The notes beneath the pieces were generated by a model. The model was given only the letters and a program-made list of their open reading frames with translations. It had not been told where the DNA came from and did not search any database. From the IMG/VR virus record IMGVR_UViG_3300037247_001096, positions 1-64,000 of that record: a DNA stretch of 64,000 bases, one strand, 5' to 3'. Every line of letters starts with the position of its first letter. Within the stretch, counting starts at the first letter, position 1. This stretch comes from a virus. Below, piece by piece: positions 1 through 64,000 of this stretch. A program made the translations under genes and the position numbers.

Positions 1-7
1 GCCACTG

Positions 8-976
8 CTATCTCCCGGGCACCACTCTGGACTTGGGATGGAGTCGATACTCCACCCCCCGCTCCTGGAGGAGGTTCTCACTCTTGAGCCAGCTTTCCTG
101 AACCAGTTCACTGTACCGTGCACCCTCGTCCGCCACAACACCCTCAGCCACGGCATCGGCCACGCTGGGAATGAGCCGGGCAAGGTAGCGGGCAGCATAA
201 GAGAGGGCACGTTCTCGGATGAAAGCCTCCATGCCGGTGTCGATACTAGAGGCGCCTGTCCCTGAAGCAAGGCGGCCTTGGGTGACGGTCGCAATCGTCA
301 CTCCCACTGTATCCCCTGTGAGGCTTGAGTCGTCCTCCGTCATCTCTGCTACATTCTGAGCCCCGGGGTCGGTGAAGGTAATCTCAACCGCTGTGGGTAG
401 GGCGCCCCCTGAAGCATCCACCGACACGACGCTGGACAGCGCCTCCAGCGCGGACTTCACATCGGCAGCACTCGCATTCCAGTTGATGGCGGCTGTGGTC
501 TGGCCTCCAAAGCTCAGCGTGAAGGTGCCGCCCGTACCATCGTGGCTGACACGTTGTACCTCGTTGACGCCCGCTACGGAGGCGGTGTACTCGGTAGGCC
601 GCTGGTGCCCCACCAATTTCAGGTTGCGCCCGGCCGTAATGGTGAAGAGGTCACCATCGAAGACCAGGGCGGGTGTAGTACCTACAAGGAGGAGGCGCCA
701 CTGGTTCCGCAGGATACGCTCGTCGAACCGGCCGCCGGTCGCACTCTCCAACCATACTTCATGGATGTAGGCGAAGCTGGCCGGCACGTCGTACTCGTAG
801 GTGCTTGAGGCCAGTAGTAGGGTCTCGTCATCCAGGAGGAGAAGCCACTCCTTGCTCCGGGCGTCGTGGGACGCCGCGTTGATGAATTCTAGGAGCTGAT
901 ACGCCTGCACCCGCACCATCAGGGGGTCATGCAGGTGGTTGGCAATATCCTCTCGGATGTCGTTTACAGTACTCAC
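8..976 (-). CDS. Head-tail adaptor-like virion protein with an inserted ~115-aa EVQ/GGTFTLSFGG surface domain
   Basis: Paralogous to 981-1601 (LLxFINxA...TYxYxxPxxFAYxHEV). Insert VNEVQRV...GGTFTLSFGGQTTAAINWNASAADVKSALEAL resembles a domain seen on phage virion proteins. GAGG RBS before GTG. Confidence 0.6.
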   Translation of the reverse strand: MSTVNDIREDIANHLHDPLMVRVQAYQLLEFINAASHDARSKEWLLLLDDETLLLASSTYEYDVPASFAYIHEVWLESATGGRFDERILRNQWRLLLVGTTPALVFDGDLFTITAGRNLKLVGHQRPTEYTASVAGVNEVQRVSHDGTGGTFTLSFGGQTTAAINWNASAADVKSALEALSSVVSVDASGGALPTAVEITFTDPGAQNVAEMTEDDSSLTGDTVGVTIATVTQGRLASGTGASSIDTGMEAFIRERALSYAARYLARLIPSVADAVAEGVVADEGARYSELVQESWLKSENLLQERGVEYRLHPKSRVVPGR

Positions 977-980
977 TATC

Positions 981-1601
981 TTACCTCAGCGGCACTGGGC
1001 GTGCGTACTCTTTAGGCTGAAAGCGCTCGGGCTGCTGCCGGAGCATGAGTTCACTGGTCTGAAGGGCCTCCTGCTCGAGCTGAGCGTACTGCTGAGCGTG
1101 TTGCCCCCCGTGCCGGGAAAGGTTCCGCGCCGCGTACATCGTGGCTCGCTCGCGGATGAAGCTCTCCATCCCAGCGTCGATGTTGTCCGTACCTTCGCTG
1201 TACTCAGAGGTGGGACGGGCCTGGCCAACCAACTTGACGGAGCGGGTATCGGTAATGGTGAAAAATTCCTCGCTGAAACGGAGCTTCGCAGCGCTACTGT
1301 TATAGACAAGGCGCCAGCGATTTAGGGGGACGAGCTCGGCCTCACCGTAAGTCCCCCCAGCATTCGCCACATAGACCTCATGGAGGTAAGCGAAGCCCGA
1401 GGGTATGGTGTAGTCGTAGGTGCCGGCGGCAAGCGTCAGGCTCTCGTCCTCTTCGAGGTCGATCACCCAACCCTCATTAGCCGCATCCCACGCTGCGGAG
1501 TTGATGAACTGAAGAAGCTGCTGCCGATTGACCAGCTGGTGGGCCGCATCCTGAAGGTGGTGCGCCAATTCAGACCGCAACTCATCAACTGTCCAGGCCA
1601 T
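981..1601 (-). CDS. Head-tail adaptor-like virion protein
   Basis: N-terminal helix then L-AAGTYDYTIPSGF pattern typical of adaptor/tail-tubular-A-like proteins; lies downstream of the capsid genes. Confidence 0.6.
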   Translation of the reverse strand: MAWTVDELRSELAHHLQDAAHQLVNRQQLLQFINSAAWDAANEGWVIDLEEDESLTLAAGTYDYTIPSGFAYLHEVYVANAGGTYGEAELVPLNRWRLVYNSSAAKLRFSEEFFTITDTRSVKLVGQARPTSEYSEGTDNIDAGMESFIRERATMYAARNLSRHGGQHAQQYAQLEQEALQTSELMLRQQPERFQPKEYARPVPLR

Positions 1602-1610
1602 GGTGACCCC

Positions 1611-1997
1611 CTAGTAAAGGTAAACCAACCAGATGTCCACAGCAAACGTCTTAGTAGCGTCGGTGCCCGTGGCGGTCATCGTAACATTGATATAATCTAG
1701 CACATCCTCTGGGGACAGCGACACCACATCATCACCCGTGGCGGTGTAGGTCACGCTTGCAACAGGAGCGTCGGTGCCCGCCTCAGTCAGGAGCTTGTCG
1801 TAATCAATGAGCGTCTGCCCGTTGTCGGGGGACAGCTCCACGGAGAGTACGACATTCGTGGGGGTGCTGGCCTTTACAATCTGGATGTAGAGACTGACCC
1901 TCACAGGTGAGACACCCTCGAAGTCGTGGCTCGCAGCCTGTGACGTAGGCGAGTCGTCCAGCGTCACGTCCATTAGATGGCGTATTCTAATGGGCAC
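1611..1997 (-). CDS. Hypothetical virion protein (beta-rich)
   Basis: GGAGG RBS, GTG start, tight packing in the structural operon. Confidence 0.55.
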   Translation of the reverse strand: MPIRIRHLMDVTLDDSPTSQAASHDFEGVSPVRVSLYIQIVKASTPTNVVLSVELSPDNGQTLIDYDKLLTEAGTDAPVASVTYTATGDDVVSLSPEDVLDYINVTMTATGTDATKTFAVDIWLVYLY

Positions 1998-2007
1998 AGT
2001 TTACCTC

Positions 2008-2610
2008 CTACGTCACGCTAGGCTCAGTCGCAGCTAGCTCCTGCTCGGCCTGTCCAACAAGCTGGTCGCCCGAGCTCCCGGGCTTAGCCGCCTGCTCACG
2101 CAGGTTATCCACCAGACCCGGCGGGAAGGTCTCATCAGCGTTCATCTCACTGGCGTCAAGAAGCTTCTCACGGTTCGCCTTACGAGCTTCAAGCTCCTTA
2201 AGGGTCGCCCACCCCTTGGTCACTGGGTCGCTCGACCGACGGCAAATCTTCGAGTGCTCATCGCACCACTTGATGACCTTCGGGTCTTTCGTCACCAGGA
2301 CACCATTCGAGAACTTGGCCCACACGTCACCATCCCGGCGCACCAGGGGGACTATTCCCGACGTACTACCAGCGGGGATGGGGGCTTTGACCAACTTGCC
2401 CGCCTCTACAAGCCAGTCACTCGTAGCGTGCTCCGCCGCCGCGACAAAACCCACCAGCCCTTCCTCGATGGGGGATGCCGTCACTTCCTCTGTCTGGAGC
2501 TGTGTAGCCGCGCCTTGGCGATCCGGGAGGGCGCCTGTCACTTCACCCCGCTGTTGGGGCGTCACAACACCCGCTTCAGGGGCTCCGCTGTTGCCGTATT
2601 CGTTTACCAT
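2008..2610 (-). CDS. Hypothetical protein, structural operon
   Basis: Strong RBS (GAGGAGAGAGGA) and ATG; 200 aa. Confidence 0.6.
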   Translation of the reverse strand: MVNEYGNSGAPEAGVVTPQQRGEVTGALPDRQGAATQLQTEEVTASPIEEGLVGFVAAAEHATSDWLVEAGKLVKAPIPAGSTSGIVPLVRRDGDVWAKFSNGVLVTKDPKVIKWCDEHSKICRRSSDPVTKGWATLKELEARKANREKLLDASEMNADETFPPGLVDNLREQAAKPGSSGDQLVGQAEQELAATEPSVT

Positions 2611-2638
2611 TGTTCCTCTCCTCCTCTGAAATCACTCA

Positions 2639-2690
2639 CAAGAAGCCGGTCGGCGGAGGTGCATCGAGGAGGTGACCGGCCGGCTTCTTG
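2639..2690 (-). ncRNA. Intergenic hairpin whose loop carries two anti-Shine-Dalgarno elements (candidate antisense regulator)
   Basis: 15-bp arms CAAGAAGCCGG(T/C)CGG with one imperfect pair; minus-strand loop UCACCUCCUC-GAUGCACCUCC. Confidence 0.5.
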
Positions 2691-2718
2691 ATGAGCACAC
2701 CTTAATTAGTTCTCCAGC

Positions 2719-3516
2719 TTAACTATGCTGGAGAACCCTGTACTCCGTGATGAACGAGTACCCCTCACCGACGGTTGAGACGGTGTTGAGGGTAAGTTCA
2801 GCGTTCAAACTGTCGCCACTCTCTAGGATTTGGCTCCCAACGAACAGGGAGTTGTAATCCTGGATGGAGGCATTCTCCAGGTTTGAGGTTGTGGAGTCTA
2901 GCGTCAAGTCGCTACGCGGACGCAAGTCCGTAATGAGCGTGGCCAGAATGTCCGCAAGCACCTGGTCACTCGGGGGGCCGCTCATGTCGGCATCACGGTC
3001 GGTCGTGATGTTGGTCAGATCGTAGTACGGAAGCGAGCCGGCGAGGATGTCGTTGATAAACGTCCCCAGAATATCGGCGATTACCGCATCCGCTGGCGGG
3101 CCGCTAATGTCGGCGTCACGGTCGGTCGTGAGATTGGTGATGGTGTAGGCCGGGAAGTTCAGGCCGTAGGTCTCCAAGTCAGACACGAGCGTTCCGAGAA
3201 CGTTAGCCAGCTCCTGGTTGGCAGCGGTGTCGGCATCGAACACGCGGTCTTCCGAAGCGTTCGTCAGTGAGAACGCCTGGACTGCTGTGGTCAGTGCCGT
3301 TCCCGTCAGCAACGAGTCTAGGAACTCAATGTCGACAGTAGCTCCGGTGCCAACTACGGCCACTTCCGCCATGTATCCAATTCGCAGTACCTCGACACGG
3401 AAGTTTGCTCCCCGAGGAATGGCCAGAAGGCCAACGTTGGGGGGCCTCTCATTGGCGTCTATGTCGCCCAAAGCCGCGACTGCCAGTTGTACTCCACTCT
3501 GTGGTTCCCAAGTCAT
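2719..3516 (-). CDS. Virion (head-fibre/decoration-like) protein with three internal repeats
   Basis: Three copies of (F/Y)xxTNxxxDRxxDxxxxxxxxxAxxLxTxxxD(L/I). Confidence 0.55.
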   Translation of the reverse strand: MTWEPQSGVQLAVAALGDIDANERPPNVGLLAIPRGANFRVEVLRIGYMAEVAVVGTGATVDIEFLDSLLTGTALTTAVQAFSLTNASEDRVFDADTAANQELANVLGTLVSDLETYGLNFPAYTITNLTTDRDADISGPPADAVIADILGTFINDILAGSLPYYDLTNITTDRDADMSGPPSDQVLADILATLITDLRPRSDLTLDSTTSNLENASIQDYNSLFVGSQILESGDSLNAELTLNTVSTVGEGYSFITEYRVLQHS

Positions 3517-3588
3517 CTTCGCTACTCCTTGTTCCTATCGGTTCTACCCTTTAGGGGGGCTATTTCTGCGCCGCTCCCCGGGGGCGCC

Positions 3589-3801
3589 CTACTCGTGCGG
3601 CGGGTGGTTCCCCACCCACTCCGCAAGCGTGCTGGCTATTTCGTCTAGTAACTCTTCAAGTTCCTCCACCGTGTAGAGACCTAGGTTGTACACCCGACGT
3701 AGCTCCTGCATGGACGGTTCCTCGGGCGGTACTTGCCCCTCTGCTACAATACTGTCGGCACGGATGTAGAAGTCCAGGTGGGGGTTAACGTACCTCGGCA
3801 T
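3589..3801 (-). CDS. Hypothetical protein
   Basis: 70-aa ORF overlapping the upstream gene end, with RBS GAGGA. Confidence 0.5.
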   Translation of the reverse strand: MPRYVNPHLDFYIRADSIVAEGQVPPEEPSMQELRRVYNLGLYTVEELEELLDEIASTLAEWVGNHPPHE

Positions 3802-4123
3802 CTTCCTCTACGTCCTCCGGGCAGAACCTCTCGTACAGATCAAGCTGGACGAGGGTGAGCCTCTTCTCGGCGTTCAGCCGGCCCAACTTCTCTGTGATGA
3901 GCTTCTGGGCCGCCCTTCCGATGTCAATCTCGACAGGCCGGTCGGCGGTGGCGTTCCACATTGCCTGGCTGCCTTCCTGTCGGATGTTCAGAGCCTCCAG
4001 CTCTTCCTCCCTAAACCCTAGCTTGCCCTGGGCATCACGCACGATGCGGAGCATCGTCACGTCACCCTCGGCGCCGGCTAGCAGGTTCAGAAGCATCATC
4101 CGCTCCACTACTTTAAACTCCAC
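3785..4123 (-). CDS. Hypothetical protein, possibly a fibre-assembly chaperone
   Basis: GAGGAGGTGTATC-GTG start; small helical protein directly after a fibre-like gene. Confidence 0.5.
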   Translation of the reverse strand: MEFKVVERMMLLNLLAGAEGDVTMLRIVRDAQGKLGFREEELEALNIRQEGSQAMWNATADRPVEIDIGRAAQKLITEKLGRLNAEKRLTLVQLDLYERFCPEDVEEDAEVR

Positions 4124-4153
4124 GATACACCTCCTCTAATGCCCCCCTACCGA

Positions 4154-5236
4154 TTACCAACTATCTGTAGTGTTTCCAGCGGTGAAAATCGGGATATAAT
4201 AGTCTACCGTATCAATCAGTATTCTAATCGCCCCGTCACTGGCCGCATTGTTGGTTGCAGGCCCAACCTTGATACCAGCCGAACCGCCAGCACGAGCAAA
4301 TCGGAAGAGGTTGGTAATCAGCCCTGTTGTAGCCCCACCAATCTGGAAAGCGTGGGTTATGGAAGTCGATGCAAGCGGGTTGATATTCACCGCACAGTCA
4401 ACGGCCCCACTGGAAAACACCTTCAGCTCAATAAGGGACGAAAGGTTCGCAGCCCCAAGCGACACACTTCCGGCACCCGACCTCTGTACCAGAATGACGG
4501 AAGCATTCTGGGCAGTCAGGGTCTTGCCGGAGGCTACGTCGATACCGAACTTGCCCGCGATAGCTGCGGACGTGATAGTCAACGTCTCGGTGACGTTCAC
4601 CCCCGCGTCGATGACATGGGCGTAGCCAATGTTCTTCGACAGCTCGCATGTCAGACCCAATCCCTGGAAGTCCAGGTTGGCCTGATGCTCAGTGGACTGG
4701 GCGAACTTCAAGAACTGCCAGGCGAACAACTTACCCGAGCCCGGGTTGGTGTCATTCACCACGTTCAAGCGAATCAGGAAGTGGTAGTCTGTGACGGAGA
4801 TGGTTACCGAACCCACACCGTCACCAAACGAGAGAATGTTGTTGGAGCTCCCAGCCGCGAAGGTCGCGGCGTTAAAGTCCAAACCCTTCCCCGTTAGGGT
4901 GCCTGTCCACTTCAGGGGAACGGTCGCCATATTGAGGCGGCTGTTGCCCACGTCGAACTCGACGTACTCTGTGGTGGAGCCCAGGAAGACCTTGAGGTCG
5001 ATGTCCGTGGTGCCGTCGCCAATGTTGAATGCGCCTGCATTGTCTGTCGCAGGCAACATCTCCAAGACGGAGCCGTCCCAACGCATCACGACATCGGCGT
5101 CATCGCCGAACTTGAGCTGCTCGTTGTCGCCGAAGATGAGGTCTACGTTCTCGACGATTTGCATGTCCTCTTCCCCGGTGCCAATTTCCGGCCCCTGGGG
5201 GAAGCGTACTTTTCCTGTAATGTAATCTCTTGACAT
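4154..5236 (-). CDS. Fibre/spike-like virion protein (G/A/T/S-rich, beta-strand repeats)
   Basis: Likely start MSRDYITGK after GGGGA RBS; FGDDADVVMRWDG motif; composition typical of beta-helical fibres. Confidence 0.55.
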   Translation of the reverse strand: MSRDYITGKVRFPQGPEIGTGEEDMQIVENVDLIFGDNEQLKFGDDADVVMRWDGSVLEMLPATDNAGAFNIGDGTTDIDLKVFLGSTTEYVEFDVGNSRLNMATVPLKWTGTLTGKGLDFNAATFAAGSSNNILSFGDGVGSVTISVTDYHFLIRLNVVNDTNPGSGKLFAWQFLKFAQSTEHQANLDFQGLGLTCELSKNIGYAHVIDAGVNVTETLTITSAAIAGKFGIDVASGKTLTAQNASVILVQRSGAGSVSLGAANLSSLIELKVFSSGAVDCAVNINPLASTSITHAFQIGGATTGLITNLFRFARAGGSAGIKVGPATNNAASDGAIRILIDTVDYYIPIFTAGNTTDSW

Positions 5237-5246
5237 GTTGTTTCCC

Positions 5247-5513
5247 CTAGATACTTGTCCACGTGTCGTTCCGCTGCTGCCACAGGGTTCCTGCGCCATC
5301 CACGGCACTGATGTAGAGCGAGCCGTCTGCGTATTTGGCGTCGGCCCCTACCTCGGTAACGATTCCGGAATTCGACGTAGCTACCCCTATGAAAAGGACT
5401 ACAGGCTCACCGACATCATTCGCACCAAGCACTACCCCTCCCACGGCCCCGACACCAGTAGGTGTGAGGCCGGGGAGGTTGGCAAGGGCTCGTCCAACTG
5501 AGGTCTGACTCAT
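5247..5513 (-). CDS. Small virion protein (possible capsid decoration)
   Basis: 88 aa downstream of the MCP; GSLY...LWQ...WT C-terminal pattern. Confidence 0.45.
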   Translation of the reverse strand: MSQTSVGRALANLPGLTPTGVGAVGGVVLGANDVGEPVVLFIGVATSNSGIVTEVGADAKYADGSLYISAVDGAGTLWQQRNDTWTSI

Positions 5514-5517
5514 ATCT

Positions 5518-5949
5518 TTACGCTACTTTCGCCTGCTTGAGGGCCAAGGAGTAACCCACTCTTAAGGCTCTGTCCTCAGCAGTGATCCTATCCTGGTTAC
5601 CCGTTCGCCTACGAATTTGCGCCCGGGACTCCAAGAGAATCCACGCTTCCTGCGCCTTTGTTCGGAGGTAAGGTCTTACGGCCTCAAGCATGGTGACCGC
5701 GCGGTCACCAGTCAACTGAATACCGTACACCCTACTCCAACCAAACTTCGTCTTCCTCTCCTGTAGCACCACACCCGCCATATCCGCAACCAGCTTCATA
5801 GTCGCGTAGTGCTTCATGAAGATACCGAGGTAAGGAGTGCAACGGGCCGGCCCTGTTAGATTGAGCCTAACGCAACCCTCGCCGTCAATCAAACCAGCGA
5901 GCCAGGCCCGGTCTGTCGCACTTAGGTTTCTCACCGCAGAACCCCTCAA
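5518..5949 (-). mobile_element. Free-standing LAGLIDADG homing endonuclease
   Basis: AWLAGLIDGEG motif; PYLRTKxxxA C-terminal motif; begins 1 nt after the MCP stop. Confidence 0.85.
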
Positions 5950-5950
5950 C

Positions 5951-7153
5951 TTACGCCGTCAGGCTGAAGTTGTGGATACGAGCCTCGGCCCGAGGCCCAC
6001 TATGGATGGCGGAGACATCAGCATAGAATGCTTGCTGAATCCGAGGGCCAGTCGAGCTGGGCGGGAGCTGCCGGAGCTGTGGCCGGCCAAGCGTCCCGTG
6101 GTGACCCATCCGGTGGTTCTCCCGTCGGATGAGTAGTATCTCGTCCTGAGCCACTGCGGTGTGCAGCAAGATGTCGATGACTCCGAAGTCGGTGTTCAAA
6201 CGATCAACCGTGATGCCAGCCGTCTGGCCGGTACCCGGGCCGAGTCGCTCGGCACCGCTGAAGAACGAGCTAACCTTCCTCTTCCCCCAACCGCCGACGA
6301 TGATGGTCTTAGCCAGTTTGTCGCCGCCGACTTCGTAGAAGAGGTCTTCCAGCTCGTCGTCGATGTCACTACGGGTGAGAGCGGCACCCGCAAGGTCAGT
6401 CACCTGGGCGCCGTTGGCTGCCGTCACAAAGTCCTTGACGCCCCCCAGAAGGGAGGGAACCGAGGACGAGCCGGCAAACCGGTCACCGTGTACGAACTCC
6501 TGCTCCATGAGGACGAACTGCTCGGCTACGGTGTCCGCAGCCTGCTTGTCCAGGTCGTTCCCCTGGAGACCGTACTGCTGCGTCTCGACCATGCGGAAGG
6601 TGGCCTGCACGCCGACCGAGTGTACCTGGCTGTAGTTGAAAGGCATGGTGGTCAGACTCGTGGGCCTGAAGACCCAGTTGTCGTTCTCGTGCATCGCAAA
6701 CCCAGCCACGAACACCTCATCGGTCGAAGCCCAGGAACCTTCAGTCACACGACTGGTGATGTCGCGCTGAATGGTCAAGGCGTTGACACTTGCGTGTCCC
6801 GTCACCCGCACGAACTCGTCGTCGTTCCGGTTGTACAGAATCGTACCGACCGGGAAACGGTGAGCCGCACCAGTAACTACGAGGGTAGTGGTACCCCCAG
6901 CCGCGAGGCCGCTATGCGACAGGCGGCGGTTCCACGGGTCGTCTTCCACCCACTCGATTCGAGTGTGGGTGTACTGGAACTGTTCTACTCCACCGGTGTA
7001 CTTGAGGAAATCGGTCGAGCGCTCGCTCATGTTGACCAAGAGCGGCGCTACCCAGCGGACTCGCAGCGACGTGGTACCATCGAGCAAGAACTCCGCCGGA
7101 TAACCGCTATCCGGCATACCGGCGAAGCGCATCGTTTCTACTGTTCCTGCCAT
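5951..7153 (-). CDS. Major capsid protein (SU10/DUF5309-like, HK97 fold)
   Basis: 400 aa after the scaffold; IEWVED, NYSQV, MEQEFVHG, LLGGV and TDFGVI motifs. Confidence 0.8.
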   Translation of the reverse strand: MAGTVETMRFAGMPDSGYPAEFLLDGTTSLRVRWVAPLLVNMSERSTDFLKYTGGVEQFQYTHTRIEWVEDDPWNRRLSHSGLAAGGTTTLVVTGAAHRFPVGTILYNRNDDEFVRVTGHASVNALTIQRDITSRVTEGSWASTDEVFVAGFAMHENDNWVFRPTSLTTMPFNYSQVHSVGVQATFRMVETQQYGLQGNDLDKQAADTVAEQFVLMEQEFVHGDRFAGSSSVPSLLGGVKDFVTAANGAQVTDLAGAALTRSDIDDELEDLFYEVGGDKLAKTIIVGGWGKRKVSSFFSGAERLGPGTGQTAGITVDRLNTDFGVIDILLHTAVAQDEILLIRRENHRMGHHGTLGRPQLRQLPPSSTGPRIQQAFYADVSAIHSGPRAEARIHNFSLTA

Positions 7154-7176
7154 TTCGCTTCGCTCCTAAGTAAAAT

Positions 7177-8274
7177 CTACGCCTGTCTCACACGAACTGC
7201 ATCCCAGCTCATGCTCTTCAGGTTCTCTCTCATTGCGTCAGCGCCTGCCTCTTCAGAGAACTTCTTACCCTGGTCGACAGCACCACCCCCACCAACATCA
7301 CTCGGGGCGGAAGCCCCTGCCGGGACTCCCGGCGCGTTCGGCTGCGGCTGAGGAGCCGGAGCGGACGGAGTAGGGGTCGCTGCTACCGGCTGTGGAGCCG
7401 GTGCAGTGGCCACTTGTGGCTGGGCCGGCACTGGCGGAGGAGGCTGCACAGGGGCGACTGCCGGCTGTGCCGGGGCCTGACCCTCCTGTAGCTGCTTCTC
7501 CAAAGAAGCCGACTTCTGTTGCTCGCAGAAGAGCTCCATTTCCTCTGGAGTCTCGACTGCACCCAGGGTTTCTGGGGTCACGCCGTACTGCTTGTATTCG
7601 GCCACCAGACTGTCTACGAAGACGGTTCGGTGGTAGTTCACCAGCTCGCCTCGGTAGGAGTCTAGCTGAGCCCGTTCGTCCTGCTGAGCCCAAGTCTCCT
7701 TTGCCTTGGCTTTTTCGGCGTCCGTCAGATCACGGGTCTCAAGGTCACGAATCTGATCCGTGAGTACCTGAGACTGCGTTGTCGCCTCCTGCAACTGACG
7801 TTCGACCTGTGCATTCTGCCGGTCATGCTGGCTCTGCACAGACCTTCGCGCCTCTTCTGCCTGGTCATCAAGGAAGGTCTTTAGCCTCCCAAGAGAAGCC
7901 ACCTCTTCCTCTGGCGTTGCCTCCGGTGCACCTGCGGCTGGCGCGGTCTCCACAGGGGCCGAGGTTGTCACCGGTTGTGCCGGGGCCGCCGGCGCTGCGC
8001 CGGGAACGACCTCCACAACGGGCGGTGGCGTCGGCTCAACTACCTGTTGTGCTGCCGGCGCCGGGGGCGCTCCTGCCTGAGCTGTCGGTTGAGGTGCCGC
8101 CTCTGCTGGCTGAACCGCCGTCTCCGCTGCGGCTCCCGGCTGGGAAGCCTGCTGCGAAGGGTCGGCCTGATTCTGTGCCGTCAAAGGTCGCACTCCCTCT
8201 TTCGTCAGCTCGGCTACTTCGAGCTCTCCTAGCTTTTCTACCATTTGGGGTGTTGCTTGCGCGTCACCAGGCAT
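7177..8274 (-). CDS. Capsid scaffolding protein
   Basis: P/A/Q-rich flanks and central coiled coil, immediately upstream of the MCP. True start MPGDAQ follows GAGAGGAG; the track start at 8340 falls inside the promoter. Confidence 0.7.
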   Translation of the reverse strand: MPGDAQATPQMVEKLGELEVAELTKEGVRPLTAQNQADPSQQASQPGAAAETAVQPAEAAPQPTAQAGAPPAPAAQQVVEPTPPPVVEVVPGAAPAAPAQPVTTSAPVETAPAAGAPEATPEEEVASLGRLKTFLDDQAEEARRSVQSQHDRQNAQVERQLQEATTQSQVLTDQIRDLETRDLTDAEKAKAKETWAQQDERAQLDSYRGELVNYHRTVFVDSLVAEYKQYGVTPETLGAVETPEEMELFCEQQKSASLEKQLQEGQAPAQPAVAPVQPPPPVPAQPQVATAPAPQPVAATPTPSAPAPQPQPNAPGVPAGASAPSDVGGGGAVDQGKKFSEEAGADAMRENLKSMSWDAVRVRQA

Positions 8275-8310
8275 AAGATAGTCTCCTCTCAATTCACCTC
8301 GCGTAACTTC

Positions 8311-8340
8311 ATTATAGGGGGTCGGTGGGTAAAATGTCAA
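8311..8340 (-). promoter_or_regulatory. Sigma70-type promoter of the scaffold/capsid operon
   Basis: TTGACA-N18-TATAAT on the minus strand, preceded by AAAACCCCTGTAG. Confidence 0.8.
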
Positions 8341-8356
8341 GTGAGCTACAGGGGTT

Positions 8357-11300
8357 TTAGCGCTCTTCAGCTTCGCGCCGCAGGCGTTCCTTCACATCCG
8401 AGGCAAGGGGAGCCTCGAAATACCCCATATCCCGCCACATCTGCTGGTAGCGCTTGAGTTGCTCCTGGGCCGCCTCCGAGCGGACTGTCGTGACGAACCC
8501 CTGACGGAAGAGCTCGGCATCGAGGGCGGGACTGGCCTCCCGCATGATTTGCCTCAGCTTAGAGATACTCGGGGCATCTTCCCCAAAGGTTTGCTTGAGT
8601 GACCCATTAAGCACCTGATCGACCAAGCGAGCTACGTCGGCTGGAGAGGCCCGGCGCTCATCTTTCTGAAGCGCCTGGACGAGCTGTGACTCTAGGTCAT
8701 CTAGACTCACGCCCAACGTCACCGCAACCTCCTCACGCATACGGAAGTACCCAGAAGGCTCGACGACATCCTCGAAGCGGGTGCGCATGTGCCGGCGCAC
8801 CTCCGTCTCCCTACGTGTAAGCCACTGTTCTACGAGGGGCTGGAACTCCTCTGGTACCTGAGCCAGGGACGCATCGCGGTCGGCGAAGAACGCCTCCCAA
8901 TCGGGCACCCTAGTCTCCTTGTCCCGGTAGTCGTCAAGGTCGATATTGTAGTAGGCGTCCAGAGCGGCGTTCACAGTACCGGCGGGCGCCTCCCCCTGAT
9001 CCTCAAAGTCGACACCTAGCCCCTCGCGGAAGCCCCGAATCTCGAAATACTCAGCAGACTGAGCCTCGCCATACTGCTCCCGGTAGTCGGAGCCGGTCAT
9101 ACGACCACTTACATAGGAGTCCTCGACGCTCTGCCGTGTCTCCGCGTGAGTCCCAGCGATGCGGTCACGCCCCTCACGGTACTTCCGCCAGAACTTCTCG
9201 CGCTCGCGCTCCCGAATCGGCCGTACCCGCCCCTCAGTTACCGCCACCACATTCGGGTGGTTACGAACGAAGTCCTGAGCCGGCGCGTTGTTCTCCAAAC
9301 CCTCCCACGGCACCCCAAAGGAGTACTGAGAGACCTGGTTCATGACGGGCTCCAGAGCCTCGAACGCCGTCTCGGGTGAGGTGCGGAGCCCGAAGAACTC
9401 GGCGAGGAACCGGGTACCCTTGCGCATGTGATCTCCCTCCTGAAGGAGAGCGTCGAGGGTGATGGGAGCGAACTTGTCAAGGGCATAGTCCGCTAGTTTT
9501 CGTGGGTCGTCGACGAACTCCCAGAAGTTGACCGAATACCCCATAAAGTCCTCACCCTCAAGGAAGTCCATAAAAGTACTTGTAAGAGGGGCGGTACGGC
9601 TTCGCCACTGACGGACGATGGGGTTGTCCCATAGGGCCTGCTCCCAATTCTCGAAGTCCCAGTTGTCCTTGTTGGCTAGACCCCCAAAGAGGGCAATACC
9701 TGAACGGTAGACACCGCCTATCCCGTACCAGTCTTTACCCATCTTCATTGACATGAACTTCTTACCACTGGTCGGATTGAGGGATGTCTTGATGTCCTCG
9801 AAAACTTCGTCTTCACTCTTCCCCGTGGCGGCACCGTGAGCAGCAATCAACCCAGACATTATTGACATCCCGCCCAACATCAGCTTCGCCATCGTTGCCC
9901 GGGCCTGGGCCGGGGTGTAGCCCTTCCCCAACATATAGGACATCGTGCCAAGGAACGATCTTGTGTAGCGGGTGGCGAACCACACATAAGCGGACTCGAT
10001 CTGATGCTGCCGACTGGAGATGACCCCGCCTAGCTTCGGCTGTCCAATGAGAGTGTCGGTGAAGCGAGCCAGTCGGAACATCTCCTCGTGGAGTGCTGCG
10101 CCCGACAGAGGCCGGGCGCCGGCAGCTTTTGCCATCAATCCCGGTTTGGTCGCCACCTCTGCGAAGGAGTCGAAGGCCAACGTTCGGCCGTAGGCCAGGG
10201 AGGAGTCGAAACCAACCTGTAGTCGGTTAATGAAGGAGCGAACGGGAAATGTAGCCACATCAATAATAGGTGAGACTACAGGGGCACGCGGAAGGCCCAG
10301 GCCGCCAATACGGGCTGCCTCCATGAGCTCCGAAGTCATACCCAGGTCTCCACCATAGAGAGCGTACTGCTGAGCAGCCTTGCTGTTAGCCATCCAGCGG
10401 TAGAACTGCTTTGGTTCTACCAGCGCATTGTAGAAACCCCGCGCCATCGCCTCAGCCCAGCCCTTTGGCCCGGCCGGACTTGCGGCAAGAGTGAGGAGCT
10501 GGATGGCGCCCCACCCCGTGTCCAAGGAACCCGTCAACATCAGACGAGCGATACCATTTATCTTCTGGGGAACGGCAATCACCGGGTTCCTCGTGCCGGG
10601 GCCAATGATGGTCTCAATTGCCTGGAAGTGCTCCTTGTTCATGACCCCAATAACCTGCGAGCCTAGGTCAGTACCATAGGTCTCCGTGAGGCGCGGCCCG
10701 TGCTCACCAGCAGCGCGGAGGATACCCTCCTCACGCAGGTAGCGGGCCATGAGGGAATCACGAGTGAGCTTCTGCGCCGACTCGATGGCCCCATCCATCT
10801 GGTTCAGGACACCGGGGCGGTACTTGATACCGTACTGTTGTATGGCCTCCTGCTGCTCCTCAAAGAGGCGCTTGTGTAGCATGGGCGGCTTGCCCCGGCG
10901 AGTACCGGGGGAAACGTTCCAGAGCTTTCGCACAGGATCAACAGCGACACGGGGCCACCACACATCCTTCTTGCGGATGGACATACCCGTAGCCTGCTCC
11001 GCAAAGCTGATGTGGGGCTCCATTGCAACTCGAGCTCGCGCAACCCAGTCGACCTGCTCCTGCGTGAGCCTCCCCAGGTAGGTCTTCTCTCCCCGCATGA
11101 CACTCTCGAATACGTCTCCGACAGCAATCCACTCCCCCTCCCCCTCGCGGAAGAGGTTCCCTACGGTGCGGCGGCCGGCACCCGCTACCTTGGGCATCCA
11201 GATTTGACCGACTTCATTCTCGATGAAAGGCACCTTCGCTCCCCGGAACGGCGCCATCGTCATGAAGCGGGCCGCTGTATCTTCAGCCTGCTGGAAGTGC

Positions 11301-13021
11301 CAACCGAAGGCAGCCTTAAGCGCGGGCTCGTCCGCGAGTGCCAGGCGGTTGACAATCTCCTGTACACGCCTTCCCATCGGAACCCAGTCCGCTACCTTAC
11401 CCGCAATAAGGCGCAGGAAGTCCCGGGCCTCGGGGCGCTCAATGTGCGCACGAATCTTCGTGCGGAACCCTTCAATGGTTGGGCCGGTAGCACCACCGGC
11501 CATCTGCGGGTAGGGGAGTTCGCCAGGCTGTAGCAGGCGTACTCCCTCGGGATTCGCCACCCGAACACCCCCACGAGCACCGGCGAGACTTTCCTCGGCC
11601 GGCATGGGGAGGACGGCCCCCTCCTCTGACGTGAAGACCTGAATAACAGGTTTTCCCCCATGTGCGCGGACATTGACACCAGCATAGACTTCCGCATCCT
11701 TGGCAGAAGCCGTCAGGAATGCCCCTTCACCCACGGCCGCCTCCTGGTTCGTCGACATCCCCCTGTAGAATATCCGGCGCTCACCCACCGTCGCCCCTAG
11801 TTCCCCAAGGTCGACCGGGAGCTGGCCGCCCTGAATGAGTATCTCCGTAGCGGGCTCACCACGCACCGGCCAGTGGCGGGCCTTGCGGACGGCAGCACGC
11901 ATGGAGGCTCGGGTGAACCCCGAAATACCTGGGCCAAGCAACGCTCCAGGAAGAGCCCCAACGATACCAGGCAACCCAACCGCCTCGGCCGTTTCCTCAC
12001 CAACCCCCATACCTACCGCCACCTCTGCCCCGAGTCTGGCCTTTGCAGCGAGACCAGCTCCCGGGAAAACGACGAGAGACCCGATGAGTATAGGGTCGCC
12101 CGCAATCTCTACTGTATTAACAATGGCCGGTTTCAGGAAGGGAACATCCGCCATGTTCTTGTCAATGGCTTCCCCCGCGCTCTCGCCTAGAGTAAGAAGG
12201 CTCCACTCGCTCTTGGGAGGCGTCATCATCATCATCACAGCGTTATTGAACAGCTCCGCAAAGCCTGCGTCCGAAGCGAGGAATTGGGTGTAGTTGTCTG
12301 GGTGGGCCTTATTAATCTCCTCCAGCGACCGCAGTAATGCCCTCAACGGGTTGAGCGTCCCAGAGCTTGCAATAGCCGTCGGGCTGTTCCGCACCCCCGG
12401 GGCAACTTCCCTGTTGAGTTGCTCTATCCCCTCGGGGTCGAAATCCTTATACTGCTTGATGAACTCCTCTAGGTTCTTGTATGTATTAAAGAGGGTGAAG
12501 TAAGCATCAAGAATGTCCTCCTGCCTCCCTGTCTGCGGCATGAGACTTCCAGCCATCATCCTCTCATCCGCATCCACCACAGGATCAGGAGGCAGACCCG
12601 AGAGGCTATCGTTTAGGGAGTCCCACCGCTCAGTGAACTGGACGAACTCCCGCCCTGCCGCCGCAACAGGGTCGAACTCACGCGGTGCCGGAACCTCTAT
12701 CGGTTCTCCTTCTGGGGAGACGCGAACACGGCCCCTCTCACGGCCAGGAGTAATGGGCGCTTTGGGCTCCCACCACTCAAACTGGAACTCGCGCGGGCGC
12801 CTCGCTTCGCGCTTTTGCTCGAACCGTTCCTGCGGCGTGAGCCGGGGTACCGGTTCGGCGCGGGGGGGCGGCTCAGCAGTCGTGGGAGTTGCCACAGGAG
12901 TGGGCACCGGCTGCGGGCTGGGCGTGGGAGCAATCGGAGGTGGGCGACGGCGCTCTTCACGGCGCTGGCGCCCTCGCTCGCGGGCTTCACCCTCAGGTTC
13001 ATCGCCTGTACGAAGGGGCAT
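8357..13021 (-). CDS. Large (1554 aa) probable internal virion/ejection protein
   Basis: Size and position between portal and scaffold; no recognisable enzyme motif. Confidence 0.55.
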   Translation of the reverse strand: MPLRTGDEPEGEARERGRQRREERRRPPPIAPTPSPQPVPTPVATPTTAEPPPRAEPVPRLTPQERFEQKREARRPREFQFEWWEPKAPITPGRERGRVRVSPEGEPIEVPAPREFDPVAAAGREFVQFTERWDSLNDSLSGLPPDPVVDADERMMAGSLMPQTGRQEDILDAYFTLFNTYKNLEEFIKQYKDFDPEGIEQLNREVAPGVRNSPTAIASSGTLNPLRALLRSLEEINKAHPDNYTQFLASDAGFAELFNNAVMMMMTPPKSEWSLLTLGESAGEAIDKNMADVPFLKPAIVNTVEIAGDPILIGSLVVFPGAGLAAKARLGAEVAVGMGVGEETAEAVGLPGIVGALPGALLGPGISGFTRASMRAAVRKARHWPVRGEPATEILIQGGQLPVDLGELGATVGERRIFYRGMSTNQEAAVGEGAFLTASAKDAEVYAGVNVRAHGGKPVIQVFTSEEGAVLPMPAEESLAGARGGVRVANPEGVRLLQPGELPYPQMAGGATGPTIEGFRTKIRAHIERPEARDFLRLIAGKVADWVPMGRRVQEIVNRLALADEPALKAAFGWHFQQAEDTAARFMTMAPFRGAKVPFIENEVGQIWMPKVAGAGRRTVGNLFREGEGEWIAVGDVFESVMRGEKTYLGRLTQEQVDWVARARVAMEPHISFAEQATGMSIRKKDVWWPRVAVDPVRKLWNVSPGTRRGKPPMLHKRLFEEQQEAIQQYGIKYRPGVLNQMDGAIESAQKLTRDSLMARYLREEGILRAAGEHGPRLTETYGTDLGSQVIGVMNKEHFQAIETIIGPGTRNPVIAVPQKINGIARLMLTGSLDTGWGAIQLLTLAASPAGPKGWAEAMARGFYNALVEPKQFYRWMANSKAAQQYALYGGDLGMTSELMEAARIGGLGLPRAPVVSPIIDVATFPVRSFINRLQVGFDSSLAYGRTLAFDSFAEVATKPGLMAKAAGARPLSGAALHEEMFRLARFTDTLIGQPKLGGVISSRQHQIESAYVWFATRYTRSFLGTMSYMLGKGYTPAQARATMAKLMLGGMSIMSGLIAAHGAATGKSEDEVFEDIKTSLNPTSGKKFMSMKMGKDWYGIGGVYRSGIALFGGLANKDNWDFENWEQALWDNPIVRQWRSRTAPLTSTFMDFLEGEDFMGYSVNFWEFVDDPRKLADYALDKFAPITLDALLQEGDHMRKGTRFLAEFFGLRTSPETAFEALEPVMNQVSQYSFGVPWEGLENNAPAQDFVRNHPNVVAVTEGRVRPIREREREKFWRKYREGRDRIAGTHAETRQSVEDSYVSGRMTGSDYREQYGEAQSAEYFEIRGFREGLGVDFEDQGEAPAGTVNAALDAYYNIDLDDYRDKETRVPDWEAFFADRDASLAQVPEEFQPLVEQWLTRRETEVRRHMRTRFEDVVEPSGYFRMREEVAVTLGVSLDDLESQLVQALQKDERRASPADVARLVDQVLNGSLKQTFGEDAPSISKLRQIMREASPALDAELFRQGFVTTVRSEAAQEQLKRYQQMWRDMGYFEAPLASDVKERLRREAEER

Positions 13022-13023
13022 CT

Positions 13024-13206
13024 TTACTTCCCAAAGCCTGCGCCGCTAGGAAGGCTACACGGCTTCCAATCATAAACAATAGCAAACGTCCAGTGGCGCC
13101 ATTGGAACCAGAACAGGTTCCATCCTTCTCGAAAACTCATACGTAAAGGCATCCGACGACAGAGTGGACTAGTGCATAGACGATGACTTGACGCGAAAAT
13201 CTTCAT
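13024..13206 (-). CDS. Small hypothetical protein (W/F-rich)
   Basis: GGGGAGGG RBS; lower GC than neighbours. Confidence 0.45.
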   Translation of the reverse strand: MKIFASSHRLCTSPLCRRMPLRMSFREGWNLFWFQWRHWTFAIVYDWKPCSLPSGAGFGK

Positions 13207-13221
13207 TTCTATACCCTCCCC

Positions 13222-13419
13222 TTACGCAAAGCAGGAGGCGGGGCACGCCTCATGCTTCTCCTCTGGGCGCACACAGTCGTCACAGAAGAAAGTGAAACAA
13301 ACGTCTTCGTTTCCTTTTTCTGTACCAAAGTACACCCATGTAGCCAGGTTAGTACAGCGCCCTTTCCCATACGCAGGACTCGCGGCACACCTCTGTCCTA
13401 CCATCTTATGTGCAGACAT
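13222..13419 (-). CDS. Small Cys-rich (Zn-finger-like) protein, paralogue of 19021-19380
   Basis: C...C..xATW...FFC(D)xx motif; GGAGGAGG RBS. Confidence 0.55.
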   Translation of the reverse strand: MSAHKMVGQRCAASPAYGKGRCTNLATWVYFGTEKGNEDVCFTFFCDDCVRPEEKHEACPASCFA

Positions 13420-13811
13420 TATACACCTCCTCCAAAAAACTTGCGGCTTCGTCCGATCTTTCTGTGCAGCTTCGCACGCTTCTGCATCTTCATCTGTGTG
13501 AGGAAAGGAGTAATCTGCGCCATCAGTTCCTGGCGCGTCTCGTCGTCCAGACCTAGCGCATTCACCGGCCTCTCCTCGCGCGTGGGGGTGAGGGTGGGCG
13601 GCGTGGCCCGGGGCGCGGCGCCCTGGGGTCGCGGCTGCTGGAGAGCCTGCTCCTGGGGGCTCGTGCGGTTCTGGGCCGGCGCCGTGGGTGGGGGAGGCCC
13701 GCCCCGCCGGGGGATACCCGGGCGGTCGAGTAGGCCCTCCCGTACCTTAGCCAAACCACGTTTTCTATTGAAGGCATTCGCCAAAGTCGAACTACTTCCT
13801 GTTTGTGCCAT
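13419..13811 (-). CDS. Basic, Pro-rich hypothetical virion protein
   Basis: ORF abuts both neighbours; R/K-rich C-terminus. Confidence 0.55.
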   Translation of the reverse strand: MAQTGSSSTLANAFNRKRGLAKVREGLLDRPGIPRRGGPPPPTAPAQNRTSPQEQALQQPRPQGAAPRATPPTLTPTREERPVNALGLDDETRQELMAQITPFLTQMKMQKRAKLHRKIGRSRKFFGGGV

Positions 13812-13813
13812 CG

Positions 13814-14767
13814 CTAAGCCCTTCGAGCGCTCACTACAGGGCCGCCGGTCGCTGTCTGAGCTATCCGGCCGCGCTCACCCTTCCGGCCCCGGATTTGAGC
13901 TGTCAACTGTCCGATGTCATCACCGAACCGTTCCTGGAGGAAGTCACTCGGAGAGAACTTGTAGACTGGTGTGACGCGGGGGCGCGAGATGAGTGCCTCT
14001 GTCTCCTCGAATCGACGCTCACCAGTCTCCGTCACAGTCTCATCTCTTGTTGTAGTAATCTCCTGGTCGGTAATCTCGGTGATGGTCTCCTGCTGGCGCT
14101 GGGTATCCTCGTCGATGATACGCTGGATGCTCTCCTCCGTGACCTGCTCCCCACTCTCCCTCAGCACTTCCTCCGCCCGGGTACGGGTCATACGTGTAAT
14201 TTCTTGTGTGGTGACCTCGCCTGTGCGAGTACCGAGAAGCTGCTCCTCACCCCCAACGCCCGCCACCTCGAAGATGTCCTCTCCTGCTGCCGCCCTCTGC
14301 GCCAAGTTTCCCATGTACTCATTCACCATGGTCTGCATGAAGCCTGTAGTCGGGTCGAGCATGAGGTTGAGGTCGCCCTGGCTCATACCTGCTTCTACCA
14401 TGTCCTGCGCGTAGCCGGCAAGGGCGTTCCCAAAGTCGTCAAGGAACTCCTCGGGCGTCGGCACGTCGATATAGACCCGGGTAACCTGTTTGATGAACTC
14501 ATCGAACTCCCGGGTGGTCGTGCCGGTGATGTCCCGTTCTAACTCGCCCCGAGTCTCCCGCTCACCAGTCGTGCGGATGTCCTCGGCGCGGCCGTCACCC
14601 GCAGCTTCCTCAGCCGCCTCTTCCTCCCCCTCTAACCACTCCCGAATCATGTCTTCAACGTCAAGACCCTCTGGCTCTTGTCCCTGCGCCGGCGCGTCTC
14701 GGCAGGGTACTTCCTCGATGCCCCAGCCACGGTTGCGGTAGCATTTGTTTCCTATTCGGAAGGGCAT
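13814..14767 (-). CDS. Acidic E/T-rich hypothetical virion protein
   Basis: 317 aa downstream of the portal; AAGGAG RBS. Confidence 0.6.
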   Translation of the reverse strand: MPFRIGNKCYRNRGWGIEEVPCRDAPAQGQEPEGLDVEDMIREWLEGEEEAAEEAAGDGRAEDIRTTGERETRGELERDITGTTTREFDEFIKQVTRVYIDVPTPEEFLDDFGNALAGYAQDMVEAGMSQGDLNLMLDPTTGFMQTMVNEYMGNLAQRAAAGEDIFEVAGVGGEEQLLGTRTGEVTTQEITRMTRTRAEEVLRESGEQVTEESIQRIIDEDTQRQQETITEITDQEITTTRDETVTETGERRFEETEALISRPRVTPVYKFSPSDFLQERFGDDIGQLTAQIRGRKGERGRIAQTATGGPVVSARRA

Positions 14768-14946
14768 TACCGTAAACTCCTTACAACACGCATCCGCTTC
14801 CGGCCGGCCTTTCGCTGATCGGCAAGCTGTGCACTAACGGAGCGAGGCGGCGGCGCCTTCGTGGGCGTCTCCAGTTCCTGCTTCGTGAACTTCCTCCCGA
14901 ACAGTTGCTCGACGAGACGGTCTGCGCGTTCTGTTGGCGTGGCCAC
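14767..14946 (-). CDS. 59-aa basic protein (not in ORF track)
   Basis: GTG overlapping the portal stop; reads MATPTERADRLVEQLFGRKF...RKRMRVVRSLR and fills the gap exactly. Confidence 0.55.
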   Translation of the reverse strand: MATPTERADRLVEQLFGRKFTKQELETPTKAPPPRSVSAQLADQRKAGRKRMRVVRSLR

Positions 14947-16934
14947 TAGACCCCCACCCGCTGACCTGCGGCACCCGCAGCTTCGGCCCCTTCGGGCAAA
15001 TTACGCTCCGTCCCGGTTCTTGCTGTACTCAAGGCTAAGGGGCCGGCCTCAGGCCCGGGAACCTGGAAGCCTTCACGTGAGGGAGTGGAACCTGTAATCT
15101 GGCGAATCTTCGCTTCTTCTATGAACTTCTGGGCGAACTCCTGCTGGCGAATGCGGGCCGCCATCTCCATCTCGCCGTGGCGCTCCAGGGCCATTGCCAT
15201 TTGCTCCAGGATGATAACAGGGTCTTGTGTAGCCAAGTCCTCCCAGATACGGTCGGCCTCGGCCATTGGGTCGTCCACCTGGATGATGTCCTCTAGGACG
15301 GTCATCAACGACAGCATCGGCCGGCGCGGGTCGAGCGCCATACGTGCGGCCGTCATGCGGACGGTCAGGTCGTCCGGCAGGGCCGGCTTCAGCACCGGAA
15401 CCGGCCGATAGTGGCGGCCTGCATCCAGTTCGGTCATCGGGTCAAACTCAATGTTGAACCACGTCTTCTTCGGTGTGGCGGCCTGGAGCTCGAACTTCCC
15501 GATGATGGGCGCCGCTTTCTGAAGCTGTGCCAGGATGCACGTTCCCATTCGCGTCCCGAATTGCTCGGGGCCGCTCTGGTAGGGCGCCAGTGAGCTCAGG
15601 GCCGCATTCGTGATCTGTTGAAGGAGGACGCCACTCGCCAAGTTGGGCGTCACCGCCTGGAGCACGTTGGACAGAATACCCTTCTGCCGCTCCTCCTGAA
15701 GGAGTTGCACCAACCGGTAGGCGTCCTGGGTGATGGGCTGTGGACGGAGCGTATCCACCGATTCTTGTGGCGTCAGCACAACATGCGCCCCAATACCCCG
15801 TTCAAACTCCGGCATCTCGCCAGTGGGGGTCTTGAAGACCAGCGTGTCATAAACATTGAGGGTGAAGTGCTGGAAGATGGTGGCGATAATTTCATTATAC
15901 TGAGGCACCTGATCCTCAACCGAACTCAGGATACCGCGCCCCATTTCCGCCACTCCAGATGCAGCGCCGTGCCAGGCAAGCGAATCCATCGCCAGCAAGT
16001 CGGCCCGTTCCTGGAGGCGCTGCTCCAGCGGCGAGCGCACAGCGGGCTTATGCAGAACGTGCGCCCCATTCACCGGCACGCCTACTACCGGGAGCTCGTC
16101 ATAGGTGTAGCCATGGAAAAACGGCGGGACGAGCCAGCGGGCATCCTTACCCATCGTGTCTCCTATCGCCATGCCCATGAAGCCACCGGTCGCTACAGGG
16201 GCGCCCACCGTACCGAGCACCGCTACGATTCCTTTCCGGTTGCCCCGGTCGTTGCTCCAGTACTCCAGCTTCATGGCGGGCGTATTTGGGTCAAAGTTGG
16301 ACTTGTCCATTAAATCCTGGTAGACCTCGGGGTAACTTGCCACCAGAGCGCCCAGAGTTGTTTCTTTCTCGATGAGTACGTGGTTCAGTCCCCACTCGTC
16401 GACGTGAGGGTAGACATCACGGGCATCATAGATTTCGGCGATGAGCGGCGAGCGCCGGTACTTGAGCGCCTCTGTGGTGACGTGGAACTTACCCCAAATC
16501 ATACCCCGGTGGAGGCCCTGATAGACAACCTGAGTCCAGAGGGGTGCCCGGAGGCGCATCCCGAAGAGCTCGTCCATATCGTAGACCAGACCCTCCAGAG
16601 TGCGCTCGACACGCCCTACCCGGCGCCGCATTTCCTGGTTCTCGTCCTCGGCACCCCTAAGGGGGATGCGCCACATGGTCGGGTTGCGCGTAAGGATGGC
16701 CAGAGCTGCGTCAACTCCAGTACGGGGCTCGTTCGATACGAAGCGCCGGGCCACGCCCAAAGGCTTCGACTGCTGCAAAACATCCAAAAGTAGGTACATC
16801 TGCTCCCAGTAGTCCTGCCTGAGCGAAAGCGGCCGCCAATACTGCTTGAGCTGATGCTGCCTCGTCAAGAGGTCAGTCTTCAACTTCGCCAGCATATCCT
16901 CGCCACGGACTAGGGCTGTTACAGGAAGTGCCAT
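14946..16934 (-). CDS. Portal protein
   Basis: 662 aa directly downstream of TerL; helical composition typical of podovirus-like portals. Confidence 0.75.
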   Translation of the reverse strand: MALPVTALVRGEDMLAKLKTDLLTRQHQLKQYWRPLSLRQDYWEQMYLLLDVLQQSKPLGVARRFVSNEPRTGVDAALAILTRNPTMWRIPLRGAEDENQEMRRRVGRVERTLEGLVYDMDELFGMRLRAPLWTQVVYQGLHRGMIWGKFHVTTEALKYRRSPLIAEIYDARDVYPHVDEWGLNHVLIEKETTLGALVASYPEVYQDLMDKSNFDPNTPAMKLEYWSNDRGNRKGIVAVLGTVGAPVATGGFMGMAIGDTMGKDARWLVPPFFHGYTYDELPVVGVPVNGAHVLHKPAVRSPLEQRLQERADLLAMDSLAWHGAASGVAEMGRGILSSVEDQVPQYNEIIATIFQHFTLNVYDTLVFKTPTGEMPEFERGIGAHVVLTPQESVDTLRPQPITQDAYRLVQLLQEERQKGILSNVLQAVTPNLASGVLLQQITNAALSSLAPYQSGPEQFGTRMGTCILAQLQKAAPIIGKFELQAATPKKTWFNIEFDPMTELDAGRHYRPVPVLKPALPDDLTVRMTAARMALDPRRPMLSLMTVLEDIIQVDDPMAEADRIWEDLATQDPVIILEQMAMALERHGEMEMAARIRQQEFAQKFIEEAKIRQITGSTPSREGFQVPGPEAGPLALSTARTGTERNLPEGAEAAGAAGQRVGV

Positions 16935-16937
16935 GTG

Positions 16938-17099
16938 TTACTGAATCCCCAACTCCTGCTTGACTTCTTCCCACGGCGTGACCTTAGAACCCCCGGCTCT
17001 CCACTCAGCTAGGGACTTCCGCACCCCCGCCATGAACTCTTCATCCGCAAGTACTCTCTTGCGGAGCTCCTCTTTCTGTTGGTGGGTCAGCTCTTTCAC
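16938..17099 (-). CDS. Small protein, antitoxin-like C-terminus
   Basis: AAAGGAGG RBS then GTG; EEFMAGVRKSLAEWRAG...TPWEEVKQELG resembles addiction-module antitoxin tails. Confidence 0.4.
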   Translation of the reverse strand: MKELTHQQKEELRKRVLADEEFMAGVRKSLAEWRAGGSKVTPWEEVKQELGIQ

Positions 17100-17112
17100 C
17101 TTCTTACCTCCT

Positions 17113-18894
17113 TTAACGTAACCACGGACGCGGCCGTGCTCCCGCAAGGCTACGGTCTAGCACCTGGCCAAATCGCCCAACTGTGACCACTTCATTCTCA
17201 CGAATAGGCCCCCCTGTCGAGACCCGCTGCTTTGCAGTATACCGCGCCCGTGCCTGATCCGCAATGTAGCAGAGCCCGGCGTAGCACATCACAATGTCAT
17301 CCTTCTGACCCTTCCCCGCTTCCTTCAGGCCGTGGCGTTTCTGCGCCACTTTTTGCCAGGTGAACGCACCCATCTGCTGTACTCCCCAAGCGTCAGAGGT
17401 GTGGAAGGTGCCGGCGAAGACATGCTCGCGGAGAGCCGTCAGAATGTGCTGGCGAATCTGAGTAGGGTGCCCCCACGGGTCGAGAATGGGTGTCTTGATA
17501 CTCATAGACTTCCCGGGCTCCAAGAAGAACCATAGATTACGGTAGCCAATTTCCTGTACTTTCGCCACACAGACCGAGCCGAAGGCGTCTCGCTCACCAC
17601 CCAGCAGGGCGTTGTTATAGAACTTGGCGATGGCCACCGCCATCGGCGCGAGCTCCTGGGGCGCCACCTTTATCGCCAGCCGCGCGGCGACGAACATCTC
17701 CGCCGCATCCAACACGACGATAGTGGAGTAGTCTGAAGCCTCATCCAGGCCGCCGCCGGCGCAGTCCACCCAGACAGCATACGGCCGGCCCATCTGAGGG
17801 CGCTGCCAGACATGCAGATGGGGCATCGGGAACACCACGGAGGAGCCTGGCAGTTGGGTGACGATTTCTTTAGGCGGGCTCACTGTGTTGCGGAACTTGT
17901 CCAGATGGTTGATGCCGTCCTGAGATGCGAAGTAGTTTCCTCCCGCCATAAGAAAACACCCCTCCAACGTCTCGACATACTCCTGGAGGAAGGGCGCATC
18001 GGTCTTGTCCTGCTCCGCCTTCCTAACCCGGCGCCAGATAATCTTCCCCACGTCTAACTCGTACTCCGCCATGAGGCGCTCTTCTTCATCCGTTGGAGTA
18101 AATGTACGGAGGAGGTGCTCCCACTCGTCCTCCGAGTAAGGAACGTCGCAGCCGGGCGTAGTCCCGGCACGGTAGCGAGGCTCCATCCACCAGGAGTAGA
18201 AGTGAGTAGTCCAGCGAGACATCGGGTCGTATGTCTTCGAGTCCGACACCATCTGATAGAACGTACCCTCTGCCCCATTAGGAGTCGACTCGATGTCGAA
18301 CCAGCCATAAGGCGGGCCGGGCACGGACGGTGTGATACCCCCGATGAGGACATTTGCCCGCTCTAGGGGCCAGTGAGCAAATTCTGACAAATGACACAGG
18401 TGTGCGCTGTAGGCTCTACCAGCAGTCCGCTCCTCACCAGAGCCCCATATCCACCGGCACTCGTTGTCTTCAAGAACCAGCTCGCTGTCGTTATCCAGAC
18501 CAACCTTAAACTCCCAGCCCTGCTGCTTTAGGTCACGGAGGTGGTGCCGCACCCGAGCACGGAACGTGTTGGTCGTCTGGTCGTCCTGGGTCATCGTTAG
18601 GCACTTCAGGCCGGCGCCCGTCACCATCCGCCGCACGTTCTTAGCCAGGATAAACGAAGAGGCCCGTGTCTGGCGGCCCTTGACCGTTAAGTCGCGGCCC
18701 GTCTTGTTGTGGGCCATCGCCCGTTGCTGGGGGAAGAGTTTGAAGGGGACGACCTGTCCCTGCTCATTGTCGATTGTGAGCAGCGACTCTATCCAATCGA
18801 TCTCGTCTTGGGGGTCTGTACCAAAGAAGAGACGAGCCGTCTCCGAGTCAAATTCACCATAGTCGATACGCTCACGCGCTGTGGGAGTGGCCAT
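17113..18894 (-). CDS. terL: Terminase large subunit
   Basis: FKLFPQQ, KGRQ Walker A variant, HLSEFAHW Walker B, IESTPNG coupling motif, RNase H-like VDCAGG/DYS/DDIV. Confidence 0.9.
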   Translation of the reverse strand: MATPTARERIDYGEFDSETARLFFGTDPQDEIDWIESLLTIDNEQGQVVPFKLFPQQRAMAHNKTGRDLTVKGRQTRASSFILAKNVRRMVTGAGLKCLTMTQDDQTTNTFRARVRHHLRDLKQQGWEFKVGLDNDSELVLEDNECRWIWGSGEERTAGRAYSAHLCHLSEFAHWPLERANVLIGGITPSVPGPPYGWFDIESTPNGAEGTFYQMVSDSKTYDPMSRWTTHFYSWWMEPRYRAGTTPGCDVPYSEDEWEHLLRTFTPTDEEERLMAEYELDVGKIIWRRVRKAEQDKTDAPFLQEYVETLEGCFLMAGGNYFASQDGINHLDKFRNTVSPPKEIVTQLPGSSVVFPMPHLHVWQRPQMGRPYAVWVDCAGGGLDEASDYSTIVVLDAAEMFVAARLAIKVAPQELAPMAVAIAKFYNNALLGGERDAFGSVCVAKVQEIGYRNLWFFLEPGKSMSIKTPILDPWGHPTQIRQHILTALREHVFAGTFHTSDAWGVQQMGAFTWQKVAQKRHGLKEAGKGQKDDIVMCYAGLCYIADQARARYTAKQRVSTGGPIRENEVVTVGRFGQVLDRSLAGARPRPWLR

Positions 18895-18902
18895 TCCGTC
18901 TC

Positions 18903-19028
18903 CTAATGGAGTAGGGCGATCAAGGCAATTACCAAGGCCGCAAGCCCGGATACGCTAGCCAATATCGTGGCCCAGGTGTTAAGCATGACCCACCGGGGAC
19001 TCCAGCCATTATCATGGTCGCTAGGCAT
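18903..19028 (-). CDS. 41-aa single-pass membrane protein (not in ORF track)
   Basis: GGAGG RBS; MPSDHDNGWSPRWVMLNTWATILASVSGLAALVIALIALLH. Confidence 0.5.
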   Translation of the reverse strand: MPSDHDNGWSPRWVMLNTWATILASVSGLAALVIALIALLH

Positions 19029-19380
19029 CGGCCTCCACCTCATTCGGGTTCTTGAAAGTAAGGAGCACCGTCTCCTCCACTAAGTCAAAGATGGGCCACA
19101 CACCCGCCACCTTTATATCCAACCCGGCCGCAATCAACTGGGCGAACCGTTCGCTCTGTGAAGTGTGGGGGCACTCGGAGCATTTCTCTTCCTTCACCAC
19201 GTGCTCATCGCAGAGAAAAAAGAAATTCACGTCCGTAGTAGGTTTGCCCGCCACCTGTTTCACTCCGAAACCAACCCACGTAGCTGGCTCGCGGCAAGGC
19301 TGACTTGAATTTGAGGGCCTAGAATGACAGATTTGTCCCTCCAACTGGTGTGCTTTAATCCAAACGCTAGATGGTTCCAT
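19021..19380 (-). CDS. Cys/His Zn-finger-like protein
   Basis: GAGGAGGTGCATC-ATG; CH...CREPATW...FLCDEH...CSEC. Confidence 0.6.
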   Translation of the reverse strand: MEPSSVWIKAHQLEGQICHSRPSNSSQPCREPATWVGFGVKQVAGKPTTDVNFFFLCDEHVVKEEKCSECPHTSQSERFAQLIAAGLDIKVAGVWPIFDLVEETVLLTFKNPNEVEADA

Positions 19381-19393
19381 GATGCACCTCCTC

Positions 19394-19882
19394 TTAGAAT
19401 AGTCCCATACGTTCTTGTGCTTGTGCCTGAGCGCGAGTCATTCCAGGAGCCACGGTCTTCGCCCCTACCCTGCGCTGAGCCTCCGCTGCGGCCCTACTCA
19501 CACCAGGCTGCCCCCGTAGTTCCTGCTGCTGCTGTATCCTACTCTGGGCCTCAAACTGCGACCGGGACGTGCCTCGCGGAAGGAACTGTTCGCGGAACGC
19601 TGCCTGTTGCTTCCTAATCCGCTGCCGCCCAGTTAAGGCCGCCTCACGGAACTGCGCCGGGCGCTGCTGCAAAGCCGCTGCGAAAGGATCAGGGAGACCT
19701 AAAGCCCCGGCCGTCACAGTTGTTTGGCCCGCCCCCACAGTAGCCTTCGAGAGGGCGCCAACACCACCCAAGAACTGCTGCCGGGTAATACGCCCAGCCG
19801 CCATCTCCTGAGCTAGTCTACGCTCGGCTCCACGCTGAGTCAACGAAACTGGAGGTCTTGGCCGACGTGTCCCATGTGGCAT
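19394..19882 (-). CDS. Arg/Gln-rich basic protein (paralogue 1)
   Basis: Shares LTQRGAERRLAQEMAAGRITxQQF...GALSKATxGAG with 19897-20292; GAGGAGG RBS. Confidence 0.65.
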   Translation of the reverse strand: MPHGTRRPRPPVSLTQRGAERRLAQEMAAGRITRQQFLGGVGALSKATVGAGQTTVTAGALGLPDPFAAALQQRPAQFREAALTGRQRIRKQQAAFREQFLPRGTSRSQFEAQSRIQQQQELRGQPGVSRAAAEAQRRVGAKTVAPGMTRAQAQAQERMGLF

Positions 19883-19896
19883 ATCTACGCCTCCTC

Positions 19897-20292
19897 CTAG
19901 AACCCCAGCGTCAACCGTCGGCGCAGCTCAGCCAGCCGTCGGCGCCTATCGCCCATCGGCGTTCCTCGTGGTCGACCGGGGGTAGGCGGTGGCGGTTGCT
20001 GAGGGCGTTGCCCAGGCGTACGCCGCCTAGCCCCACGGAGGGGCTGCATCCGGCGCTGAAGGACGCCGCTCAGATGAGCGGCCTGCCGCGCGGTGGGAGT
20101 GCCCCCAAGGCCCAGCTCAGAGGCCATCACCGTTGTTCGGCCCGCCCCTATAGTGGCTTTTGAAAGAGCGCCAGCACCTGCTTTGAACTGCTGAGCAGTA
20201 ATGCGTCCCGCTGCCATCTCCTGAGCCAGCCTCCGCTCGGCTCCACGCTGAGTCAGAGTCGGGGCTCGTGAGCGTCGTGTCTCATTAGGCAT
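19897..20292 (-). CDS. Arg-rich basic protein (paralogue 2)
   Basis: Near-identical N-terminal ~60 aa to 19394-19882. Confidence 0.65.
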   Translation of the reverse strand: MPNETRRSRAPTLTQRGAERRLAQEMAAGRITAQQFKAGAGALSKATIGAGRTTVMASELGLGGTPTARQAAHLSGVLQRRMQPLRGARRRTPGQRPQQPPPPTPGRPRGTPMGDRRRRLAELRRRLTLGF

Positions 20293-20297
20293 GGTTA

Positions 20298-20513
20298 CTA
20301 CTTCCCTCGCTTCCCACAGAGAGCGCCAAACGCGCCCTTCTGCTTCGGTGTCATGGGCTCGCCCCCAATTTCCCCATGGCGCATGATCTCACATGCCTTA
20401 TGGGGCGACATGCCTTTGATGACGTGTCGGCGCTTACGGTTCAATACCTGCCGCTTCTTACTTGATTCGGGCACAGAGGTCGAACTCCTTAGTGTGTCGG
20501 TCGTCCCTGCCAA
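20298..20513 (-). CDS. Small basic protein
   Basis: KACEIMRHGEIGGEPMTPKQKGAFGAL pattern; abuts neighbours. Confidence 0.5.
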   Translation of the reverse strand: MAGTTDTLRSSTSVPESSKKRQVLNRKRRHVIKGMSPHKACEIMRHGEIGGEPMTPKQKGAFGALCGKRGK

Positions 20514-20966
20514 CTATCCGCCTCTCGCGGCCTCTGCCGGCTCAGGGGTCGGAGGAGCGGTCGGGCCAGGCACCTTCCCGATTTCCGGCTCTGGCATCGC
20601 CTTTCGAGCCAGCAGTACCCGCAGGTCACCAATCTGCCCCTTGAGGGCACCTATCTTCCGATCAAACTCCTCGTCCTGGCGCCGGTTCTCCATCTGCTCT
20701 TCATAAGGCGGCGTGTAGGACTTCTTCGGCCGGCCCCCCAGTGGAGAGGGTGACCGGTACATCTTGGCGTACAACTCACTCTGCTGGTTCCGCAGGTCGT
20801 TCAGCTCCCGGATGAGCTTCTGGAGGAACTCCGGCGTCTGCTGCGCGTGGTCGGCTGGAACGGGCGGGTTCGCCGTCCCCGTCGCTTGCGCGGCGGGAGT
20901 CTGCACGTTTAGGTCTTGGGCGGGCGTGGAAATCTGGGCACCCTGGTGGTCGTAGGAACATGGCAT
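20514..20966 (-). CDS. Hypothetical coiled-coil protein
   Basis: AAGGAG RBS before MPCSYDHQ. Confidence 0.5.
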   Translation of the reverse strand: MPCSYDHQGAQISTPAQDLNVQTPAAQATGTANPPVPADHAQQTPEFLQKLIRELNDLRNQQSELYAKMYRSPSPLGGRPKKSYTPPYEEQMENRRQDEEFDRKIGALKGQIGDLRVLLARKAMPEPEIGKVPGPTAPPTPEPAEAARGG

Positions 20967-20970
20967 GAGG

Positions 20971-21342
20971 CTACTCCTTATCTGACAGCGCCCTAAGCAC
21001 CACCAAGAATACCCGGTCGGCAGCCTCACCAGCGGAGAGCGACAGTCGAAGCTGGGCACCAACAAGTGGTGAGATACTCTGAGGTACTTGAAGCCACTCG
21101 TCCACAGCGACATTCTCCCACCACGTAATCGCGGCACCGGCATTCGTCAGTGGTGTATAAAATGTACCCATCCCCGGGTCGATCTGGGGAGTGATGTCAT
21201 TCGCTGAATCGTCGAGCGCCGCCGGGGTGATGATCCCCAACACCTCATAGCCGGCAATGCTAATCACGTCAGTGAGGTCATCATCCTGCAAAACGGTCAC
21301 TGTGACGCGTTTGAAAGTGTAACTCGCAAGAGACATAGGCAC
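20971..21342 (-). CDS. Hypothetical virion-like beta-sandwich protein
   Basis: GGAGG RBS and own promoter immediately upstream. Confidence 0.55.
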   Translation of the reverse strand: MPMSLASYTFKRVTVTVLQDDDLTDVISIAGYEVLGIITPAALDDSANDITPQIDPGMGTFYTPLTNAGAAITWWENVAVDEWLQVPQSISPLVGAQLRLSLSAGEAADRVFLVVLRALSDKE

Positions 21343-21356
21343 TATCCTCCATCTGT

Positions 21357-21386
21357 ATTATAGATGGTTGGGAAATGGCGTGTCAA
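21357..21386 (-). promoter_or_regulatory. Sigma70-type promoter of the packaging/head operon
   Basis: TTGACA-N18-TATAAT on the minus strand; the -10 sits inside the palindrome CCATCT-N7-AGATGG. Confidence 0.75.
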
Positions 21387-21395
21387 GCACCCAAC

Positions 21396-21737
21396 CTACC
21401 GACTGGTTTGTTGCGCTTGCTTCTTACCCGGCGCCCCCACATCTAATACCCGGCTGATGCGGTCAGTGAGGGTGACGATCATATTAGCCACCTGCTGCTC
21501 GGAGATGCCCAGGAACTTCGCAGTGCGGCGAATACCGGTCTCAGTCGCTTTATAGGCCCGCTCAGCCAGGGCCTGACGGAGTTGCGCCCTCTCTTGGGCT
21601 TCCGGCCGGGCGTGCACTGGTACCTTCTCCTTCTCGGGCACTTCTTGTGGTACCGGTTCCGGCATGGGTAGTGTCTTCGGCATGATGCGAGGCTTCCCCA
21701 CCTCTTCTACAAGCGGGCGGCCTATTTTATGACCCAC
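21396..21737 (-). CDS. Hypothetical protein with Pro/Glu-rich N-terminal peptide
   Basis: AAGGAGG RBS; KIGRPLVEEV...PMPEPVPQEVPEKEKVP. Confidence 0.5.
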   Translation of the reverse strand: MGHKIGRPLVEEVGKPRIMPKTLPMPEPVPQEVPEKEKVPVHARPEAQERAQLRQALAERAYKATETGIRRTAKFLGISEQQVANMIVTLTDRISRVLDVGAPGKKQAQQTSR

Positions 21738-22467
21738 CTAGAGCCTCCTTCCAATCCCGGTCGCGCTCCTGCTGACGGTACCCGGCACCAAACCAATTCC
21801 TTTTCATCTCGTCAGTAATCTCCTGGGGTTCCCTCCAGCCATTGATTTCCAGACACACGGGGCACCCTCTAAGGTCTTCTTTGTCCAGGACGGGGACACC
21901 CAGACTCAGGGCAATCTCCTCCAAGACCTCCTTCTGGTCGCGTACCACCGCCATCTGCGCAGGAATGCCGTAGTACCCCGCATACCCCCCCAGGTAAGGG
22001 ATGGCAGCGACCTGCCGGCCCTGCGCCTGGTCGTGACGCTCAATCGGGAGGTACACCTTCTGGTCGGCTACAGCAGGCGCCAGGAAGTAATCAACAGAAT
22101 ACTGCGTCGTGCGCCCTCCATTCTTATGGAGCATAGTACGCTCCAGGCAGGTGACATGCGCATAAGCATTGTTTACGCTCACCCAAGCATCCTCAAAGGT
22201 TCGGTAAAAGTAACTTCCGCACGTACAATCCCAGTCCGGCGCCGGGCTTTCATGAGGGACGGCCGGCCCCTCCTTTTTATCCCGAGCCTTCAACCGCTCC
22301 CGCGCCGTCTCCGTCATCCACAGGGCGCCAGAAATACCCCTGCACTCTGCTGCCTTCTGCACCCGGGTGTGTAAGCGCATCCCCGCCTGACCGACAAGGA
22401 CAGGGTAGCCTGTCTTAGAGCAGCTAGAGAAGCTAAAGACTCTTATCCCATGAATCCAGGCGGACAT
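21727..22467 (-). CDS. Hypothetical metal-binding protein (HxxP..CxCG motif)
   Basis: HESPAPDWDCTCGSYFY plus CPVC. Confidence 0.6.
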   Translation of the reverse strand: MSAWIHGIRVFSFSSCSKTGYPVLVGQAGMRLHTRVQKAAECRGISGALWMTETARERLKARDKKEGPAVPHESPAPDWDCTCGSYFYRTFEDAWVSVNNAYAHVTCLERTMLHKNGGRTTQYSVDYFLAPAVADQKVYLPIERHDQAQGRQVAAIPYLGGYAGYYGIPAQMAVVRDQKEVLEEIALSLGVPVLDKEDLRGCPVCLEINGWREPQEITDEMKRNWFGAGYRQQERDRDWKEALGGS

Positions 22468-22482
22468 TACACCCTCAGTATA

Positions 22483-22923
22483 CTACAAATCCCACGCTTT
22501 GTCTCCGGCGTCCATACGCATTCGCCATATCCACATCGCGGGGAGCTCCACCAAGGACTCTTCAAGGTCAGCGAACGCTTGGTCGCGGCTGACACCTCGT
22601 GCTTTCAAGTACCGTGCAACTGGGCTGAAAAGGAGGACGTGGAGAATCTCGTGTACCGCTATCTCACCGATGCCTTCCGAGTCGGCCTGGTCGACCCACG
22701 ACCGCTTGAACATGATGTCGATATTACGGTAGGGATAGTCCTCATCAATACTCGCCACACCTCCCGGGCGGTGAATAGCTCTCTTATCCTCAGAGAGGTC
22801 GTCGACAAAGGCGATGGTGACACGGTATTGCTGGAGGAGGCCAAACCACATGAGGATTGGCTTGATTACCTCCTGCACCTTCTTATGCCGGTCATCGTCC
22901 GTCGGGGGCTTCGCTTTGCCCAC
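22483..22923 (-). CDS. HExxH zincin-like metallopeptidase-fold protein
   Basis: IAVHEILH...EE; true start GTG after GGAGGTGCATCC. Confidence 0.6.
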   Translation of the reverse strand: MGKAKPPTDDDRHKKVQEVIKPILMWFGLLQQYRVTIAFVDDLSEDKRAIHRPGGVASIDEDYPYRNIDIMFKRSWVDQADSEGIGEIAVHEILHVLLFSPVARYLKARGVSRDQAFADLEESLVELPAMWIWRMRMDAGDKAWDL

Positions 22924-22934
22924 GGATGCACCTC

Positions 22935-23504
22935 CTAGAAGTCTATACGGCCCTTGAGCCGGCGGCCGAGCCTCCTCATTTTCTCTCGGGCTTGGCGCTG
23001 CTGGGCCGGACGGCCCGTCTGCGCGACCTTTTTCAAGTGGGGGGTCTGGAATCCTGGTTCTGGGCCGGACGGCCCCCCTCCTGGCCCACGTGTCTCCATA
23101 CGCCAACGTGTCTCCTTACGCAGCGCCCTTTGTACTCGGCGTTCGACGGGCTCCTTCTGTACCCGCACAGCCTGTTGCACCTGCAAACGTGTCAGACCCC
23201 CCAGCATAGCCCCCGTCGTCCGCAGCGCCGGATGGCCGGCACCAAGGTGGTGGGCCACCTCGTGACGGGCAGTGCCTCTTATCTCACTTGGAAGTACCAG
23301 GCGCCCCTCCTTAGTAGTAGCGAAAGTGATACTGGGGTGCGTAGAAAGAGCTATGTACCCCGGCGTCTGCTTCAGGGTAGGCCGTGTAACTGTCCCCGGC
23401 CTCTGGCGGGCCGGGAGCTCACTCAGTGCCTTGCGAGTCGCCTTCTGCGCCATGCGAACAGACTGTCGACGGGCTATTGCACGAAGTCGTTTAGCGTCAG
23501 CCAT
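22935..23504 (-). CDS. Highly basic protein with HExxHxxGxxH metzincin-type motif
   Basis: RHEVAHHLGAGH; AGGAG RBS. Confidence 0.55.
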   Translation of the reverse strand: MADAKRLRAIARRQSVRMAQKATRKALSELPARQRPGTVTRPTLKQTPGYIALSTHPSITFATTKEGRLVLPSEIRGTARHEVAHHLGAGHPALRTTGAMLGGLTRLQVQQAVRVQKEPVERRVQRALRKETRWRMETRGPGGGPSGPEPGFQTPHLKKVAQTGRPAQQRQAREKMRRLGRRLKGRIDF

Positions 23505-23511
23505 CTTACTC

Positions 23512-23700
23512 CTATTCTACCGCAACCGGCTCCGGCACGTCAACGGCCGAGCACTGATCGCAGCGGGCCTCTACTGCCTCCAGCTCCTCATCAAGCTGAG
23601 TATGGACTAACCCCGTCTGACAGGTCTCGCAGGACACCGGAGGGACGACACAGGCGTCGCACTCAGCATTGCCCTCTTCGTGGTAATCGAACCAATTCAT
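23512..23700 (-). CDS. Small acidic Zn-ribbon protein
   Basis: Three CxxC pairs; ATG about 10 nt below a promoter. Confidence 0.55.
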   Translation of the reverse strand: MNWFDYHEEGNAECDACVVPPVSCETCQTGLVHTQLDEELEAVEARCDQCSAVDVPEPVAVE

Positions 23701-23709
23701 CGCATCCAC

Positions 23710-23749
23710 ACTATAACAACAGTGGGAGGACTTGCGCAAGTCCTCCCAC
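23710..23749 (-). promoter_or_regulatory. Promoter TTGCGC-N18-TATAGT with a perfect 28-bp palindrome over the -35
   Basis: GTGGGAGGACTTGC-GCAAGTCCTCCCAC at 23722-23749. Confidence 0.6.
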
Positions 23750-24023
23750 GTTAGCCTAGGGTTGCCCGTCGACCACACCTAGGGGGGCGAGCCGGCTTGT
23801 CCCGGGGAAGCTACCGCCCGGGGTTTTAGTCGGGGGCTCAATCACCGACCGCCGGCGCATCCTTGCCAACAGAAACCCGTAGGCCCCTGTCGACCTACCG
23901 TGGCTTACGCGACGGTAGGGGGGCGCATAGCCCCGGCAATGCAGCTCCGCTACATGCCGGGGAAGAACACATGGAGGCGGTGCTCGCCGGCTAGCTACTC
24001 CGGGTCAACGCACCACTCCTCCA
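23722..24023 (-). ncRNA. Candidate structured ncRNA of about 300 nt, family not recognised
   Basis: Series of GC-rich hairpins. GNRA loops (GUAA, GCAA) and G-U pairs favour the minus strand. Promoter directly upstream, hairpin plus U-rich tail at the 3' end. Confidence 0.5.
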
Positions 24024-24028
24024 CCTTC

Positions 24029-24069
24029 ACTATATCGGGTTGACATCGCCGGCGCAAGTCCCTTACACT
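24029..24069. promoter_or_regulatory. Overlapping divergent promoters at the strand switch
   Basis: Minus: TTGCGC-N17-TATAGT (24057-24029). Plus: TTGACA-N18-TACACT (24040-24069). Confidence 0.7.
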
Positions 24070-24086
24070 AAGAAAGGAGGTACATC

Positions 24087-24275
24087 GTGAGCATCCAGAC
24101 CTATCACTGCGACCACTGTAACGCCGACTTCGTGAAAAGCGTTCCTGTTAATGAAGACGTGCCTAAGAGCGCACTATGCCCCAAGGGACACCCGAGCTCC
24201 TGGAAGCCCCCCACTGGCGTCCACTTCACCGTAGAGGGTGGCACCGGCGCCGCCAAAGGAGGAAGAGACCGATGA
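24087..24275 (+). CDS. FmdB-type zinc-ribbon protein
   Basis: TYHCDHC...F...CPKGH pattern; GGAGGTACATC-GTG. Confidence 0.6.
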   Translation: MSIQTYHCDHCNADFVKSVPVNEDVPKSALCPKGHPSSWKPPTGVHFTVEGGTGAAKGGRDR

Positions 24276-24476
24276 ACAAGCTCCTATTCTGCCCTCACTG
24301 CATGGTCGAGCTTACACCCGTACTAACGGCACCCCAGATGGAATGCCCCTCGTGTGGCACTTGCTACCCACCTTACCAGTGTGGTTCGAGCAACATGCCC
24401 GGTGCCCGTTGCCAGCTCCCAGGGCGGCACCTGGGGACACATATCTGGGACAAGCTAGGAGGAAGAGACCGATGAA
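24257..24476 (+). repeat. 20-bp perfect direct repeat, two copies 200 bp apart
   Basis: AGGAGGAAGAGACCGATGAA at 24257-24276 and 24457-24476. Confidence 0.9.
24272..24475 (+). CDS. Small Cys-rich Zn-finger protein
   Basis: MNKLLFCPHC...CPSC...C...C...H..H; RBS inside the repeat. Confidence 0.55.
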   Translation: MNKLLFCPHCMVELTPVLTAPQMECPSCGTCYPPYQCGSSNMPGARCQLPGRHLGTHIWDKLGGRDR

Positions 24477-24753
24477 TAACACTCGGTACAGCGAGGAAAT
24501 CCCCGGTAGTCGTGGCAACTACGATTGGGGGGTGCGATTTGACCGCCACAACGGATACCTAGGCATCAACCAGTGGAATGACGAGGGCCTAGAGCGCATC
24601 CTCCTATCGCCAAAGCAGGTGAAGGCCCTCCTGGAGTTCATAGGGGCGGAGAAGGCGAGGGCACCCACAGCGTGCTACTGCTGCCGCGATGAGTGCACCT
24701 ATGATGGATGCCTCTGTGAGCTACACGCGGGGAGAGCAGTAGAAGATGAGTAG
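24472..24753 (+). CDS. Hypothetical protein with Cys-rich tail
   Basis: Start MNNTRY at the second repeat copy. Confidence 0.55.
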   Translation: MNNTRYSEEIPGSRGNYDWGVRFDRHNGYLGINQWNDEGLERILLSPKQVKALLEFIGAEKARAPTACYCCRDECTYDGCLCELHAGRAVEDE

Positions 24754-24961
24754 ACACCCCTGGAGAGAATGGTACTGGCGCGACCGTGTGCGGGGGTTCG
24801 CCCCCACCCCCTTCGCCCGAAAAAGCCCCCGCAAAACCGACAGGAGCGTCGTCGTCTACTTCGACGCGGAACTTGCCTACCGCCTCTTCGGAGGTGACCT
24901 CATGGCCGAAGGCAATTGGGCGCCCGGAGGTAGAGTAACACCAAGGAGCCTATACCGATGA
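24746..24961 (+). CDS. Hypothetical protein
   Basis: Coupled start/stop overlaps on both sides. Confidence 0.45.
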   Translation: MSRHPWREWYWRDRVRGFAPTPFARKSPRKTDRSVVVYFDAELAYRLFGGDLMAEGNWAPGGRVTPRSLYR

Positions 24962-25224
24962 GAACACATAAAGACTGCGATCACGGGCCGGGAGCGGCCT
25001 GGGTGCTAGACCCCACACGCCAGTGGTTCACCCGCTGCGACGCCTGTAACCGCTTCAGGCTCTGGGGGGACTACTTCGAGGTGTACGATTGGGAACCCGC
25101 AACCTGCGGGTGGTGGGAATGCGAGCAGTGCCTACTCAAGACCGTTACGGCCTGGGGAGAGAAGCAAGCCGAGCTCGCTCCACGGCAGGTGACCGGCTTC
25201 ACCACGGGCCCCGAAGGGTTTTAA
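24958..25224 (+). CDS. Zn-finger-like hypothetical protein
   Basis: AAGGAG RBS; CDAC and CEQC. Confidence 0.5.
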   Translation: MRTHKDCDHGPGAAWVLDPTRQWFTRCDACNRFRLWGDYFEVYDWEPATCGWWECEQCLLKTVTAWGEKQAELAPRQVTGFTTGPEGF

Positions 25225-25498
25225 TGCCCATCTGCGCTGGCACCTGTGTCAAGCCACCAAAACCGGTTCCAGAGCTCCTACTGAACCGCCTAAGCCGGTA
25301 CTCGGTGGTCTGTAGCGCCGATTTTCCTTATTTTTGTTCCATTCTCTCACCAGGATTGGCGTCAAACCACCACATCACACCAACACCATACCAACGTCAC
25401 CGTCCAGCAACACACCGTAACCCATCACAACCGTCCAAGACCGAGCCTGCCAGCGCCCACCAGTCCATCCCTACACGCGCGAGAGGGCGAAACCTATA

Positions 25499-25610
25499 GT
25501 AGCCTACAACCCATTAGCATAAACCCTAGGTGACACACAACGGGTTTACGGGCCTAGCGCCATGAATAACCCCTGTCACTCACAACCCATTGTAACCTAC
25601 AGGGGGTTTT
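25499..25610. repeat. Operator/iteron-like array A (AACCCn(T)TGT half-sites)
   Basis: CTACAACCCATT, ACAACGGGTTT, AATAACCCCTGT, CAACCCATTGTAACCTACAGGGGGTTTT. Confidence 0.65.
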
Positions 25611-25709
25611 AGGTGCACATCGTCTACCCCCTGCGCACATCTAACTCTTACCTTCACGTCAAGGTCTGAAATTGACCAGAAAATAGGTCGAGAAAGGGCT
25701 TGACAGGGA

Positions 25710-25737
25710 TTCAGAAGTATGCGATGATGCCGATACT
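25710..25737 (+). promoter_or_regulatory. Early promoter motif TTCAGA-N16-GATACT (sigma28-like), copy 1
   Basis: Same motif and spacing at 25998, 26808 and 27687, each followed by an RBS and ATG. Confidence 0.65.
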
Positions 25738-25759
25738 GAGACTAGGAAGGGTTAATGCC

Positions 25760-25978
25760 ATGCAACAACCCGACACGCAGGCAAGGGAGATACTACGGAG
25801 CCTAATCCCCACGCTCCAGAGCGATTATACCCGCGCATTGCACCGTGGGGCCGAGTCCGATAGCCCCGAGCTACGGCAACTGAACAGGGTCGAGGCGTTC
25901 TTAGGGCTACCCTTGACCCCTGAAATGCGCTTGGTGGTACGGGGGTACGGGCGTAGCCGTAAGGTCAAAATAGAGTGA
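25760..25978 (+). CDS. Hypothetical early protein
   Basis: AGGAAGG RBS below promoter copy 1. Confidence 0.5.
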   Translation: MQQPDTQAREILRSLIPTLQSDYTRALHRGAESDSPELRQLNRVEAFLGLPLTPEMRLVVRGYGRSRKVKIE

Positions 25979-25997
25979 AAATAGGCCCTCTGACCCC

Positions 25998-26025
25998 TTC
26001 AGAACCGCCTACAGAGGCCGATACT
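25998..26025 (+). promoter_or_regulatory. Early promoter motif, copy 2
   Basis: TTCAGA-N16-GATACT (GCCGATACT). Confidence 0.65.
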
Positions 26026-26045
26026 GAAGCTTAGAGGATAAGACC

Positions 26046-26252
26046 ATGAATCAAGTCCCCATTATGTGCAATGACTTATCATGCCGTGACTGTGAATATA
26101 GGCGACGAGCCTACCTGACGAAAGCCGCTATCCACCACTACGCGGGGCGGCGCCACCTTGCCGCGCAGATACTCAAGAACTCCAGCACCTACTCGGTATG
26201 GCTCATAAACGCGGCGCGGTACGTTCAGCGGGAAGGACAGGTAGGCGTTTAG
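26046..26252 (+). CDS. Hypothetical early protein
   Basis: GAGGA RBS; CxxxxCxxC. Confidence 0.5.
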   Translation: MNQVPIMCNDLSCRDCEYRRRAYLTKAAIHHYAGRRHLAAQILKNSSTYSVWLINAARYVQREGQVGV

Positions 26253-26318
26253 CGTTACCTTGCCACCAGACGGCCATAAGGGGCCGGATTGCACCTTACT
26301 AGCGAAATAGAATACGGA

Positions 26319-26439
26319 ATGGGCGGAGCGCGGGTGGTTAGACTGCCCACACCTAGGGCGCTGGGCTTTAGCTCCAGCTTAAACGGAAATTTAAGGGGCC
26401 GACCTTAGAGGCAACTCTAGCCACTCGCGCCCCGTCCAT
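26319..26439 (+). ncRNA. Candidate multibranch ncRNA of about 120 nt
   Basis: Closing stem of 20-24 bp with several G-U pairs; internal hairpins including a GCAA tetraloop. Confidence 0.5.
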
Positions 26440-26468
26440 CCCTTAAGAGTAGTGGAGGTGAGCAAACA

Positions 26469-26777
26469 ATGAAAGACCTCAAAGTATGGGTGAGGGTAGG
26501 CGACCAGGACGATTATCACCCGTTCGACTCGCCGGAGCTAGCAGCAGAGTACGTCCACGAGTATCTACACGGGCCCGACCAGGAACTAGACGGGACAGGC
26601 CAGTGTCGCCACCAAGTAGAGCGATACCAGGGGCCAGGACTGCGAGGCGTCGAGCTGCCGGATACGCCCTTCACGGGGTACAACGGCGTGTCCCTGTTCT
26701 GGGGCGATGAAGACGCGCAGCTTGAGGGCGAGCTGTCCGATATGGAGCTGTTCGCGTTCGGGAACAGCTTGACCTAG
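26469..26777 (+). CDS. Acidic hypothetical protein
   Basis: GGAGGTGA RBS. Confidence 0.6.
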   Translation: MKDLKVWVRVGDQDDYHPFDSPELAAEYVHEYLHGPDQELDGTGQCRHQVERYQGPGLRGVELPDTPFTGYNGVSLFWGDEDAQLEGELSDMELFAFGNSLT

Positions 26778-26807
26778 GACGTGAGGGGGTCAATTCAGGT
26801 TGGCCCC

Positions 26808-26835
26808 TTCAGACTTTAGGCGAACGGTCGATACT
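26808..26835 (+). promoter_or_regulatory. Early promoter motif, copy 3
   Basis: TTCAGA-N16-GATACT. Confidence 0.65.
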
Positions 26836-26868
26836 TAGAGTAGAGAGTAGAGAGTAGAGAGTAGAGAG
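26836..26868 (+). repeat. Heptamer tandem repeat (TAGAGAG)x4 plus a partial copy
   Basis: Read directly; lies between the promoter and the RBS of 26880. Confidence 0.9.
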
Positions 26869-26879
26869 GAGCACACAAC

Positions 26880-27083
26880 ATGGACGGCGACGTAAAGGCA
26901 CTCAAGGCCCGAAACGATAGGGCTGCTGCCCGGGAGCTTGCCGAGCTTAGGGCCGATACGGTCAAGGGACTCAAGTACGCCCTATCTCAAGGGGGTGTGG
27001 ATGGAGTCCTAGCCCTACTGACGGAAGCGGGCGTGCTGGTTCCACTGTTCGACCGCTTCGCCGGTAACAAGAGGCGAGTGTGA
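26880..27083 (+). CDS. Hypothetical early protein
   Basis: GAGGAG RBS. Confidence 0.55.
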   Translation: MDGDVKALKARNDRAAARELAELRADTVKGLKYALSQGGVDGVLALLTEAGVLVPLFDRFAGNKRRV

Positions 27084-27252
27084 TGATACCAACGCCGGTA
27101 CTAGGCTACATCGCCACGCTATGTGTGGCGTGGCTGATACGGCGGGGAGTGAGAGGCCATGATGGATAGGCTGGCAATCATCCTACTGGTGCTGCTGGGC
27201 TTCGGCCCCGCACTCCTAGCCCTAAGGCAGCAGGAAAGGAAGGGGTGAAGAG

Positions 27253-27489
27253 GTGTGTGAACTAGGCGACAAGCAAACGAGCCTCGCGCTCGACTTGGTG
27301 GATGCCGCCAACACCGACGCCCCGTACCAGGCATTCAGAGACTATGCTCTACTGGTGCTGGCGACCGGCACGCCGCTAGACCGTGCCATCACCTACCTCA
27401 AGGACACCGGCAGTCCCCAGCACGCCCGTGGACGCCTGCTGCTTAGGGCAGCGGAAAAGGCGCTACGCGAGGCCGGTGACATAGAGTAG
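27253..27489 (+). CDS. Hypothetical helical protein
   Basis: ORF track; purine-rich upstream region; start uncertain. Confidence 0.4.
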   Translation: MCELGDKQTSLALDLVDAANTDAPYQAFRDYALLVLATGTPLDRAITYLKDTGSPQHARGRLLLRAAEKALREAGDIE

Positions 27490-27686
27490 GAGGTGAGGCT
27501 GATGCACAGATACAGCTAGGCTGCACGAGGAGTGCAGTAGGGGAGGCGTGGCTCATGCCGAGCCGGTTTCACCCGCCTCCCCCTTACACTCCCTCTACAG
27601 CGGCAGGCGAGTCCTGCCGCCTCTGGGCCTCTGGCTCATGGATGCCGAGAAGTGCGCTGTTCTAGACTTTGCACTGATGCTAGGGG

Positions 27687-27714
27687 TTCAGAGACGGCCG
27701 GATTGGTCGATACT
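27687..27714 (+). promoter_or_regulatory. Early promoter motif, copy 4
   Basis: TTCAGA-N16-GATACT followed by GAGGAGG RBS. Confidence 0.65.
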
Positions 27715-27735
27715 ACCAGTGAGAGGAGGTGCGCG

Positions 27736-27918
27736 ATGGCACAGACTAAGATAGCGAAGCGTGACAGAGGGTATGGCAAGCGACGGCGCACGTCGCTAGT
27801 GTCGCGCCATGACCGGCACACGGTCAAGGTGCACACCTGCGCCCGTTGCTACCCTGGCTCAGTCAGTCTAGGGGGTGGCGCCAAAGACGAGTCGACGGCA
27901 ACGACAAACGACGTGTAA
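27736..27918 (+). CDS. Small basic protein
   Basis: GAGGAGGT RBS; MAQTKIAKR...HTCARC. Confidence 0.5.
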   Translation: MAQTKIAKRDRGYGKRRRTSLVSRHDRHTVKVHTCARCYPGSVSLGGGAKDESTATTNDV

Positions 27919-27949
27919 CGCTGTCTGGAATCTAAGGAGGCGTAGCGTC

Positions 27950-28159
27950 ATGCTGAAACTCATCGAGAGCAAAGCGACCGGCCTGAGCGTGCAGGCGCCC
28001 GACTTTGGGGGGCCAATCGCTACTCCAAGCGGGCGCTGCCTGCACTGTGGCCATCCCATGCCGAACGGCTCGGATGGCGGCTGCGGTAGCGAGTGCAACT
28101 GTGGAGACTGCTCCTGCTGTATCAACGAGGAGACTACCGATGGGCGTGGACTTGACTGA
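27950..28159 (+). CDS. Small Cys-rich protein
   Basis: TAAGGAGG RBS; CLHC...CGSECNCGDCSCC. Confidence 0.55.
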   Translation: MLKLIESKATGLSVQAPDFGGPIATPSGRCLHCGHPMPNGSDGGCGSECNCGDCSCCINEETTDGRGLD

Positions 28160-28388
28160 CGGCCTACTGTGGCTGGCCGGTGCGTTCCTTGTGGCGCACC
28201 TACTGACAGACGCCCGCCGGATGGTACAGGTGCTCCGGCTCCAGCACTCCCGCAAGGCCCATAAACCCCAAAGCGGGATACCGTGCCAGCGGTGCAAGGG
28301 CGTGGACGCTGGCATCAAAGAGGCGTGGTGGGAGGTGGCTACGCTTGTCGCCCTTGTGGGACATCTGATATTCGATTACATTGGGTAA
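28140..28388 (+). CDS. Small membrane protein with CxxC
   Basis: Two hydrophobic segments flanking H..H...CQRC. Confidence 0.5.
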   Translation: MGVDLTDGLLWLAGAFLVAHLLTDARRMVQVLRLQHSRKAHKPQSGIPCQRCKGVDAGIKEAWWEVATLVALVGHLIFDYIG

Positions 28389-28399
28389 GGAGGTACATC

Positions 28400-28609
28400 A
28401 TGAAGACAGGAAGCACCATCGACCGGCTAGACAGAGCAGCCACAGCACTGACCGCCGCAGCCTCCGCCCTCAATCACGGGCGCAACGCCCTCTTTGTTGA
28501 GCGATTAGAGGAGGGGCTGCGTCTTGTCGAAGAGGTACTGTTCCATAGCGAGAAGCTAACACCAGAGGAGCGACTGCGCCTCTGCCTATCTAGAGAGGAG
28601 GTGACTTGA
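28400..28609 (+). CDS. Hypothetical helical protein
   Basis: TAAGGAGGTACATC-ATG. Confidence 0.6.
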   Translation: MKTGSTIDRLDRAATALTAAASALNHGRNALFVERLEEGLRLVEEVLFHSEKLTPEERLRLCLSREEVT

Positions 28610-29055
28610 TGAAGTGCAAATCGTGTGGGGGACAGCTAGTCATGCGCGAGACCTTTGACTACCCCATAGACGAGAACGGGGTGTGGGCCAGCGACAGCAT
28701 CGGCGATAGTGGTGTGTACTGCCTTGACTGCGGCGCCCGCCATGCCTACGACGACATCCACGAGAGCGGCGACCACTACACCATCGCTCTCGAAGCGAAC
28801 AGCGACCCTGACCCAGTGGCCACCATCGCCATCGCCTTCAGGGGTGGGGTGATAGACGCTATCGGGGCCGACCGACTGACGGGCCTGCTTGCCATCGACG
28901 AAGACCGTAAGGAGATAGGTCGCTTCCTCGCCCGACCAGACGAGAATGAATGGTGGCAGAGGGTGAAGGCATTGGAGGCTCGCATCCAAAAGGGCGAGAG
29001 CCGAGCATTCTTTGGCGACGGTAAGGAGGTAGAAGATGACCAAGCCAGGGATTGA
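28606..29055 (+). CDS. Zn-ribbon hypothetical protein
   Basis: CKSC...CLDC; GAGGAGGTGA RBS. Confidence 0.55.
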   Translation: MMKCKSCGGQLVMRETFDYPIDENGVWASDSIGDSGVYCLDCGARHAYDDIHESGDHYTIALEANSDPDPVATIAIAFRGGVIDAIGADRLTGLLAIDEDRKEIGRFLARPDENEWWQRVKALEARIQKGESRAFFGDGKEVEDDQARD

Positions 29056-29551
29056 ACCGTTCGCTAAGCGGTGGGGAGTCCAAGGTTCCTTTCCAAAACG
29101 CTCCAGGCGGTTCGCTGCGGGGGGCTATGGACCCTTGAACAACCGTCCGCCCAACGTGGTGCACAACCACGAGAGCGGCGCCCGAATTGTATATGTGGGG
29201 TTCAGCGAAACCGCACCCGCCCACCATCTGTTTCGATGCGTGGCCCACAGTGACCCACCTCGACGCCAGGTGCAGCTCAAGCCATTCGACCAGCGGCGCT
29301 TCACCTCGGAATCCAAGGCGGGGCGGGGTGGGTGCTCCATGCGTGACTGCCCGGGAAACGCTGTAGAGATGGACGAGGAGGAGACGCAGGCATACTGCGA
29401 ACACTGCGCCACACGGGTACGGGGCATTGTCCCCTGCTCATGGGCATCCATCGAACCGTGCTACACTAGGCTGGGATTGGACAAGCCACCACATGGCCGG
29501 CCCTGCCCGACGTGCGCCGCTTTCGGACGGGAGGAAGCGGTAGCGTGGTGA
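29036..29551 (+). CDS. Hypothetical protein, Cys-rich C-terminus
   Basis: TAAGGAGG RBS. Confidence 0.45.
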   Translation: MTKPGIEPFAKRWGVQGSFPKRSRRFAAGGYGPLNNRPPNVVHNHESGARIVYVGFSETAPAHHLFRCVAHSDPPRRQVQLKPFDQRRFTSESKAGRGGCSMRDCPGNAVEMDEEETQAYCEHCATRVRGIVPCSWASIEPCYTRLGLDKPPHGRPCPTCAAFGREEAVAW

Positions 29552-30054
29552 ACAAGCGTTGGCGAGGTCGAAGGCCGTTCCGACAGAATAGGCGGCTCTG
29601 GTCGGAACCATTAGAGCAACAAGGAAGGGGTGGCGAACCTTCCCTCGCCAACTTTCGCGGCGTCCTGGACTTCCTGCGGCGCTATGAGGAGTCGGGCCAT
29701 GGCATGGCCGCGGGCTCATTCACGGAGCGCGTGCGCCAAGAGTTGATGGCCTGGCTCAAGGAGAAGGGGTTGGGCTGGCACAGTCCTATCAACTTCGAGT
29801 ACCGGCTCCACCGGCACAAGAGGGTCGCCGTGACGTTGACCAATCCTCGCATCTATCACCGACGGCTGCGGGGGGATGGCTCGAAGGGCTTTGTGCTCGA
29901 AGGGAAGATTCTGTCCATCGATGGCCTTCGACCAGCAGGGATTGCTAAGCACGGGGAGTTTGCCCTTACCCGAATCGTTGGTCACCATCCAGTGAGACTA
30001 TTGGCAGAATCAGTGGCCGAGGAAGCTGTAAAGAATCAACCGCAATTGCGTTAG
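29545..30054 (+). CDS. Basic hypothetical protein
   Basis: GGAGGA RBS before GTG. Confidence 0.5.
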   Translation: MVNKRWRGRRPFRQNRRLWSEPLEQQGRGGEPSLANFRGVLDFLRRYEESGHGMAAGSFTERVRQELMAWLKEKGLGWHSPINFEYRLHRHKRVAVTLTNPRIYHRRLRGDGSKGFVLEGKILSIDGLRPAGIAKHGEFALTRIVGHHPVRLLAESVAEEAVKNQPQLR

Positions 30055-30063
30055 GAAGGAGGC

Positions 30064-30294
30064 ATGAACATGAAGGTGACCAATGACCAGATCGACAAGC
30101 TGACCGGGATATGCTTGGACATCTCGATCCGGCGCTACCGATCCACCGCCAATATGATATCCGAGTTCGAGAGGCAGATCGGCATGCCGCTGATCGACGT
30201 GCGCACCCGCATGTCCTTCGACGAGTTCGACGAGGCGTACCAGCGCTTTTGCCGCGTGTGGATGCCGTGGTGTGACTTGCCAGAGGATGTATGA
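30064..30294 (+). CDS. Hypothetical protein
   Basis: AAGGAGG RBS. Confidence 0.55.
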   Translation: MNMKVTNDQIDKLTGICLDISIRRYRSTANMISEFERQIGMPLIDVRTRMSFDEFDEAYQRFCRVWMPWCDLPEDV

Positions 30295-30324
30295 ATCGTA
30301 CGATATGGAGAAGGAAGGCGCATC

Positions 30325-30471
30325 ATGACTGAGCAAGAGGACGAGCTGCGCCGGTGCGACGGCTGCCACTCCGACCGGCTCTGCCGGAAGTACAAGAGCC
30401 TGTATCTCTGCCTAAACGGGCCTCAGAAGTGCTGGCGCCATCGAAAGGTGCTGGGCTCAAAAACGAAGTAA
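30325..30471 (+). CDS. 48-aa Zn-finger-like protein (not in ORF track)
   Basis: GGAAGGCGCATC-ATG; CDGC...C...C...C. Confidence 0.5.
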   Translation: MTEQEDELRRCDGCHSDRLCRKYKSLYLCLNGPQKCWRHRKVLGSKTK

Positions 30472-30504
30472 CACAACCGCAGTAAAACACGTTATACTAG
30501 ACGT

Positions 30505-30587
30505 GGGGCCGACGGGAAAGGTTCGCCGGATGGTGTGCAGGCTCTGTCAGGCGAGCAACGCCGGTTCGACTCCGGCCGGCTCCACCA
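30505..30587 (+). ncRNA. tRNA-Ala/tmRNA-TLD-like RNA (83 nt, no D stem, no mRNA-like domain)
   Basis: Acceptor GGGGCCG/CGGCUCC with G3-U70, discriminator A, encoded CCA, T arm GCCGG-UUCGACU-CCGGC; TATACT -10 box at 30493-30498. Confidence 0.75.
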
Positions 30588-30590
30588 CAC

Positions 30591-30667
30591 GGGGGCTGGA
30601 AGGGCAGGCTACAGCAGCCGGACGAGACCCTAACCCGGGCTAAAATCCTGGGCCAGTCCCCCAACCA
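30591..30667 (+). ncRNA. Second tRNA-like structured RNA in tandem
   Basis: 9-bp GGGGGCUGG/CCAGUCCCC closing stem, coaxial 6-bp arm with 7-nt loop, ACCA close to the 3' end. Confidence 0.4.
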
Positions 30668-30683
30668 ATACAGGAGGTGTTTA

Positions 30684-30794
30684 ATGCTCCGACGAATATT
30701 GCACGCCATCTTCGGGCACCCCAACGACTGGCTCTGCGACTGGGATCTACACTGCAGGTGCACCCCAGACCGCGATTGTATAGGATGCCCATGA
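30684..30794 (+). CDS. 36-aa Cys-rich peptide (not in ORF track)
   Basis: AGGAGGT RBS; ATGA overlap with the next gene. Confidence 0.45.
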   Translation: MLRRILHAIFGHPNDWLCDWDLHCRCTPDRDCIGCP

Positions 30795-30961
30795 GCCCAC
30801 TAGCGCACGCGCTGTATCAGTACCTTCGGGGCCGGCCTGACGGCAGCAATACCGTGATGGAGGAGCTAACCGCAACACTACGGGCCAGCAAAACCGCCGT
30901 CCGAGCAGCGTTCCGAGAGTTGGAAGCCGAGGGGCTGCTCGTCGCTGAACAGGAGGTGTAA
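30791..30961 (+). CDS. Winged helix-turn-helix DNA-binding protein
   Basis: TVMEELTATLRASKTAVRAAFRELEAEGLL, a GntR/replication-initiator-like wHTH pattern. Confidence 0.7.
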   Translation: MSPLAHALYQYLRGRPDGSNTVMEELTATLRASKTAVRAAFRELEAEGLLVAEQEV

Positions 30962-30989
30962 TTATGTCCGGGCTTGAGAGTCTATACTT

Positions 30990-31544
30990 CTACCGCGCAG
31001 GCGTAGCCGCCGGTACACTAGCCGACTGGCTTATCTGGGGGTAGGGGCGACGATGATACTCGTACAGGATGTTACAGTTGGCACAACGAAGGTCGAGGTC
31101 GTCGGTCTGGCGCCGTCCAGTCAGAAGCTCTTGGTAAATATGACGGCGCACGCGGTGCACTTCTTGGCGCCCCCCTCCATTGATATGATTCACTTGAAGG
31201 ACACGCCAGTCAGTAATCCCACAAGCCACGCAGCGCCCGCCCAACAGAGCAGCTACCCGTTGGTGGCGTTCGTCGGACAAGCGTCGGTTCTTTACAAGGC
31301 GGGCTTCTCGGTTTCGTTGGTAGAACGCCTTCGCACTACAACGCTGGGAACAGTAGCGGTGAGTTTTCTGATATGGTGCAAACTCCTTGCCACACACCGC
31401 GCACTGCCGGGCCGGCTGCTTGGGGTACAGGACAGCGTACTTGCGTCGTGCGTAGGTGCGACCGGCACACCGCTTCGAGCAGAACAATTGCCCCTTCTTC
31501 CCTCGAAACCGCTTCGAACATCCACCGCAAGTCAGCTTTTTCAT
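30990..31544 (-). mobile_element. HNH-like endonuclease with Zn-finger repeats, antisense orientation
   Basis: CxxC..F...CSxxC repeats; LGGRCVACG...LQVNHINGGG...LRCANCN; own promoter TTGCGC-N18-TATACT (31584-31555). Confidence 0.7.
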
Positions 31545-32976
31545 GCCTAATAATAGTATACGATATACCAACACCTTTGCGCAAATGGAAGGGCCGGCAG
31601 TGTACCAGGCGAGAGAGGTGCTCTCTTATCAACGGCGCGGGTATAAATTTACACAGGCTCACCGCAGAGGCGGCTGGGATGGCACAGTGAGATTAATGAC
31701 GCAGAAGGGCCGATTCGCAGCCGGATTGGTGCCTTGGCTGGTCGCACGTCTAGCCAAGGAAGGCATCACCATTGAGGTGGACGACCAGCGCCCCGAGACC
31801 CTACCCAAGGACACTAGACTTGCCGAGCTTCACAACAGCGTGGAGTTTAGGCCACACCAGCAGACCGCCATCAACCAGGCTCTCGCCTTAGAGCGGGGTG
31901 TCATTCACCACCCCACAGCGGCCGGTAAGACTGAAGTGATGGTAGAGGTTGCCCGGCGGATAGGGCGCCCGGGCCTGGTGCTGGGGCACCGCAAGGACTT
32001 GATGTACCAATCCGCTGAGCGGATGATACAGACGCTGGGGCTGGGCGAAAGCCTCAAGGACTTCCCTCATCAAAACGTAGTAGGTATGATAGGCGACGGC
32101 CTGTGGGAACCCCGCATCCTGACGGTCTGTACCTTCCAGACGTTGTACATGCGCCTCAAGGAAGAAGCAGGCATCGAACGTTGGTTGCGGGAGGAGATAG
32201 GCCAGGTGCACGTAGACGAATGCCACCACCTGCCTAGCCGGAGCTATGAAAAAGTGATGGCCCAGCTCTGGTCTGCCCGCTGGCGCCTAGGCTACAGTGC
32301 CACCCCTGATAAAGAGCTCGACCCGGAAACGTTTTTCAAAGTAGCGAGCTGGCTCGGGCCGACGGTGCACCGGGTCGGGGCTGACGAGCTGGCGGAGAAG
32401 GGCCACCTAGTCCCCGTGGATGTCTTCATGATTCGCCAACCACCCAACCCCGCGAGCTGGAAGAAGTGGCAGGAGGTGGTGGAGTACGGCATCGTCAGCA
32501 ACACCATTCGCAACAACCATATCGTGACGCTGGCCCGGCACCTAGACGAAACAAGGAGCGGGCCAGTCGTCATACTTGTAGAACGCCTTGCACACGGGGA
32601 AGCATTGGCCCATGCCCTCGGCGCTCCGTTCATTGCAGGCAATGCCCCCACCCCCACAAGACAGCGGACGTGGGAGGACATGCGGCAAGGTAAGCTGAAC
32701 CTACTTGTAGCGTCAAAGGTCGCGGACGAGGGTTTGAATATCCCACCGTTGGCATATCTGATTATGGCGGGCGGGGGTAAGGCGCCCCACCTCACTGTCC
32801 AAAAGGTGGGGCGTGGGATGAGGGTTGCCAAGGGGAAGGACAGACTTTTCGTGTTCGATTTCCTTGACCGGGGAAAATACCTGGAGAAGCACGCAGCCCG
32901 CCGGCTCCAGACGTACAGCGAGCAGCCTGCGTACTCGTGCAGTATCGTAAATTTTGAGGAGGTATGCCCATCATGA
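31543..32976 (+). CDS. Superfamily II DNA helicase (UvsW/XPB-like)
   Basis: FRPHQ Q-motif, PTAAGKT, VDECHH, SATP, EGLNIP, QKVGRGMR. Confidence 0.9.
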   Translation: MPNNSIRYTNTFAQMEGPAVYQAREVLSYQRRGYKFTQAHRRGGWDGTVRLMTQKGRFAAGLVPWLVARLAKEGITIEVDDQRPETLPKDTRLAELHNSVEFRPHQQTAINQALALERGVIHHPTAAGKTEVMVEVARRIGRPGLVLGHRKDLMYQSAERMIQTLGLGESLKDFPHQNVVGMIGDGLWEPRILTVCTFQTLYMRLKEEAGIERWLREEIGQVHVDECHHLPSRSYEKVMAQLWSARWRLGYSATPDKELDPETFFKVASWLGPTVHRVGADELAEKGHLVPVDVFMIRQPPNPASWKKWQEVVEYGIVSNTIRNNHIVTLARHLDETRSGPVVILVERLAHGEALAHALGAPFIAGNAPTPTRQRTWEDMRQGKLNLLVASKVADEGLNIPPLAYLIMAGGGKAPHLTVQKVGRGMRVAKGKDRLFVFDFLDRGKYLEKHAARRLQTYSEQPAYSCSIVNFEEVCPS

Positions 32977-33212
32977 GCAGAGAGACTCTCCAAGCCGTCG
33001 TGCAGGAGGTGCTCGGTATTGATATTCCAGAGTTTGGGGTCATGATGCTAGGCGTTCAACTCGCCTTGTGCGACCCCGACTTCTGGCAGAGCCAGGTCAG
33101 TCAAGAAGATGATGAGCAGGGAGGTTGGATGCAAGGCACAGCCGACCAACTTGCCGCCACCGTGAGGGAGGCATATGTCTTCGTGGAGGACACACTGGAG
33201 AACAAGTCATGA
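32973..33212 (+). CDS. Hypothetical protein
   Basis: GAGGAGG RBS, ATGA overlap. Confidence 0.5.
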   Translation: MSRETLQAVVQEVLGIDIPEFGVMMLGVQLALCDPDFWQSQVSQEDDEQGGWMQGTADQLAATVREAYVFVEDTLENKS

Positions 33213-33547
33213 GACTACGAGAAGGAGAGCCCAACCTGTCGGAGGTCGAACGGCGCCGCAGTCAGGGAGTGGCGACCCTGCACTACGCCGACGGTGATTA
33301 CAGATGCAGATGGTTTACTCCAACATGGTTCACCGACGACGAAGACAAGTGGTGGGATGTAGACGCTGACCAGGTGGTGGCGGAGTACGTCCCGGCGTTC
33401 CTGCGGGCACTCACAGAACAGCGTCAGGAGCCAGGAGAGCCACGTCACAGCCTCTATGAGGTCTATTGGGAGTCTGAGCTAGTATGGAGCCAGCAGGTTG
33501 ATGACTACGAGCCTGTCGCGCTACCATCAGAAGGAGGTGTAACGTGA
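33209..33547 (+). CDS. Hypothetical acidic protein
   Basis: GGAG RBS, ATGA overlap. Confidence 0.5.
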   Translation: MRLREGEPNLSEVERRRSQGVATLHYADGDYRCRWFTPTWFTDDEDKWWDVDADQVVAEYVPAFLRALTEQRQEPGEPRHSLYEVYWESELVWSQQVDDYEPVALPSEGGVT

Positions 33548-34092
33548 GCGATTTACGATTGACTTGCACGAGGTGCCGGAACACGTTTGAGGGGGGAGAT
33601 GACCTACACCCCGGCAGTCCCTGCCCCGACTGCCTTCGGCACACCGTAATGTTACCACACAACCTAGACCGAGAGGGTATGGGGTTGGTCGGTACACTCA
33701 TCCTCGGTGTGCCCGTCTTTGAAACGAGTGAATGGGCGGACAGCACCCTTTGTGATGTAAACGACCGGCACTACCCCCACACATGGGAGGTAGACGAACA
33801 ACGTTTTGTCTGCCCGGGTAGGCGGCTGGACAGCAGGGAGCGTACCTTCCACGTGCTACTGACGCAGGGGGAGAAGGGGCTGATTAAGGTGGCGGGAATC
33901 TCCCGTCAACCAGAGCCCATCAAAGAGACCTTCGAGACGTGGCACAACGAGGGGCGTACACTCTGGCTCCTCACCCTTACCGACCCCCAGGAGGGACTGC
34001 CTGGTGTGAAGCTAGAGCTCGTCACCCCAAAATGCGAGTTCAGTACCCTCTTCGTCCCTTCCGACACGCCTGAAGAGGCCCACGATGATTAA
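33544..34092 (+). CDS. Zn-ribbon hypothetical protein
   Basis: CTRC...CPDC; AAGGAGG RBS. Confidence 0.55.
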   Translation: MSDLRLTCTRCRNTFEGGDDLHPGSPCPDCLRHTVMLPHNLDREGMGLVGTLILGVPVFETSEWADSTLCDVNDRHYPHTWEVDEQRFVCPGRRLDSRERTFHVLLTQGEKGLIKVAGISRQPEPIKETFETWHNEGRTLWLLTLTDPQEGLPGVKLELVTPKCEFSTLFVPSDTPEEAHDD

Positions 34093-34276
34093 CATATGTG
34101 AAGCCCATAGCATAGAGCCCGACCCAAAGGGGGTACGAGAGTGCTACGGGGGGCTCTGGGTCTGCGCCGAGTGTAAGCGCACCATCTGTACCGGATTCGG
34201 TTGTGCCGACGAGTACCCCGACCTCTGCGACGACTGCTGGTGGGAAAAGGAGAGGCCCCATGGAGAGAAAGAGTGA
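34085..34276 (+). CDS. Small Cys-rich protein
   Basis: CAEC...CDDC. Confidence 0.5.
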   Translation: MINICEAHSIEPDPKGVRECYGGLWVCAECKRTICTGFGCADEYPDLCDDCWWEKERPHGEKE

Positions 34277-34689
34277 CTACGAAGTCCCGGCTGTTAGCTA
34301 AGGCACACCCAAACTCCAGTGGCTGCGTAGAGTGGCAGGGAGCGCGAGACACGCGGGGCTATGGGAATATCTACGTAGAGGGTCGGACAGAGAAAACACA
34401 TCGCCTGAGCTACCAGCTTCACAGCGGCCCGATTGCTCCAGGACTGTCCGTATTACATCACTGCGATAACCCTCCATGCATCCTCCCCGCCCACTTGTTT
34501 CTCGGCACCCAGGCCGACAACATCCAAGACGCCCAGAAGAAAGGACGGCTCTGGAGTGGCCCTACTAAGGGCACTCATTGCCGGCGAGGGCACCCACTCA
34601 CAGAGGGTAATACGTACAGTACGCCCTCAGGTAAACGTCGTTGCCGTACTTGCTACCTAGCCTGGCAGAGAGAAAGGAGGGCTTCTTGA
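34273..34689 (+). mobile_element. HNH homing endonuclease
   Basis: GCVEWQG...GYG...THRLSY...VLHHCDNPPCILPAHL..GTQADN; C-terminal THCRRGH...CRTC. Confidence 0.9.
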
Positions 34690-35072
34690 TAGAGCACCTA
34701 ATAACGACCCTACTAGGGACATTTGCACTTGGGCTTGCTACGTGGCATGTAACCAGAGCGATCAGCCACGGCTCACTGTTCAAGCCCTTCCGGGAGTGGC
34801 TGGAGTACATCGGCGCCACCTGGGAGACCGGGGACACGTCACCCCGAGCGACGTTCCTTCTCTACCTCTGGAGGGGGTTTGACTGTCGCCTATGCTTCGA
34901 GACACAGGTCGCCATCATCCTGACGTGGGGGGCACTGGTGACGGGCCTGGTGGTCAGCCCGGGCGTGTTGCCCTACGCTGCCTGGGGGTTTGCCTTCGCC
35001 ATTGGGCCTTTCTTGACCGCCGCTTGGAGTGAAATCATCCGTCGAGTAGAGTGTGTGGAGGCACCTGCTTAA
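34686..35072 (+). CDS. DUF1360-like membrane protein
   Basis: GLATWHVTRAI...FKPFR...CRLC...VA with TM segments. Confidence 0.55.
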   Translation: MIEHLITTLLGTFALGLATWHVTRAISHGSLFKPFREWLEYIGATWETGDTSPRATFLLYLWRGFDCRLCFETQVAIILTWGALVTGLVVSPGVLPYAAWGFAFAIGPFLTAAWSEIIRRVECVEAPA

Positions 35073-35398
35073 TGAAGTCACGACACATTAGCACAATAAC
35101 ACAGAGCCTAACCCTTGAACTAGGATTCACCGTTGACATCGGGCCGGCCGGCCTGACGCAGGCCATCATCGAAGCACTGGAGAAGGGGGGTGTGCTGGAG
35201 GAGGCGGGCATCGTCTACATCCGGGCTGACGCCCCCGGGCAAAGGCTGGCGGCCGTCGACCTCTGGGCGCCCGAGCCTGAGGCGCCGGTGATACCTCCTG
35301 ACCCCCCAGTGATGCCCGTTCTGGATGATGAGCCGCTCTGTTGTGCCGAGGGGGATGGCCCCTATAAGGGCTGCTGTCGACCGGAGCCCCAGGTATGA
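35072..35398 (+). CDS. Hypothetical protein
   Basis: GGAGG RBS, TAATG overlap. Confidence 0.5.
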   Translation: MKSRHISTITQSLTLELGFTVDIGPAGLTQAIIEALEKGGVLEEAGIVYIRADAPGQRLAAVDLWAPEPEAPVIPPDPPVMPVLDDEPLCCAEGDGPYKGCCRPEPQV

Positions 35399-35658
35399 AA
35401 ACCCCTGTGGGGCACCGTATAATTTTGGGGGGTAAAGCGGGTTACTAAATGGGTTGTAACCTACAACCCATTGTAACCTACAACGGGTTTCGTACTGGGA
35501 TAAGGTCAATAACCCCTGTAGCCTACAACGGGTTGTAGGCTACTCGTTACAGTGATGGGATGGATAGAAGTAGAGGGTAAACCAGGTAATTTAGGCTATT
35601 CTGGGCACTCTACCGCAACACTTCAGCCCGTAATACGTTGTAGCCTACAGGGGTTTAA
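35399..35658. repeat. Operator/iteron-like array B, candidate replication origin
   Basis: Non-coding and AT-richer than flanks; palindrome AATGGGTTGTA-ACC-TACAACCCATT and repeated TGTA(A/G)CCTACA and AACCCCTGT. Confidence 0.65.
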
Positions 35659-35676
35659 TTCAAGAGGAGGTGTAAG

Positions 35677-35946
35677 ATGGAAACCTTAGGCAAGTTTGGG
35701 GAAGCAAAGACCCTAGGTGAGGGGCTAACCGTCTTCCCCTTTACGGACGGGAACTACTCCTACATCCGTATCCTGGGTGTCGTAGAGGGAAAACCCCTGA
35801 GCCTCACTATAGCCAACTACGCACCGCCTGGCAAGACGGGTGCCTTAGATGTAATAGTGGAGACTATCGCCGATGCCAAGGGCCTACTGGAGGAGATGGG
35901 GGGCTGCTTGGTGCGTTCCTCGCCCGGGAATACGTACACGGATTGA
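35677..35946 (+). CDS. Hypothetical protein
   Basis: GAGGAGGTG RBS. Confidence 0.6.
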   Translation: METLGKFGEAKTLGEGLTVFPFTDGNYSYIRILGVVEGKPLSLTIANYAPPGKTGALDVIVETIADAKGLLEEMGGCLVRSSPGNTYTD

Positions 35947-35960
35947 AGTGGAGGTAGAGG

Positions 35961-36371
35961 ATGAACGTTATCAACCCTTGCAGCTACAAGGGGGAGCACA
36001 AGGCTCATGACTGGAGAGGGGGCAGGTATGAGTTTCATTGTCGTGGTCTATCTACTCACGTCCTGGCTCTGGGCATGGGGGCTACTCTGGTTCCTTATCC
36101 AGCCACGGGGGAGGTAGTGGACTACCCCGTCCACCGTGGGAAGCCGGAGCACCAGCGAGGGAGGAGTTGTCATGAACCCTTTTGCCTCTTAGTCTGGGCC
36201 GTCATTGACTTTAATATCGTGCTCAGTCTGCAACTGACCAACGTGGCGAGGGAGCTGCTCTCGTGGCCCCTCGCACTCCAAGGAGGCACGCTTGATGACC
36301 CGTCGAAGGAACCGCAGGCCAAGTCCCCCGAACAGGAGGATGGTGCTGAAGTTCCTTCGCCTACGGGATAG
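35961..36371 (+). CDS. Hypothetical His/Cys-containing protein
   Basis: GGAGG RBS; overlaps the next HNH gene. Confidence 0.45.
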   Translation: MNVINPCSYKGEHKAHDWRGGRYEFHCRGLSTHVLALGMGATLVPYPATGEVVDYPVHRGKPEHQRGRSCHEPFCLLVWAVIDFNIVLSLQLTNVARELLSWPLALQGGTLDDPSKEPQAKSPEQEDGAEVPSPTG

Positions 36372-36711
36372 GAATTGCCGATACTGCGGAGGGCCGGCGG
36401 AGGAGCAGGAGCATGTGGTACCACGGTGTAACGGCGGCGATGGTGCGGCGTTTACTAATCTGGTGATGTCCTGCAAGCGCTGCAACGCCGCAAAGGGCAG
36501 GGAGGCCGGGTTCACCATGAGGAGGAGCAGATTGTACTGGCACGGGCGCCTTGTCGCCCCGAAATCCATCTTCGGCGCCGAGCTCATGCGGGAGGTGGAG
36601 GCCCAGCGCCGGGCCAGGCAGCTTGCGCAAGGACTGGGTTACCTGGTAGACTTCAAGAAGAGGAACGAGGAGAGAGTTCAGGAGGTGCATCATGACCAAC
36701 CCTATCAGTAG
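36292..36711 (+). CDS. HNH endonuclease (McrA/phage-packaging type)
   Basis: RDRNCRYCG...EHVVPR..GG.....NLVMSCKRCNAAKG. Confidence 0.8.
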   Translation: MMTRRRNRRPSPPNRRMVLKFLRLRDRNCRYCGGPAEEQEHVVPRCNGGDGAAFTNLVMSCKRCNAAKGREAGFTMRRSRLYWHGRLVAPKSIFGAELMREVEAQRRARQLAQGLGYLVDFKKRNEERVQEVHHDQPYQ

Positions 36712-37165
36712 GTTCTTTGGCGGGCGACCACAGACAACAGTCCAGGGGGTAGGCGCTGCTAGTCCGGCCCCACCCGTCCCGTCCCGAGTCGACACCTGTA
36801 CCAAGTGCTATGGGTACTTCCGGGTGGATTCCCTGAAGCCTTTCTACCGAGGTACAGTTCTCTTCACTGGGGAGGGTGCCGACATTTACAGGCCCCACTT
36901 CGAGACGGCCTATTACTGCCAGAGATGCGAGCCGGTCGCCCCTATCGTGTTTGTCCTACAGGACTCCAAGGGGGAGGAACTGGAGACGCGGTGCCTCACG
37001 GTGGAGCACGGGTGGTTCCAGGACGTGGATAAAGAGAGCGGCGAAGACCGCTACACCGTATCCCTCGAAGATTACAACCACACCTTCTGCATGAATTGTG
37101 GTCAGCGCATCGAGGAGACGGAGTGTCAGGAGCACCGCCCTTCGGCCAAGAAGGAAAAGAAGTAA
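36692..37165 (+). CDS. Multi-CxxC hypothetical protein
   Basis: GGAGGTGCATC-ATG; CTKC, CQRC, CMNC. Confidence 0.6.
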   Translation: MTNPISRFFGGRPQTTVQGVGAASPAPPVPSRVDTCTKCYGYFRVDSLKPFYRGTVLFTGEGADIYRPHFETAYYCQRCEPVAPIVFVLQDSKGEELETRCLTVEHGWFQDVDKESGEDRYTVSLEDYNHTFCMNCGQRIEETECQEHRPSAKKEKK

Positions 37166-37184
37166 CCATAAGAGGAGGCATATC

Positions 37185-37358
37185 ATGACTGACGAGATTC
37201 CCTCGACCGGCCCCTGCATCGTCTGCAAAGAGGAGCCCAGCGACGAGAACCTCTGCTACGGGTGCAAAGCGCTTGTCTGCGACGACTGTTATCTGAGTGA
37301 CATCTTCAGGTTCACCCACCGTCCAGAAGAGCACATTGCCCTCACTGCCAGGAATTAA
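37185..37358 (+). CDS. Small Cys-rich Zn-finger protein
   Basis: GAGGAGGCATATC-ATG; three CxxC. Confidence 0.55.
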   Translation: MTDEIPSTGPCIVCKEEPSDENLCYGCKALVCDDCYLSDIFRFTHRPEEHIALTARN

Positions 37359-37642
37359 GTCGTGAGCGAAATCGAAAGTACCGGCGACGTATCCGAGCAC
37401 AGGTCATTGGGCACTACGGAGCCAGGTGTGTCTGCTGTGGGGAGGAACGGAACGAGTTTCTCACCGTTGACCATATTGAGGGGGGTGGACTCGCTGACCG
37501 GAAGCGGGCCTCTAGTTGGTATTGGTATGTCAATATTATAAGGGAGGGCTTCCCTGATAATCTACGGTTGCTGTGTTGGAACTGCAACTGTGCACTTGGA
37601 AAATATGGTTACTGTCCCCACCAGAGGGAGGTACAATCATAA
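37301..37642 (+). pseudogene. Start-less HNH-like endonuclease frame (not in ORF track)
   Basis: Reads HCPHC...HYGARCVCCGEERNEFLTVDHIEGGG...GFPDNLRLLCWNCNCALGKYGYCPH, homologous to 48564-49100; preceded by in-frame TGA with no canonical start near the 5' end. Confidence 0.65.
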
Positions 37643-37992
37643 AAGCTCTGACAATCTCCGACGGTGGGTATCGCTTTCAGCTCCTCCTGCGTGGGGACGT
37701 AGACCTGCCGGCCGTCACCATCCGAGAGGAGCCGGCCCACATGCAGTTTATTTCCTGGTGGAGGGGCCAGTGCAAACAGCGGAGCATTGCCTACGTCTAC
37801 CGAGTTGCGGAGCCTCAAGGAATCCGCATCGTGCAGAACCTACTAAAGAAGCACACATTCGAGGAGCTCCAGCAATTGTCCAACCACTTCTTCCTTGATT
37901 ATGGTGAGCGGCTGCGCTCTGACGCCCGCCATTTCTCTATTTTCGCTAGCCTGGTGGAGACACTGAAGGGAGAGCTCCGTGACCGAGCCTAG
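37639..37992 (+). CDS. Hypothetical protein (possible helicase-loader/initiator-associated), probable ATA start
   Basis: GGAGGTACAATC-ATA; open frame to 37992. Confidence 0.45.
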   Translation: MKALTISDGGYRFQLLLRGDVDLPAVTIREEPAHMQFISWWRGQCKQRSIAYVYRVAEPQGIRIVQNLLKKHTFEELQQLSNHFFLDYGERLRSDARHFSIFASLVETLKGELRDRA

Positions 37993-38353
37993 AGAGCTTA
38001 CAGACAGCACCAAGAAGGCTAAGGCGCTGCTAGCCGCGGCGAGCAAGCCCTGTAGCTTCGCGCAGGGGTATGGCCCGTGCCTGCATCAGGAGAGGGCTAA
38101 GGAAGACCTCGCCGCCCTCGCCCCCGACATCCTCGCCTGGGCCATCTCAGTGGTGGAGGTGCTGGAGGATGCCGATTGCGCCTACGATCACGCAACCTAC
38201 TACCATCCTGGTAGGGACTGCCTTGAGTTTAGGTTTTGTGATGTCATGTGTTCGCGCTGCAAGGCCCTCGCCGCCTGGGCCGAGCTAGAAAGGAAGATGC
38301 CATGCGTGGGGAGAACAGCCCGACGACAGCGAAGGAGAGGTGCTGGTGGCTAG
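37979..38353 (+). CDS. Hypothetical protein, paralogous to 38592-39005
   Basis: LxAAAxxPCS...PC....RAKxxLAALA shared. Confidence 0.5.
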   Translation: MTEPRELTDSTKKAKALLAAASKPCSFAQGYGPCLHQERAKEDLAALAPDILAWAISVVEVLEDADCAYDHATYYHPGRDCLEFRFCDVMCSRCKALAAWAELERKMPCVGRTARRQRRRGAGG

Positions 38354-38595
38354 CTTGGGCGGAGGAGGGAGTCGATGGCGTTGAGGGCTGCCACGATGAG
38401 ATGTTCCTTCGCCTCATCGCCGACGTAGACCGCCAGACCTTGCTGGTGGAGGGGCTGGTCGGGGCGCTGGAGGCAATGGTGCTGGCTGATTGCAAGACTG
38501 CATATCCAGAAGACCATGCGATCTATCCTGCCCGTCGCAGGGCCGATGCCCTCCTCCACAGCGTCCGCAAGGCCCAGAGGAAGGAGAAGGCATGA
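38302..38595 (+). CDS. Hypothetical protein
   Basis: AAGGA RBS; ATGA overlap downstream. Confidence 0.45.
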   Translation: MRGENSPTTAKERCWWLAWAEEGVDGVEGCHDEMFLRLIADVDRQTLLVEGLVGALEAMVLADCKTAYPEDHAIYPARRRADALLHSVRKAQRKEKA

Positions 38596-39005
38596 AAGAG
38601 CAACACGACGACCGTACTCACGGCCACGGAGGGCCGATCAGCGGCGTCTCTGAGCCGCACAGTCACCCGGAGCCCCCGCATCACCATCCAGCCAAGCCCG
38701 ACTCCGGCGACATCCTGCGCGACCTGATAGCAGCGGCCGGCAACCCGTGCAGCCAAATATGTGCTGATGAAGAACGTGAGGGCTTTCCACCATGCGTCAA
38801 GATGAGCAGGGCCAAGACCCGCCTCGCCGCCCTCGCTAAGCACCTAGGCCCGCTGCGGGAGGGGTTGAAACCCGTGACGACGAGCGCACATCAGCAGACA
38901 CCGCAGGGTCGCTGGGTGGTCTCTCTCACGGCTGAGGAGTGGGAACATCTCTGCGCCGCCAAGGACGCCCTGGACGTGGCGCTGCTAGAGGGACTAAAAG
39001 CATGA
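38592..39005 (+). CDS. Hypothetical protein with His-rich N-terminus
   Basis: AAGGAG RBS; HGHGG...HSHPEPPHHHP. Confidence 0.5.
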   Translation: MKEQHDDRTHGHGGPISGVSEPHSHPEPPHHHPAKPDSGDILRDLIAAAGNPCSQICADEEREGFPPCVKMSRAKTRLAALAKHLGPLREGLKPVTTSAHQQTPQGRWVVSLTAEEWEHLCAAKDALDVALLEGLKA

Positions 39006-39256
39006 GTAATTTCTTTCGTAGATTCTGGCCCTGGCCAAAGGTTTTGGCCACAAAAGATCAGCGTATTGATGCCCTTACCTTTGCCGTCATACGCGGGGAG
39101 ATGACGATTCAAGAACTACAGGTAAAGGTAATAGAGCAGAAGAACATCATCGGGAATCTTGAATTGGAAGGCAGAAGACAGAAACGGGCCCTTACGGAAC
39201 GCTTAACCCCCTACTTAGGTTGGGACGAGTTACATGCGGAATTGAACCGCGAGTAA
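39002..39256 (+). CDS. Hypothetical coiled-coil protein
   Basis: ATGA overlap; lower GC. Confidence 0.5.
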   Translation: MSNFFRRFWPWPKVLATKDQRIDALTFAVIRGEMTIQELQVKVIEQKNIIGNLELEGRRQKRALTERLTPYLGWDELHAELNRE

Positions 39257-39262
39257 CACTCT

Positions 39263-40555
39263 ATGACGGGGGTATTTTGGTGCGTGTCCCTAGTGCTGAC
39301 CGACGAGGCATTCCTCGTTAAGTGGCACCACGCCCTGGTACCAGAATCTCTGTCGAGAGGGCCGCTACGTTTCCTCATGGCGGCCGCCCTCGAACACTGG
39401 GATTTGTATGGGAGGCGGATGGACTGGCCGTCGTTCCTGTACTGGGTAGATAACGGGGTGGAAGACCCAGACCTCCACGAAGAGTACCGCCAGATGTACT
39501 TAGACATCACCACTGCCTACGCCGTTACCGACAGCAGCCGCCCCACCGCCTGGGCTGCGGCTGAGGAGTGGGTGCAGAGCTACCACGTGGGTATGGCGCT
39601 TGACCGTGCCCGGGCTGCCCTCGTCGCCGGCGACCGGGGTGGCGCCTTTTCCGAGCTCCTAGGGCTGCGGGAGGTGACGGGAGAGGAGAAGGCCGCCCCA
39701 CCCATCAGCCTGGCGGACGCTCGTCTCGGTGAGCTGCTGAGGGCACGCCCCCAGGAGGAGGATGCCTGTCCTACGGGCATCGCCAAGGTGGACGAGCTCT
39801 GGGAGGGAGGTGTCTACCCGGGCGACCTGGCGGTGGTCGCAGCCGACACGAACGTGGGGAAGTCTCAGGTGCTATGCTACCTCGCCTCCTCTGCCTACTT
39901 CCACAACAAAAGAGTCCTCTACTATACATTTGAGCTCACCCAGACGCAGGTGGCGGAGCGAGTACTGACCGCTCTCTTCGAGTGCCCGAAGCAGGAACTG
40001 AATCCCGCCACCATAGTTGACGACCTGATGCGGTTCCGGGAGCGAAAGCAGATTGACAAGGGTTCCCTCGTCATTGACGATGGCGCCGCTATCCGCACTG
40101 TCGCCGACCTGGGGCGCCGGCTGGCGGAGGAGGACATTGACCTGGTGCTTCTCGACTCGGCGGACGACCTCCAGCCAAGCAGGAACTACACCAAAGCGTA
40201 TGAGGGTTTTGAAGAACTCTATCGTGACCTGCGGATTAATATCTGCCAGGGCCTGGAGCTACCAGTCTGGACATCGGTTCAGCTCAATCGTGACGCCGTA
40301 GAGAAGGCGAAGGTCAGCCTGAAGCATATGGGTGGTTCCTATGCCAAGGCCCAACGCCCACATCTCGTCCTCGGCATGAGCCAGACGCCCGACGAGCGGG
40401 ACTTCGATCTGGGGCCACTCGTGAAGTTGCACATACTCAAGGACACCATCCACGGTTCTAAGGGTAAGTGGTTCCGGCACCTGACGATGTTCGGCCGGGG
40501 GAGTAGAGGGTGGCCGGGATTCAGTTACTATCCCGACTGGGAGGATTTATCATGA
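39263..40555 (+). CDS. DnaB-like (SF4) replicative helicase
   Basis: PTGIAKVD..GG...G.L, AADTNVGKS, YTFEL, LVLLD, PVWTSVQLNR. Confidence 0.88.
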   Translation: MTGVFWCVSLVLTDEAFLVKWHHALVPESLSRGPLRFLMAAALEHWDLYGRRMDWPSFLYWVDNGVEDPDLHEEYRQMYLDITTAYAVTDSSRPTAWAAAEEWVQSYHVGMALDRARAALVAGDRGGAFSELLGLREVTGEEKAAPPISLADARLGELLRARPQEEDACPTGIAKVDELWEGGVYPGDLAVVAADTNVGKSQVLCYLASSAYFHNKRVLYYTFELTQTQVAERVLTALFECPKQELNPATIVDDLMRFRERKQIDKGSLVIDDGAAIRTVADLGRRLAEEDIDLVLLDSADDLQPSRNYTKAYEGFEELYRDLRINICQGLELPVWTSVQLNRDAVEKAKVSLKHMGGSYAKAQRPHLVLGMSQTPDERDFDLGPLVKLHILKDTIHGSKGKWFRHLTMFGRGSRGWPGFSYYPDWEDLS

Positions 40556-40761
40556 CAAAATGGACAGTTGCCGAGGTACACCCAGGTCAGCTATACGAGT
40601 CAACCGACCCACGTGATGGCGGGCGCCGCGTTGAGGTTACGGAGATATTTGCTGGAGAGGTGGCAGTACGAAACATTCGCACAGGGCGAACAAGCTACAT
40701 CCGCAAACAGAACCTTTGCTCAACGCTAGGCAATCGGGGGTGGCGCCGGGTAGGTCGATGA
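40552..40761 (+). CDS. Small SH3-like protein, paralogue of 54420-54626
   Basis: EVxxGQxxxxxDxR..R.V.V..I...GWR. Confidence 0.55.
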   Translation: MTKWTVAEVHPGQLYESTDPRDGGRRVEVTEIFAGEVAVRNIRTGRTSYIRKQNLCSTLGNRGWRRVGR

Positions 40762-41714
40762 ATACAAAGAAGCTGATCGCCGTTCTGGAAGACCACGGGT
40801 TCCACGTCTACCTTGCTGAGGGGGGCACTGAGTTGGTCATCGCCTGTCCCTTGTGTTTCGATGAGAAGCAGAAGCTCTACATCAGTGCCGCCACAGCCGC
40901 CTGGATTTGTTTTCGCTGCAATTCTCGTGGTGGGCTCCACTCCCTACTCCTGGAGGTGTGCGAGCTGTCACCTAATGAAGCGTATCCGATGGAGATGGCG
41001 CTCCTGGAGGGGAAGAAGCAGCGCCCTGCGCTCATCGTCTCCAGGCCGGCGCCGGCCTCTACCATCGAGCTGCCCCCTGGCTTCATGCCCGACCAGGGAG
41101 ACGGCCTTGCGGCCTGCTATCTCCAACACCGATGTCTGGATGGCGACTGGGCACCAGAGTTGGGGATTGGTTACTGCCTCGTTGGATACTACCATCATCG
41201 TGTAATCGTGCCGGTCGTGACGCAGGGGGCGCTCCGTACCTTCGTCGCCCGCACCTGGTTGGAGGACGAGCCAAAGAAAGTATTGATGCCACCCGGCAGC
41301 CAGGCCGAGCGTGCGTTGTTTGGGTACGATAACCTAGTCGGTGGGGAGACCGTCATCCTATGCGAAGGAGTATTTGACACCCTACGGATGTGGGCGGCAG
41401 GCTACCGTGAGGCCGTGGCCACCCTAGGCGCTCATGTCACCGAGCTCCAGCGCAATCTAGTGAAACGTCTTGCCCCTAGGAGCGTTGTTCTTCTTAGAGA
41501 CGCTGATGAGGCCGGCCGGGAGTCGGCCATCAAGGACGCCAAGGCGCTGAGTGAGGCGATGCTGAACGTGTCGATAGCAAACCTCCCCAACGGTACCGAC
41601 CCGGGGTCTGCATCGCCGGTACAAATCAGGCGGGCACTTGACGAAGCCCGGCCGGTTGAGTTACAGTTAGGAATCGAGGCTTTGAAGGAGGCGCATCATG
41701 GCAGGAAAGACTAA
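40758..41714 (+). CDS. DNA primase (Zn finger + TOPRIM)
   Basis: CPLC...CFRC, RVIVP, CEGVFD, DADEAG, DPG. Confidence 0.9.
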   Translation: MNTKKLIAVLEDHGFHVYLAEGGTELVIACPLCFDEKQKLYISAATAAWICFRCNSRGGLHSLLLEVCELSPNEAYPMEMALLEGKKQRPALIVSRPAPASTIELPPGFMPDQGDGLAACYLQHRCLDGDWAPELGIGYCLVGYYHHRVIVPVVTQGALRTFVARTWLEDEPKKVLMPPGSQAERALFGYDNLVGGETVILCEGVFDTLRMWAAGYREAVATLGAHVTELQRNLVKRLAPRSVVLLRDADEAGRESAIKDAKALSEAMLNVSIANLPNGTDPGSASPVQIRRALDEARPVELQLGIEALKEAHHGRKD

Positions 41715-41826
41715 AGGAGTTATCGTCATCGAGGGAGGGTCAATAGAGGAAGTAGAAGCAGTGATCTCAGCAGCGGAGAAGGCCGTTGGGAAGCTGCCAA
41801 AGGTTTCTCTAACCATCTACAACTAG
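41698..41826 (+). CDS. 42-aa hypothetical protein (not in ORF track)
   Basis: AAGGAGGCGCATC-ATG; MAGKTKGVIVIEGGSIEEVEAVISAAEKAV... Confidence 0.5.
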   Translation: MAGKTKGVIVIEGGSIEEVEAVISAAEKAVGKLPKVSLTIYN

Positions 41827-41836
41827 GAGGTGCATC

Positions 41837-42835
41837 ATGGCAAAGACTAAGAGCGACTTGAGTGGGTGGGCATCGGACATCGACAGCGAGGCGACCCGTG
41901 CTCTCATCGCACAGATCGCAGAGGAGGGGGAGAAGAAGCCCTGGGATAAGTTAGAGTCCGACCCTAAGAAGTTCATTGCGAACTACCGACGCATCTGTCC
42001 GAAGCGACCAGAGTGGCCAAACCCCTATCAAATCTTTCCCGTCCATTATCTCGGGCCAAACAGTAGGCTGGTGATCTGCCTCAAAGAGGCAGGCATAGGC
42101 GAGTGCCCCGCCTGTGTACTCCGCTGGCAGCTCCACGAAGCCAAGGCTGAGGCAGAAGCGCGTGGCCTCCGAGCGTCAATCCGCACATTCCTCAACGTCG
42201 TGCGCCTCGACAAAGAGGGGAACATCGCCGAGGACAAGGTGTTCCTACTGGGGCTGAACCAGCTCCAGTTCCTGGGCAAGAGGGGCGTCGAGTACGACTC
42301 AGACGAGGAGTCCGAGCTGCCGTTGTTCAACTTCTTTGAGAAGTATGGCGACCTCTCCCACGTGGAGACCGGCCGCGACCTGCTCATCAAGGCCAAAGAC
42401 GACAAGCAGGGGGACTACAACGTACAGAAGCTCAAGTTCTCGGTCGCTGACCCGAGCCCCTTCCCCGGCACCAGCGAGTTGCTGGAGGAGAACCTGGTCG
42501 ACCTACCAACAGTGGTGACCGCAATGGAACCGACTGAGATGGTAGCCACTATCGAGGGGCGGGCCACCGGCGCCATGCAGCTCGCTGCACCAGGTACGGC
42601 GCCGGCAGCACAGCTCCCGGCACCGACCGAGGCGCCGGCCAAGGCGAGCCGCTTTGGTGGGGCGGAGGATGAAGAGGAAGCTACGGAACCCGAGGCGTCG
42701 AGAGAGGAGCCTGCTGCCGAACAGCCGGCCGAGGCGGGTGAAAAGGAGGATGCTCGCGCAGCGGCGCAGCCTCCCAAGACCGACCCGGCCGCCGCTATCG
42801 AGCGGCTTCGCAAGAACCAGGGCAACGGGAGCTAA
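41837..42835 (+). CDS. Single-stranded DNA-binding protein (T4 gp32-like)
   Basis: RICP...H...C......CPAC Zn site, GDL...TGRDL, acidic tail; lies between primase and RecA. Confidence 0.75.
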   Translation: MAKTKSDLSGWASDIDSEATRALIAQIAEEGEKKPWDKLESDPKKFIANYRRICPKRPEWPNPYQIFPVHYLGPNSRLVICLKEAGIGECPACVLRWQLHEAKAEAEARGLRASIRTFLNVVRLDKEGNIAEDKVFLLGLNQLQFLGKRGVEYDSDEESELPLFNFFEKYGDLSHVETGRDLLIKAKDDKQGDYNVQKLKFSVADPSPFPGTSELLEENLVDLPTVVTAMEPTEMVATIEGRATGAMQLAAPGTAPAAQLPAPTEAPAKASRFGGAEDEEEATEPEASREEPAAEQPAEAGEKEDARAAAQPPKTDPAAAIERLRKNQGNGS

Positions 42836-42838
42836 ACG

Positions 42839-42994
42839 ATGAGTTATCTGAAGATACGCTCTGGTACCTGCTCTAAGTGTGGTTTCGACGGTCTCCCCCC
42901 GAAGTACGTTAGGGGGATTCGCCCATCGTTGGAGTTTCGATGTCCCTGCGGGTTTACCTGGCAGGAACCCACTAACGACAGCGTAAACAGATGA
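42839..42994 (+). CDS. 51-aa Zn-ribbon protein (not in ORF track)
   Basis: CSKCG...CPCG; GGGAG RBS; ATGA overlap with recA. Confidence 0.5.
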   Translation: MSYLKIRSGTCSKCGFDGLPPKYVRGIRPSLEFRCPCGFTWQEPTNDSVNR

Positions 42995-44031
42995 GTGACC
43001 CCCAGGCTGTAGTCAAGCGTCTACAGAAGGACGCCGACCTAACTGTTCAAGTTGGGCGGGACGGCCCCATCATGGCCGAGCCCACGGGATACGTGTCGAC
43101 GAGGTGCCCCATGCTGGACTACCTCATAGGCAAGCCCGGCGTCCCCCTTGGGGGTATCACTCTACTAGTAGGCGCTTACGGGTCTGGGAAGAGCACCATC
43201 GTCTTGAGCATCCTGGCGGAGATGCAGGCCCAAGGGGGGCGGGCCGTCATCTTTGACACCGAGGGGCGCCTTAATTTTCCTCGTGCGGAGAAGTTGGGCG
43301 TCAATGTGGATGAACTTATTGTCGCCCAGCCCGACACTTTGGAGGAAGCCTTCGACGGGGTGAAGCAGATGATTCACGTCGCGCGGGAGGAGTTTGATGA
43401 GGACGAGCAAATCGTCATCGCCCTCGACTCCATCGCCGGCGCTCCTATGGAGAAGGAAGTGAAGGGTGAGAAGATGGGGCTTGGCGCCCAGGCTGTCCTC
43501 ATCAAGAGGGAGCTCCGGGTCATGAGTAACCTTGTGAACCGCCAGCGTATCGGCTTGGTCATTACATCGCAACCCCGGCAGAAGATTAACCTCGGCGCGT
43601 GGGGTGCTCCGGCCCCTAGTTGGTTGGGGGAAGACCCCCTGGGCCACGCCGCAATGACCACCATCCGCCTGCAAGAGCAGAAGAAGTTTGGCCCCGACCC
43701 CGAGAGTCCTATCGGGCACCACATCCTAGCGACGTTGGTGGATACCCGCATTGCTGGCTGCACCGTCCCCGAGTGTCAGACCTGCACCCGGAAGGACTTC
43801 AAGCGGACGTTCGACTTCTTCGACGCCACCGGCCCCGACTTCTTTGGGTCAGCCCTCGATGTGCTGATGGAGCAGAAGGTCATTTCTTACAGCGGTGGTT
43901 GGTACTCATATAAGGAGACGAAGTTTCGTCGAGACGACTTCGAGGCTCAAGTGGAGAAAGACCCCTCCATCCTTGACGCCCTCGGGCAGATACTCCAAGG
44001 GGGACATCACGAAGAAGGGAAGAACACATGA
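42991..44031 (+). CDS. recA: RecA-like recombinase
   Basis: YVSTRC..LD..IG..GVP.G, GAYGSGKS, FDTE, AEKLGV, LDSIA, SGGWY. Confidence 0.88.
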   Translation: MSDPQAVVKRLQKDADLTVQVGRDGPIMAEPTGYVSTRCPMLDYLIGKPGVPLGGITLLVGAYGSGKSTIVLSILAEMQAQGGRAVIFDTEGRLNFPRAEKLGVNVDELIVAQPDTLEEAFDGVKQMIHVAREEFDEDEQIVIALDSIAGAPMEKEVKGEKMGLGAQAVLIKRELRVMSNLVNRQRIGLVITSQPRQKINLGAWGAPAPSWLGEDPLGHAAMTTIRLQEQKKFGPDPESPIGHHILATLVDTRIAGCTVPECQTCTRKDFKRTFDFFDATGPDFFGSALDVLMEQKVISYSGGWYSYKETKFRRDDFEAQVEKDPSILDALGQILQGGHHEEGKNT

Positions 44032-44249
44032 GCAATATCCAAGTCCACCAAGCCGACATAGAGACGGTGTGCCTTCGGTTCGCCCACGATTATTTTGGCC
44101 TCGCCTTCGACGAACTTGAAGACGAATACGAAGATAGAGGTCTTACCATTGGGGGTGCACAAACCATTGAACTAACCGTGACCCCCGACATCGCACGCCA
44201 GTTGAGGGACGCTCTCAACCGGGAGCTAGAGGATGATACGAACGCCTAG
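44028..44249 (+). CDS. Hypothetical acidic protein
   Basis: ATGA overlap. Confidence 0.5.
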   Translation: MSNIQVHQADIETVCLRFAHDYFGLAFDELEDEYEDRGLTIGGAQTIELTVTPDIARQLRDALNRELEDDTNA

Positions 44250-44523
44250 CTGTCAGTTCTACTCGTCGGCCGCGTCAAGCTGCCACCGCCGGCCCACCAC
44301 CCACTACTATGGGAGTGTGGAGCGTGGCCCTATGTGGTTGTGCGTGAACAAGCACCTCAAGGCGCAGGACAATCGTGACCGGGAGATGCGAGAGCAGGAA
44401 ATGGATGCGATTCTTCGGGAGAAGATGATGGCTGACGGTATTCTCCTTCAGCAAATTACAGAGGTGGCCCTGAACATGCTGGAGCCCCACCCATGGAACG
44501 GCGAGGTATATCTTGATGCCTAG
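44233..44523 (+). CDS. Zn-finger-like hypothetical protein
   Basis: C...C...C...H N-terminus. Confidence 0.45.
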   Translation: MIRTPSCQFYSSAASSCHRRPTTHYYGSVERGPMWLCVNKHLKAQDNRDREMREQEMDAILREKMMADGILLQQITEVALNMLEPHPWNGEVYLDA

Positions 44524-45499
44524 AGCCTACACCCCTCTGACCTCGATACGGATAGAAAACTTCCAAAGCATAAAGGCCGCCACCATCGAGCTCGGCCGGC
44601 TCACCGTTTTGGTTGGCGCCGGGGACGCGGGGAAGAGCGCCATCCTCCGTGCGTTGCGGGCAGCGTGCCTCAACGACGCTTCAGATGACGACATTCGTCA
44701 TGGGCAGAAGAAGGTCGAGGTAACCCTCACTTTTGAGGATGGCGTTACTATTGAGTGGTGGAAGCAGAAAGGGCAGGGTGGGTGCTACCGCATGACGGAC
44801 AGCGACCCCGAGCGAGTCTTCACCAAGACTGGGGGGGCCGTACCCGAGGAGATTGCTGAGTACCTAGGTATTGGTACCATCGAGGTCGACGCCACTACCG
44901 AGCTCACCCCACAACTAAGCGACCAACATGATTTGCCCTTCCTACTCTGGGAAACGGGTAGCAAACGTGCCCGCATCTTGGGGAAGGCCACTCGCCTAGA
45001 TGTCCCCATCTCGGCTCAGATGCTGTGCAAGAAGGAACTTGACCAGACCCGACGGGGTGCAGAGGACGCCACCACCGCCCTCGTGGACGTAGAGGAGCGG
45101 CTCGGCGCTCTCCCTGACTACGAGAATTTGGAGGGTCGGCTGGATGAGACCGAGGCGAACCTCAAGACTATCGACGACAACCTCAGGCTCGTCCGCCGGG
45201 CTCGGGGGCTGGCTGACCAAATCGCGGAGGTGCGCTCCCGAGCTACGGCGGTCGACGTGGCGCCTCTGCGTGCCCGGCTGGACGACGCGGCCGAGGCGTT
45301 GGAAGTGGCAGAGCGGGCGCAGTTCCTAGGCCGGCGCATCCCCGAGCTAAAGAACACGCTCACAGGTTTGACCGAGCGTGCGGCCGACCACCAAGAGGCG
45401 CTTGAGAGCTTCCTCAAGCAGTACCAGGAGGCTTGTCTCTCCTCGGGCGTGTGCCTAGTCTGCGGCGGCCTGCTCACCCATGAGGAGTGTGGTGCATGA
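44513..45499 (+). CDS. sbcC: SbcC/Rad50 N-terminal half (Walker A, Q-loop, coiled coil, Zn hook)
   Basis: IENFQS, GAGDAGKSAILRAL, DQHD Q-loop, terminal CLVCG. Confidence 0.8.
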   Translation: MMPRAYTPLTSIRIENFQSIKAATIELGRLTVLVGAGDAGKSAILRALRAACLNDASDDDIRHGQKKVEVTLTFEDGVTIEWWKQKGQGGCYRMTDSDPERVFTKTGGAVPEEIAEYLGIGTIEVDATTELTPQLSDQHDLPFLLWETGSKRARILGKATRLDVPISAQMLCKKELDQTRRGAEDATTALVDVEERLGALPDYENLEGRLDETEANLKTIDDNLRLVRRARGLADQIAEVRSRATAVDVAPLRARLDDAAEALEVAERAQFLGRRIPELKNTLTGLTERAADHQEALESFLKQYQEACLSSGVCLVCGGLLTHEECGA

Positions 45500-46479
45500 A
45501 CATTCTATTCGCAGGCTGCCTTCACGCTGCCGACCGAGCCCCCGCTGGTCGGGTGGATGACTACATGTTCACCATCATGGACAAGCTGGAGAACATCGCC
45601 CGTCTCTGCGAGGAGTACAAGTGCGCCGCCGCTTGTTTCGCCGGTGACATTTTTCACATCAAACAGTCGAATCGCGTAAGTGATGCCCTCCGCCAGCAGC
45701 TCATCACAGCCTTCAAACGCTTTCCGTGTGAGGTACTGGTTACTGTTGGGAATCACGACCTCGGCCCTGATGGAGTAGAGAGCCTGCCCCGCCAACCCCT
45801 AGGGACGCTGGACAAAGCCGGGGCTGTGAAAGTCCTCCTCAAGATGACTGATACGCGCCTTGGCTTCTGGCTCGTACCCCGTCCCTACAGCGCTGCTGCC
45901 GAGGGGGTGTACGACGGTCAGACTGACCCATCATACTACTCCCTAACTGAGGAAGAACAGGTTCTCATCGCCAAGAATCCGGCCCCTGTCATCGGCCTGG
46001 CCCATGGCTCCCTGCTGGCCCCCGGCGACAGCCGCCAATACCCCTACGTGAACGTCGACAAGATACCCGGCCTCGATAAGTACGACTTACTTATCTCTGG
46101 CCACCTGCATGAGTGCTTGGGTGTGGTGCCGGTGGGCAAGACCCTGTTCGCCAACCCCGGGTCTATCGGGCGGACGCGGCGAGACATCGCCTCCTATGCC
46201 CGCACGGTGGAGGTGCTGGTGGTTGACGTTCAGAAGGACGGTGTGACTGTTAAGGAGGTGCCGCTCCCTGGCGTGGCGCCGGCACTAGAGGTATTCGGCC
46301 GGCGGGAGCCTGATGATGCACCCGACCTACCCGAGGACGACATCACGAAGTTTGTGGAAGTCCTGGGCGAGGGTCTTAGAGCCGACGAACTCTCCATTCC
46401 CGACTTGCTTGCGGAGCTGGGGGACATCGAACCAGCGGTGAGGGCTGAGGTACAGCGCCTTCTCGAAGAAGTTCAATGA
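45496..46479 (+). CDS. sbcD: SbcD/Mre11-like nuclease
   Basis: AGDIFH, GNHD, LAHG, SGHLH, NPGS. Confidence 0.85.
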   Translation: MNILFAGCLHAADRAPAGRVDDYMFTIMDKLENIARLCEEYKCAAACFAGDIFHIKQSNRVSDALRQQLITAFKRFPCEVLVTVGNHDLGPDGVESLPRQPLGTLDKAGAVKVLLKMTDTRLGFWLVPRPYSAAAEGVYDGQTDPSYYSLTEEEQVLIAKNPAPVIGLAHGSLLAPGDSRQYPYVNVDKIPGLDKYDLLISGHLHECLGVVPVGKTLFANPGSIGRTRRDIASYARTVEVLVVDVQKDGVTVKEVPLPGVAPALEVFGRREPDDAPDLPEDDITKFVEVLGEGLRADELSIPDLLAELGDIEPAVRAEVQRLLEEVQ

Positions 46480-46934
46480 TGCAGCAAAGAGACAGTCGGG
46501 GACGTTACGTGCAGAGACCGGTTCAGGACAGATTCTGGGCTAAAGTCGACGCACACTCCGAAGGGGGCTGCTGGCTTTGGGTGGGTGCAAAGACACCTAA
46601 TGGGTATGGTCAGATTTGGGTGAATGGCTCCTTGGTGCTGGCCCACCGTTGGTCTTACGAGACCCTAAGAGGCCCTATCCCTCCAGACAAGGAGCTCGAC
46701 CATCTCTGTCGGACATCTGCTTGTGTCAATCCCTTCCACCTAGAGGCCGTTACCCACCAAGAAAATATGAGACGGGGGGATGCGGGTGACAACATGCTCA
46801 AGAAAACACACTGTCCACAGAGGCATCCCTACAGTCTCGCCAACACCTACCGGTGGCGTAATACTCGCCGCTGTAAAGTGTGTAAACGAAATCAGCTCCG
46901 GCAGTGGCGAAGGCAGCAAGAGGAGGCAGCATGA
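46476..46934 (+). mobile_element. HNH homing endonuclease
   Basis: RFWAKV...CWLW.G...GYG...AHRWSY...LDHLC....CVNPFHLEAVT..EN; THCPQRH...CKVC. Confidence 0.9.
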
Positions 46935-47101
46935 GTAGTATGACCTGTGAGTCCTGTCTATACGTAATGGTAGAGTGTGGTTGGTGTCAAGGGGACTTCT
47001 GTGCCGCGTGTCTGACTCCTTGTCCCCAGTGCGAATTGGATGTCTGCGTCGTCTGTGCGGGGCAAGACCACGACCACGTGAAGGCAGAGGAGGTGTCGTA
47101 A
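46931..47101 (+). CDS. Very Cys-rich microprotein
   Basis: Five CxxC pairs in 56 aa; GAGGAGG RBS. Confidence 0.55.
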   Translation: MSSMTCESCLYVMVECGWCQGDFCAACLTPCPQCELDVCVVCAGQDHDHVKAEEVS

Positions 47102-47216
47102 TGAAGGCGAAGAAAGACCGGTACGCAGAGTTGGAGCAGATGAGTAAAGACCAGCTCATAGGTATCATTTGGTTGTTGGAGCAGACCCTTGTGAAGATGG
47201 CGAGGGTGGCCGAGTC

Positions 47217-47471
47217 ATGACCATCATACCAACCATCGACCAGTTGCGGAAAGACATGGACTCCGCGCGTAACGACCTAGCCCGGATTGACGGGCAGCAG
47301 CAGGGCGCCCGGGAGGAGCTGACCAAGCTGGAAGTGGAGGCCGGCGAACTAGGCATTGCCCCGGATAAGCTCAATGAGGAGGCCACCCGTATCACAGAGG
47401 ATGTATACACGGCGCTCCAGGCGGTACAGGCGGAGACCCAGGCGCTGACAAAGGAGACCACCGGTGACTGA
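47217..47471 (+). CDS. Small coiled-coil protein (possible middle piece of the split SbcC)
   Basis: Heptad pattern; directly upstream of the SbcC C-terminal half. Confidence 0.55.
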   Translation: MTIIPTIDQLRKDMDSARNDLARIDGQQQGAREELTKLEVEAGELGIAPDKLNEEATRITEDVYTALQAVQAETQALTKETTGD

Positions 47472-48120
47472 CGTTGACCTGACCCCGCTCCGAGCTGACC
47501 TGACGGCCGTCCGCCAGCGGGTGCATGAATGGCGGGGCCAGGCCGATATGTTACACGACCAGGAAGTCCGGGAGTTAGTGCGTCAGAAATCCATGCGCGA
47601 ACGGGAAGAGCTCCTCGCAAAGGTACTAGTCGTTCTCCAGAAGCTGGAGGCCACCTGGAGGGGACGGTACGAGGCAGCCCTAGCCGCCCTAGGCAGCCAG
47701 GGGTTGAATGCCGTCTTCACTGATGCGGAGTATGAACTGCTCCTGGAGTCTACCATCAAGCGGGGTGTGTCCAGTCTCGACATCGTGCTGGTGAAGGACG
47801 GACAGCGTGTGCGGCTCAAGGGAGGAAGTGGCGGCTCGGTCGTCCAGGTCTTGGCCTACCTCCTGAGGCACCTCATGACGGTCTCCCAACGCCCCGAGCT
47901 GCGGAGGTTTGAGGCGCTCGACGAACCATTTGCAATGGTGCGGGCCGCTCAAAGGCCCGCTCTCGGCGCGATGGTGAAGGACATAACTCAGCGATTGGAT
48001 TTCCAACTCCTCTTCTCGTCAGACGAAGATGAGCTAGTGGACGCCGCTGACGTGGTAATCCTTGTCCACCCGGGCGGGAAGGTGGAGAAACTGAAGAGTG
48101 GACAGGAGGACAGAGCATGA
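47464..48120 (+). CDS. sbcC: SbcC/Rad50 C-terminal half (signature, Walker B)
   Basis: Coiled coil then GSGGSVVQVLAYLLR, ALDEPF, AADVVILV. Confidence 0.75.
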   Translation: MTDVDLTPLRADLTAVRQRVHEWRGQADMLHDQEVRELVRQKSMREREELLAKVLVVLQKLEATWRGRYEAALAALGSQGLNAVFTDAEYELLLESTIKRGVSSLDIVLVKDGQRVRLKGGSGGSVVQVLAYLLRHLMTVSQRPELRRFEALDEPFAMVRAAQRPALGAMVKDITQRLDFQLLFSSDEDELVDAADVVILVHPGGKVEKLKSGQEDRA

Positions 48121-48281
48121 GCCTTAAGATTTACTACTACGGACGACGGCAACCCGTCTTTGTCAAGTATATAGATGAGGTTGAACTTGTCGTGAACTGG
48201 CTTATCCTTAAGCGGGAGGGCCGTGAATGCGGGCGATATACGCTTGACGGGCTACAGGGCTGGGAACTGGATGAAGTATGA
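48117..48281 (+). CDS. 54-aa hypothetical protein (not in ORF track)
   Basis: AGGAGG RBS; ATGA overlaps at both ends. Confidence 0.5.
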   Translation: MSLKIYYYGRRQPVFVKYIDEVELVVNWLILKREGRECGRYTLDGLQGWELDEV

Positions 48282-48622
48282 GTCGCCGCAGCACAGTTGC
48301 TCAGAGTAAAGAAGCAGAACGTGAAGTTGCTCGCATCCTCCGAGGGAGGCGCCTGACTGCCGGGGAGTGGAAAGAGGCAGGAGATGCCGATGTGGTAGGC
48401 CCGGGGTGGAAAGCTCAGGTAAAGCATCGGTCTGGCGTGCCTGTCTACATCACTGAGGGAATGCAACAGATTCAAGAGGCGGTACAGGGCACCGAGGACT
48501 TGCCTCTACTAATTATCCGTACGAAGCCCGGTCGTGGCCGTGGGGCACAGACCTTTGTGGTTCTTACGGCAGAGGATTTCTTTCGTTGGCGTGAGGACAG
48601 TAGCCATGAGCACCCAGACTAA
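48278..48622 (+). CDS. PD-(D/E)xK Holliday junction resolvase-like nuclease
   Basis: AEREVARIL...ADV...AQVK pattern. Confidence 0.7.
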   Translation: MSRRSTVAQSKEAEREVARILRGRRLTAGEWKEAGDADVVGPGWKAQVKHRSGVPVYITEGMQQIQEAVQGTEDLPLLIIRTKPGRGRGAQTFVVLTAEDFFRWREDSSHEHPD

Positions 48623-49100
48623 AGTTACAGTTATGACAAAGAACCCGAAAACCGGCCGGCCATCCTTGTTTTCTCGGGTAGCTATACAGCGCCGAGCCCG
48701 TCCTGCTGGGGTGCTCGCGTCGTTGTTGCGCCCCGCTGCCGTCAATATGGTCAAGAGCCAGAAACTCCTGCCTGGCTTCTTTGCAGCAGGCGCATACCTG
48801 ACCATATCGATTCAACATTTCTTGCCGAACAATGTCTTTGCTCTTTTGCGACCTGTCATTATGGGCCTTCAGACACGGGGAGCACGGGAGTTTCCCCTCG
48901 ACCGGAGTTGCCACACCGCAGTAAACACACAACCCTGCCGCTTTTCGCTGATGCCAGTGCTCCATATGCTTGTCCGAACGGGCCTGCTGGCATTTTGTCC
49001 CGTACCATTTTCTCCCGGGCACTACAGGCTCTGCGCCGCATGACACACACAAACCTTCCGCTTGAAGACGTTTACGTCGCCGGTCTCGTGAGTTCTCCAT
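48564..49100 (-). mobile_element. HNH-like endonuclease with GLCxxCG repeats, antisense orientation
   Basis: YGQVCACC.E....FLALDHIDGSG...GWP.GFRVLCHNCN...G.CPH. Confidence 0.75.
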
Positions 49101-49106
49101 ACATCC

Positions 49107-49136
49107 ATAATACCAGACAAATCACTGTCCTGTCAA
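49107..49136 (-). promoter_or_regulatory. Promoter of the antisense HNH gene (leaderless)
   Basis: TTGACA-N18-TATTAT ending 6 nt before the ATG. Confidence 0.65.
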
Positions 49137-49154
49137 GTAGTAAAAGGGTGAGAG

Positions 49155-51815
49155 ATGACGGCGCCTAGAGACTGTAACCGCTGCCCTCAGTTAGCTCGGG
49201 TAAGGTCGTGTGTGGTTAACGGTTCCGGCCCGACTGAGGCCAGAATCGCAATGGTCGGCGAAGGCCCGGGTAATTACGAAGACCAGAAGAGGAGGCCCTT
49301 CGTAGGGAAGGCCGGCCGGGTACTGCGCACCATCGAGTGGGCTGCTGGTATCAACCAACACCTAGTCTACTACACCAACGCCACACGCTGTTGGGGTAAG
49401 CGAAACCCGAAGCCGGCGGAGGTGGACGCCTGCCACCATTTCCTCATTGAAGAGCTGCGGGAACTCAACCCCTCGGTCATTGTGGCGCTTGGCGGCGCCG
49501 CTCTCCGTTCCCTCTACCGCCCCGGCGTAACCGTTGGCTCGGTGATGGGCTTCACCCTATACAACGACGAGCTCCCTGGCATCCCCGTCATCCCAACCTA
49601 CCACCCCTCATACATCATGCGCGGGCATTGGGATGAGGTGGCGTTGGTACTGGCTCACTTCCGCAAGGCAAAGCGCATCGCCGAGGAAGGGGGTATCGAA
49701 GAGAAGCTGGGATCGTACATGGGTATCACCACACTAGAGGAGCTGCGGGCGCTCCGAGATTACCTACTTTCTGATGCCGTTTCTATACTGGCCCTAGATA
49801 CTGAGACTTGCGGTTTATCGTGGATGGACTCCGAACTCCTCTGCATCAGCTTCTCGGGTGAGGAGGGAGTCGGGTATAGCGTCCCCATCCTCCACCGGGG
49901 CGAGCGCACCGTCATGAAGACGAAGGGGCGGGGCAAGAACCGTAGGGAAGTGCCCGAACAGGAGTGGTGGCCTGTCCCCTACTGGGACTTGGAGAAGGAG
50001 ATGCCCGAGGTGATCAGTATCCTCGACGAAATCCTCCGCTCCGACAAACCCAAGGCGGGTCAGAACATCGGGTTTGATTTGAGAATGTTGGAGCGCCGGC
50101 CTGATGAGGCGGTGGTGACGGCCCAGACTGCACTCGGCTTCTACGTTAACAACGTACAGCACGACACCAAAATGCTGAGCTCACTACTGTCTGAGGTGAG
50201 CCCGGCCAACTTGACGGTGCTCACAGCCTACCATACGGATATGCCCTATTACGAGGCTGAGATTTCCGGGATGAAATCCAAGATGTGGCACGTCCCTGAC
50301 AAGGAATTATGGGAATACGGAGGAGCCGATGTCGATGTCGTGCAGCGGCTGGTGCCCCGGCTCTACCCCCAGGTGCAGGCTGAAAAGTCGGACTGGGTGT
50401 ACGAAAACATCAGCATCCCCCTCATCCGCTGCGCCACGAAGCTAGAGGAGCGGGGCGTCTACATCGACCAGGAGTATTTCGATAAGCTCTGCTTGTACTA
50501 CAAGGACGACCTGGCGAGGAAGAAGGCGGAGCTAAATGAGACGGTTGGGCGTGAGGTGAAGCATCCTAGCCACTACCAGCACGTACAGAAACTCGTCTTC
50601 AAAGACCTGGGCCTGCCCCTCACCGCCCAGCCCACCGATGGCGCCCGCAAGGAGTGTGACAAGTGTCGGAAGACGCAAAGTCCCTGCTCACCGGCCCATG
50701 CCTCAACATCGGCCGACGCCTTGGCGGAGTTGAACGAGCGGGCACCCCACCCGGTGCTACCTCTCCTCGTTGACATTCGCCACGTCGAGAAGTTCGGTAG
50801 TACCTACTTAGATGGGGGTGAGGGGGGTGGGTTCCGTGTTCATATTCGGGCAGACAGCCGCATTCACGGTCGCTGGACTGCCGGAGGCGCTCGGGCAACA
50901 GGGCGCTTTACTTGCGAGGAACCCGCCCTTATGACTCTACCCAAGGAAATTAGGATTCATTCGGACGAGTATGACATCCACTCTGACGATGCCATTCGCG
51001 CCATGTGCGCTGCTCCTCCAGGATACGGGGTACTCAACGCTGACTGGGGCCAGGCCGAGGTTTGGGTCATGGCCTACGAGACGGGAGATGAGACCCTCCT
51101 CAAGTTGCTGATAGATGGAACGGACATCCACGCCTACGTTGCCCGGGAGCTCTGCAAGTTGGGGGTCTCTACTAGGTTCCCCCATGAATCCGTGGATGAC
51201 ACGCTCTCCCTAGAGGAGTGGAGGAGCAAGTACAAGGAAGTGCGTGACAGGGGCAAGACCTTTGTGTTCGGGATGAACTATGGCCTAACCGACGAAGGAG
51301 CTGGCCAGCGCCTAGGCTGCTCGGCAGAGGAGGCGTCGCCACTCCTGTCACACTACATCCAGAGTATCTTTCCTTCGATGGGATCATACTTCATTCGGAT
51401 TCGTGAAGAGATGTTCCAGCGAGGGTCGGTCGCTGACCGCTTTGGGCGCCGGCGGCACTTCGCCGAGGTGCCCATCCTAGCGGCGCTGCGCTACCGGGGA
51501 GACCTGGAGGGGGCCATCCGCCAGGGGTACAACATGCCCATCCAGGGCGGGGCACACGACCTTCACTCCCTGGCGCACATCGCCACTGAGAGGGAGCTGT
51601 CGTCGTTCGTCCAGCCCGTAATTGAGATGCACGACTCCCTTGCCATGTACGCCCCTCTAGACCGACTCGAAGAGGGTGGGGCTGCTATCAAGGAGCTGTG
51701 GGGCCACGTGGCCCGAGATACCATCCTACCCTCCGGTGAGCGGCTTGCTTGGGAGATTCCCGTCGAGATACAATGGGGTAGGAGCTTTGGAGAGCTGGAG
51801 GCGCACATTGAGTAA
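49155..51815 (+). CDS. polA: Family A DNA polymerase with N-terminal family-4 uracil-DNA glycosylase domain
   Basis: UDG: CxxC, GEGPG, PFVG.AG, TYHPSY. Exo: DTET, NIGFD, YGGAD. Pol: TGR, ADWGQAE, R..GK...FGMNYG, NMPIQG, HD. Confidence 0.92.
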   Translation: MTAPRDCNRCPQLARVRSCVVNGSGPTEARIAMVGEGPGNYEDQKRRPFVGKAGRVLRTIEWAAGINQHLVYYTNATRCWGKRNPKPAEVDACHHFLIEELRELNPSVIVALGGAALRSLYRPGVTVGSVMGFTLYNDELPGIPVIPTYHPSYIMRGHWDEVALVLAHFRKAKRIAEEGGIEEKLGSYMGITTLEELRALRDYLLSDAVSILALDTETCGLSWMDSELLCISFSGEEGVGYSVPILHRGERTVMKTKGRGKNRREVPEQEWWPVPYWDLEKEMPEVISILDEILRSDKPKAGQNIGFDLRMLERRPDEAVVTAQTALGFYVNNVQHDTKMLSSLLSEVSPANLTVLTAYHTDMPYYEAEISGMKSKMWHVPDKELWEYGGADVDVVQRLVPRLYPQVQAEKSDWVYENISIPLIRCATKLEERGVYIDQEYFDKLCLYYKDDLARKKAELNETVGREVKHPSHYQHVQKLVFKDLGLPLTAQPTDGARKECDKCRKTQSPCSPAHASTSADALAELNERAPHPVLPLLVDIRHVEKFGSTYLDGGEGGGFRVHIRADSRIHGRWTAGGARATGRFTCEEPALMTLPKEIRIHSDEYDIHSDDAIRAMCAAPPGYGVLNADWGQAEVWVMAYETGDETLLKLLIDGTDIHAYVARELCKLGVSTRFPHESVDDTLSLEEWRSKYKEVRDRGKTFVFGMNYGLTDEGAGQRLGCSAEEASPLLSHYIQSIFPSMGSYFIRIREEMFQRGSVADRFGRRRHFAEVPILAALRYRGDLEGAIRQGYNMPIQGGAHDLHSLAHIATERELSSFVQPVIEMHDSLAMYAPLDRLEEGGAAIKELWGHVARDTILPSGERLAWEIPVEIQWGRSFGELEAHIE

Positions 51816-51946
51816 CCACCGACCCCCACGCCACCTCGAATGCGGGCGGCTGCATTGGCCGGGAGCGTGCCCCCAGGAAATCGGTTTGAAGATACGCATT
51901 TGGGATAAACTCTCAACACTGGCAGAGTGGGTGCACCCTGAAAGGA

Positions 51947-52594
51947 ATGGTCATGAGTGACGACAATGCCCTTGTCCCATCAGACGGCCGCACGGCCGCC
52001 CGTGTCCGAGGGGAGGATGGGCTACTCCCTGCTCAGCGAGAGTACCTTGCGGTATACTCAGATACGGGTTCGCCTGCGGAAGCCTTACGCCGGCTCCGCC
52101 TCACGCAAGCCCGAGTCACCCGCTGGCTCCGAGAAGACCCCGCCTTCCTCAGAGTCCACGAAGACCTCTTCAAGGGATCTTACAATGCGACTAAGGCGCG
52201 GTTCGGGGCGCTTCAGGAGCGGCTGCCTGACCTGGCACTAGACCTCATGCAGGCCCATAAAGTGGTAGTGGTAAAGCATATCTGCACCGAGTGCGGTAAC
52301 AAGCAGGACGTGGCGGTGGACACTACGAACGATACAGTACGTGCACGGATGTGGTCTGACCTGATGAAGGCAGCGGGTCACCTCAAGGACGTGCGCCGGA
52401 TAGAGGGCGACATGCTCACTACCCACTTCACTGCCGGGCAGCGCATCGCCCTGGAGAGACTGAGGCGTGGTGGTGACATCAGTGTTCAGCAATATAAAGA
52501 GCTGGAATCTATGGGCGCTCTCGAAGACTTGAAGAGGTACGACGGCTCGGGGGTGGTGGAAGACGAAGTTGCCGATGCCGCAAATGGCCTGTAA
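51947..52594 (+). CDS. HTH protein, putative terminase small subunit
   Basis: L.PAQ..YL..Y...G....A.......V.RW...DPAF pattern typical of TerS HTH domains. Confidence 0.5.
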   Translation: MVMSDDNALVPSDGRTAARVRGEDGLLPAQREYLAVYSDTGSPAEALRRLRLTQARVTRWLREDPAFLRVHEDLFKGSYNATKARFGALQERLPDLALDLMQAHKVVVVKHICTECGNKQDVAVDTTNDTVRARMWSDLMKAAGHLKDVRRIEGDMLTTHFTAGQRIALERLRRGGDISVQQYKELESMGALEDLKRYDGSGVVEDEVADAANGL

Positions 52595-52640
52595 TGTACA
52601 ATAGATAATTCCGTTGTAGGTAGTGAAAGGAAGGTGCATC

Positions 52641-52868
52641 ATGGCATTCCTACCGGTAGTCTCATCCACATTGACCGCAGTGAAGTACGACCGGGAACGA
52701 GGCCGGTTGGTCATCCAGTTCCCCGGTGAGAGCTTCTACGAGTACGATGGAGTCCCGGGGGAGGTGGTGCTCGACTTCCTCTTCTCCGACTCTATTGGTG
52801 GCGCGTTCAGCACTCTCATGAAAAAGGGAGGATTCCAGTACCGTCGCATCGCAGCTAAGGACGCCTAG
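52641..52868 (+). CDS. KTSC domain protein
   Basis: VSSTLTAVKYD....LVIQF....YEY.GVP......F....SIG..F. Confidence 0.85.
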   Translation: MAFLPVVSSTLTAVKYDRERGRLVIQFPGESFYEYDGVPGEVVLDFLFSDSIGGAFSTLMKKGGFQYRRIAAKDA

Positions 52869-52879
52869 GGAGGGCCTTG

Positions 52880-53173
52880 ATGGTATGGGAAAACGAAAAC
52901 GGAAGCGACGTACAAAAGTGGCCCACGTGGAGCACCCGCCGAAACTGGGCGCGAAACAACTATCTGAAGTACGGCATCCAGTGGAAGCTCCAGAAGTTCC
53001 TGGTGATGCTGGCGAACCTGACGGTGCTGAACGACCTGATAGAGGAGGAGGGCGGGGAGGTGCTGCTGACGCCCAAACAGAGGAGGGAGTGGAAGGGGTG
53101 GTACGAATCATTTCGACCGACCCATCCAGTGGGCCGTCCGAAGAGCGACTCGGGGAGTGGCCATACAGAATAG
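52880..53173 (+). CDS. Hypothetical Trp-rich protein
   Basis: GGGAGG RBS at good spacing; overlaps the 5' part of the next long ORF. Confidence 0.45.
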   Translation: MVWENENGSDVQKWPTWSTRRNWARNNYLKYGIQWKLQKFLVMLANLTVLNDLIEEEGGEVLLTPKQRREWKGWYESFRPTHPVGRPKSDSGSGHTE

Positions 53174-54423
53174 TCAAGACCCCTGAAGACCTACTTGCCT
53201 TGGGAGAGTGGCTCCAGGTACTGGGGGGCGAGGTCGAAAAGACCCCGGTGGGTATCGCCGCCACCAGCAGTGAGCTGGCTCTGGCGACGAAGGCTCAGGG
53301 GTGGCTACTCCGCGCCGACGTTGACCCAGAGACCCATGCTAGACTCGCGGGTAGTGCGGGCCATGCTGTCCTTCGCAAACTACTCACAGCGGAGCGTACA
53401 GCGCCGGCCCTGGTGACCCGGGATACGGGTTACCTCATCACTGCCTTAGAAAACTGGTTGGGAGATTACGACCGCAATGCTCTCTTGCCCAACATCGTCC
53501 ACGATATGAAGGTATTGGAGTACGTGACTGGTCGAGGTATTGCCGTGGGTATGACGGCCCTCAAGGATGCTTTGGACTGTGCCGTCGTAGGGCCTGGGAT
53601 GGCGCTAGAGGCCCCACGCTTCTACCAGCAGGTGGGTATGCCCCTAGCGCGTCACAATGCGCAGACACATGTCATCTACGTAGACCCCGAGGTACCCGCG
53701 CAAGCGGCTGGGGCTAAGCCGTGGAGCCGCTGGACGCTCACCTACGATTACCTGCTGTTCCGGGTGCTGGCCCACTACACACGCGACCCCACGATGACCC
53801 GATGGTTCGAGGAGGGTAGAAGCCCCCTACAGGAGTTCAGTAGCTACCTGGAACTCAACTCGAAAGAGGCCACAGCATTCCTCTTGTGGATGGTCTGCGG
53901 TGAGGAGGAGGAGCTTGTCAGCCGGTACTACCCCGACTGGGCCACCCTCATGCCAGAGGCACCTCAGCTTATCAAGGCGTCCCGAGTTGACAAGACCCTT
54001 CCCAACCTACGCCTGGGGCTCATCAGGCTGACCGATCAGTACGCCATCTCCCGCAAGACCGAGACTTTGTACGGGCGCCGCTCACCGTGGGGCCTGAAGC
54101 CTCAGGAGCTCCTGCACTTCGTCATCATGGGGTCGGTGAATGACCTTTTAGATGTCGTAGTGGCGTCCATCATCAGGCTGGGAAGTGACGCGCATTGGCT
54201 AGTCCCAGAGGCCAGCACGAAATACAACCACTGGTTAAGAGCACAGGTTGTTGGCTATAGTAAAGAGGAGCCTATGGATTGGCAGCGAAAATTGGAAGAA
54301 CTCGGGCAGCTCAACAACCCTCTGGGAGCGGTCTCCCTTGAACCGAGAGTGAGTGTCGAAGTTGCACGGCGTGGCGTCGATACCCTCCGCGCCCGCATCA
54401 AGGAGCTGGGAGGTGAGGAATGA
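52885..54423 (+). CDS. Degenerate, probably inactive PolA paralogue (start may be GTG 53098)
   Basis: Collinear remnants of PolA motifs: TYDYLLFRVLAHYTRD, ETLYGRR, IMGSVND; catalytic Asp/Lys/Tyr/HD residues not retained. Confidence 0.6.
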   Translation: MGKRKRKRRTKVAHVEHPPKLGAKQLSEVRHPVEAPEVPGDAGEPDGAERPDRGGGRGGAADAQTEEGVEGVVRIISTDPSSGPSEERLGEWPYRIVKTPEDLLALGEWLQVLGGEVEKTPVGIAATSSELALATKAQGWLLRADVDPETHARLAGSAGHAVLRKLLTAERTAPALVTRDTGYLITALENWLGDYDRNALLPNIVHDMKVLEYVTGRGIAVGMTALKDALDCAVVGPGMALEAPRFYQQVGMPLARHNAQTHVIYVDPEVPAQAAGAKPWSRWTLTYDYLLFRVLAHYTRDPTMTRWFEEGRSPLQEFSSYLELNSKEATAFLLWMVCGEEEELVSRYYPDWATLMPEAPQLIKASRVDKTLPNLRLGLIRLTDQYAISRKTETLYGRRSPWGLKPQELLHFVIMGSVNDLLDVVVASIIRLGSDAHWLVPEASTKYNHWLRAQVVGYSKEEPMDWQRKLEELGQLNNPLGAVSLEPRVSVEVARRGVDTLRARIKELGGEE

Positions 54424-54626
54424 GCGCTGACGAAGTTCGCGTAGGGCAAATCTGGCAAGACAAGGACAAGCGGATGCGTACTCGATGCGTCGTCGTGATA
54501 CGTATCGAGGGACAATACGCCTACTGTAGTGACATAGAGGGGAGGGCTGTGACGTTACTTCTACGTCGCATGGGTACTGGGAGCGGTTCTACTGGATGGC
54601 GCCTAGCAGAGCGGGGCACTCTATGA
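54420..54626 (+). CDS. Small SH3-like protein
   Basis: GGAGGTGA RBS; paralogue of 40552-40761. Confidence 0.55.
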   Translation: MSADEVRVGQIWQDKDKRMRTRCVVVIRIEGQYAYCSDIEGRAVTLLLRRMGTGSGSTGWRLAERGTL

Positions 54627-54841
54627 GTACGGACACCCCTATCCCAGTCGTTACCGTCCACCACAGCGGCCCTGGTGTGGCGGAGTGCATCAGCACCCTT
54701 ACCCCCGAACAACCGAAGTGTAGTTGTGGGCACGTGTGGGTAAATTTCAGGGAGGATGGCACTGTGCTATTTGATGGGGACGCAGAGTATTTCCCTCTCA
54801 CCATAGACTCCACCTGGACTATAGTGGAAGAGGAGGTGTAG
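54623..54841 (+). CDS. Hypothetical protein
   Basis: ATGA overlap. Confidence 0.45.
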   Translation: MSTDTPIPVVTVHHSGPGVAECISTLTPEQPKCSCGHVWVNFREDGTVLFDGDAEYFPLTIDSTWTIVEEEV

Positions 54842-54843
54842 CC

Positions 54844-55350
54844 ATCAGTTGCCACCCCAGCCACGAAGACCGGACAAAGCAGGCCGAGGAGCGCGCCAGG
54901 CTCCACCAGGAGGCCCAGGAGCGTACCATTGAGCAGCAGAAGCGTGACCTCACCCCTGACCCCCGCAAGATTCATCGCCAACATAGATGGAGGTTGGGCG
55001 ATGATCCCGCTGGACAGGATGAGGACGATGACCCTAACGTGGTGTACCTCAAGATGGAGGGCCGTGAGGCGCCCCCCACAGAGCCCGACCAGCGCAACCT
55101 GTTGAGTGGCGGCCCTCCCTCTGGTCTCCCCTGCGAGCGGTGCGGGGAGGAGACCCGGGTGGTGGGCAGTATGAGCGTATGGGAGCAATATCAGCAGAAT
55201 GATGTGGAGGTGGTGAACCTACCCGACATGAGCGAGGCGCGGAAGAAGGAGCTTCAAGAGCAGCGCATCGTGGTGCTGAAGTGCCCATCGTGCCGGAAGA
55301 CTTATCAGTGGGACGAGGAGCTACTTCCCAAGAAGGTGCAGCGGTCATGA
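54844..55350 (+). CDS. Zn-ribbon protein, probable ATC start
   Basis: GAGGAGG RBS then in-frame ATC, 50 codons upstream of the track start; CERC...CPSC. Confidence 0.5.
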   Translation: MSCHPSHEDRTKQAEERARLHQEAQERTIEQQKRDLTPDPRKIHRQHRWRLGDDPAGQDEDDDPNVVYLKMEGREAPPTEPDQRNLLSGGPPSGLPCERCGEETRVVGSMSVWEQYQQNDVEVVNLPDMSEARKKELQEQRIVVLKCPSCRKTYQWDEELLPKKVQRS

Positions 55351-55634
55351 GTGACGAGCTGAAATCCCGCTTCCAGGAGCTCTACCCCATGCACCCATGT
55401 GAGTCCTGTGGGTTGGAGCACGTACGAATCCCCACCATCACTACGGAAGGTGAAGTAAACGGCGAGAAGGTGGAGATTCCCTGGGTGCCTTTCGAGGTGG
55501 TGGGGATGATAGAGGGTTCGGCCCGGCCGGGCGCCGGGGCGGACTGGGACACCCCCGCCCACATCCAACTACTATTTTGGGGGCCGCCCGGCGCTCAGCA
55601 GGCATCTGCTAAGAGCATTTTGTATATGAACTAG
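55347..55634 (+). CDS. Hypothetical protein
   Basis: ATGA overlap; CESC. Confidence 0.5.
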   Translation: MSDELKSRFQELYPMHPCESCGLEHVRIPTITTEGEVNGEKVEIPWVPFEVVGMIEGSARPGAGADWDTPAHIQLLFWGPPGAQQASAKSILYMN

Positions 55635-55635
55635 C

Positions 55636-55821
55636 ATGATGGTTCGAGTACGAGTTAGAGCATCCCCCTACCTAGCTGTCAAACGCGGCTCTGTAGGTGA
55701 GGTGGTGGAAGTGAAGTTCCGCAGCACCGTTTACGAAATCTGGAAGGTGCGTTTCAAGGGCGCCGGCGTCTGGTCGCTGCGCCCAGATGAGGTTGAAAAA
55801 CTCGATGGCCAACCAGTTTGA
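55636..55821 (+). CDS. Small SH3/KOW-like protein
   Basis: VRVRV...GSVGEVVEV....WKVRF...LRPDEVE. Confidence 0.5.
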   Translation: MMVRVRVRASPYLAVKRGSVGEVVEVKFRSTVYEIWKVRFKGAGVWSLRPDEVEKLDGQPV

Positions 55822-56008
55822 CCTTATAAAGAAAGGCCGCCGGGTGGCGGTGACGCTTGCCACCGGCCTTGCGCCGAAGTACCAGATTGTATACACAGCG
55901 ACCATCACCGAATGTGACGAGGTGTGGTTTGTACTCGCCGCCCGCTACCATTTCCGTCGCGATGGCCCCAACATGAGCATCACGAAGGCGGTGAAGAATG
56001 CCCCCTAA
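55805..56008 (+). CDS. Small beta-barrel hypothetical protein
   Basis: GAGG RBS; KKGRRVAVT pattern. Confidence 0.4.
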   Translation: MANQFDLIKKGRRVAVTLATGLAPKYQIVYTATITECDEVWFVLAARYHFRRDGPNMSITKAVKNAP

Positions 56009-56435
56009 GTGCACCAATCGCCAGCCCACGTTCCGTATAAACATGCACGTCCCCGCTACCTCTTGGCACCCCCACGCAGACAAGACGTTTGAGGTGAAGA
56101 AGCCGACTGAGTGGGAGGCGTGGGCTCACGCAATGCGGGCCATAGTGCTGGAGCTCTCTCACGGCAATGCCCGCCTGATGCTGGGATACTGGAGCGACGC
56201 ATTAAATGTGCTCCCTCCCGAGGTCAGGAAGGCCCTCATCCAGGCCATTGCTGCTGGATACGGGCTCCAAATCGCCCCTGCGGAGGACGACCCCAAGACC
56301 ATAGAGATTTCGCTGGTACAGCGGTATGAACCTTTGGTCGGTGAGAAGAAGACTGAATCGGGGATTGTCCTTCCCAAGACGCCAGGCTCGAAACTTGTCC
56401 TCCCGGGACAGAAAGAGTATACTGAAAGGAAATAG
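55998..56435 (+). CDS. Hypothetical protein
   Basis: 145 aa; KTESGIVLP tail. Confidence 0.5.
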   Translation: MPPKCTNRQPTFRINMHVPATSWHPHADKTFEVKKPTEWEAWAHAMRAIVLELSHGNARLMLGYWSDALNVLPPEVRKALIQAIAAGYGLQIAPAEDDPKTIEISLVQRYEPLVGEKKTESGIVLPKTPGSKLVLPGQKEYTERK

Positions 56436-56436
56436 T

Positions 56437-57585
56437 ATGGCGAAACAAAAGTGCGCCCACACCACATGCTCCAACGTCGCTGGAGAGAGGTCGAAATACT
56501 GTGGGGATACTTGCCGCAAGAGAGCTGCCCAACGAAGTTATGAGCGCCGACAAGCACCAAAGAACAAAACCACGACCGCTGCCGTCGACCAGGGCATGAC
56601 GCCCGAAGAGTTCGAGACGCGGGCCACACGGCTCCTAGAGGAGCGCATTCCGCTTCCCCCTGTACCGGCCAAGATTCAGGCGACCCAAGTGGTGGACATG
56701 GGGTTCGATACTCCCCAACATGCAGTGGCGTGCTTCTCCGACTATCACTTTGGGGGGAAGGTAGACGCCCAAGTGACGGGGGGTATTGGGGGGTACGACG
56801 TGGCAACGGCCCGCTACCGGCTGGCCGACTGGCGAGACGGGGTGCTGCGGTTTACCCAGATGATGCAGACCACACTACCGGTACCTGTACTCCACATCCT
56901 TGCCCTCGGTGACGACATGGAGGGCAACGGTCATATGTATGGGTCACAGGGTATGGAGATGGAGCTGTCCCCCTACTTTCAGTTCCTTGGCTTCGTGGCC
57001 GACATGACGGATGCGCTGGTCTCCCTACAAGAACGCTTCGAGCGGATCAATGTGGTAAAGGTGTTTGGGAATCACGGCCGCCTCGCTGGGCGCAAGAGGG
57101 ACGCCTACGACCCGGACAACTATGAGCTCATGGCGTGGCAGACTATTGCCGCCCGGTGCGAATTAGCGGCGCCTGGGAAGTTTACGTTTGAAATCTCTCC
57201 TGCCTTCTTCCAACTCGTAGACATCCTGGGGTACTCCTTCTACATGCGTCACGGCGATGGTGTAAACCTACACAGTACCTACGTTGGAGTCCTAGATAAC
57301 AAACTAGCGATGAATAGCATTCTAGGGGAAGTCATCAACTACATGGTGCTAGGTCACCACCACACAGCTTCGGAGAGGGAAGAGGAGATTGAGGGGGACA
57401 TCATCTCCAATGGGTGCTTCGTGGGGCCGTCCCTACTGGCGCTGAAGATGCGCCGGCCACGGGCAAACCGCCCCAGCCAGGAGATGTTCTTCGTGCATCC
57501 TCGGAAAGGTTTAACTCACCGCCACCGCATCCATCTCGCTTCATTAGACGAGGTGCGCTCAATCAACAAGGTTGAGCTAACGTGA
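56437..57585 (+). CDS. Calcineurin-like metallophosphoesterase with N-terminal Zn finger
   Basis: SDYH, GDDMEG, GNHG, RHGD, GHHH motifs. Confidence 0.85.
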   Translation: MAKQKCAHTTCSNVAGERSKYCGDTCRKRAAQRSYERRQAPKNKTTTAAVDQGMTPEEFETRATRLLEERIPLPPVPAKIQATQVVDMGFDTPQHAVACFSDYHFGGKVDAQVTGGIGGYDVATARYRLADWRDGVLRFTQMMQTTLPVPVLHILALGDDMEGNGHMYGSQGMEMELSPYFQFLGFVADMTDALVSLQERFERINVVKVFGNHGRLAGRKRDAYDPDNYELMAWQTIAARCELAAPGKFTFEISPAFFQLVDILGYSFYMRHGDGVNLHSTYVGVLDNKLAMNSILGEVINYMVLGHHHTASEREEEIEGDIISNGCFVGPSLLALKMRRPRANRPSQEMFFVHPRKGLTHRHRIHLASLDEVRSINKVELT

Positions 57586-57632
57586 AACGAACCTAGGTTC
57601 CTTGCGTTGTAGCTGAATAGGAGGTGCCGACT

Positions 57633-58031
57633 ATGCCCAGAAAAGGCTTTGTGTATATCGCTGGCCCCTACCGTGGGCCGCTGGGTACCCACGACCACTC
57701 TGAATACTTCGTGGTCGATGCCCACATCAACAGAGCACGGGAGTGGGCAGCGAAGTTTGCCCGGGTGGGGATACCGTTCTTCTGCCCTCATCTGAACAGT
57801 GCCCACTTCGAGATCATCACCCCCGATGTGCCTGCTGGGTTCTGGTTGGATATGAACTTAGAGGTTCTGGCCAAAGCAAGTGCTCTCTTCCTCATGCCCG
57901 GGTGGGGTAACAGCGACGGAGCCATCAAGGAACAATTGTTTGCTGTCGACCGTCACATTACCATCTTCTACCTCCACCAATTTGATTACCTCATGCGCTG
58001 GTGGAGAGAGGAGGCAGAAGATGCCGACTGA
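57633..58031 (+). CDS. Nucleoside 2-deoxyribosyltransferase-like (DUF1937/DUF4406-type) protein
   Basis: VYIAGPY...FCPH...W......L.....L..MPGW.NS.GA..E. Confidence 0.7.
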   Translation: MPRKGFVYIAGPYRGPLGTHDHSEYFVVDAHINRAREWAAKFARVGIPFFCPHLNSAHFEIITPDVPAGFWLDMNLEVLAKASALFLMPGWGNSDGAIKEQLFAVDRHITIFYLHQFDYLMRWWREEAEDAD

Positions 58032-58212
58032 CTTGTACGTCCGTCTCTCCTATGATGAGTACAAGGAGCTGGAAGAAGCACTGAAGAACTTCGCCTCCTT
58101 AGAGAAGACCCACACCTCCGGTGAGAAGGACGAGATGTTCTATCACAATTCATTCAGAATCCCTCTTGGGAGCCTCACGCTAGAGGTGCACGGGCCACTG
58201 GTGCGTCCATAG
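58021..58212 (+). CDS. Hypothetical protein
   Basis: GAGGAGG RBS. Confidence 0.5.
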   Translation: MPTDLYVRLSYDEYKELEEALKNFASLEKTHTSGEKDEMFYHNSFRIPLGSLTLEVHGPLVRP

Positions 58213-58223
58213 CGAGCTGCTAC

Positions 58224-58646
58224 ATGAAAGTATATCTCATAGGGTCACTACGCAACCCCCAGGTTCCTCTGCTCGGGAAGCGCATTCGGGCACTGGGCTT
58301 CGACGTGTTCGATGATTGGTTCGGAGCCGGGGAAATTGCAGATGATTCGTGGCAGGCTTATGAGGAAGCCCGTGGGCGGCACTATGGAGAGGCGCTCTAT
58401 GGTCGGGCAGCCGAGAACATCTTTCAATTCGACCTGCGCCACCTCAACTCCTCAGACCTTGGTGTGCTGATGTTACCAGCGGGGAAGTCAGGACACCTTG
58501 AGTTGGGGTACCTCATTGGACAGGGTAAGCCGGGACTCGTCCTTTTTCCTGAGGTTCCTTCCAGATGGGACGTGATGTACCAGCTCGCAGACGGTGTGTT
58601 CTTCCACCCAGACGCTCTGCTAGTGAGGCTAAAGGCACTATTGTGA
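58224..58646 (+). CDS. Nucleoside 2-deoxyribosyltransferase-like protein
   Basis: KVYLIGSLRN...FD...L..SD..VL.LPAGKSGHLELGY..G.GK. Confidence 0.75.
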   Translation: MKVYLIGSLRNPQVPLLGKRIRALGFDVFDDWFGAGEIADDSWQAYEEARGRHYGEALYGRAAENIFQFDLRHLNSSDLGVLMLPAGKSGHLELGYLIGQGKPGLVLFPEVPSRWDVMYQLADGVFFHPDALLVRLKALL

Positions 58647-58744
58647 CAGACATCCTGAAGGAGGCGTTAACAAACGCCGCAGTCGGTACGCTGGGGGCTA
58701 CCATTGCCCTGACGCTTTTCGGTATCCTTAGGAGGTACATCTAA
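58643..58744 (+). CDS. 33-aa membrane peptide (not in ORF track)
   Basis: GTGA and TAATG overlaps; single hydrophobic helix just upstream of the endolysin. Confidence 0.45.
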   Translation: MTDILKEALTNAAVGTLGATIALTLFGILRRYI

Positions 58745-59742
58745 TGAGAGCAGTGGATAGCTCCTACGACCAGCTCACTCTGGAAGAAGCCCAGTGTCTG
58801 AAGGACAGCGACTGGCCGCTTTTCATACAGTGTCTGCTGGCACTCCCCATGACCGGGCCGGAACAACCACAGTGGCGAATTCCCAGCCTACGCAACGCTC
58901 AGGCGGCCCACCTACCCATCGCCGGCTATATCGCCATAGGCTCCAGTAGGCCCGGGGAGGAGTATGTCAACCTGGCCCGTCAGGGGATACCCGACGACCT
59001 GTGGGACGCCCTGAAGTTCGTCGCCATCGACGTGGAGGTTCCCGCCATTGACGCGCGTGAGGTGGTCAACGCCATAGGCGAGGTCGAGAGCTTCGGGCAG
59101 AACCCCATAATCTACACCAGCCACAACATCTGGACGAACTACGTCACACCTTCCAACTCTTTCGCCCTGTCCTCTCTAGGCATCCCTTTGTGGAACGCCT
59201 ACTGGGACGGCGACACGGACGTGGATTTCGCCCGTCTGCCCTTCGGTGGCTGGACGCCAGAACAGGTGGCTCTCGAACAGTGGTCGGGAGGCACCAACAT
59301 CTGTGGCCAGTTCGTTGACCGCAACACTATCGTACATCCCGAGCTCATTGGACTAGGAGAAGGTGACCATATGCCAACAGAAGAATACGAAGAGCTGACG
59401 CAGCGCATCACTAACCTCTTGGCAGCAGGTGCGGCCGGCGCCAAGAGCTTGGACAAGCGCCTCGATGCGATTGAGGACGGCAGCCTCAAGGTTCCCATCT
59501 GGCCGGTGGGGGACGTTTCCCTGACGATGATACGTCACAAGGGCTACCATTCTCCCACCTTCATAGCCCACCTCCATGAGGCCGTACAGGAGGCAAAGCG
59601 AGCCCTACGAGAGCATATCACCATGCACAACCAGAGTGGCGGGGCGATTGATCGTCACGCGGGTGCCTTCATAGACCGGATGGCGGACGTACTGGACGCA
59701 ATGGAGCGGGAAGTATGGATCGCGGCTGGCTGGGCCACTTAG
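58744..59742 (+). CDS. Endolysin, GH25-like muramidase
   Basis: N-terminal AVDSS, AIDVE (DxE), IIYTS, PLWNAY, QW...VDRN; followed by a holin-like gene. Confidence 0.75.
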   Translation: MRAVDSSYDQLTLEEAQCLKDSDWPLFIQCLLALPMTGPEQPQWRIPSLRNAQAAHLPIAGYIAIGSSRPGEEYVNLARQGIPDDLWDALKFVAIDVEVPAIDAREVVNAIGEVESFGQNPIIYTSHNIWTNYVTPSNSFALSSLGIPLWNAYWDGDTDVDFARLPFGGWTPEQVALEQWSGGTNICGQFVDRNTIVHPELIGLGEGDHMPTEEYEELTQRITNLLAAGAAGAKSLDKRLDAIEDGSLKVPIWPVGDVSLTMIRHKGYHSPTFIAHLHEAVQEAKRALREHITMHNQSGGAIDRHAGAFIDRMADVLDAMEREVWIAAGWAT

Positions 59743-59759
59743 CGGGGAGGTGAAGAAAC

Positions 59760-60002
59760 ATGGAGCGATTATCTAGCCGAAAACTGGCCGGTGTTATTGC
59801 CGCCATCATGGGTGTTGTCGGGCTCCTCCTGGGCCTGGCGGTCATCCACCCCCTGGCCCTTACCGAGGCGACTGAGGTGGTGCTGACTGCCATCATTGCC
59901 GTCGCGGGCCTTGGTGGTTTTCAGGTCTATAGACAGTCTATCATCGACCGGTTCCCTGCCTACCAAGTGGGGCCAAACGAGACCGTCAAGAGGGTGAACT
60001 GA
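59760..60002 (+). CDS. Holin (two TM helices)
   Basis: LSSRKL + 2 TM + QSIID pattern. Confidence 0.7.
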   Translation: MERLSSRKLAGVIAAIMGVVGLLLGLAVIHPLALTEATEVVLTAIIAVAGLGGFQVYRQSIIDRFPAYQVGPNETVKRVN

Positions 60003-60463
60003 TGGCCGAGTCGACGCCCTGTTGCAGAGACGGCCCCCGCTATGGCATGTGCGAGGACAAGGCTAATGTAGGGCTCACTCACTTCGTCGGCGACGACTGT
60101 CCTGGGGGGCACGCCAAAAACGGCGGCCGGGCAGGAAGTGCCCGCTTTCACGCTATCCTCCGTGAATTGGGCGCCTTACATGATAAAAAACAGCGGGACT
60201 ATGGCACCGACGAAGACCCGTTCGCCAATGTTAGAGCCAGCTCAGAGTGGGGAGTGCCTGCCTGGATAGGTACCCTCATTCGGGCCACCGACAAACTGAA
60301 GCGCCTACAGAAATACGTCCGAGTAGGCAAGCTGGCTAACGAGGCAGTAGAGGACAGCTTCCGAGACCTGGCAGTCTACACTATCATCGCTCTCGTCCTC
60401 TATGAGGAAGCGAGAGATGAGTTTGAAGAGGAGGAGAATAATAATGGCACAGAAACCGAATAG
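60002..60463 (+). CDS. DUF1599/Nmad1-like all-alpha nucleotide pyrophosphatase-fold protein
   Basis: KKQRDYG...PFAN...R..DKLKRL...E.VEDSFRDLAVY. Confidence 0.7.
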   Translation: MAESTPCCRDGPRYGMCEDKANVGLTHFVGDDCPGGHAKNGGRAGSARFHAILRELGALHDKKQRDYGTDEDPFANVRASSEWGVPAWIGTLIRATDKLKRLQKYVRVGKLANEAVEDSFRDLAVYTIIALVLYEEARDEFEEEENNNGTETE

Positions 60464-60776
60464 CGACAAGTCCGGCCGCGCCGCCCGCCGACGTGAGGAG
60501 AAGCAGGTGGAGCGGGCCCAGCGAACGGTAGCACGGTCTCAGGCCCGCCCTCAGCCTCTCCCGAGGCAGGAAGGTGCCCCCGGGATGCAGATTTCTGTCA
60601 ACGATCTGCTTCTCAAGATTGGCGCCCTGACGGTGGAGCGGGATGCCCTCCAGGGTCAACTTGCGCAGCGGGATGCCGTCATCGCACGTATAACGGCCCC
60701 CCCAGAAACGCCGGAGGACGCGCCTTCAGAGGAGGCGGACGAAGGCCCACCTCAGGGTGAGCCGGTAGAGGACTAG
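60444..60776 (+). CDS. Hypothetical coiled-coil protein
   Basis: GAGGAG RBS; last plus-strand gene before the convergence point. Confidence 0.55.
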   Translation: MAQKPNSDKSGRAARRREEKQVERAQRTVARSQARPQPLPRQEGAPGMQISVNDLLLKIGALTVERDALQGQLAQRDAVIARITAPPETPEDAPSEEADEGPPQGEPVED

Positions 60777-61018
60777 AGCCAGAGCTGGCGGACGGCTTCA
60801 GCGACGGCGGCGAGGATGGCCAGCACTGCGCCAATCGAAACGGTCTGCCGCGCTACAGAAGCCCGTGAGTGGTGGTTTGTCTGATGGGTGGCCAGGGATG
60901 TCACTATGGAGGCTAAGAGCTCCTGAGCGGCGTTGTGTTCGTTCTCGTGCCGTTCTGTCCACCGCTTGAGCTCCGCTACATCTTCGCTGAGTACGTCGAG
61001 AGGTTCCCGGTCAGGCAC
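60773..61018 (-). CDS. Coiled-coil protein with C-terminal TM helix
   Basis: GAGGA RBS, GTG; hydrophobic C-terminus. Confidence 0.5.
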   Translation of the reverse strand: MPDREPLDVLSEDVAELKRWTERHENEHNAAQELLASIVTSLATHQTNHHSRASVARQTVSIGAVLAILAAVAEAVRQLWL

Positions 61019-61221
61019 TAGACTACTTCCTCTATGAGCCGGTCGACTCTTTTCCATATACTGGCCGCCTCAAAAATAGCCATGGCCCCGAGGAAGACCG
61101 ATGGAATCAGCTTCCAAAAACGACGCTGTTCAGTAGACCACAAAGCCCATTCCGCTGAGGTCGCCGCAAACACGGCGCCGGCGAGGGCGGAAAACAAACC
61201 TCGGACGATCTCCTCACGCAC
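61018..61221 (-). CDS. Small two-TM membrane protein
   Basis: GAGAGGG RBS, GTG; two hydrophobic segments. Confidence 0.45.
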   Translation of the reverse strand: MREEIVRGLFSALAGAVFAATSAEWALWSTEQRRFWKLIPSVFLGAMAIFEAASIWKRVDRLIEEVV

Positions 61222-61238
61222 TGACTTGCCCTCTCTGA

Positions 61239-61958
61239 CTAGTTGACTGCTGTCCACGCACCCGCCCCACCCCCTCCGTTGTTGTTGACATAGAGCTTGT
61301 TGGCCGTTGAATCCCAATAGAAAGTGCCCTCTACGGCAGCATGGGTGGGGGCACCTGCAAAGGAATCTACCCGCAGAGGGAGTTCTGAGGGGTAGTCACC
61401 AAGTTCTTCAGGGGCGAAGGGGATGGTGTAGTCGATGTCGAGCTTCGCCGGATTGGAGCCGAACTCCAACGCCGCGCCTTCCCAGTTTTTAGCGCTTGCC
61501 TGGTTCTTCCCCTCTACGAGCACACACATGCCCTGCCCCGATGCCCACCCAGGCCTGTCGAGAACCTCCTGGCAGGCCACCTTCAAGTCGCCCGGGGAGC
61601 GGTACCCTACACCCAGGCTGTCCCCTACCCAGCTAACACTCGCAGAGGTCGGTGTCCGGTTGGTTACATCCGCCTCGTCGTCGAAGTTTGCGGCGTCGTC
61701 CACGTCGTTGAAGTAGACATCGCTCGCCATGTCGTCGGAACCTGTGGTCTTGCCATAGAGTGATAGTGTGCAGGTGTTTATAGTCGACCCCGCTGGGATC
61801 GTGACGTTGGAGAACCTCAGGCCGCTGTTGTGGCGGTTTGTGTCTGTTAAATGGGCACGAACAAGGAGTCGGTCGTTCGTGTCGGTGAACGATGTGTTGC
61901 CGTCGGTTTCGTAGGCATCCTCATTACCTGCGACGATGAGGAGATTGAGAGTGGTCAT
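61239..61958 (-). CDS. Virion/tail-associated beta-sandwich protein
   Basis: EDAYE...GLRFSNVTIPAGSTI...P.L.IDY domain plus G.FYWDST..KLYV fibre-type motif. Confidence 0.55.
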   Translation of the reverse strand: MTTLNLLIVAGNEDAYETDGNTSFTDTNDRLLVRAHLTDTNRHNSGLRFSNVTIPAGSTINTCTLSLYGKTTGSDDMASDVYFNDVDDAANFDDEADVTNRTPTSASVSWVGDSLGVGYRSPGDLKVACQEVLDRPGWASGQGMCVLVEGKNQASAKNWEGAALEFGSNPAKLDIDYTIPFAPEELGDYPSELPLRVDSFAGAPTHAAVEGTFYWDSTANKLYVNNNGGGGAGAWTAVN

Positions 61959-62009
61959 GGCCTAACGGCCTCCGTCTCGGTGCTGACCTCGATGATGCGG
62001 TAGTACATC

Positions 62010-63152
62010 CTAATTCACCAGTCCTATCGTTCTCAAGTCGGCAATCAGAGTCCCAAGGACATCCGCAAGCTCGTGTATGCTCGTCGCGTCGGCGTCGAAG
62101 CTGCGGTCGGTCGTCACGTTCGACTCCGTGTAGGTCTGCACTGCCCCTACCTCTAGCGTACCGCTCACCGTCACCGCTGGGGCCGTGATCTCAAGCTTGG
62201 TATCGGCGTCAATGTCGAGCTGCCCGTCCACTGACGAATAGACCTTGAGGGTAGTGTCCCGGAAGTTGAGTTCGTTGGCCCCCGTAACAAGCAGGGCGCC
62301 CGTGAGGTCTCTCGTCCCGTCGGCTAGGAGGTACTGCGTGTGGTCATCGTCCGCTAGCCCTATAAGGGCTGCGTGAGGTACGAGACTGGCGCTTCTTGCG
62401 ACCTCCACCCAAATTAGGCCTGTGTATCGCAAGAAGATAACGTCCAATAGGGTATTCATCGTGACATCGACACCATCTGAAAGGAATATGCTGTTCAATA
62501 TCGGCGGAGAGGTGTTTTTTATGACTACATCGCGGTCGTCGGCTGCGAGGCTCAAGATGAGCCATGCCCCACTGACACCGCCTTCTATATGTTCCAAGTC
62601 GTCAGATGGATCGCCGCCCTCGGTATCGACAAGATGAACGGCTTTGTCGATAGTGATAGTGCCACTGGATATGGTCTTCGTAGTCGCCGTGCCCCAAGCC
62701 ACGATGTTCTCAAATAGAGCACGAGCCTGAGTTATTGTGAGGACTTCTATTCCCCCCGCGTCGAAGCGGATGATGTCCTCGTCGGCCGACTCCTCTACTT
62801 GAATCTTGGTGTCGCCATCCGCATCGCCTATTGAGATATGATCGAGATCACCAAGACCGCTATGGGTACTATGCGCATGAGCCTCGGCGTGCAGTTCACT
62901 ATCCCTTGCAATAGCCGCAGGGATGTCCGCATCCACCAGCGCACGGAAGGTAGGATCATCGTCACCGCCACTAGCAGGGCCGACAAAGACAAGATTTGCA
63001 CCCTGTGTGTCGAGGGTAATCTGCTGCCCCGTCAGCCCGAGCAGCGTGTCGGCATCGGCAGCTAGAGTGACGGCGTTATGCTGGAGGGAGTCAACCTGTA
63101 CCCACGCGAGACCTGTCCAGACCCAGGAGTCTCCATCCTCATTCAAGGCCAT
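62010..63152 (-). CDS. Tail/head fibre-like mosaic protein (frame open up to 63299)
   Basis: PTFRALVDADIP, DADGDTKIQVEE..DEDIIRFD, DDHTQYLLADGTR modules typical of phage fibres. Confidence 0.65.
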   Translation of the reverse strand: MALNEDGDSWVWTGLAWVQVDSLQHNAVTLAADADTLLGLTGQQITLDTQGANLVFVGPASGGDDDPTFRALVDADIPAAIARDSELHAEAHAHSTHSGLGDLDHISIGDADGDTKIQVEESADEDIIRFDAGGIEVLTITQARALFENIVAWGTATTKTISSGTITIDKAVHLVDTEGGDPSDDLEHIEGGVSGAWLILSLAADDRDVVIKNTSPPILNSIFLSDGVDVTMNTLLDVIFLRYTGLIWVEVARSASLVPHAALIGLADDDHTQYLLADGTRDLTGALLVTGANELNFRDTTLKVYSSVDGQLDIDADTKLEITAPAVTVSGTLEVGAVQTYTESNVTTDRSFDADATSIHELADVLGTLIADLRTIGLVN

Positions 63153-63294
63153 ATCCCCCGGCTCAACCTGGTTGGCAGTGATAACGTCTGGGTCGCTACC
63201 CAGGAAGTTCCAGACGAAGACCTCCCGGGCAATCGTATAGGGGACGGATTCTCGCGTCTCTCGCGGCCGCTGTTGGGAAAAGTGGTGGGGAATT

Positions 63295-63621
63295 TTAACT
63301 CATTCCCCCCCCCCCCCCCTCGGTATTACCGGGCAAGCGCTTTCGGCGCAGGCGGTTGTTCAAATCCTTCATCCGCCGGCGCCTCAGCTTCGTAGTCTCT
63401 GGCTCCTCCTCTTCTGGCGGGAAGACGAGAACTTCCTCAGGCACCACAAACTTACGGGGGAAGCCGGCAGCTAAGCCGTCGCGGAGCTCCTCGCCAGACT
63501 CCATGTCGACATCCCTGCCCACCTGGTCTAAGGCGGCTCTCACCTGGGGAGGCATCGACTTCTTCAGGCGCTTCCGCGCCTCTCCCCCACTCTCAATGAC
63601 AATGATCGTGATGTCTGCCAT
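63295..63621 (-). CDS. Hypothetical protein ending in a poly-G tract
   Basis: ORF track; 3' end runs through G15. Confidence 0.5.
   Translation of the reverse strand: MADITIIVIESGGEARKRLKKSMPPQVRAALDQVGRDVDMESGEELRDGLAAGFPRKFVVPEEVLVFPPEEEEPETTKLRRRRMKDLNNRLRRKRLPGNTEGGGGGMS
63305..63319. repeat. C15/G15 homopolymer
   Basis: Read directly. Confidence 0.9.
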
Positions 63622-63679
63622 GCTATCTCACATCTTCATTCTACTAGGTTCTAGCTACGCGGTGCAAGTCGTCATAAGG

Positions 63680-64000
63680 CTAGAACAGCTCCCCCCAACT
63701 GAGAGCAACGTCTGCTTCATGGCCACTACCACTGATTGCTTCCGCGGTAACCGTAAGGATGTCCCCCGGGTGCAGGCGTTCTGTGAACTCATTGAGGAAA
63801 ATCAAGTCCGAATCGGCCTTGCCCAAAAGAATGGTTAGGATGTCCTCCCCGCCAGTCAAACCACTTGCCCCCGTATCAATGGAGACTGTAGAGACTGCGG
63901 CGTCAAAGGCCGTGAAGTTAGGCGTCCCTGTCAACGTAGGATTAAGCCTAAGGCGGATGATGACGGGCTTAGTGGCGTCAGTTGCAACAGACAGATATTC
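63680..64000 (-). CDS. Virion-like protein, 5'-truncated by the window edge
   Basis: Frame is open from 64000 to the stop at 63680; ends LSWGELF. Confidence 0.55.
   Translation of the reverse strand, partial: EYLSVATDATKPVIIRLRLNPTLTGTPNFTAFDAAVSTVSIDTGASGLTGGEDILTILLGKADSDLIFLNEFTERLHPGDILTVTAEAISGSGHEADVALSWGELF

What the first reader, a model, noticed from the sequence alone, without database searches (positions are those of the whole stretch)
2639..2690. Late-operon hairpin whose loop is the exact antisense of a phage-wide extended RBS motif (candidate RNA-based translational switch)
Seen: a 15-bp-arm hairpin between two structural genes. On the transcribed (minus) strand its loop reads UCACCUCCUC-GAUGCACCUCC. 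The first element matches the 16S rRNA anti-SD. The second is the perfect complement of GGAGGTGCATC, which sits immediately before the start codon of four genes: 19381-19391(-), 22925-22935(-), 36681-36691(+) and 41826-41836(+, SSB). One- or two-base variants precede starts at 4123, 24087, 28400, 30325, 37185, 41698, 52641 (KTSC) and 58744 (endolysin). Known: bacterial sRNAs with anti-SD loops (Listeria LhrC, alphaproteobacterial CCUCCUCCC cuckoo RNAs) repress many targets. Inference: an abundant late-transcript fragment could occlude the RBS of a regulon marked by the extra CATC. Alternatively, the one imperfect pair is G-U on the plus strand, so a plus-strand RNA displaying two SD motifs as a decoy for a translational regulator is also possible.
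Basis: partly seen in the sequence, partly recalled or inferred. Interest (0 to 1): 0.8.

Follow-up and report, generated by a model that had tools for sequence, protein, structure and literature searches.

The report
Phage hairpin that mirrors ribosome-binding sites
A strongly conserved RNA hairpin at the end of the capsid genes of some uncultured marine-sediment phages shows, in its loop, two copies of the sequence ribosomes use to dock on messages, so it probably damps translation of the next gene and perhaps of other phage genes; none of this has been tested.

Summary
A 15-bp-arm hairpin, about 20 bp with an outer stem, lies at 2634-2696(-). Its 20-nt loop holds two anti-Shine-Dalgarno-like boxes. 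Its 3' box is the exact antisense of GGAGGTGCATC, which precedes four starts (5 copies against 0.04 expected).

It is a real RNA element, absent from Rfam. Eleven instances were found in relatives of the upstream 265-aa gene, whose proteins are down to about 40% identical. Their stems differ but still pair: 12 of 19 pairs show compensatory change and 0 of 500 shuffles match. GCACCUCC is kept in 11 of 11 loops. G-U counts (27 against 1) place the RNA on the late-mRNA strand, which refutes the plus-strand alternative.

The "regulon" reading is only partly supported. The sister phage G001 keeps 9-10 nt of complementarity. G002 keeps the loop but has no such ribosome-binding-site (RBS) motif. CATC tracks the start codon, not the SD.

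My best reading (0.45) is a cis element that ends the capsid block and masks the next gene's SD. The 5' loop box covaries weakly with a downstream purine box (p=0.015). A trans-acting anti-SD role (0.3) remains open.

This scan has already noted anti-SD loops in other phage RNAs. In passing, I found that cluster K1 mycobacteriophages display the antisense of their start-associated sequence in a conserved hairpin loop.

The parts
2634..2696 (-). Whole hairpin on the late mRNA. It has a 5-bp outer stem (2692-2696 with 2634-2638), a 1-nt 5' bulge (2691), and an inner stem of 11+4 bp with one C.A mismatch.
   Evidence: Fold. Inverted repeat I7. Covariance model R1 hit at 2621-2711(-), 86.1 bits, E 2.4e-20. 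Pair counts.
2664..2674 (-). Loop box E1, CACCUCCUCGA. It is anti-SD-like and varies between lineages. It is complementary to the purine box downstream.
   Evidence: Alignment A4. Duplex energies, cognate against non-cognate, permutation p 0.015.
2655..2663 (-). Loop box E2, UGCACCUCC, which abuts the 3' arm. GCACCUCC is present in 11 of 11 instances. With the two bases 5' of it, it forms the antisense of GGAGGTGCATC (2655-2665 on the plus strand).
2615..2627 (-). Purine box AGAGGAGGAGAGG. It is the Shine-Dalgarno region of the next gene and the proposed pairing partner of E1 (GAGGAGG at 2620-2626).
   Evidence: Sequence. Duplex of -14.7 kcal/mol.
2008..2610 (-). Downstream gene of 200 aa with no family. 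It is conserved after the hairpin in relatives: 73% identity in G001 and 54% in G002.
2719..3516 (-). Upstream gene of 265 aa with no family. It has three DR..D repeats, and in relatives it is often the last member of a tandem paralogue array. Its model has pLDDT 86 and no PDB match.
2709..2736 (-). Second, small hairpin over the stop codon of the upstream gene. It is made by an insertion specific to this window.
   Evidence: I11. Alignment.
8311..8340 (-). Consensus sigma-70-type promoter, TTGACA-18-TATAAT (12 of 12). It heads the capsid block, which runs down to the hairpin.
   Evidence: SU10-type major capsid protein at 5951-7153(-).
19381..19391 (-). GGAGGTGCATC directly before the ATG of a 119-aa ORF.
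22925..22935 (-). GGAGGTGCATC 1 nt before the GTG of a 146-aa ORF.
36681..36691 (+). GGAGGTGCATC directly before the ATG of a 157-aa ORF. The G001 orthologue keeps the same 18 nt.
41826..41836 (+). GGAGGTGCATC directly before the ATG of a 332-aa ORF with no family match. The orthologues have GGAGGTGCAACACA in G001 and GGAGGAAGCGCAAC in G002.

Best explanation
It is a conserved cis-acting RNA element of the late mRNA. It marks the end of the highly expressed capsid block.

**Shown.**
- A bulged hairpin of about 20 bp forms on the sense strand.
- In relatives it starts 5-9 nt after the stop codon of the last capsid-block gene.
- Its loop of about 20 nt presents two copies of the ribosomal anti-SD core.

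**Inferred.**
- The stable stem protects, or is processed to form, the 3' end of the capsid message. It has no U-tract, so transcription reads through.
- The anti-SD boxes pair with the purine-rich SD region of the next gene, 9-17 nt beyond the stem. This loop-to-tail pseudoknot competes with the 30S subunit.
- The connector and adaptor genes downstream are therefore translated less than the capsid genes.
- Box E2 would stay identical to the rRNA anti-SD core because it must recognise whatever the ribosome recognises. That would explain why it does not vary.
For: **The element is real.**
- There are 11 instances in about 9 lineages, with one hit in each of the three searched genome-scale sequences (the window, G001 and G002), always in the same place.
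- 89.1% of cells are paired, against 36-53% when the 3' partner is slid. 12 of 19 pairs show compensatory change. 0 of 500 shuffles match.
- It is a sense-strand RNA: 27 G-U cells against 1 A-C cell.

**Position.**
- It follows the SU10-type capsid block, which is headed by a 12-of-12 promoter.
- It precedes the SU10 adaptor genes.
- It has no U-tract, and no terminator is called there.

**Cis pairing.**
- E1 pairs 6-11 bp with the downstream box in 8 of 9 lineages.
- Cognate pairs are better than non-cognate ones: -12.57 against -11.41 kcal/mol, permutation p 0.015.
- The changes are coordinated: L011 has AUCUCG with CGAGAU, L015 has AUGCCUC with GAGGCAU, and L022 has an 11-bp match, UUCCUCCUCAA with UUGAGGAGGAA.
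- In L022 no start codon follows the box, so the box is kept without serving as an RBS.

**Independence from the RBS motif.** G002 keeps the loop without any extended RBS motif.
Against: - E2 shows no covariation with the downstream region (p 0.85). Its conserved GAUG/GCA part has no cis partner that I could find.
- L018 has almost no E1 pairing (-5.7 kcal/mol).
- The three closest lineages (window, G001, G002) are not independent, so p 0.015 is optimistic.
- Any C/U-rich box will pair with any SD.
- A tail of 9-17 nt spanning a stem of about 20 bp may be sterically strained. No pseudoknot-capable folding was run.
- No transcript data exist.
- The enrichment of GGAGGTGCA at starts in two phages is left unexplained.
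Confidence: 0.45

Rival explanations
1. Trans-acting anti-SD RNA. The abundant late transcript, or a hairpin cut from it by a double-strand-specific RNase (for example RNase III), pairs through E2 with early and middle phage messages that carry GGAGGUGCA(UC). It blocks their ribosome-binding sites late in infection. This could act in addition to the cis role.
For: - There is exact 11-nt complementarity to 4 starts.
- GGAGGTGCA lies before 10 ORFs of at least 50 codons in G001, read from the listing.
- CA follows GGAGGTG at 7 of 19 called starts (p 1e-4) in G001 and at 3 of 11 (p 0.029) in G000.
- The motif-bearing starts share no wider flanking similarity, so they are not copies of one cassette.
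- E2 lies on the 3' side of a large open loop, and its GCA extension has no cis explanation.
- SDs of 7 nt or more are commoner on the early strand than on the late strand: 20 of 59 against 7 of 37 genes in G000.
- There is a parallel in cluster K1 mycobacteriophages.
Against: - G002 keeps the loop with no such starts (0 of 32).
- In G001 the loop and the RBS tail differ beyond 9-10 nt.
- CATC tracks the start codon, not the SD.
- Complementarity to the loop is no better than complementarity to a generic 16S tail.
- Two of the four exact targets lie on the late strand itself.
- The cluster K parallel fails in K6, where the SAS is kept but the loop has diverged.
Confidence: 0.3
2. Protein operator. 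The conserved loop is the binding site of a phage or host RNA-binding protein. One candidate is the product of a flanking gene regulating its own or its neighbour's translation.
For: - The loop sequence is invariant where no RNA partner explains it: GCACCUCC in 11 of 11 instances and GAUG in 6 of 9 lineages.
- The two boxes are a direct repeat, which would suit a dimer.
- The element always travels with the same two flanking gene families.
Against: - No RNA-binding domain was found in 10 neighbouring proteins.
- The conserved letters are precisely the anti-SD core, which an RNA-pairing role explains more simply.
Confidence: 0.12
3. Plain 3' stabiliser or weak terminator. The loop content has no role of its own.
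For: - The stem is stable and lies at the end of a highly expressed block.
- It lies close behind a stop codon.
- Its energy is unremarkable in the 111-nt context.
Against: - The loop is the best conserved part, while the stems turn over completely. That is the reverse of what a purely structural hairpin predicts.
- There is no U-tract.
Confidence: 0.08
4. A plus-strand RNA displaying two SD motifs as a decoy.
For: In this window alone the single imperfect pair is G-U on the plus strand, and the plus strand folds slightly better.
Against: - Across 11 instances there are 27 G-U cells on the minus (sense) strand. These would be A-C mismatches on the plus strand. Only 1 cell goes the other way.
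- No promoter-like site is called on the plus strand near the hairpin. The plus-strand calls in 1-9000 lie at 4173-4200 and 7147-7176.
Confidence: 0.01

Closest known systems
Cuckoo RNAs (CcsR1-4 / RSs0680, alpha-r14) of Alphaproteobacteria (PMC4615179, passages read)
   Same: The stem-loops have stems dominated by compensatory changes. The only conserved sequence is a C/U-rich anti-SD-like loop motif (CCUCCUCCC). Loops are 9-27 nt. The proposed action is occlusion of ribosome-binding sites.
   Different: Cuckoo RNAs are free-standing sRNA genes with 2-4 adjacent hairpins and one motif per loop. This is a single hairpin of about 20 bp inside a polycistronic phage mRNA, with two boxes in one loop (CCUCCUC and GCACCUCC). 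No Rfam family, ar14 included, matched at E up to 10.
Start-associated sequences (SAS) of cluster K mycobacteriophages (PMC3203893, passages read; PMC12699233 and PMC11373665, passages read)
   Same: Both are phage-specific motifs that extend the SD and abut the start codons of many non-structural genes. The function of the SAS is unknown, and Pope et al. left open an RNA or protein partner. K1 phages have one copy in the opposite orientation. I find that this copy sits in the loop of a conserved hairpin.
   Different: The SAS is 13 bp, with 11-19 near-exact copies, and is conserved across subclusters. Here the exact 11-mer has 4 copies in one genome, 1 RBS copy in the sister phage and none in G002. 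The hairpin here lies directly before a gene start. In Anaya it lies in the middle of a 385-nt gap.
C-rich-loop sRNAs of Bacillota (RNAIII, RsaE/RoxS, LhrC).
   Same: Pyrimidine motifs exposed in hairpin loops pair with SD regions.
   Different: Those are chromosomal trans-acting sRNAs with UCCC motifs and known targets. Nothing here shows a separate transcript.
Cis SD-masking structures, intercistronic stabiliser hairpins and phage T7 RNase III sites. Recalled textbook cases.
   Same: A stable intercistronic hairpin sets the ratio of expression between upstream and downstream genes. An internal anti-SD sequence hides an SD.
   Different: In the known cases the anti-SD usually forms one arm of the hairpin. 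Here it sits in the loop of a very stable stem and would act through a loop-to-tail pseudoknot. RNase III cleavage is only inferred from the stem length.

Membership tests
Cuckoo RNA family (ar14 / RSs0680) | Two or more adjacent stem-loops, each with the loop motif CCUCCUCCC (PMC4615179) | tested here: not met
   There is one hairpin. Its loop boxes are CCUCCUC and GCACCUCC, and it has no second module.
Cuckoo RNA family (ar14 / RSs0680) | Match to the Rfam covariance model | tested here: not met
   cmscan of 2400-2900 at E up to 10 returned only 4 chance-level hits to unrelated families. No gathering-level hit was found in the 64 kb.
Cuckoo RNA family (ar14 / RSs0680) | Free-standing sRNA gene with its own promoter and terminator | tested here: inconclusive
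   No promoter-like site lies between the upstream stop codon and the hairpin, and there is no U-tract. No RNA data are available.
Intrinsic (rho-independent) terminator | G+C-rich stem with a short loop, followed by a U-tract | tested here: not met
   The loop is 20 nt. The tail is GUGAGUGAUUUCAG. The terminator scan does not call it. The downstream genes have no promoter of their own within 1-9000.
Structured cis-regulatory RNA under selection | Base pairs kept by compensatory change across relatives | tested here: met
   12 of 19 pairs show changes on both sides. 89.1% of cells are paired, against 36-53% when slid. 0 of 500 shuffles match.
SD-sequestering pseudoknot (loop to downstream SD) | Covariation between a loop box and the downstream box | tested here: inconclusive
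   For E1, permutation p is 0.015 over 9 lineages, with coordinated changes in L011, L015 and L022. For E2, p is 0.85. L018 pairs poorly. No pseudoknot folding or probing was done.
Trans-acting anti-SD regulator with a dedicated regulon | Loop and target motif change together in relatives | tested here: not met
   In G001 the loop is GACUGCACCUCC and the commonest RBS tail is CAAC. G002 keeps the loop, but 0 of its 32 GGAGG-led starts continue TGC.
Trans-acting anti-SD regulator with a dedicated regulon | A discrete, stable RNA species exists | not testable with these tools
   No RNA run holds the phage.
Start-associated sequence (SAS)-like motif | An asymmetric motif beyond the SD, at a fixed distance from many start codons and rare elsewhere | tested here: met
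   This holds for G000 only. ATC sits at -3..-1 in 8 of 96 genes (p 2e-5). GGAGGTGCATC has 4 copies at starts and 1 in the hairpin, against 0.04 expected. It is weaker in G001 and absent in G002.
RNase III processing site | About two helical turns of dsRNA, and cleavage observed | not testable with these tools
   The stem length of about 20 bp with a conserved 5' bulge is compatible. Cleavage is unknown.

The most novel reading that the evidence does not exclude
The hairpin is released from the abundant late capsid message and acts as a phage-encoded mimic of the 16S rRNA tail. Late in infection it silences the early and middle phage genes, and possibly host genes, whose ribosome-binding sites have evolved extra complementarity to its loop (GGAGGUGCA, extended to GGAGGUGCAUC in this phage).

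The same design is a start-associated motif plus one antisense copy held in a conserved hairpin loop. It arose independently in cluster K1 mycobacteriophages, where it would at last give the SAS a partner.
Probability: 0.25. Interest if true: 0.85.

Novelty: new variant of a known kind. Interest (0 to 1): 0.6.

Why it matters
The element is an uncatalogued phage RNA with strong comparative support. Its conserved part is a copy of the ribosome's mRNA-docking sequence.

If the cis reading is right, it shows a compact way for a phage to set the capsid-to-connector protein ratio inside one transcript. An anti-SD in a loop would act through a pseudoknot.

If the trans reading is right, it would be an RNA counterpart of protein translational repressors such as T4 RegA (recalled). 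It would be part of a wider, still undescribed class of phage anti-SD RNAs that this scan keeps meeting.

The side observation in cluster K mycobacteriophages can be tested at once in a cultivable system with published RNA-seq. It bears on the function of SAS motifs, which the 2011, 2024 and 2025 papers I read in passages all describe as unknown or still needing experimental verification.

Tried and rejected
**Rejected readings**
- Canonical terminator: there is no U-tract, and the scan does not call the site.
- Plus-strand decoy: rejected on the G-U count.
- Small ORF in the hairpin: only 10-16 codons, and the AUG in the loop is absent from G001, L015 and L022.
- Other partners for E2: I looked by eye at the 5' flank (AAGGUGYGC occurs only in the window, G001 and G002), at the linker, and at the early coding region of the next gene. 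No conserved partner appeared.
- UGCA kissing dimer: the palindrome is lost in L015 and L022.

**Searches that gave nothing**
- The phage collection has no relative. Megablast of 8 kb and tblastn of the capsid protein and of the 265-aa protein all found none.
- Rfam gave no match. No tRNA was found.
- The covariance model R1 found no copy beyond its 11 seeds in 669,039 + 284,595 bases. G000 bases 64001-73133 were searched only by a plain motif.
- Genome contigs gave 5 distant loci without the element, so there is no host clue.
- The fold of the 265-aa protein has pLDDT 86, with no PDB match at E 0.001 or better.
- In other lineages' contigs, 0 of 22 GGAGG-led starts continue TGC. These contigs hold structural modules only, so this is uninformative.
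- No RNA holder was listed for the phage. Two DNA runs from marine sediment and marine metagenomes hold it, one probably being the source.
- Literature: a search for anti-Shine-Dalgarno + bacteriophage + hairpin loop + small RNA found 1 unrelated preprint. 'start-associated sequences' + phage found 7 papers, of which I read passages in three. None mentions a hairpin at the reverse SAS copy. The ZoeJ paper (Dedrick 2019), which may bear on this, is not held. Supplementary files were not opened.

**Rows dropped**
- L020 and L023, near-duplicates of L011 and L015, were left out of the duplex matrix.
- SirPhilip was left out of the cluster K consensus fold because it does not align over the loop.
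- Six short contigs (L010, L012, L014, L016, L017, L019) end inside or just after a following paralogue. They cannot show presence or absence of the element.

**Limits of my gene calls**
- They come from a home-made caller.
- The caller missed the longer, motif-led start (19021-19380) of the ORF below 19391, calling only a shorter GTG start at 19254.
Full report
**Setting.** The window is bases 1-64000 of a 73,133-bp IMG/VR virus record with direct terminal repeats, at 59% G+C.
- Minus-strand genes fill 1-23,700, and plus-strand genes fill about 24,400-60,800.
- Pfam places an SU10-type major capsid protein at 5951-7153(-) and an SU10-type adaptor at 981-1601(-).
- A 12-of-12 sigma-70-type promoter (TTGACA-18-TATAAT) lies at 8340-8311(-).
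- The hairpin therefore lies inside a late structural transcription unit. It sits after the capsid block and before the connector genes.
- Its immediate neighbours are a 265-aa and a 200-aa protein, neither with a family.
- No cultured relative exists in the phage collection.
- The only sequencing runs that hold the phage are DNA runs from marine sediment and marine metagenomes.

**The observation.** All the stated features are present.
- The arms are 2639-2653 and 2676-2690, 15 nt and 93% complementary.
- Five further base pairs beyond a 1-nt bulge extend the helix to 2634-2696.
- As a 71-mer it folds at -31.3 kcal/mol on the minus strand (z -4.2) and -34.9 on the plus strand (z -5.0). In a 111-nt frame the z-scores are only -0.3 and -0.8, so energy alone would not single it out.
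- The loop on the minus strand is UCACCUCCUCGAUGCACCUCCG.
- GGAGGTGCATC has five exact copies against 0.04 expected. Three abut an ATG, one lies 1 nt from a GTG, and the fifth is the hairpin on the opposite strand.
- ATC directly before the start codon is enriched: 8 of 96 called genes, p 2e-5, and 10 of 67 GGAGG-led starts.
- Pfam and PHROGs do not support the labels 'SSB' and 'endolysin' for two of the genes. KTSC is confirmed.

**It is a conserved RNA structure.**
- The 265-aa protein has 24 relatives in the large protein collection.
- DNA for relatives came from IMG/VR and from metagenome contigs.
- In the sister phage G001 the upstream protein is 93% identical. The hairpin is kept, five stem positions differ while the stem still pairs, and the loop is unchanged apart from a 1-nt insertion.
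- In relatives whose protein is only 40-48% identical, a hairpin follows the gene, or the last member of a tandem paralogue array. Its stems are completely different and its loop is closely similar.
- In all there are 11 instances in about 9 lineages.
- A covariance model built on them finds exactly these and nothing else in about 950 kb of fetched DNA. It scores one hit in each of the window, G001 and G002.
- On the model alignment 89.1% of cells pair, against 36-53% when the 3' partners are slid. 12 of 19 pairs carry changes on both sides, and 0 of 500 shuffles reach any of the five measures.
- The alignment is fitted to the structure, which flatters these numbers. The independent single-sequence folds give the same architecture: an outer stem of 4-7 bp, a 1-nt 5' bulge, an inner stem of 13-16 bp and a loop of 17-26 nt.
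- G-U or U-G cells number 27 on the sense strand, against one A-C cell. The folded molecule is therefore the late mRNA strand.
- No Rfam family matches.

**What is conserved.**
- The loop has two boxes.
- E2 (GCACCUCC) is present in 11 of 11 instances. It always abuts the 3' arm and is followed by G in 10 of 11.
- Five of the instances were found through this motif, so the count is partly circular. The model search with E up to 1 found no motif-less copies.
- The bases before E2 are GAU in six lineages, ACU in G001, GAA in L015/L023 and AAC in L022.
- E1 is usually (C)CUCCUC followed by GA. It is UCAUCUCGA in L011/L020 and UCACCCCGA in L018.
- Both boxes contain the CCUCC core of the 16S anti-SD. 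That identity is recalled knowledge, and the host's rRNA is unknown.
[quoted passage not shown] In the window an insertion adds a second small hairpin there.
- After the stem come 9-17 mostly A/U-rich bases, then a purine box, then the start of a conserved gene.

I compared three genome-scale records.

| Measure | G000 (this phage) | G001 (75.6 kb) | G002 (49.4 kb, 67% complete) |
|---|---|---|---|
| CA after GGAGGTG at called starts | 3 of 11, p 0.029 | 7 of 19, p 1e-4 | 0 of 3 |
| GGAGG-led starts that continue TGC | 7 of 67 | 15 of 111 | 0 of 32 |
| Exact GGAGGTGCATC at starts | 4 | 1 | 0 |

- An extended motif, GGAGGTGCA, is therefore real in G000 and G001.
- It does not move with the loop. 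In G001 the loop reads GACUGCACCUCC while the commonest tail at starts is CAAC. The single exact GGAGGTGCATC copy there belongs to the orthologue of 36692.
- G002 has orthologues of 36692, 41837 and 52641, but none carries the motif. Its only GGAGGTGCATC is the hairpin itself, yet its loop keeps GAUGCACCUCC.
- In G000 the CATC part keeps its distance to the start codon when the spacer length changes. It behaves as a start-context preference, not as part of one contiguous pairing site.
- The longest complement of each start region to the loop tracks its complement to a generic 16S tail.
- What remains in favour is this: a 9-11-nt match is much more than the anti-SD core needs, the motif is enriched in two phages, and E2's GCA has no other explanation.

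**A cis reading.** I compared each loop with its own and with the other lineages' downstream regions.
- E1 pairs better with its own downstream region: mean -12.57 against -11.41 kcal/mol, permutation p 0.015 over 9 lineages.
- E2 does not (p 0.85).
- The individual cases are more telling than the statistic:
  - Where E1 has drifted to AUCUCG (L011/L020), the downstream box is CGAGAU.
  - Where E1 reads AUGCCUC (L015/L023), the box reads GAGGCAU.
  - In L022 the match is 11 bp (UUCCUCCUCAA with UUGAGGAGGAA). There a promoter-like insertion separates the box from the next gene and no start codon follows. The box is therefore kept without being a ribosome-binding site.
- L018 is a counter-example, with almost no E1 pairing.
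- In the window the pairing is CCUCCUC with GAGGAGG (2620-2626), at -14.7 kcal/mol. This lies inside the SD region of the 200-aa gene.
- The inferred mechanism has three parts:
  - The hairpin ends the high-output capsid block. It has no U-tract, and no promoter is called on the minus strand below 8311 within 1-9000, so transcription must read through.
  - It may stabilise the upstream message or be cleaved. Its stem of about 20 bp has the length of an RNase III substrate (recalled).
  - Its loop boxes compete with the 30S subunit for the SD of the next gene.
- Because E2 must recognise whatever the ribosome recognises, it would be frozen at the anti-SD core. That accounts for invariance without covariation, but not for the flanking GCA.

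**Weighing.**
- I put 0.45 on the cis element, 0.30 on a trans-acting role (alone or in addition), 0.12 on a protein operator, 0.08 on a plain stabiliser and 0.01 on the plus-strand decoy.
- That the element is a selected sense-strand RNA structure with a functional loop I hold at about 0.95.

**Comparison with known systems.**
- It works most like the anti-SD-loop RNAs. Cuckoo RNAs have stems full of compensatory changes and only the loop motif CCUCCUCCC conserved (PMC4615179, passages read).
- It is not a member of that family. It has one hairpin rather than two to four, different boxes, a position inside an mRNA, and no Rfam match.
- The extended start motif resembles the start-associated sequences of cluster K mycobacteriophages (PMC3203893, passages read). 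Their function was still called ill-defined in 2024, and in 2025 was said to need further experimental verification (PMC11373665, PMC12699233, passages read).
- This scan's own notes list many anti-SD loops in other phage RNAs: 114 notes in at least 108 genomes. Those are unchecked AI notes on other DNA. I use them only as a pointer that the theme recurs.

**A side result.**
- In Anaya I find 16 forward copies and that one reverse copy at record position 59870-59882, in the 385-nt gap between genes 96 and 97.
- On the transcribed strand it reads CCUCCUAUCC. It forms the 10-nt loop of a hairpin with a 6-bp inner stem and a 9-11-bp outer stem (-26.7 kcal/mol, z -2.7, 1 of 200 shuffles).
- The region is conserved in 182 cluster K records.
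- I aligned 9 phages. SirPhilip did not align over the loop and was dropped.
- In the remaining 8 the hairpin is kept, with compensatory changes in the outer stem and many G-U pairs on the sense strand.
- The loop matches the anti-SAS in the five K1-type phages. It has drifted in Amohnition, Krueger and Bryler, although Krueger still carries at least 15 exact SAS copies.
- The same pattern appears as in the window: a conserved anti-SD-like loop whose extended match to the start motif holds only in one sub-lineage.
- The Adephagia paper states that late transcription begins near the right end of these genomes. That would place the hairpin in or near the late leader. I could not read the ZoeJ transcriptome paper, so I cannot say whether this has been noticed.

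**Verdict.**
- The element is a new, well-supported phage RNA motif of a known general kind, anti-SD display. Its mode of action, cis or trans, is unresolved, and I favour cis.

Noticed in passing
L143 9849-9901 (Mycobacterium phage Anaya JF704106, record 59849-59901): The single opposite-orientation copy of the cluster K start-associated sequence forms the 10-nt loop (CCUCCUAUCC) of a conserved hairpin on the transcribed strand, in the gene 96-97 gap. In 8 phages the outer stem shows compensatory changes. The loop matches the anti-SAS in 5 K1-type phages and has drifted in Amohnition, Krueger and Bryler, although Krueger keeps at least 15 exact SAS copies.
   Followed up: partly
window 2709-2736: A second small hairpin (10-13 bp arms) encloses the stop codon of the 265-aa gene. 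It is made by an insertion of about 13-19 nt that repeats the gene's last codons in inverted form. It is absent from G001.
   Followed up: no
window 8311-8340 (-): A perfect sigma-70 consensus promoter, TTGACA-18-TATAAT, lies upstream of the 365-aa gene and the SU10-type capsid gene. It suggests that host RNA polymerase transcribes the capsid block.
   Followed up: no
L013 1891-3800, L014 107-1778, L018 2942-4970, L071 4001-5900: In several relatives the 265-aa gene family occurs as two or three tandem paralogues with very short spacers. The hairpin follows only the last copy.
   Followed up: partly
L022 3990-4110: After the hairpin and its 11-bp-complementary purine box, no start codon follows. 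Instead there is a promoter-like TTGACT...TATACT, and the next gene starts about 125 nt further on.
   Followed up: no
window 3589-5934 (-): Four called genes (3589-3801, 3785-4123, 4154-5236 and 5518-5934) in the stretch between the capsid gene and the 265-aa gene have no tblastn counterpart in G001 or G002. This looks like a lineage-specific insertion in the capsid block. A fifth call inside the stretch, 5247-5432, does match G001 at 90% identity.
   Followed up: no
window, all gene starts: This phage prefers (C)ATC directly before the start codon, in 8 of 96 genes. G001 (3 of 100) and G002 (2 of 61) do not share the preference. G001 instead favours CAAC.
   Followed up: partly

Follow-up and report, generated by a model that had tools for sequence, protein, structure and literature searches.

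An 83-nucleotide phage RNA with the features of a tmRNA reduced to its tRNA-like domain

This study describes a short gene, on the plus strand at positions 30505-30587 of a 64,000-nucleotide stretch of viral DNA (the window), which appears to encode a tmRNA reduced to its tRNA-like domain (TLD), of the kind reported for mycobacteriophage DS6A. The window forms part of a complete phage genome (a record of 73,133 bp, about 73 kb) from an uncultured source. The comparisons presented below establish the identity, structure and conservation of the 83-nt RNA, including its conserved alanine identity. Host AlaRS most likely charges the RNA, which would also bind the SmpB of the host and either compete with the host's tmRNA or take its place; it probably obstructs or diverts the way in which the host rescues stalled ribosomes. 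We assign this identity, taken jointly with the mechanism proposed, a probability of roughly 0.7.

tmRNAs without a coding sequence (CDS) are on record from organelles (some mitochondria and plastids), from a few bacteria and from one cultured phage, and their sole functional record is of inhibition in Escherichia coli. The window provides a clean natural TLD-only example in a complete, lytic-looking phage genome.

Structure and setting of the gene

When the 73,133-bp record was scanned with the Rfam tmRNA model RF00023, the model aligned end to end with positions 30505-30587 at 42.5 bits (E 3.9e-17). Against the 83 nt alone it gave 33.9 bits (E 7.8e-13), and both scores lie under the gathering cut-off of 47 bits. 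At gathering thresholds Rfam returned no match in the window, and ARAGORN called no gene there, neither tRNA nor tmRNA. The 5' GGGG..GA and the 3' ACG-T arm-acceptor-ACCA of the RNA align with the consensus of RF00023; the stretch between these aligned parts measures only 43 nt, as against 326 positions in the model. Neither the RF00023 alignment nor ARAGORN disclosed an mRNA-like domain (resume codon, tag reading frame and stop codon) in the window RNA, and the tRNA model RF00005 scored it at 12.4 bits (E 0.6; cut-off 29). These results bear out a preliminary description of the region, which had recognized the tRNA-like domain of a tmRNA lacking the mRNA-like part and had proposed ARAGORN and Infernal models as the check: the tmRNA model aligns at the ends only, the tRNA model fails and no cloverleaf tRNA is called. 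With a complete TLD in standard order, no tag frame and a length in the range of about 65-90 nt, the gene belongs with the TLD-only form classed as 'Standard, no CDS'. Its features are as follows.

30490..30501, plus strand: promoter-like box CGTTATACTAGA, with TATACT as -10 at 30493-30498 and +1 at or near G30505
30505..30587, plus strand: TLD-only tmRNA gene, whole RNA with CCA encoded, global match to RF00023
30505..30511, plus strand: 5' strand of the acceptor stem, GGGGCCG, with G3 of G3·U70 at 30507
30512..30520, plus strand: stemless D-loop analogue ACGGGAAAG, 9 nt, unpaired in the minimum-free-energy (MFE) and centroid folds
30521..30556, plus strand: long irregular hairpin (7 bp, a bulge, 5 bp and an apical loop) that corresponds to a self-closed helix H2 of tmRNA
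30521-30527 / 30550-30556, plus strand: helix GTTCGCC/GGCGAGC, hairpin base
30529-30533 / 30544-30548, plus strand: helix GATGG/CTGTC, upper hairpin
30557..30559, plus strand: junction AAC, between hairpin and T arm
30560..30576, plus strand: T arm GCCGG/TTCGACT/CCGGC, 5-bp stem and 7-nt loop
30577-30583, plus strand: 3' strand of the acceptor stem, CGGCTCC (U70 at 30581), followed by discriminator A (30584) and CCA (30585-30587)
30592..30683, plus strand: conserved leader, starting with a second GGGGCTG and ending at the AGGAGG ribosome-binding site before ATG 30684

The MFE fold of the 83 nt (-40.9 kcal/mol) is exactly the proposed structure. Every element noted in the preliminary description (acceptor stem, discriminator, CCA, T arm, linker, both helices, TGC loop, AAC and TATACT) was found where it had been placed, and its claim that a 9-nt linker stands in for the D stem agrees with both folds. 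The acceptor stem comprises 7 bp (GGGGCCG/CGGCTCC), of which the third, G30507·T30581, is a wobble pair, and the T arm aligns to the RF00023 consensus at posterior probability '*'. The hairpin, whose 10-nt apical loop TGTGCAGGCT includes TGC, leaves from the variable-arm position and is separated from the T stem by 3 nt. Together, a 7-bp acceptor stem bearing G3·U70, a discriminator A with CCA, a TTCRA-type T arm, a stemless D loop and an H2 at the variable-arm position make up a TLD, as judged by the TLD features and AlaRS identity rules given in the accessible text of PMC3968760. The AC of the junction is invariant in 16 of 16 aligned members of the family described below and matches the AC that precedes the T stem in the Rfam tmRNA consensus. 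The GG within the D-loop analogue is expected to contact the T loop; the analogue contains no TTCGAC-type motif, and the RF00023 model deletes that stretch. The z-score of the fold is only -1.88, with 9 of 200 shuffles equally stable, so that in this GC-rich DNA thermodynamics alone is weak evidence; the case for more than chance is comparative, in that the RF00023 match is joined by diverged homologues with compensatory changes in related phages.

Upstream of the gene, TATACT ends six bases before G1 of the RNA. Two relatives have the 12-mer box at the syntenic position, G002 (L124:3270-3281) in the form CGTTATAGTAGA and G003 (contig L125) in the form GCGTTATACTAG; the box is not a genome-wide repeat (3 matches at up to 2 mismatches, a number that 23 of 100 shuffles reach). 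A generic sigma-70 scan passed over the TATACT promoter on account of its weak -35 element. The leader lies outside the TLD but is probably on the same transcript. It is 89% identical to that of G002, where it directly follows the same promoter with no TLD between them, and beyond the window phage the element was found only in the contig of G002.

The complete phage genome holds no gene for SmpB, integrase or RtcB. Its nearest cultured phages, as judged by DNA polymerase, are only 23-24% identical, too distant to name a host. The region is present in one DNA sequencing run, from a marine sediment metagenome, from which the contig may have originated, and no RNA run is listed with it.

Diverged relatives and the wider family

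Two of three related phages carry diverged short versions of the RNA at other genome positions, one of 91 nt in G001 (38.2 bits with RF00023) and one of 73 nt in G003 (41.4 bits). In both, acceptor pair 5 has changed from C-G to G-C, T-stem pairs are altered and the hairpin is wholly different, while G3·U70, A73 and CCA are retained. Because these versions are equally short and yet diverged, the window RNA is not a recent deletion remnant of a full tmRNA, an origin that the preliminary description had wished to see examined by a search for homologues and covariation. The third relative, G002, is complete and has no TLD but keeps the same promoter and leader, which indicates that the TLD gene is a discrete, old and accessory insert; the window phage and G002 thus offer a natural comparison of genomes with and without it.

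Pattern scans of IMG/VR yielded well over 100 distinct TLD-only sequences among the matches listed, which suggests that TLD-only tmRNAs are a large overlooked family in phages rather than an oddity of DS6A. One pattern was blind to the acceptor stem, since it specified nothing beyond the D-loop motif, GGAC and the T loop, and retrieved at least 120 loci, with 90 unique sequences among the matches listed. Within these 90, a perfect 7-bp acceptor stem occurs in 89, G3·U70 in 89 and a discriminator A in all 90, and position 4 varies (G 59, C 17, T 7, A 5).

MAFFT and RNAalifold did not align the hairpin of eight members of mixed subtype, and a single-sequence covariance model was used instead, together with MAFFT on a more uniform subtype. 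Across 17 members, 96.2% of cells are paired, as against 72.3 ± 1.6 in shuffles, and slid controls pair at 36-56%. Changes on both sides affect 17 of the 24 pairs, and none of 500 shuffles reached the observed covariation score. In the acceptor stem, covariation is confined to pairs 5 and 6, the other five (1-4 and 7) being invariant; 11 of 12 modelled hairpin pairs are altered on both sides, and 4 of 5 T-stem pairs covary. A structure-blind MAFFT alignment of 26 further members gave four covarying pairs at the helix base, with compensatory changes in the T stem as well. The apical part of the hairpin is wholly different in G001, G003 and the wider family. A TTCGAC-type D-loop motif is found in DS6A and most family members, and a GGAC junction in most, where the window RNA has ACGGGAAAG and AAC. 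The same linker occurs in an unrelated contig (L504), and GGAAAG, GGTAAG and GGATAG variants occur in others.

The TLD-only candidates counted here are not called by ARAGORN, and the four scored with RF00023 (window, DS6A, G001 and G003) all fall under its cut-off. An ARAGORN-based census that reports tmRNA in 402 of 18,146 phage genomes (PMC9004378, in its accessible portion) would therefore not count them. These results suggest that TLD-only genes are common in uncultured phages and overlooked by the usual annotation tools.

Among cultured phages, BLASTN with 1.2 kb around the RNA gave no match, and with the 83 nt it matched just the 3' 30 nt of tRNAs and tmRNAs, none at 80% query coverage or more. 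Family member L295 matched eight records, none with coverage of at least 80%, and the DS6A RNA matched three DS6A records only. Five unannotated cultured-phage matches proved not to be TLD-only: ARAGORN identified four as permuted full tmRNAs and called nothing in the fifth. BLAST is a poor tool for finding TLD-only RNAs, and BLASTN found no cultured phage beyond DS6A. A length-restricted TLD pattern applied to bacterial and archaeal genomes returned at least 120 stretches; among the matches listed, 10 of 120 have a pairing acceptor stem, which a rough estimate places at about chance. Five of the 10 are tRNA-like sequences after a chance GGGGC.G, three lie inside full-length tmRNAs and two are uncalled by ARAGORN. 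No clear bacterial TLD-only gene or clue to the host emerged from the pattern matches listed. In the accessible portions of the literature on phage tmRNAs and tRNA-like domains, a TLD-only phage form is mentioned for DS6A only (PMC4131195, PMC11915505).

Proposed function and competing readings

In the proposed mechanism, an early transcript from the gene's own promoter would carry the RNA along with the leader behind it, and the RNA would be trimmed in the manner of a tRNA, by RNase P at G1 and at the 3' end to the encoded CCA. Host AlaRS would charge it with alanine through G3·U70 and A73, and host SmpB would bind its elbow, the phage having no SmpB of its own. The resulting Ala-TLD·SmpB·EF-Tu complex would compete with full-length host tmRNA both for SmpB and for stalled ribosomes whose A site is empty. 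Having neither resume codon nor tag, the RNA would on balance suppress ssrA tagging in the infected host. Of AlaRS charging and of SmpB and EF-Tu binding, the window RNA presents the sequence determinants alone, and since it has neither a TTCGAC-type motif nor GGAC, SmpB binding is less certain for its subtype.

Titration of SmpB with inhibition of tmRNA, one entry in the list of functions offered in the preliminary description, has an experimental precedent: a DS6A-like molecule 'strongly inhibits tmRNA, perhaps by titrating SmpB', in E. coli (Mao et al. 2009, as cited in PMC4131195 and PMC11915505). The other functions on that list have no such precedent in the accessible portions of these sources. 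The inhibition needed no chargeable RNA (PMC4131195, accessible text), so that a pure SmpB sponge would leave the strict alanine identity unexplained; such strictness suggests an RNA that is active on the ribosome or that, at the minimum, engages EF-Tu or AlaRS. Conservation of alanine identity is thus a testable discriminator between an SmpB sponge and an RNA that is active on the ribosome.

The latter alternative can be advanced only tentatively. Ala-TLD·SmpB would enter stalled ribosomes, accept the nascent chain and free the ribosomes without a degradation tag, either adding one or several untemplated alanines or handing over to drop-off or alternative release. Alanine identity, which a sponge would not need (PMC4131195, in part), is common to 89 of the 90 acceptor-blind sequences among the matches listed and to DS6A, G001 and G003. 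As far as the accessible texts go, a TLD fragment and SmpB together support mRNA-free synthesis of polyalanine in vitro (PMC3929946), some mitochondria retain both CDS-less tmRNAs and SmpB, and tags of two amino acids, Ala-Ala, exist (PMC11915505). Set against this, an RNA with no stop codon offers no normal termination, and the only in vivo report, known at second hand from the accessible sources, is of tmRNA inhibition and not of rescue.

We regard it as a speculative extension that TLD-only RNAs, as a large overlooked class, are catalysts at work on the ribosome rather than passive sponges for SmpB. Alanine identity is kept even where the search did not select for it, and catalytic action may thus be possible. 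Ala-TLD·SmpB would add untemplated alanine(s) to stalled chains, free the ribosomes and bypass the ssrA degradation tag, the stalls arising from host mRNA-cleaving defences or from phage-induced mRNA decay. The window subtype, with its short D-loop analogue devoid of TTCGAC, might even have a partner that is not canonical SmpB. Were it true that phages routinely disarm or rewire trans-translation, this would count as a general strategy for taking over the host, and natural inhibitors of trans-translation could be drawn from it.

Counter-defence genes are often accessory, position-shifting inserts, and the gene studied here is an accessory insert of the early region whose position shifts among related phages. 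The RNA could accordingly be imagined as a decoy or trigger for defences that read tmRNA-like or tRNA-like RNA, such as the SmpB-like domains of CoCoNuT restriction systems, whose SmpB-like OB folds are predicted to bind tmRNA (PMC10542128, accessible text), or nucleases that cleave tRNA or tmRNA. We consider this unlikely: the case is purely associative, and there is no recurrent defence neighbour, any one protein family being common to at most 4 of the 47 unique-sequence loci compared. The preliminary description had listed a decoy for anticodon nucleases among the possible functions and had pointed out the UGC in the apical loop; neither this decoy nor anticodon mimicry found support, because that loop is not conserved: the UGC differs in G001, G003 and the wider family, and no anticodon-like loop is offered to such nucleases.

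An aberrant, D-armless tRNA-Ala that decodes with this UGC as its anticodon would account for G3·U70, A73, CCA and the T arm, all of which tRNA-Ala shares, and for the TGC in the loop. The reading is nonetheless close to refuted. Besides the RF00005 score and the silence of ARAGORN reported above, the hairpin has about 14 bp and a loop of 4 to 10 nt, not 5 bp and a 7-nt loop; it stands at the place of the variable arm, 3 nt before the T stem, with no D stem, and its loop sequence, TGC included, is missing from G001 and G003.

A circularly permuted, two-piece tmRNA, in which the T arm, the acceptor 3' strand and CCA would form the acceptor piece and the GGGGCTG at 30592 would start the coding piece, is equally improbable. 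The Rfam model tmRNA_permuted (RF04321) does give a partial match that spans the CCA and the second GGGGCTG (30560-30604, 30.4 bits), and short open frames ending in TAA occur in the downstream leader. The match, however, lies under the cut-off of 47 and covers only model positions 36-99 of 213, and the leader with its second GGGGCTG accounts for it. The upstream GGGGCCG already closes a full acceptor stem, ARAGORN found no permuted tmRNA, and the 300 nt that follow show no complement of GGCGAGC; G002, which has no TLD at all, conserves the downstream element, and the TLDs of G001 and G003 are not followed by it.

Non-functional debris, either a decayed tmRNA fragment or an attP-type copy of the end of a host tmRNA, is a highly improbable reading, and the compensatory changes seen between relatives and throughout the family largely refute it. 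While 3' fragments of tmRNA genes are frequent at phage attachment sites (PMC9004378, accessible portion), here both acceptor strands are present with a promoter directly upstream, the complete genome has no integrase, and the exact 29-nt 3' end of the RNA has no match in 185,579 bacterial and archaeal species genomes.

Comparison with known systems

One correction to the preliminary description is that the form has a precedent: mycobacteriophage DS6A has a published 'TLD only' tmRNA, entered in the tmRNA Website and assigned to the class 'Standard, no CDS' in the accessible text of PMC4131195 and PMC11915505. The DS6A RNA (JN698994, 28478-28560) also measures 83 nt and scores 43.2 bits with RF00023, against 42.5 for the window RNA. 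Both have the identical acceptor stem GGGGCCG/CGGCTCC with G3·U70 and A73, a stemless D-loop analogue, a T arm with a TTCGA loop and no tag frame, and in both a single closed hairpin replaces H2 and all pseudoknots. The DS6A RNA, which lacks annotation in GenBank, resembles the window RNA in this respect too. The two differ in detail. DS6A has a 14-nt D-loop analogue with GTCGAC and a CAC junction, where the window RNA has 9 nt (ACGGGAAAG) and AAC; its hairpin contains an internal loop and a 4-bp apical mini-hairpin, whereas that of the window RNA is nearly continuous; and it ends in ACTA without an encoded CCA. A covariance model derived from the window RNA matches DS6A at only 31.5 bits. DS6A is temperate and has an integrase, unlike the window phage, which comes from an uncultured source.

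With standard tmRNA (RF00023) the window RNA shares the TLD architecture and the alanine identity, but it is without about 290 nt that comprise the pseudoknots, resume codon, tag frame and H5. Organellar CDS-less tmRNAs (jakobid and oomycete mitochondria, and the forms of about 65 bp in Mallomonadaceae plastids) are likewise TLDs without a tag frame and are kept with SmpB, according to the accessible text of PMC11915505. Most of the organellar genes are permuted and go back to alphaproteobacterial or plastid ancestors, whereas the window gene has the standard order and belongs to a phage; the mitochondrial model RF02544 (mt-tmRNA) gave no match at E ≤ 1 in the whole record. Closest in design are engineered TLD fragments, in which the 5' and 3' ends of tmRNA are joined by a capped H2 stub and which, in the accessible portions of PMC3968760 and PMC3929946, bind SmpB and EF-Tu and enter stalled ribosomes. 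Those are laboratory constructs of bacterial tmRNAs, whereas the window RNA is the product of a natural gene, with the same design and a longer hairpin.

The tRNA-like domain and its genomic setting

The window belongs to a 73,133-bp IMG/VR virus record that has direct terminal repeats and is rated complete. Structural genes occupy the minus strand of the window up to about 25 kb, and the plus strand beyond carries small early genes and replication genes, including a UvsW-like helicase, a DnaB-like helicase, a family A DNA polymerase and an exonuclease. Judged by the DNA polymerase, the nearest cultured phages share only 23-24% identity. The RNA considered here, a tmRNA tRNA-like domain (TLD) with no mRNA-like part ('TLD-only'), lies in the plus-strand early region, with the helicase about 870 nt downstream.

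Features surrounding the window RNA
30325-30471: Cys-rich 48-aa ORF, just upstream of the TLD promoter
30505-30587 (+): 83-nt TLD-only gene
30592-30683: leader of about 90 nt, 3' of the TLD and ahead of the start codon that follows
On the far side of the TLD: small winged-helix gene

The Cys-rich ORF has no Pfam match and is kept in all three related contigs (49-71% identity).

Re-reading the sequence located every element of the RNA named in the preliminary description, and the minimum free energy and centroid folds both reproduce exactly the structure proposed there, in which 9 unpaired nt lead from a 7-bp acceptor stem to a long hairpin, followed by 3 nt and the T arm. The fold energy (-40.9 kcal/mol; z = -1.88; equalled by 9 of 200 shuffles) proves little by itself. 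Over the window, ARAGORN called neither a tRNA nor a tmRNA and Rfam at gathering thresholds gave no match; the mitochondrial model of tmRNAs lacking a coding sequence did not match either. The Rfam tmRNA model, RF00023, aligns with 30505-30587 from first to last position at 42.5 bits (E 3.9e-17, scanning the 73,133-bp record; 33.9 bits on the 83 nt alone). As had been foreseen, only the ends of the model align, through the 5' GGGG..GA and the 3' ACG-T arm-acceptor-ACCA, with 326 central model positions deleted. The Rfam tRNA model reaches 12.4 bits (E 0.6), which speaks against a decoding tRNA-Ala. Fit to the one model, failure of the other and the remaining detector results thus identify the RNA, on sequence and predicted structure, as a tmRNA TLD rather than a cloverleaf tRNA, with no room for a tag frame; the feature is real and was rightly recognised in the preliminary description as a TLD lacking a messenger part.

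Relatives, insertion and covariation

A helicase search recovered three related contigs at 60-69% amino-acid identity. One (G001, 69% complete) has a TLD-only gene of 91 nt and another (G003, complete) one of 73 nt, both distant from the syntenic spot. Relative to the window RNA, acceptor pair 5 is flipped in both, 2-3 pairs of the T stem have both partners replaced and the hairpin is wholly unlike; G1-G4, U70, A73, CCA and the AC preceding the T stem are kept. The third contig (G002, complete) yielded no TLD-only gene with RF00023 or the window-derived model. Its syntenic spot carries the promoter box of the window, CGTTATAGTAGA, and only 2 nt separate this box from the leader of about 90 nt that stands 3' of the TLD in the window (89% identity). 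Because promoter and leader occur there without it, the TLD is a discrete insert of about 90 nt separating a conserved promoter from its leader, and its gene is accessory and movable, its short form having been kept long enough for compensatory changes. Persistence of short forms with such changes in relatives also answers in the negative the suggestion that the gene is a recent deletion remnant.

The two leader copies (window 30592-30683; L124:3284-3380 in G002) share 89% identity, against only about 55-70% in neighbouring proteins, and differ by two indels of 1 nt and 2 nt, summing to 3. The predicted fold of the leader is a closed multi-hairpin (-38 kcal/mol, z -0.8). No Rfam family matches it credibly, and its only occurrence in IMG/VR is in the G002 contig; it may act as a small RNA or have a regulatory role as a leader. 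A permuted two-piece tmRNA is rejected, since the second GGGGCTG (30592), which accounts for a partial tmRNA_permuted match at the window RNA, belongs to this leader and is present without a TLD in G002. ARAGORN called permuted tmRNA genes with tag frames, each at positions 238 to about 610 of its locus, in four cultured phages whose GenBank records annotate nothing there: Bordetella phage PHB04 (L251, MF663786), Caulobacter phage CcrPW (L252, MH588545), Acinetobacter phage BUCT628 (L253, MZ593728) and Alcaligenes phage QDWS595 (L254, OK149171).

Seventeen members were placed on a covariance model built from the window RNA alone. In this alignment, which is fitted to that model, 96.2% of cells are paired where shuffles give 72.3 ± 1.6, and both partners vary in 17 of 24 pairs, among them 11 of the 12 hairpin pairs. 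The covariation score is reached by 0 of 500 shuffles, and slid controls pair at 36-56%. Thirteen of the 17 had been chosen by a pattern or filter in which the acceptor and T stems were partly fixed, which makes the count partly circular for these two helices; the hairpin was at no point a selection criterion. A structure-blind MAFFT alignment of 26 other members recovered the T stem and also the hairpin base, at whose pairs both partners differ in 2, 15, 10 and 17 sequences. One of the 17 rows (L087:805-887 (-), 83 nt, Ala-type acceptor stem, 42.8 bits with the window-derived model) is ambiguous in class, ARAGORN calling it tRNA-Ile(gat) with a long extra arm.

A wider family in uncultured phages

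A scan of IMG/VR for Ala-type ends at a total length of 78-102 nt ran to completion and gave 94 loci.

Classes of the 95 matches with Ala-type ends
TLD-only candidates: 46 (37 unique, one an alternative 5' end)
Ordinary tRNAs by ARAGORN: 23
3' ends of full tmRNAs: 7
Neither tRNA nor tmRNA nor TLD-only: 19

A structural rule applied to the collected viral loci retained 59 loci with 47 unique sequences, counts that take in the window, mycobacteriophage DS6A and, for locus L043, one alternative 5' end. At that locus (L043:2135-2232 (-)), a second GGGGCCG 18 nt upstream of the gene could likewise pair with the 3' strand, giving alternative forms of 80 nt and 98 nt. Another IMG/VR contig encodes a full-length standard tmRNA (L076:13407-13777 (-), tag ADNTRTDFALAA) whose 3' part matched the TLD pattern because a GGGGCTG happens to lie inside the gene; any search for TLD-only genes by length can pick up false positives of this sort.

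An acceptor-blind pattern, which required nothing beyond GGTTTCGAC, a gap of 25-50 nt, GGAC and the T loop, cannot be matched by a full-length tmRNA. It gave at least 120 loci, with 90 unique sequences analysed among the matches listed.

Features of the 90 unique acceptor-blind sequences among the matches listed (loci L324-L440)
Perfect 7-bp acceptor stem: 89/90
G3·U70: 89/90
Discriminator A: 90/90
Encoded CCA: 19/90
Length 78-84 nt: 88/90

Alanine identity is therefore conserved even where the scan did not select for it. The CCA is encoded in the window RNA and its two relatives; most TLD-only genes, judging by their sequences, must presumably depend on the host CCA-adding enzyme. A looser scan with the D-loop type of the window RNA (GGAAAG ... 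AAC-T arm), likewise blind to the acceptor, gave at least 115 loci. The 90 unique sequences analysed among the matches listed comprised 54 ordinary tRNAs, 25 that were neither and 11 non-tRNAs with a 7-bp acceptor stem (G3·U70 and discriminator A each in 9 of 11), and one, L504, has the exact window linker ACGGGAAAG. Candidates counted as TLD-only were not called by ARAGORN, and the four RNAs scored with RF00023 all fell below the Rfam cut-off. The family thus appears large and widespread in uncultured phages, the counts being lower bounds from biased patterns and no census.

Proposed function and relation to known tmRNAs

According to the cited passages (PMC3968760; PMC3929946), AlaRS is the only synthetase acting on tmRNA, through G3·U70 and A73; SmpB binds the TLD elbow and replaces the anticodon arm; helix H2 mimics a long variable arm; and an isolated TLD fragment binds stalled ribosomes with SmpB and EF-Tu, and makes polyalanine without mRNA when joined by SmpB. 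From sequence determinants and a second-hand citation of one E. coli experiment, we infer that the window RNA would be produced early, matured as a tRNA would be, charged with alanine and bound by SmpB, so as to rival host tmRNA and suppress ssrA tagging in the infected cell. No SmpB gene is present in the phage genome, so any SmpB-dependent activity must use the host protein.

A DS6A-like molecule is reported to be a strong inhibitor of tmRNA in E. coli, perhaps through titration of SmpB (PMC4131195; PMC11915505). A pure SmpB sponge needs no charging, according to the E. coli result as cited in PMC4131195, and that alanine identity is so strictly kept is an argument that charging matters. The same conservation favours a role on the ribosome itself, whether tag-less rescue or the addition of untemplated alanine, an alternative that we regard as unlikely, though one to be taken seriously. 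A link to defence systems with SmpB-like domains (PMC10542128) is speculation. An attP site or decay debris, and the earlier idea of an anticodon-nuclease decoy, each failed at least one test made.

The preliminary description rated the novelty of the RNA too high, since tmRNA database curators had catalogued the DS6A tmRNA as 'TLD only', both papers citing Mao et al. 2009 beside it in the passages concerned (PMC4131195; PMC11915505); the 2025 paper (PMC11915505) gives 9 unique sequences among 97,179 in its 'Standard, no CDS' class. With RF00023 we placed the DS6A gene at JN698994 28478-28560 (83 nt, 43.2 bits), where the record has no annotation. We found no paper describing the breadth of the family, to which the supplementary tables of the tmRNA database may add a few members; what is new is the evidence of spread among uncultured phages and of kept alanine identity.

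Most members resemble DS6A in having a 12-14-nt D-loop analogue with a (T)TCGAC motif, a GGAC junction, and a hairpin with an AAAGCC-type internal motif and a 3-bp apical mini-hairpin. In columns about 29-50 of an alignment (A8) of 26 TLD-only RNAs from IMG/VR and DS6A, the apical motif reads (T/G)AAA(G/A)CC, then the 3-bp mini-hairpin with its 4-6-nt loop, then 3' nucleotides rich in AA. There is no variation in the A and CC columns, and the motif suggests that, besides the TLD elbow, these RNAs have another conserved surface for binding. The window RNA represents a minority subtype, common to G001, L052, L122, L504 and others, with a 9-11-nt D-loop analogue (GGAAAG, GGTAAG or GGATAG), an AAC junction and a plainer hairpin, for which canonical SmpB binding would be the least certain step. 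Its acceptor stem is identical to that of DS6A and its overall plan alike; the kind to which it belongs is on record but has hardly been studied.

Follow-up and report, generated by a model that had tools for sequence, protein, structure and literature searches.

Whether a phage that encodes a complete family A DNA polymerase can maintain a second, catalytically inert one beside it, and what such a protein could be used for, is the question raised by one locus of the window, i.e. the whole 64,000-nucleotide stretch of viral DNA that was analysed (positions 1 to 64,000 of IMG/VR record IMGVR_UViG_3300037247_001096). The source phage is uncultured; its genome is complete, 73 kb long and carries direct terminal repeats at its ends. 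The original prediction, made from the sequence alone, placed a dead PolA paralogue about 1 kb downstream of the active polymerase gene. A gene is indeed found there, starting 1,070 nt past the PolA stop codon, and the following features make up the region:

49155..51815, plus strand: UDG-exo-PolA, 886 aa, with Pfam matches to PF03167, PF01612 and PF00476
51947..52594, plus strand: 215-aa protein between PolA and P0001, conserved (tblastn)
52623..52868, plus strand: KTSC-domain protein, 81 aa (PF13619, E 6.2e-12)
52869..52873, plus strand: GGAGG Shine-Dalgarno sequence, 11 nt 5' of the ATG at 52885
52885..54423, plus strand: gene of the predicted dead PolA homologue, P0001, 512 aa (open frame of 512 codons)

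The upstream enzyme is an active-looking replicative polymerase as far as its residues tell. It is built of an N-terminal family-4 UDG, a 3'-5' exonuclease and a PolA domain (PF00476, E 3.4e-43), and its catalytic residues D630, E635, R697, K701, H826 and D827 are shared by all ten sequences compared. The 215-aa protein that follows has no above-threshold match in Pfam, PHROGs or NCBIfam. The stop codon of the KTSC gene lies 16 nt 5' of the P0001 start. The GGAGG at 52869-52873 favours the long form of 512 aa rather than the database gene call of 407 aa (P0003), and the N-terminal residues 1-90 have tblastn matches in related loci. P0001 is a real, expressed-looking gene whose family members are often shortened by about 100 codons by gene callers.

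The P0001 gene sits inside the phage replication module. The order PolA, 215-aa protein, KTSC and P0001 recurs in all related contigs whose flanks are long enough to show it. When co-occurrence was examined, as had been proposed along with the prediction, PolA was found upstream and on the same strand in nine of nine viral loci and in one metagenome locus (the metagenome scan gave six loci, five of which are too short upstream to show PolA). The 215-aa protein was matched by tblastn in all ten loci that include its region, and a KTSC gene directly precedes the P0001 homologue in 12 of the 12 loci with upstream DNA. Starting from PolA, 11 of 15 loci carry a P0001-like gene; the four others are all contig fragments that end 0.8-6.5 kb downstream, and at locus L029 no P0001-like gene was found within 6.5 kb downstream of PolA. 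The family is small: a set of 1.84 billion representative proteins contains about 80 of its clusters, roughly 60 of them distant. No match to P0001 was obtained by tblastn against 50,697 GenBank phage records, and a pattern scan of 185,579 species genomes returned 281 pattern matches, none of which was confirmed; no prophage copy or host was found. Two distant members, P0066 and P0110, retrieved no viral contig when used as single queries.

The relationship of P0001 to family A polymerases is not visible in direct comparisons. BLASTP against the neighbouring PolA gave nothing significant (best E 0.37). No match to Pfam, PHROGs or NCBIfam was obtained, PF00476 (gathering cut-off 34.3 bits) not being matched at E up to 1, and the distant relative P0103 reaches only 17.9 bits with this model, below the cut-off. 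Searches of PDB sequences by phmmer with P0001 and with a shallow profile (A1) produced chance-level matches only, and hhalign of A1 against the profile of the neighbour's PolA family (A2) gave E 0.15 with a probability of 0.4%. The seven peptide strings that had been aligned by eye in the original prediction are all present in the stated order (residues 94-103, 205-211, 286-304, 326-339, 393-399, 414-422 and 480-489); since direct comparisons are not significant, that alignment could be confirmed only with the help of relatives and of the fold. Significance was reached only once the profile had been widened to 74 sequences (A3). Among PDB sequences, A3 matches Taq Pol I best (E 1.9e-12, 50 bits), followed by Pol theta, Mycobacterium smegmatis Pol1, Pol nu, Bst and Klenow; in all, 68 PolA-type sequences score an E of 10 or lower. 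Compared by hhalign with A2, the same profile gives E 5.2e-5 in the same register as the Taq alignment. Significant sequence similarity to family A is thus established through the A3 profile.

The same profile bears on the origin of the gene. The neighbouring PolA scores only 10.6 bits with A3 (E 1.8 at a PDB-sized Z) against 50 for Taq Pol I, so that tandem duplication is not indicated. In profile score, the P0001 family is nearer to bacterial-type Pol I than to the enzyme next door. By this measure, P0001 appears to be neither a recent copy of the neighbouring PolA nor a subunit that arose as a copy of it, and the term paralogue, as far as it implied such a copy, is not supported.

The predicted structure agrees with the profile. 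The AlphaFold2 model of P0001 has a mean pLDDT of 83.7 and mostly exceeds 90 across residues 90-497, apart from two 10-residue blocks near 260-280 at about 67. A Foldseek search of the PDB, the check suggested at the outset, gave family A polymerases in all 50 of the top matches listed (best E 4.9e-10). In the best VIA alignment (Z 21.1, rmsd 5.1, 351 residues aligned), residues 93-494 of the model superpose on residues 321-902 of M. smegmatis Pol1 (6vdd_A), and all 50 rows listed are PolA enzymes. The VIA alignments run from the exo-like domain to the C-terminus, with Z of 19-21 over 340-355 residues; for the large fragments of bacterial-type Pol I the values are Z of 18-21 over 325-355 residues. 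The model of P0100, from the most distant subgroup, shares this fold and is likewise thumbless (Z 25.3, rmsd 4.0, 344 of 369 residues aligned). The best scores in the ESM Atlas, 0.87-0.88, fall under the 0.9 line and serve as leads only; they point to viral clusters of 416-434 aa, two of which carry the name 'family A palm domain-containing'. P0001 has the Klenow-like succession of an exo-like domain followed by palm and fingers, and its description as a family A polymerase homologue is borne out by fold and profile alike. The protein can be divided as follows:

52885..53145, plus strand: residues 1-87, disordered N-terminal tail (pLDDT 35-46)
53146..53550, plus strand: residues 88-222, vestigial 3'-5' exonuclease-like domain (VIA alignment starting at model residues 88-93)
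53551..53724, plus strand: residues 223-280, two helices and a loop replacing the N-terminal palm and the thumb (AlphaFold2 secondary structure)
53725..53793, plus strand: residues 281-303, motif A strand and helix, with Thr286 for Asp and Leu291 for Glu
53860..53904, plus strand: residues 326-340, equivalent of the O-helix or motif B (hhalign of A3 against A2)
54064..54156, plus strand: residues 394-424, TLYGRxSPWG strand and MGSVxDLLDV helix (HMM alignment to Taq)
54181..54261, plus strand: residues 433-459, motif C beta-hairpin with strands 436-439 and 452-459 and a lengthened loop

The tail combines a basic Lys/Arg head and a conserved LGxxQL motif with a linker that is acidic and rich in Pro; head and motif are kept in the long-form homologues. 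The start of the exo-like domain in the VIA alignments (88-93) falls on residue 297 of Bst and 295 of Taq. Its ExoI strand (121-126) contains no acidic residues in P0001: among 43 sequences, column 125 is A21 S20 V1 E1 and column 126 is A22 V18 M1 C1 L1. The exo-like domains of Taq and Bst presumably lack the ExoI acidic pair as well. Conservation is seen at Asn203 and Asp207, and Asp231 does not vary, the Exo motifs, which are Asp-x-Glu for ExoI, Asp for ExoII and Tyr-x3-Asp for ExoIII, being assigned by eye, unscored, against the window's own PolA; the DEDD exonuclease model PF01612 has no match in P0001. Only the 56 residues 225-280 separate the exo-like domain from motif A, against about 180 in Taq. 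Residues 93-286 (193 aa) cover about 315 aa of Taq while residues 286-494 (208 aa) cover about 216, and about 230 residues of 6vdd_A remain unaligned to P0001 in VIA. From the VIA and HMM registers, the thumb, suspected to be deleted, is mostly missing, about 120 residues of this region being absent. The best-conserved stretches lie within residues 394-424, the homologous counterpart of Pol I's GRRR and QGxAAD segments, and comprise the invariant T394, Y396, R398, G403, G416, D420 and V424.

The residues required for catalysis have gone from this framework. The HMM alignment to Taq sets the catalytic Asp of motif A on Thr286, and hhalign agrees, placing V294 on V638 and hence, counting back, T286 on D630. 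In the window's clade this column reads T32 V4 K2 S2 N1 Q1 I1 of 43; Asp or Glu occurs there in none of the 43 sequences and in 4 of the 74 of the wide family. In the O-helix, whose Arg, Lys, Phe and Tyr bind the incoming dNTP in an active enzyme, K701 falls on T330, F705 on L334 and Y709 on C338. Lys is absent in 43 of 43 sequences, the Tyr position is Cys in all 43 (Cys338), and residues 326-330 of P0001 include no conserved basic residue. At motif C, whose correspondence is inferred from position in the fold and lies outside the HMM and hhalign alignments, the pair His437-Trp438 replaces His-Asp (columns H39/Q4 and W38/Y3/S1/V1 of 43). The losses read by eye, i.e. the Asp and Glu of motif A, the Lys and Tyr of the O-helix and the His-Asp of motif C, are therefore recovered at Thr286 and Leu291, Thr330 and Cys338, and His437-Trp438, and the two catalytic aspartate sites, far from being an intact pair, hold Thr286 and Trp438. 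None of the marks of an active enzyme that were looked for (motif A, motif B, motif C, thumb) was found in P0001. Loss of the thumb, of both catalytic carboxylates and of the dNTP-binding residues of the O-helix implies that two-metal DNA polymerisation does not take place, and P0001 is predicted to be a catalytically dead, thumbless PolA homologue. A degenerate RNA polymerase was also considered for this protein and rejected, the catalytic Asp residues being absent.

The gene is under selection, as had been argued from its intact frame. No full-length homologue examined has a broken frame, and the dN/dS of the core is 0.12-0.17 in the four closest pairs, i.e. purifying, against 0.06-0.15 for the PolA of the same genomes; that of the tail is 0.5-0.75. 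Across 43 sequences at 41-87% identity, 31 columns are invariant. Near-invariant residues in the whole family are Y247, P253, Y287, L290, P302, P373, Y396, G416, G457, L476, P479, L480 and L485, with R398 and D420 as the only charged ones. The non-synonymous rate of the P0001 gene is about 1.45 times that of PolA, and the dN values of the two genes are correlated over 45 non-independent pairs (r 0.97; 0.78 without the outlier L009), the P0001 gene and PolA diverging together until identity has fallen to 27%. Inteins occur at conserved sites of family members, that of P0089 lying inside motif A; inteins typically occupy genes that a mobile element cannot lose.

The most likely function of P0001, to which we give moderate confidence, is that of a non-catalytic partner or scaffold in the replisome. 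A degenerate family A polymerase that keeps a vestigial exo-like domain, palm and fingers, and that is inherited with the UDG-exo-PolA replicase, would have been exapted as a non-catalytic replisome component, either a scaffold or an accessory subunit. A partner or nucleic acid may be held by its conserved cleft, once the active site, and by the basic tail at its N-terminus, the candidate partners being PolA, the helicase/primase and the adjacent KTSC protein, and the dead polymerase module of Pol epsilon and ImuB would be its analogues as structural hubs. A DnaB-like helicase is encoded at 39263-40555 and a primase at 40716-41714. A narrower proposal, which we regard as tentative, is that P0001 is an obligatory subunit of the UDG-exo-PolA replicase, in a replisome devoid of recognisable clamp, clamp loader and SSB, and would give it processivity or coupling; the family would then be the first described exapted dead family A polymerases. 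The p51 subunit of HIV RT and the dead module of Pol epsilon are analogues of such a non-catalytic subunit role. Neither the clamp PF00712 nor the SSB PF00436 was detected in the complete genome, although Pfam may miss phage versions. Complex prediction with PolA 410-886 and P0001 88-497 scored 0.25 against a mark of 0.32 and gives no verdict for or against binding.

Other functions have to be weighed against that of a replisome partner. P0001 could act on its own as a nucleic-acid-binding factor, its cleft and basic tail, perhaps with the KTSC protein, binding a specific DNA or RNA structure. Terminal repeats, primers or forks would be the candidate targets, which it would protect, mark or whose use it would regulate. 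Conservation is strongest in those parts of the palm and fingers that form the walls of the DNA cleft in Pol I, the basic head and LGxxQL motif persist in the long-form homologues, the KTSC gene is always directly upstream in the loci counted above, and the genome ends do carry direct terminal repeats. However, the part of Pol I that holds the duplex, the thumb, is missing, the columns for the O-helix Lys and Tyr and for the QG-motif Gln hold non-polar residues or vary, and the core is acidic (median pI 5.5; PolA is acidic too), which leaves this possibility rather unlikely. The terminal repeats bear on another candidate role as well: protein priming, as a terminal protein, is unlikely in a genome with direct repeats at its ends. 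A role in anti-defence is less probable than independent nucleic-acid binding, and we consider it doubtful. As a decoy or sponge, an inert polymerase-shaped protein would occupy host sensors of the PolA core fold. For one such sensor, Avs19, recognition of family A polymerases is reported to depend on their core polymerase domain and not on the catalytic Asp (PMC13581612). P0001 keeps this core fold. A protein with the sensed fold should nonetheless activate such a sensor instead of blocking it. Anti-defence genes are usually fast-evolving and mobile, unlike P0001 with its fixed place in the replication module, its divergence in step with PolA and the low dN/dS of its core.

Two further readings concern the catalytic state itself. 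P0001 might still be an enzyme, with a re-built site for nucleotidyl transfer or another reaction made of Asp288, Asp420, Glu442 or Cys338 with His437. In the window's clade, Cys338 and Asp420 are invariant, and position 288 is Asp or Glu in 43 of 43 sequences, position 442 Glu or Asp in 33 of 43 and position 437 His in 39 of 43. Archaeal PolB2, once predicted to be inactive, is reported to have been found active later (PMC8764526). Among the 74 sequences of the wide family, on the other hand, Cys338 is kept in 31, His437 in 20 and Asp or Glu at position 288 in 37, and the composition of the near-invariant set, dominated by Pro, Gly, Leu and Tyr, suggests a structural core rather than an active site. 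Asp288 stands just before the helix 290-299, a site at which Asp is often found on structural grounds, and no conserved basic residues remain in the O-helix to hold a triphosphate. A hidden activity of this kind is thus quite improbable. That P0001 is a decaying, functionless remnant of a second polymerase gene would account for the loss of every catalytic motif and of the thumb; this explanation is contradicted by the selection data, i.e. the intact frames, the 31 invariant columns and the core dN/dS of 0.12-0.17, together with a confident AlphaFold2 fold, and it can practically be set aside. The replisome partner remains our preferred reading.

How P0001 compares with known systems can be stated at several levels. 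With the large fragments of Pol I (Taq, Bst, M. smegmatis Pol1, Klenow) it shares the fold of the exo or exo-like domain, palm and fingers, and homology to them can be recognised in its motif A helix, GRR strand and QG helix. Unlike them, it has no thumb, no motif-A Asp and Glu, no O-helix Lys, Phe and Tyr and no motif-C Asp, and a disordered tail of about 90 aa has been added at its N-terminus. Structure-based annotation would therefore mislabel members of the family, for which there is no Pfam, PHROGs or NCBIfam model, as 'DNA polymerase I' and inflate the count of phages with two polymerases. The neighbouring PolA is one of the phage UDG-PolA fusions, for which no inert PolA encoded as a partner is mentioned in the passages considered (Czernecki et al. 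2023, PMC10201439; PMC13697223). Recent PolA surveys describe, in the parts cited, only active or presumed-active subfamilies (PMC10201439, PMC12926913, PMC11348598), and no inactivated phage PolA was found in the open-access papers searched, which turned up only the divPolAs and inactive polymerases of families B and Y.

The closest phage counterparts are divPolA1 and divPolA2, divergent second PolAs that keep the palm catalytic residues and are predicted to be active (PMC11348598, Yutin et al. 2024). Like P0001, they are reported to be second PolA-like genes beside a regular polymerase, with a truncated or absent thumb and an inactive or missing exonuclease, and divPolA1 is also encoded in a replication context (PMC11348598). 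P0001 differs from both in having lost the palm catalytic residues. In this loss it is comparable to inactivated polymerase modules such as the C-terminal exo-pol module of Pol epsilon (PMC2669801), archaeal PolB (PMC2527604), poxvirus F12 (PMC4304020) and ImuB, an inactive PolY (PMC12926913). In these modules, the fold is reportedly likewise kept under selection and the known functions are structural or scaffolding. They belong to families B and Y and come from cells or eukaryotic viruses, whereas P0001 belongs to family A and comes from a tailed phage. A conserved, inert and thumbless PolA travelling with the replicative PolA would thus extend the pseudo-enzyme theme to family A and would point to an unrecognised accessory factor of PolA-type phage replisomes.

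P0001, an apparently inactive and thumbless homologue of family A DNA polymerases (PolA), is encoded by a frame of 512 open codons (52885-54423, plus strand), which starts 1,070 nt past the end of the polymerase gene and has a GGAGG located 11 nt upstream of its ATG. All the peptide strings quoted in the original prediction are present in its translation, in the order proposed there. The stored database call for the same gene (P0003) has 407 aa and is about 105 codons short, and late starts (about 100 codons) recur in many database entries of homologues. Since the loci themselves encode the longer version, basic head included, the short entries look like start-codon miscalls. The 512-aa form is favoured by the long frame, by its Shine-Dalgarno sequence and by conservation of the basic N-terminus. 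Its tail (residues 1-87) consists of a Lys/Arg run, a conserved LGxxQL motif and an acidic Pro-rich linker, and is found in long-form homologues. At the other end, P0001 carries a 20-residue extension (54361-54423) predicted with modest confidence to be a helix; the other 42 aligned homologues lack one and stop at a conserved V-x-V-E. The stop codon of P0001 and the start codon of the following open reading frame share nucleotides (ATGA at 54420-54423).

A word-indexed search retrieved 46 protein clusters with 40-100% identity to P0001, none bearing a polymerase Pfam annotation. The alignment of the window's clade (A1, 43 rows, 31 invariant columns) comprises P0001 and 42 of these clusters; P0003 and the fragments P0034, P0046 and P0047 were left out. 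When 1.84 billion representative proteins were searched exhaustively with a profile, 80 were recovered at E <= 0.001. None of them has the length or match pattern of a normal PolA, which indicates a small, closed family. The wide-family alignment A3 contains 74 sequences, 17 taken from A1 and 57 new, after exclusion of 15 fragments and two intein-bearing proteins. Intein-like inserts occur in two family members, within motif A directly past the conserved Tyr (P0089) and in the conserved helix before motif A (P0086). An insert in that same helix is found in a 724-aa frame of the L026 record (L031/L032, G005:C1:3288-5240). The homologue of viral locus L004 (7222-8946, P0007, 559 aa) contains an HNH endonuclease domain (PF13392), joined in frame within its disordered N-terminal tail. 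In the ESM Atlas, the nearest clusters (scores 0.87-0.88), taken only as leads, consist of viral proteins 416-434 aa long. Two go under the name 'family A palm domain-containing protein', few or none of their members carrying PF00476, and further short PolA-like viral families may exist.

The homology to PolA emerged from structure and from family profiles. With P0001 as single query, BLASTP against the neighbouring PolA gave a best E of 0.37, Pfam, PHROGs and NCBIfam gave no match, and phmmer against PDB sequences returned chance matches only. The AlphaFold2 model built on A1 reached a mean pLDDT of 83.7 and a pTM of 0.80; values mostly exceed 90 over residues 90-497, apart from two blocks around 260-280 (about 67), and stay below 50 over residues 1-77. 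Foldseek against the PDB gave 175 matches at E <= 0.001 (best E 4.9e-10). All 50 listed rows are family A polymerases, including Klenow, Taq, Bst, Mycobacterium smegmatis Pol1, Pol theta, Pol nu and the apicoplast polymerase, and the named matches of a BFVD structure search are all phage DNA polymerases. VIA-align placed model residues 93-494 on residues 321-902 of 6vdd_A (Z 21.1, rmsd 5.1, 351 aligned), and Bst and Taq gave Z 18-20. The model of P0100, from the most distant subgroup (pLDDT 89.9), matches the same 6vdd_A enzyme (Z 25.3, rmsd 4.0, 344 of 369 residues aligned), so the thumbless PolA fold is predicted to hold across the whole family. Searched against PDB sequences, the A3 profile recovered Taq Pol I (E 1.9e-12, 50 bits), then Pol theta (5e-7), M. 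smegmatis Pol1 (2e-5) and Pol nu, Bst and Klenow (about 1e-3). The original prediction of a dead PolA paralogue is thus borne out as regards family A homology. 'Paralogue of the neighbour' is too strong: at equal database size, A3 scores the neighbouring PolA at 10.6 bits (E 1.8) and Taq at 50 bits. By these sequence scores, P0001 is probably not a recent copy of its neighbour. The low score could partly reflect divergence of the phage's own PolA, and for this reason it is only claimed that an origin by tandem duplication is unindicated.

The catalytic residues proposed to be lost are indeed missing. In the A3-Taq alignment, 'tvtYddLllRVlahytgDPtL' falls on the motif-A segment of Taq, 'TlYGRr' on its GRRR strand and 'ifGsveDild' on its QG helix. 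Thr286 occupies the place of the motif-A Asp, which we take to be Asp610 in Taq numbering. Aligning A3 with the neighbour's PolA family by hhalign (E 5.2e-5, probability 67%) gave an agreeing register: V294 pairs with V638, which by counting back puts T286 on D630 and L291 on E635, as in the predicted Asp to Thr and Glu to Leu changes. On the O-helix, T330 pairs with K701, L334 with F705 and C338 with Y709, and the motif B Lys and Tyr are accordingly lost. The motif-A Asp column reads T32 V4 K2 S2 N1 Q1 I1 in the clade; in the wide family, two of 74 sequences have Asp, two Glu and the remaining 70 a non-acidic residue. The O-helix Lys column of the clade (I20 V8 T6 A4 S2 L1 N1 Q1) holds no Lys, and the Tyr column is Cys in 43/43 sequences (31/74 in the wide family). 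The equivalent of motif C, placed by model position outside the scored alignments, is a hairpin of strands 436-439 and 452-459. It bears His437-Trp438 (columns H39/Q4 and W38/Y3/S1/V1) instead of His-Asp, as anticipated. The thumb also appears deleted, judging from lengths and from the model. Residues 93-286 (193 aa) correspond to about 315 Taq residues and residues 286-494 (208 aa) to about 216, so that nearly the entire deficit precedes motif A, and only two helices and a loop (225-280) separate the exo-like domain from motif A. In the exo-like domain, compared by eye with the window's PolA, the ExoI-equivalent strand has no acidic residue; Asn203, Asp207 and Asp231 are retained.

P0001 is encoded in the replication and recombination module, which occupies the plus strand from about 26 kb on and includes HNH endonucleases. 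The source record is a complete virus genome of 73,133 bp with direct terminal repeats, whose minus strand carries structural genes, e.g. the major head protein (5951-7153).

Features around the P0001 gene
from 31456, plus: DNA helicase
from 39263, plus: DnaB-like helicase
from 40716, plus: Toprim primase
from 42991, plus: RecA/UvsX-like protein
44513-45499, plus: SbcC-like ATPase head
45487-46479, plus: SbcD-like phosphoesterase
46476-46934, plus: HNH endonuclease
47169-47471: 100-aa open reading frame, no family match
47464-48120: further ATPase piece (phrog_15167)
at 48278, plus: RusA-like, weak match
49155-51815, plus: UDG-exo-PolA polymerase, 886 aa
51947-52594, plus: 215-aa protein outside known families; HTH-like N-terminus and CxxC pair by eye
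52623-52868, plus: 81-aa KTSC-domain protein (PF13619)
from 56326, plus: exonuclease
from 57624, plus: nucleoside deoxyribosyltransferase-like protein

The row 44513-48120 has the look of an SbcCD-type nuclease in which gene insertions may have divided the ATPase. In the complete genome, no protein matched the beta-clamp and SSB Pfam models and only one polymerase is detectable with PF00476; no tRNA gene was found in the window. The primase and RecA-like genes flank the gene of a 332-aa protein without family match (41837-42835), a candidate for the missing ssDNA-binding protein. The 886-aa polymerase comprises a family-4 UDG (PF03167, E 5.4e-26), a 3'-5' exonuclease (PF01612) and PolA (PF00476, E 3.4e-43). 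Its polymerase residues D630, E635, R697, K701, H826 and D827 and exonuclease residues D215/E217 are invariant in 10/10 relatives. The UDG domain (49155-49700) appears intact, with GEGPG and HPS motifs and four Cys (C7, C10, C79, C93) invariant across 10 relatives, whereas in N4-like UDG-PolAs the catalytic residues are described as lost (PMC10201439). The phage may therefore handle uracil or contain a modified base. The PolA of L009/L030 (L009 1865-5335), 1156 aa long, contains some 285 inserted residues at a site between positions 659 and 680 in window PolA numbering; only a weak LAGLIDADG match was obtained (E 0.0033).

The P0001 gene is inherited together with this replicase, as the suggested check in related phages confirmed. 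An upstream PolA gene on the same strand accompanies it in 9/9 viral loci and in L014, the only one of six metagenome loci whose upstream DNA was long enough. In 10/10 loci the genes follow one another as PolA, 215-aa protein, KTSC protein and P0001 gene, and the KTSC gene is directly upstream of the P0001 gene in all 12 loci holding upstream DNA. A reverse search from PolA gave 15 loci, nine being contigs already found. Among the six new ones, L026 and L027 (PolA about 41% identical) have a P0001-type gene 4-6 kb downstream of PolA; it is absent from L020, L024, L028 and L029, all fragments (19, 11, 72 and 29% complete) whose sequence stops 2.2, 0.8, 3.5 and 6.5 kb past PolA. Selection was estimated by the Nei-Gojobori method after aligning the codons of the window with those of nine viral loci. 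Whole-gene dN/dS of the P0001 gene was 0.20 for L001-L002 (dS 0.40), 0.28 for L003-L004 and 0.23 for window-L001, and that of PolA 0.11, 0.06 and 0.13, respectively. The folded core (0.12-0.17) is under purifying selection, as the intact frame had led to expect, and the disordered tail has 0.5-0.75. The dN values of the two genes correlate (r 0.97 over 45 pairs, 0.78 over 36 pairs without L009, median ratio 1.46), which indicates co-divergence, not co-evolution, since pairs share branches.

P0001 is a PolA homologue that has lost the catalytic and dNTP-binding residues as well as the thumb, whose fold is under purifying selection and which is inherited with the replicase. The dead-PolA observation is confirmed and the pseudo-polymerase reading is supported. 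Conservation is strongest on the surface of the former active site (motif A strand, GRR strand, QG helix and motif C hairpin), where W283, Y287, W335, Y396 and W466 are invariant and W402, W438 and Y447 nearly so. This conservation suggests a retained, aromatic-rich binding site rather than a collapsed one. P0001 would best be read as a non-catalytic replisome component, partner or scaffold, with about an even chance of being right, and the 215-aa or KTSC protein could be its real partner. That P0001 instead binds nucleic acid independently, perhaps together with the KTSC protein, is rather unlikely. Less probable still is a decoy role against immunity that senses PolA; Avs19 is an example and, according to the part of the source consulted, recognises the PolA core fold irrespective of the catalytic Asp (PMC13581612). 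A non-canonical enzyme is slightly less likely again, and with a folded core under purifying selection, a remnant without function is hardly credible.

The sections consulted of the PolA reclassification (PMC10201439) and of the UDG-PolA structure paper (PMC13697223) do not mention a dead partner gene, and no description of an inactivated phage PolA was found in the open-access literature searched. Inactivated polymerases are described in family B (PMC2527604; PMC2669801; PMC4304020, in the parts consulted), and ImuB is presented as an inactive PolY (PMC12926913, in part). To these inactivated DNA polymerase homologues P0001 adds one of family A, encoded by a phage. Its nearest published analogues are the divergent phage PolAs divPolA1 and divPolA2, each the second PolA of its genome. 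Their thumb is truncated or missing, and their exonuclease is dead or missing; in the portion of that work consulted, they reportedly keep the palm catalytic residues, whereas P0001 has lost them (PMC11348598).
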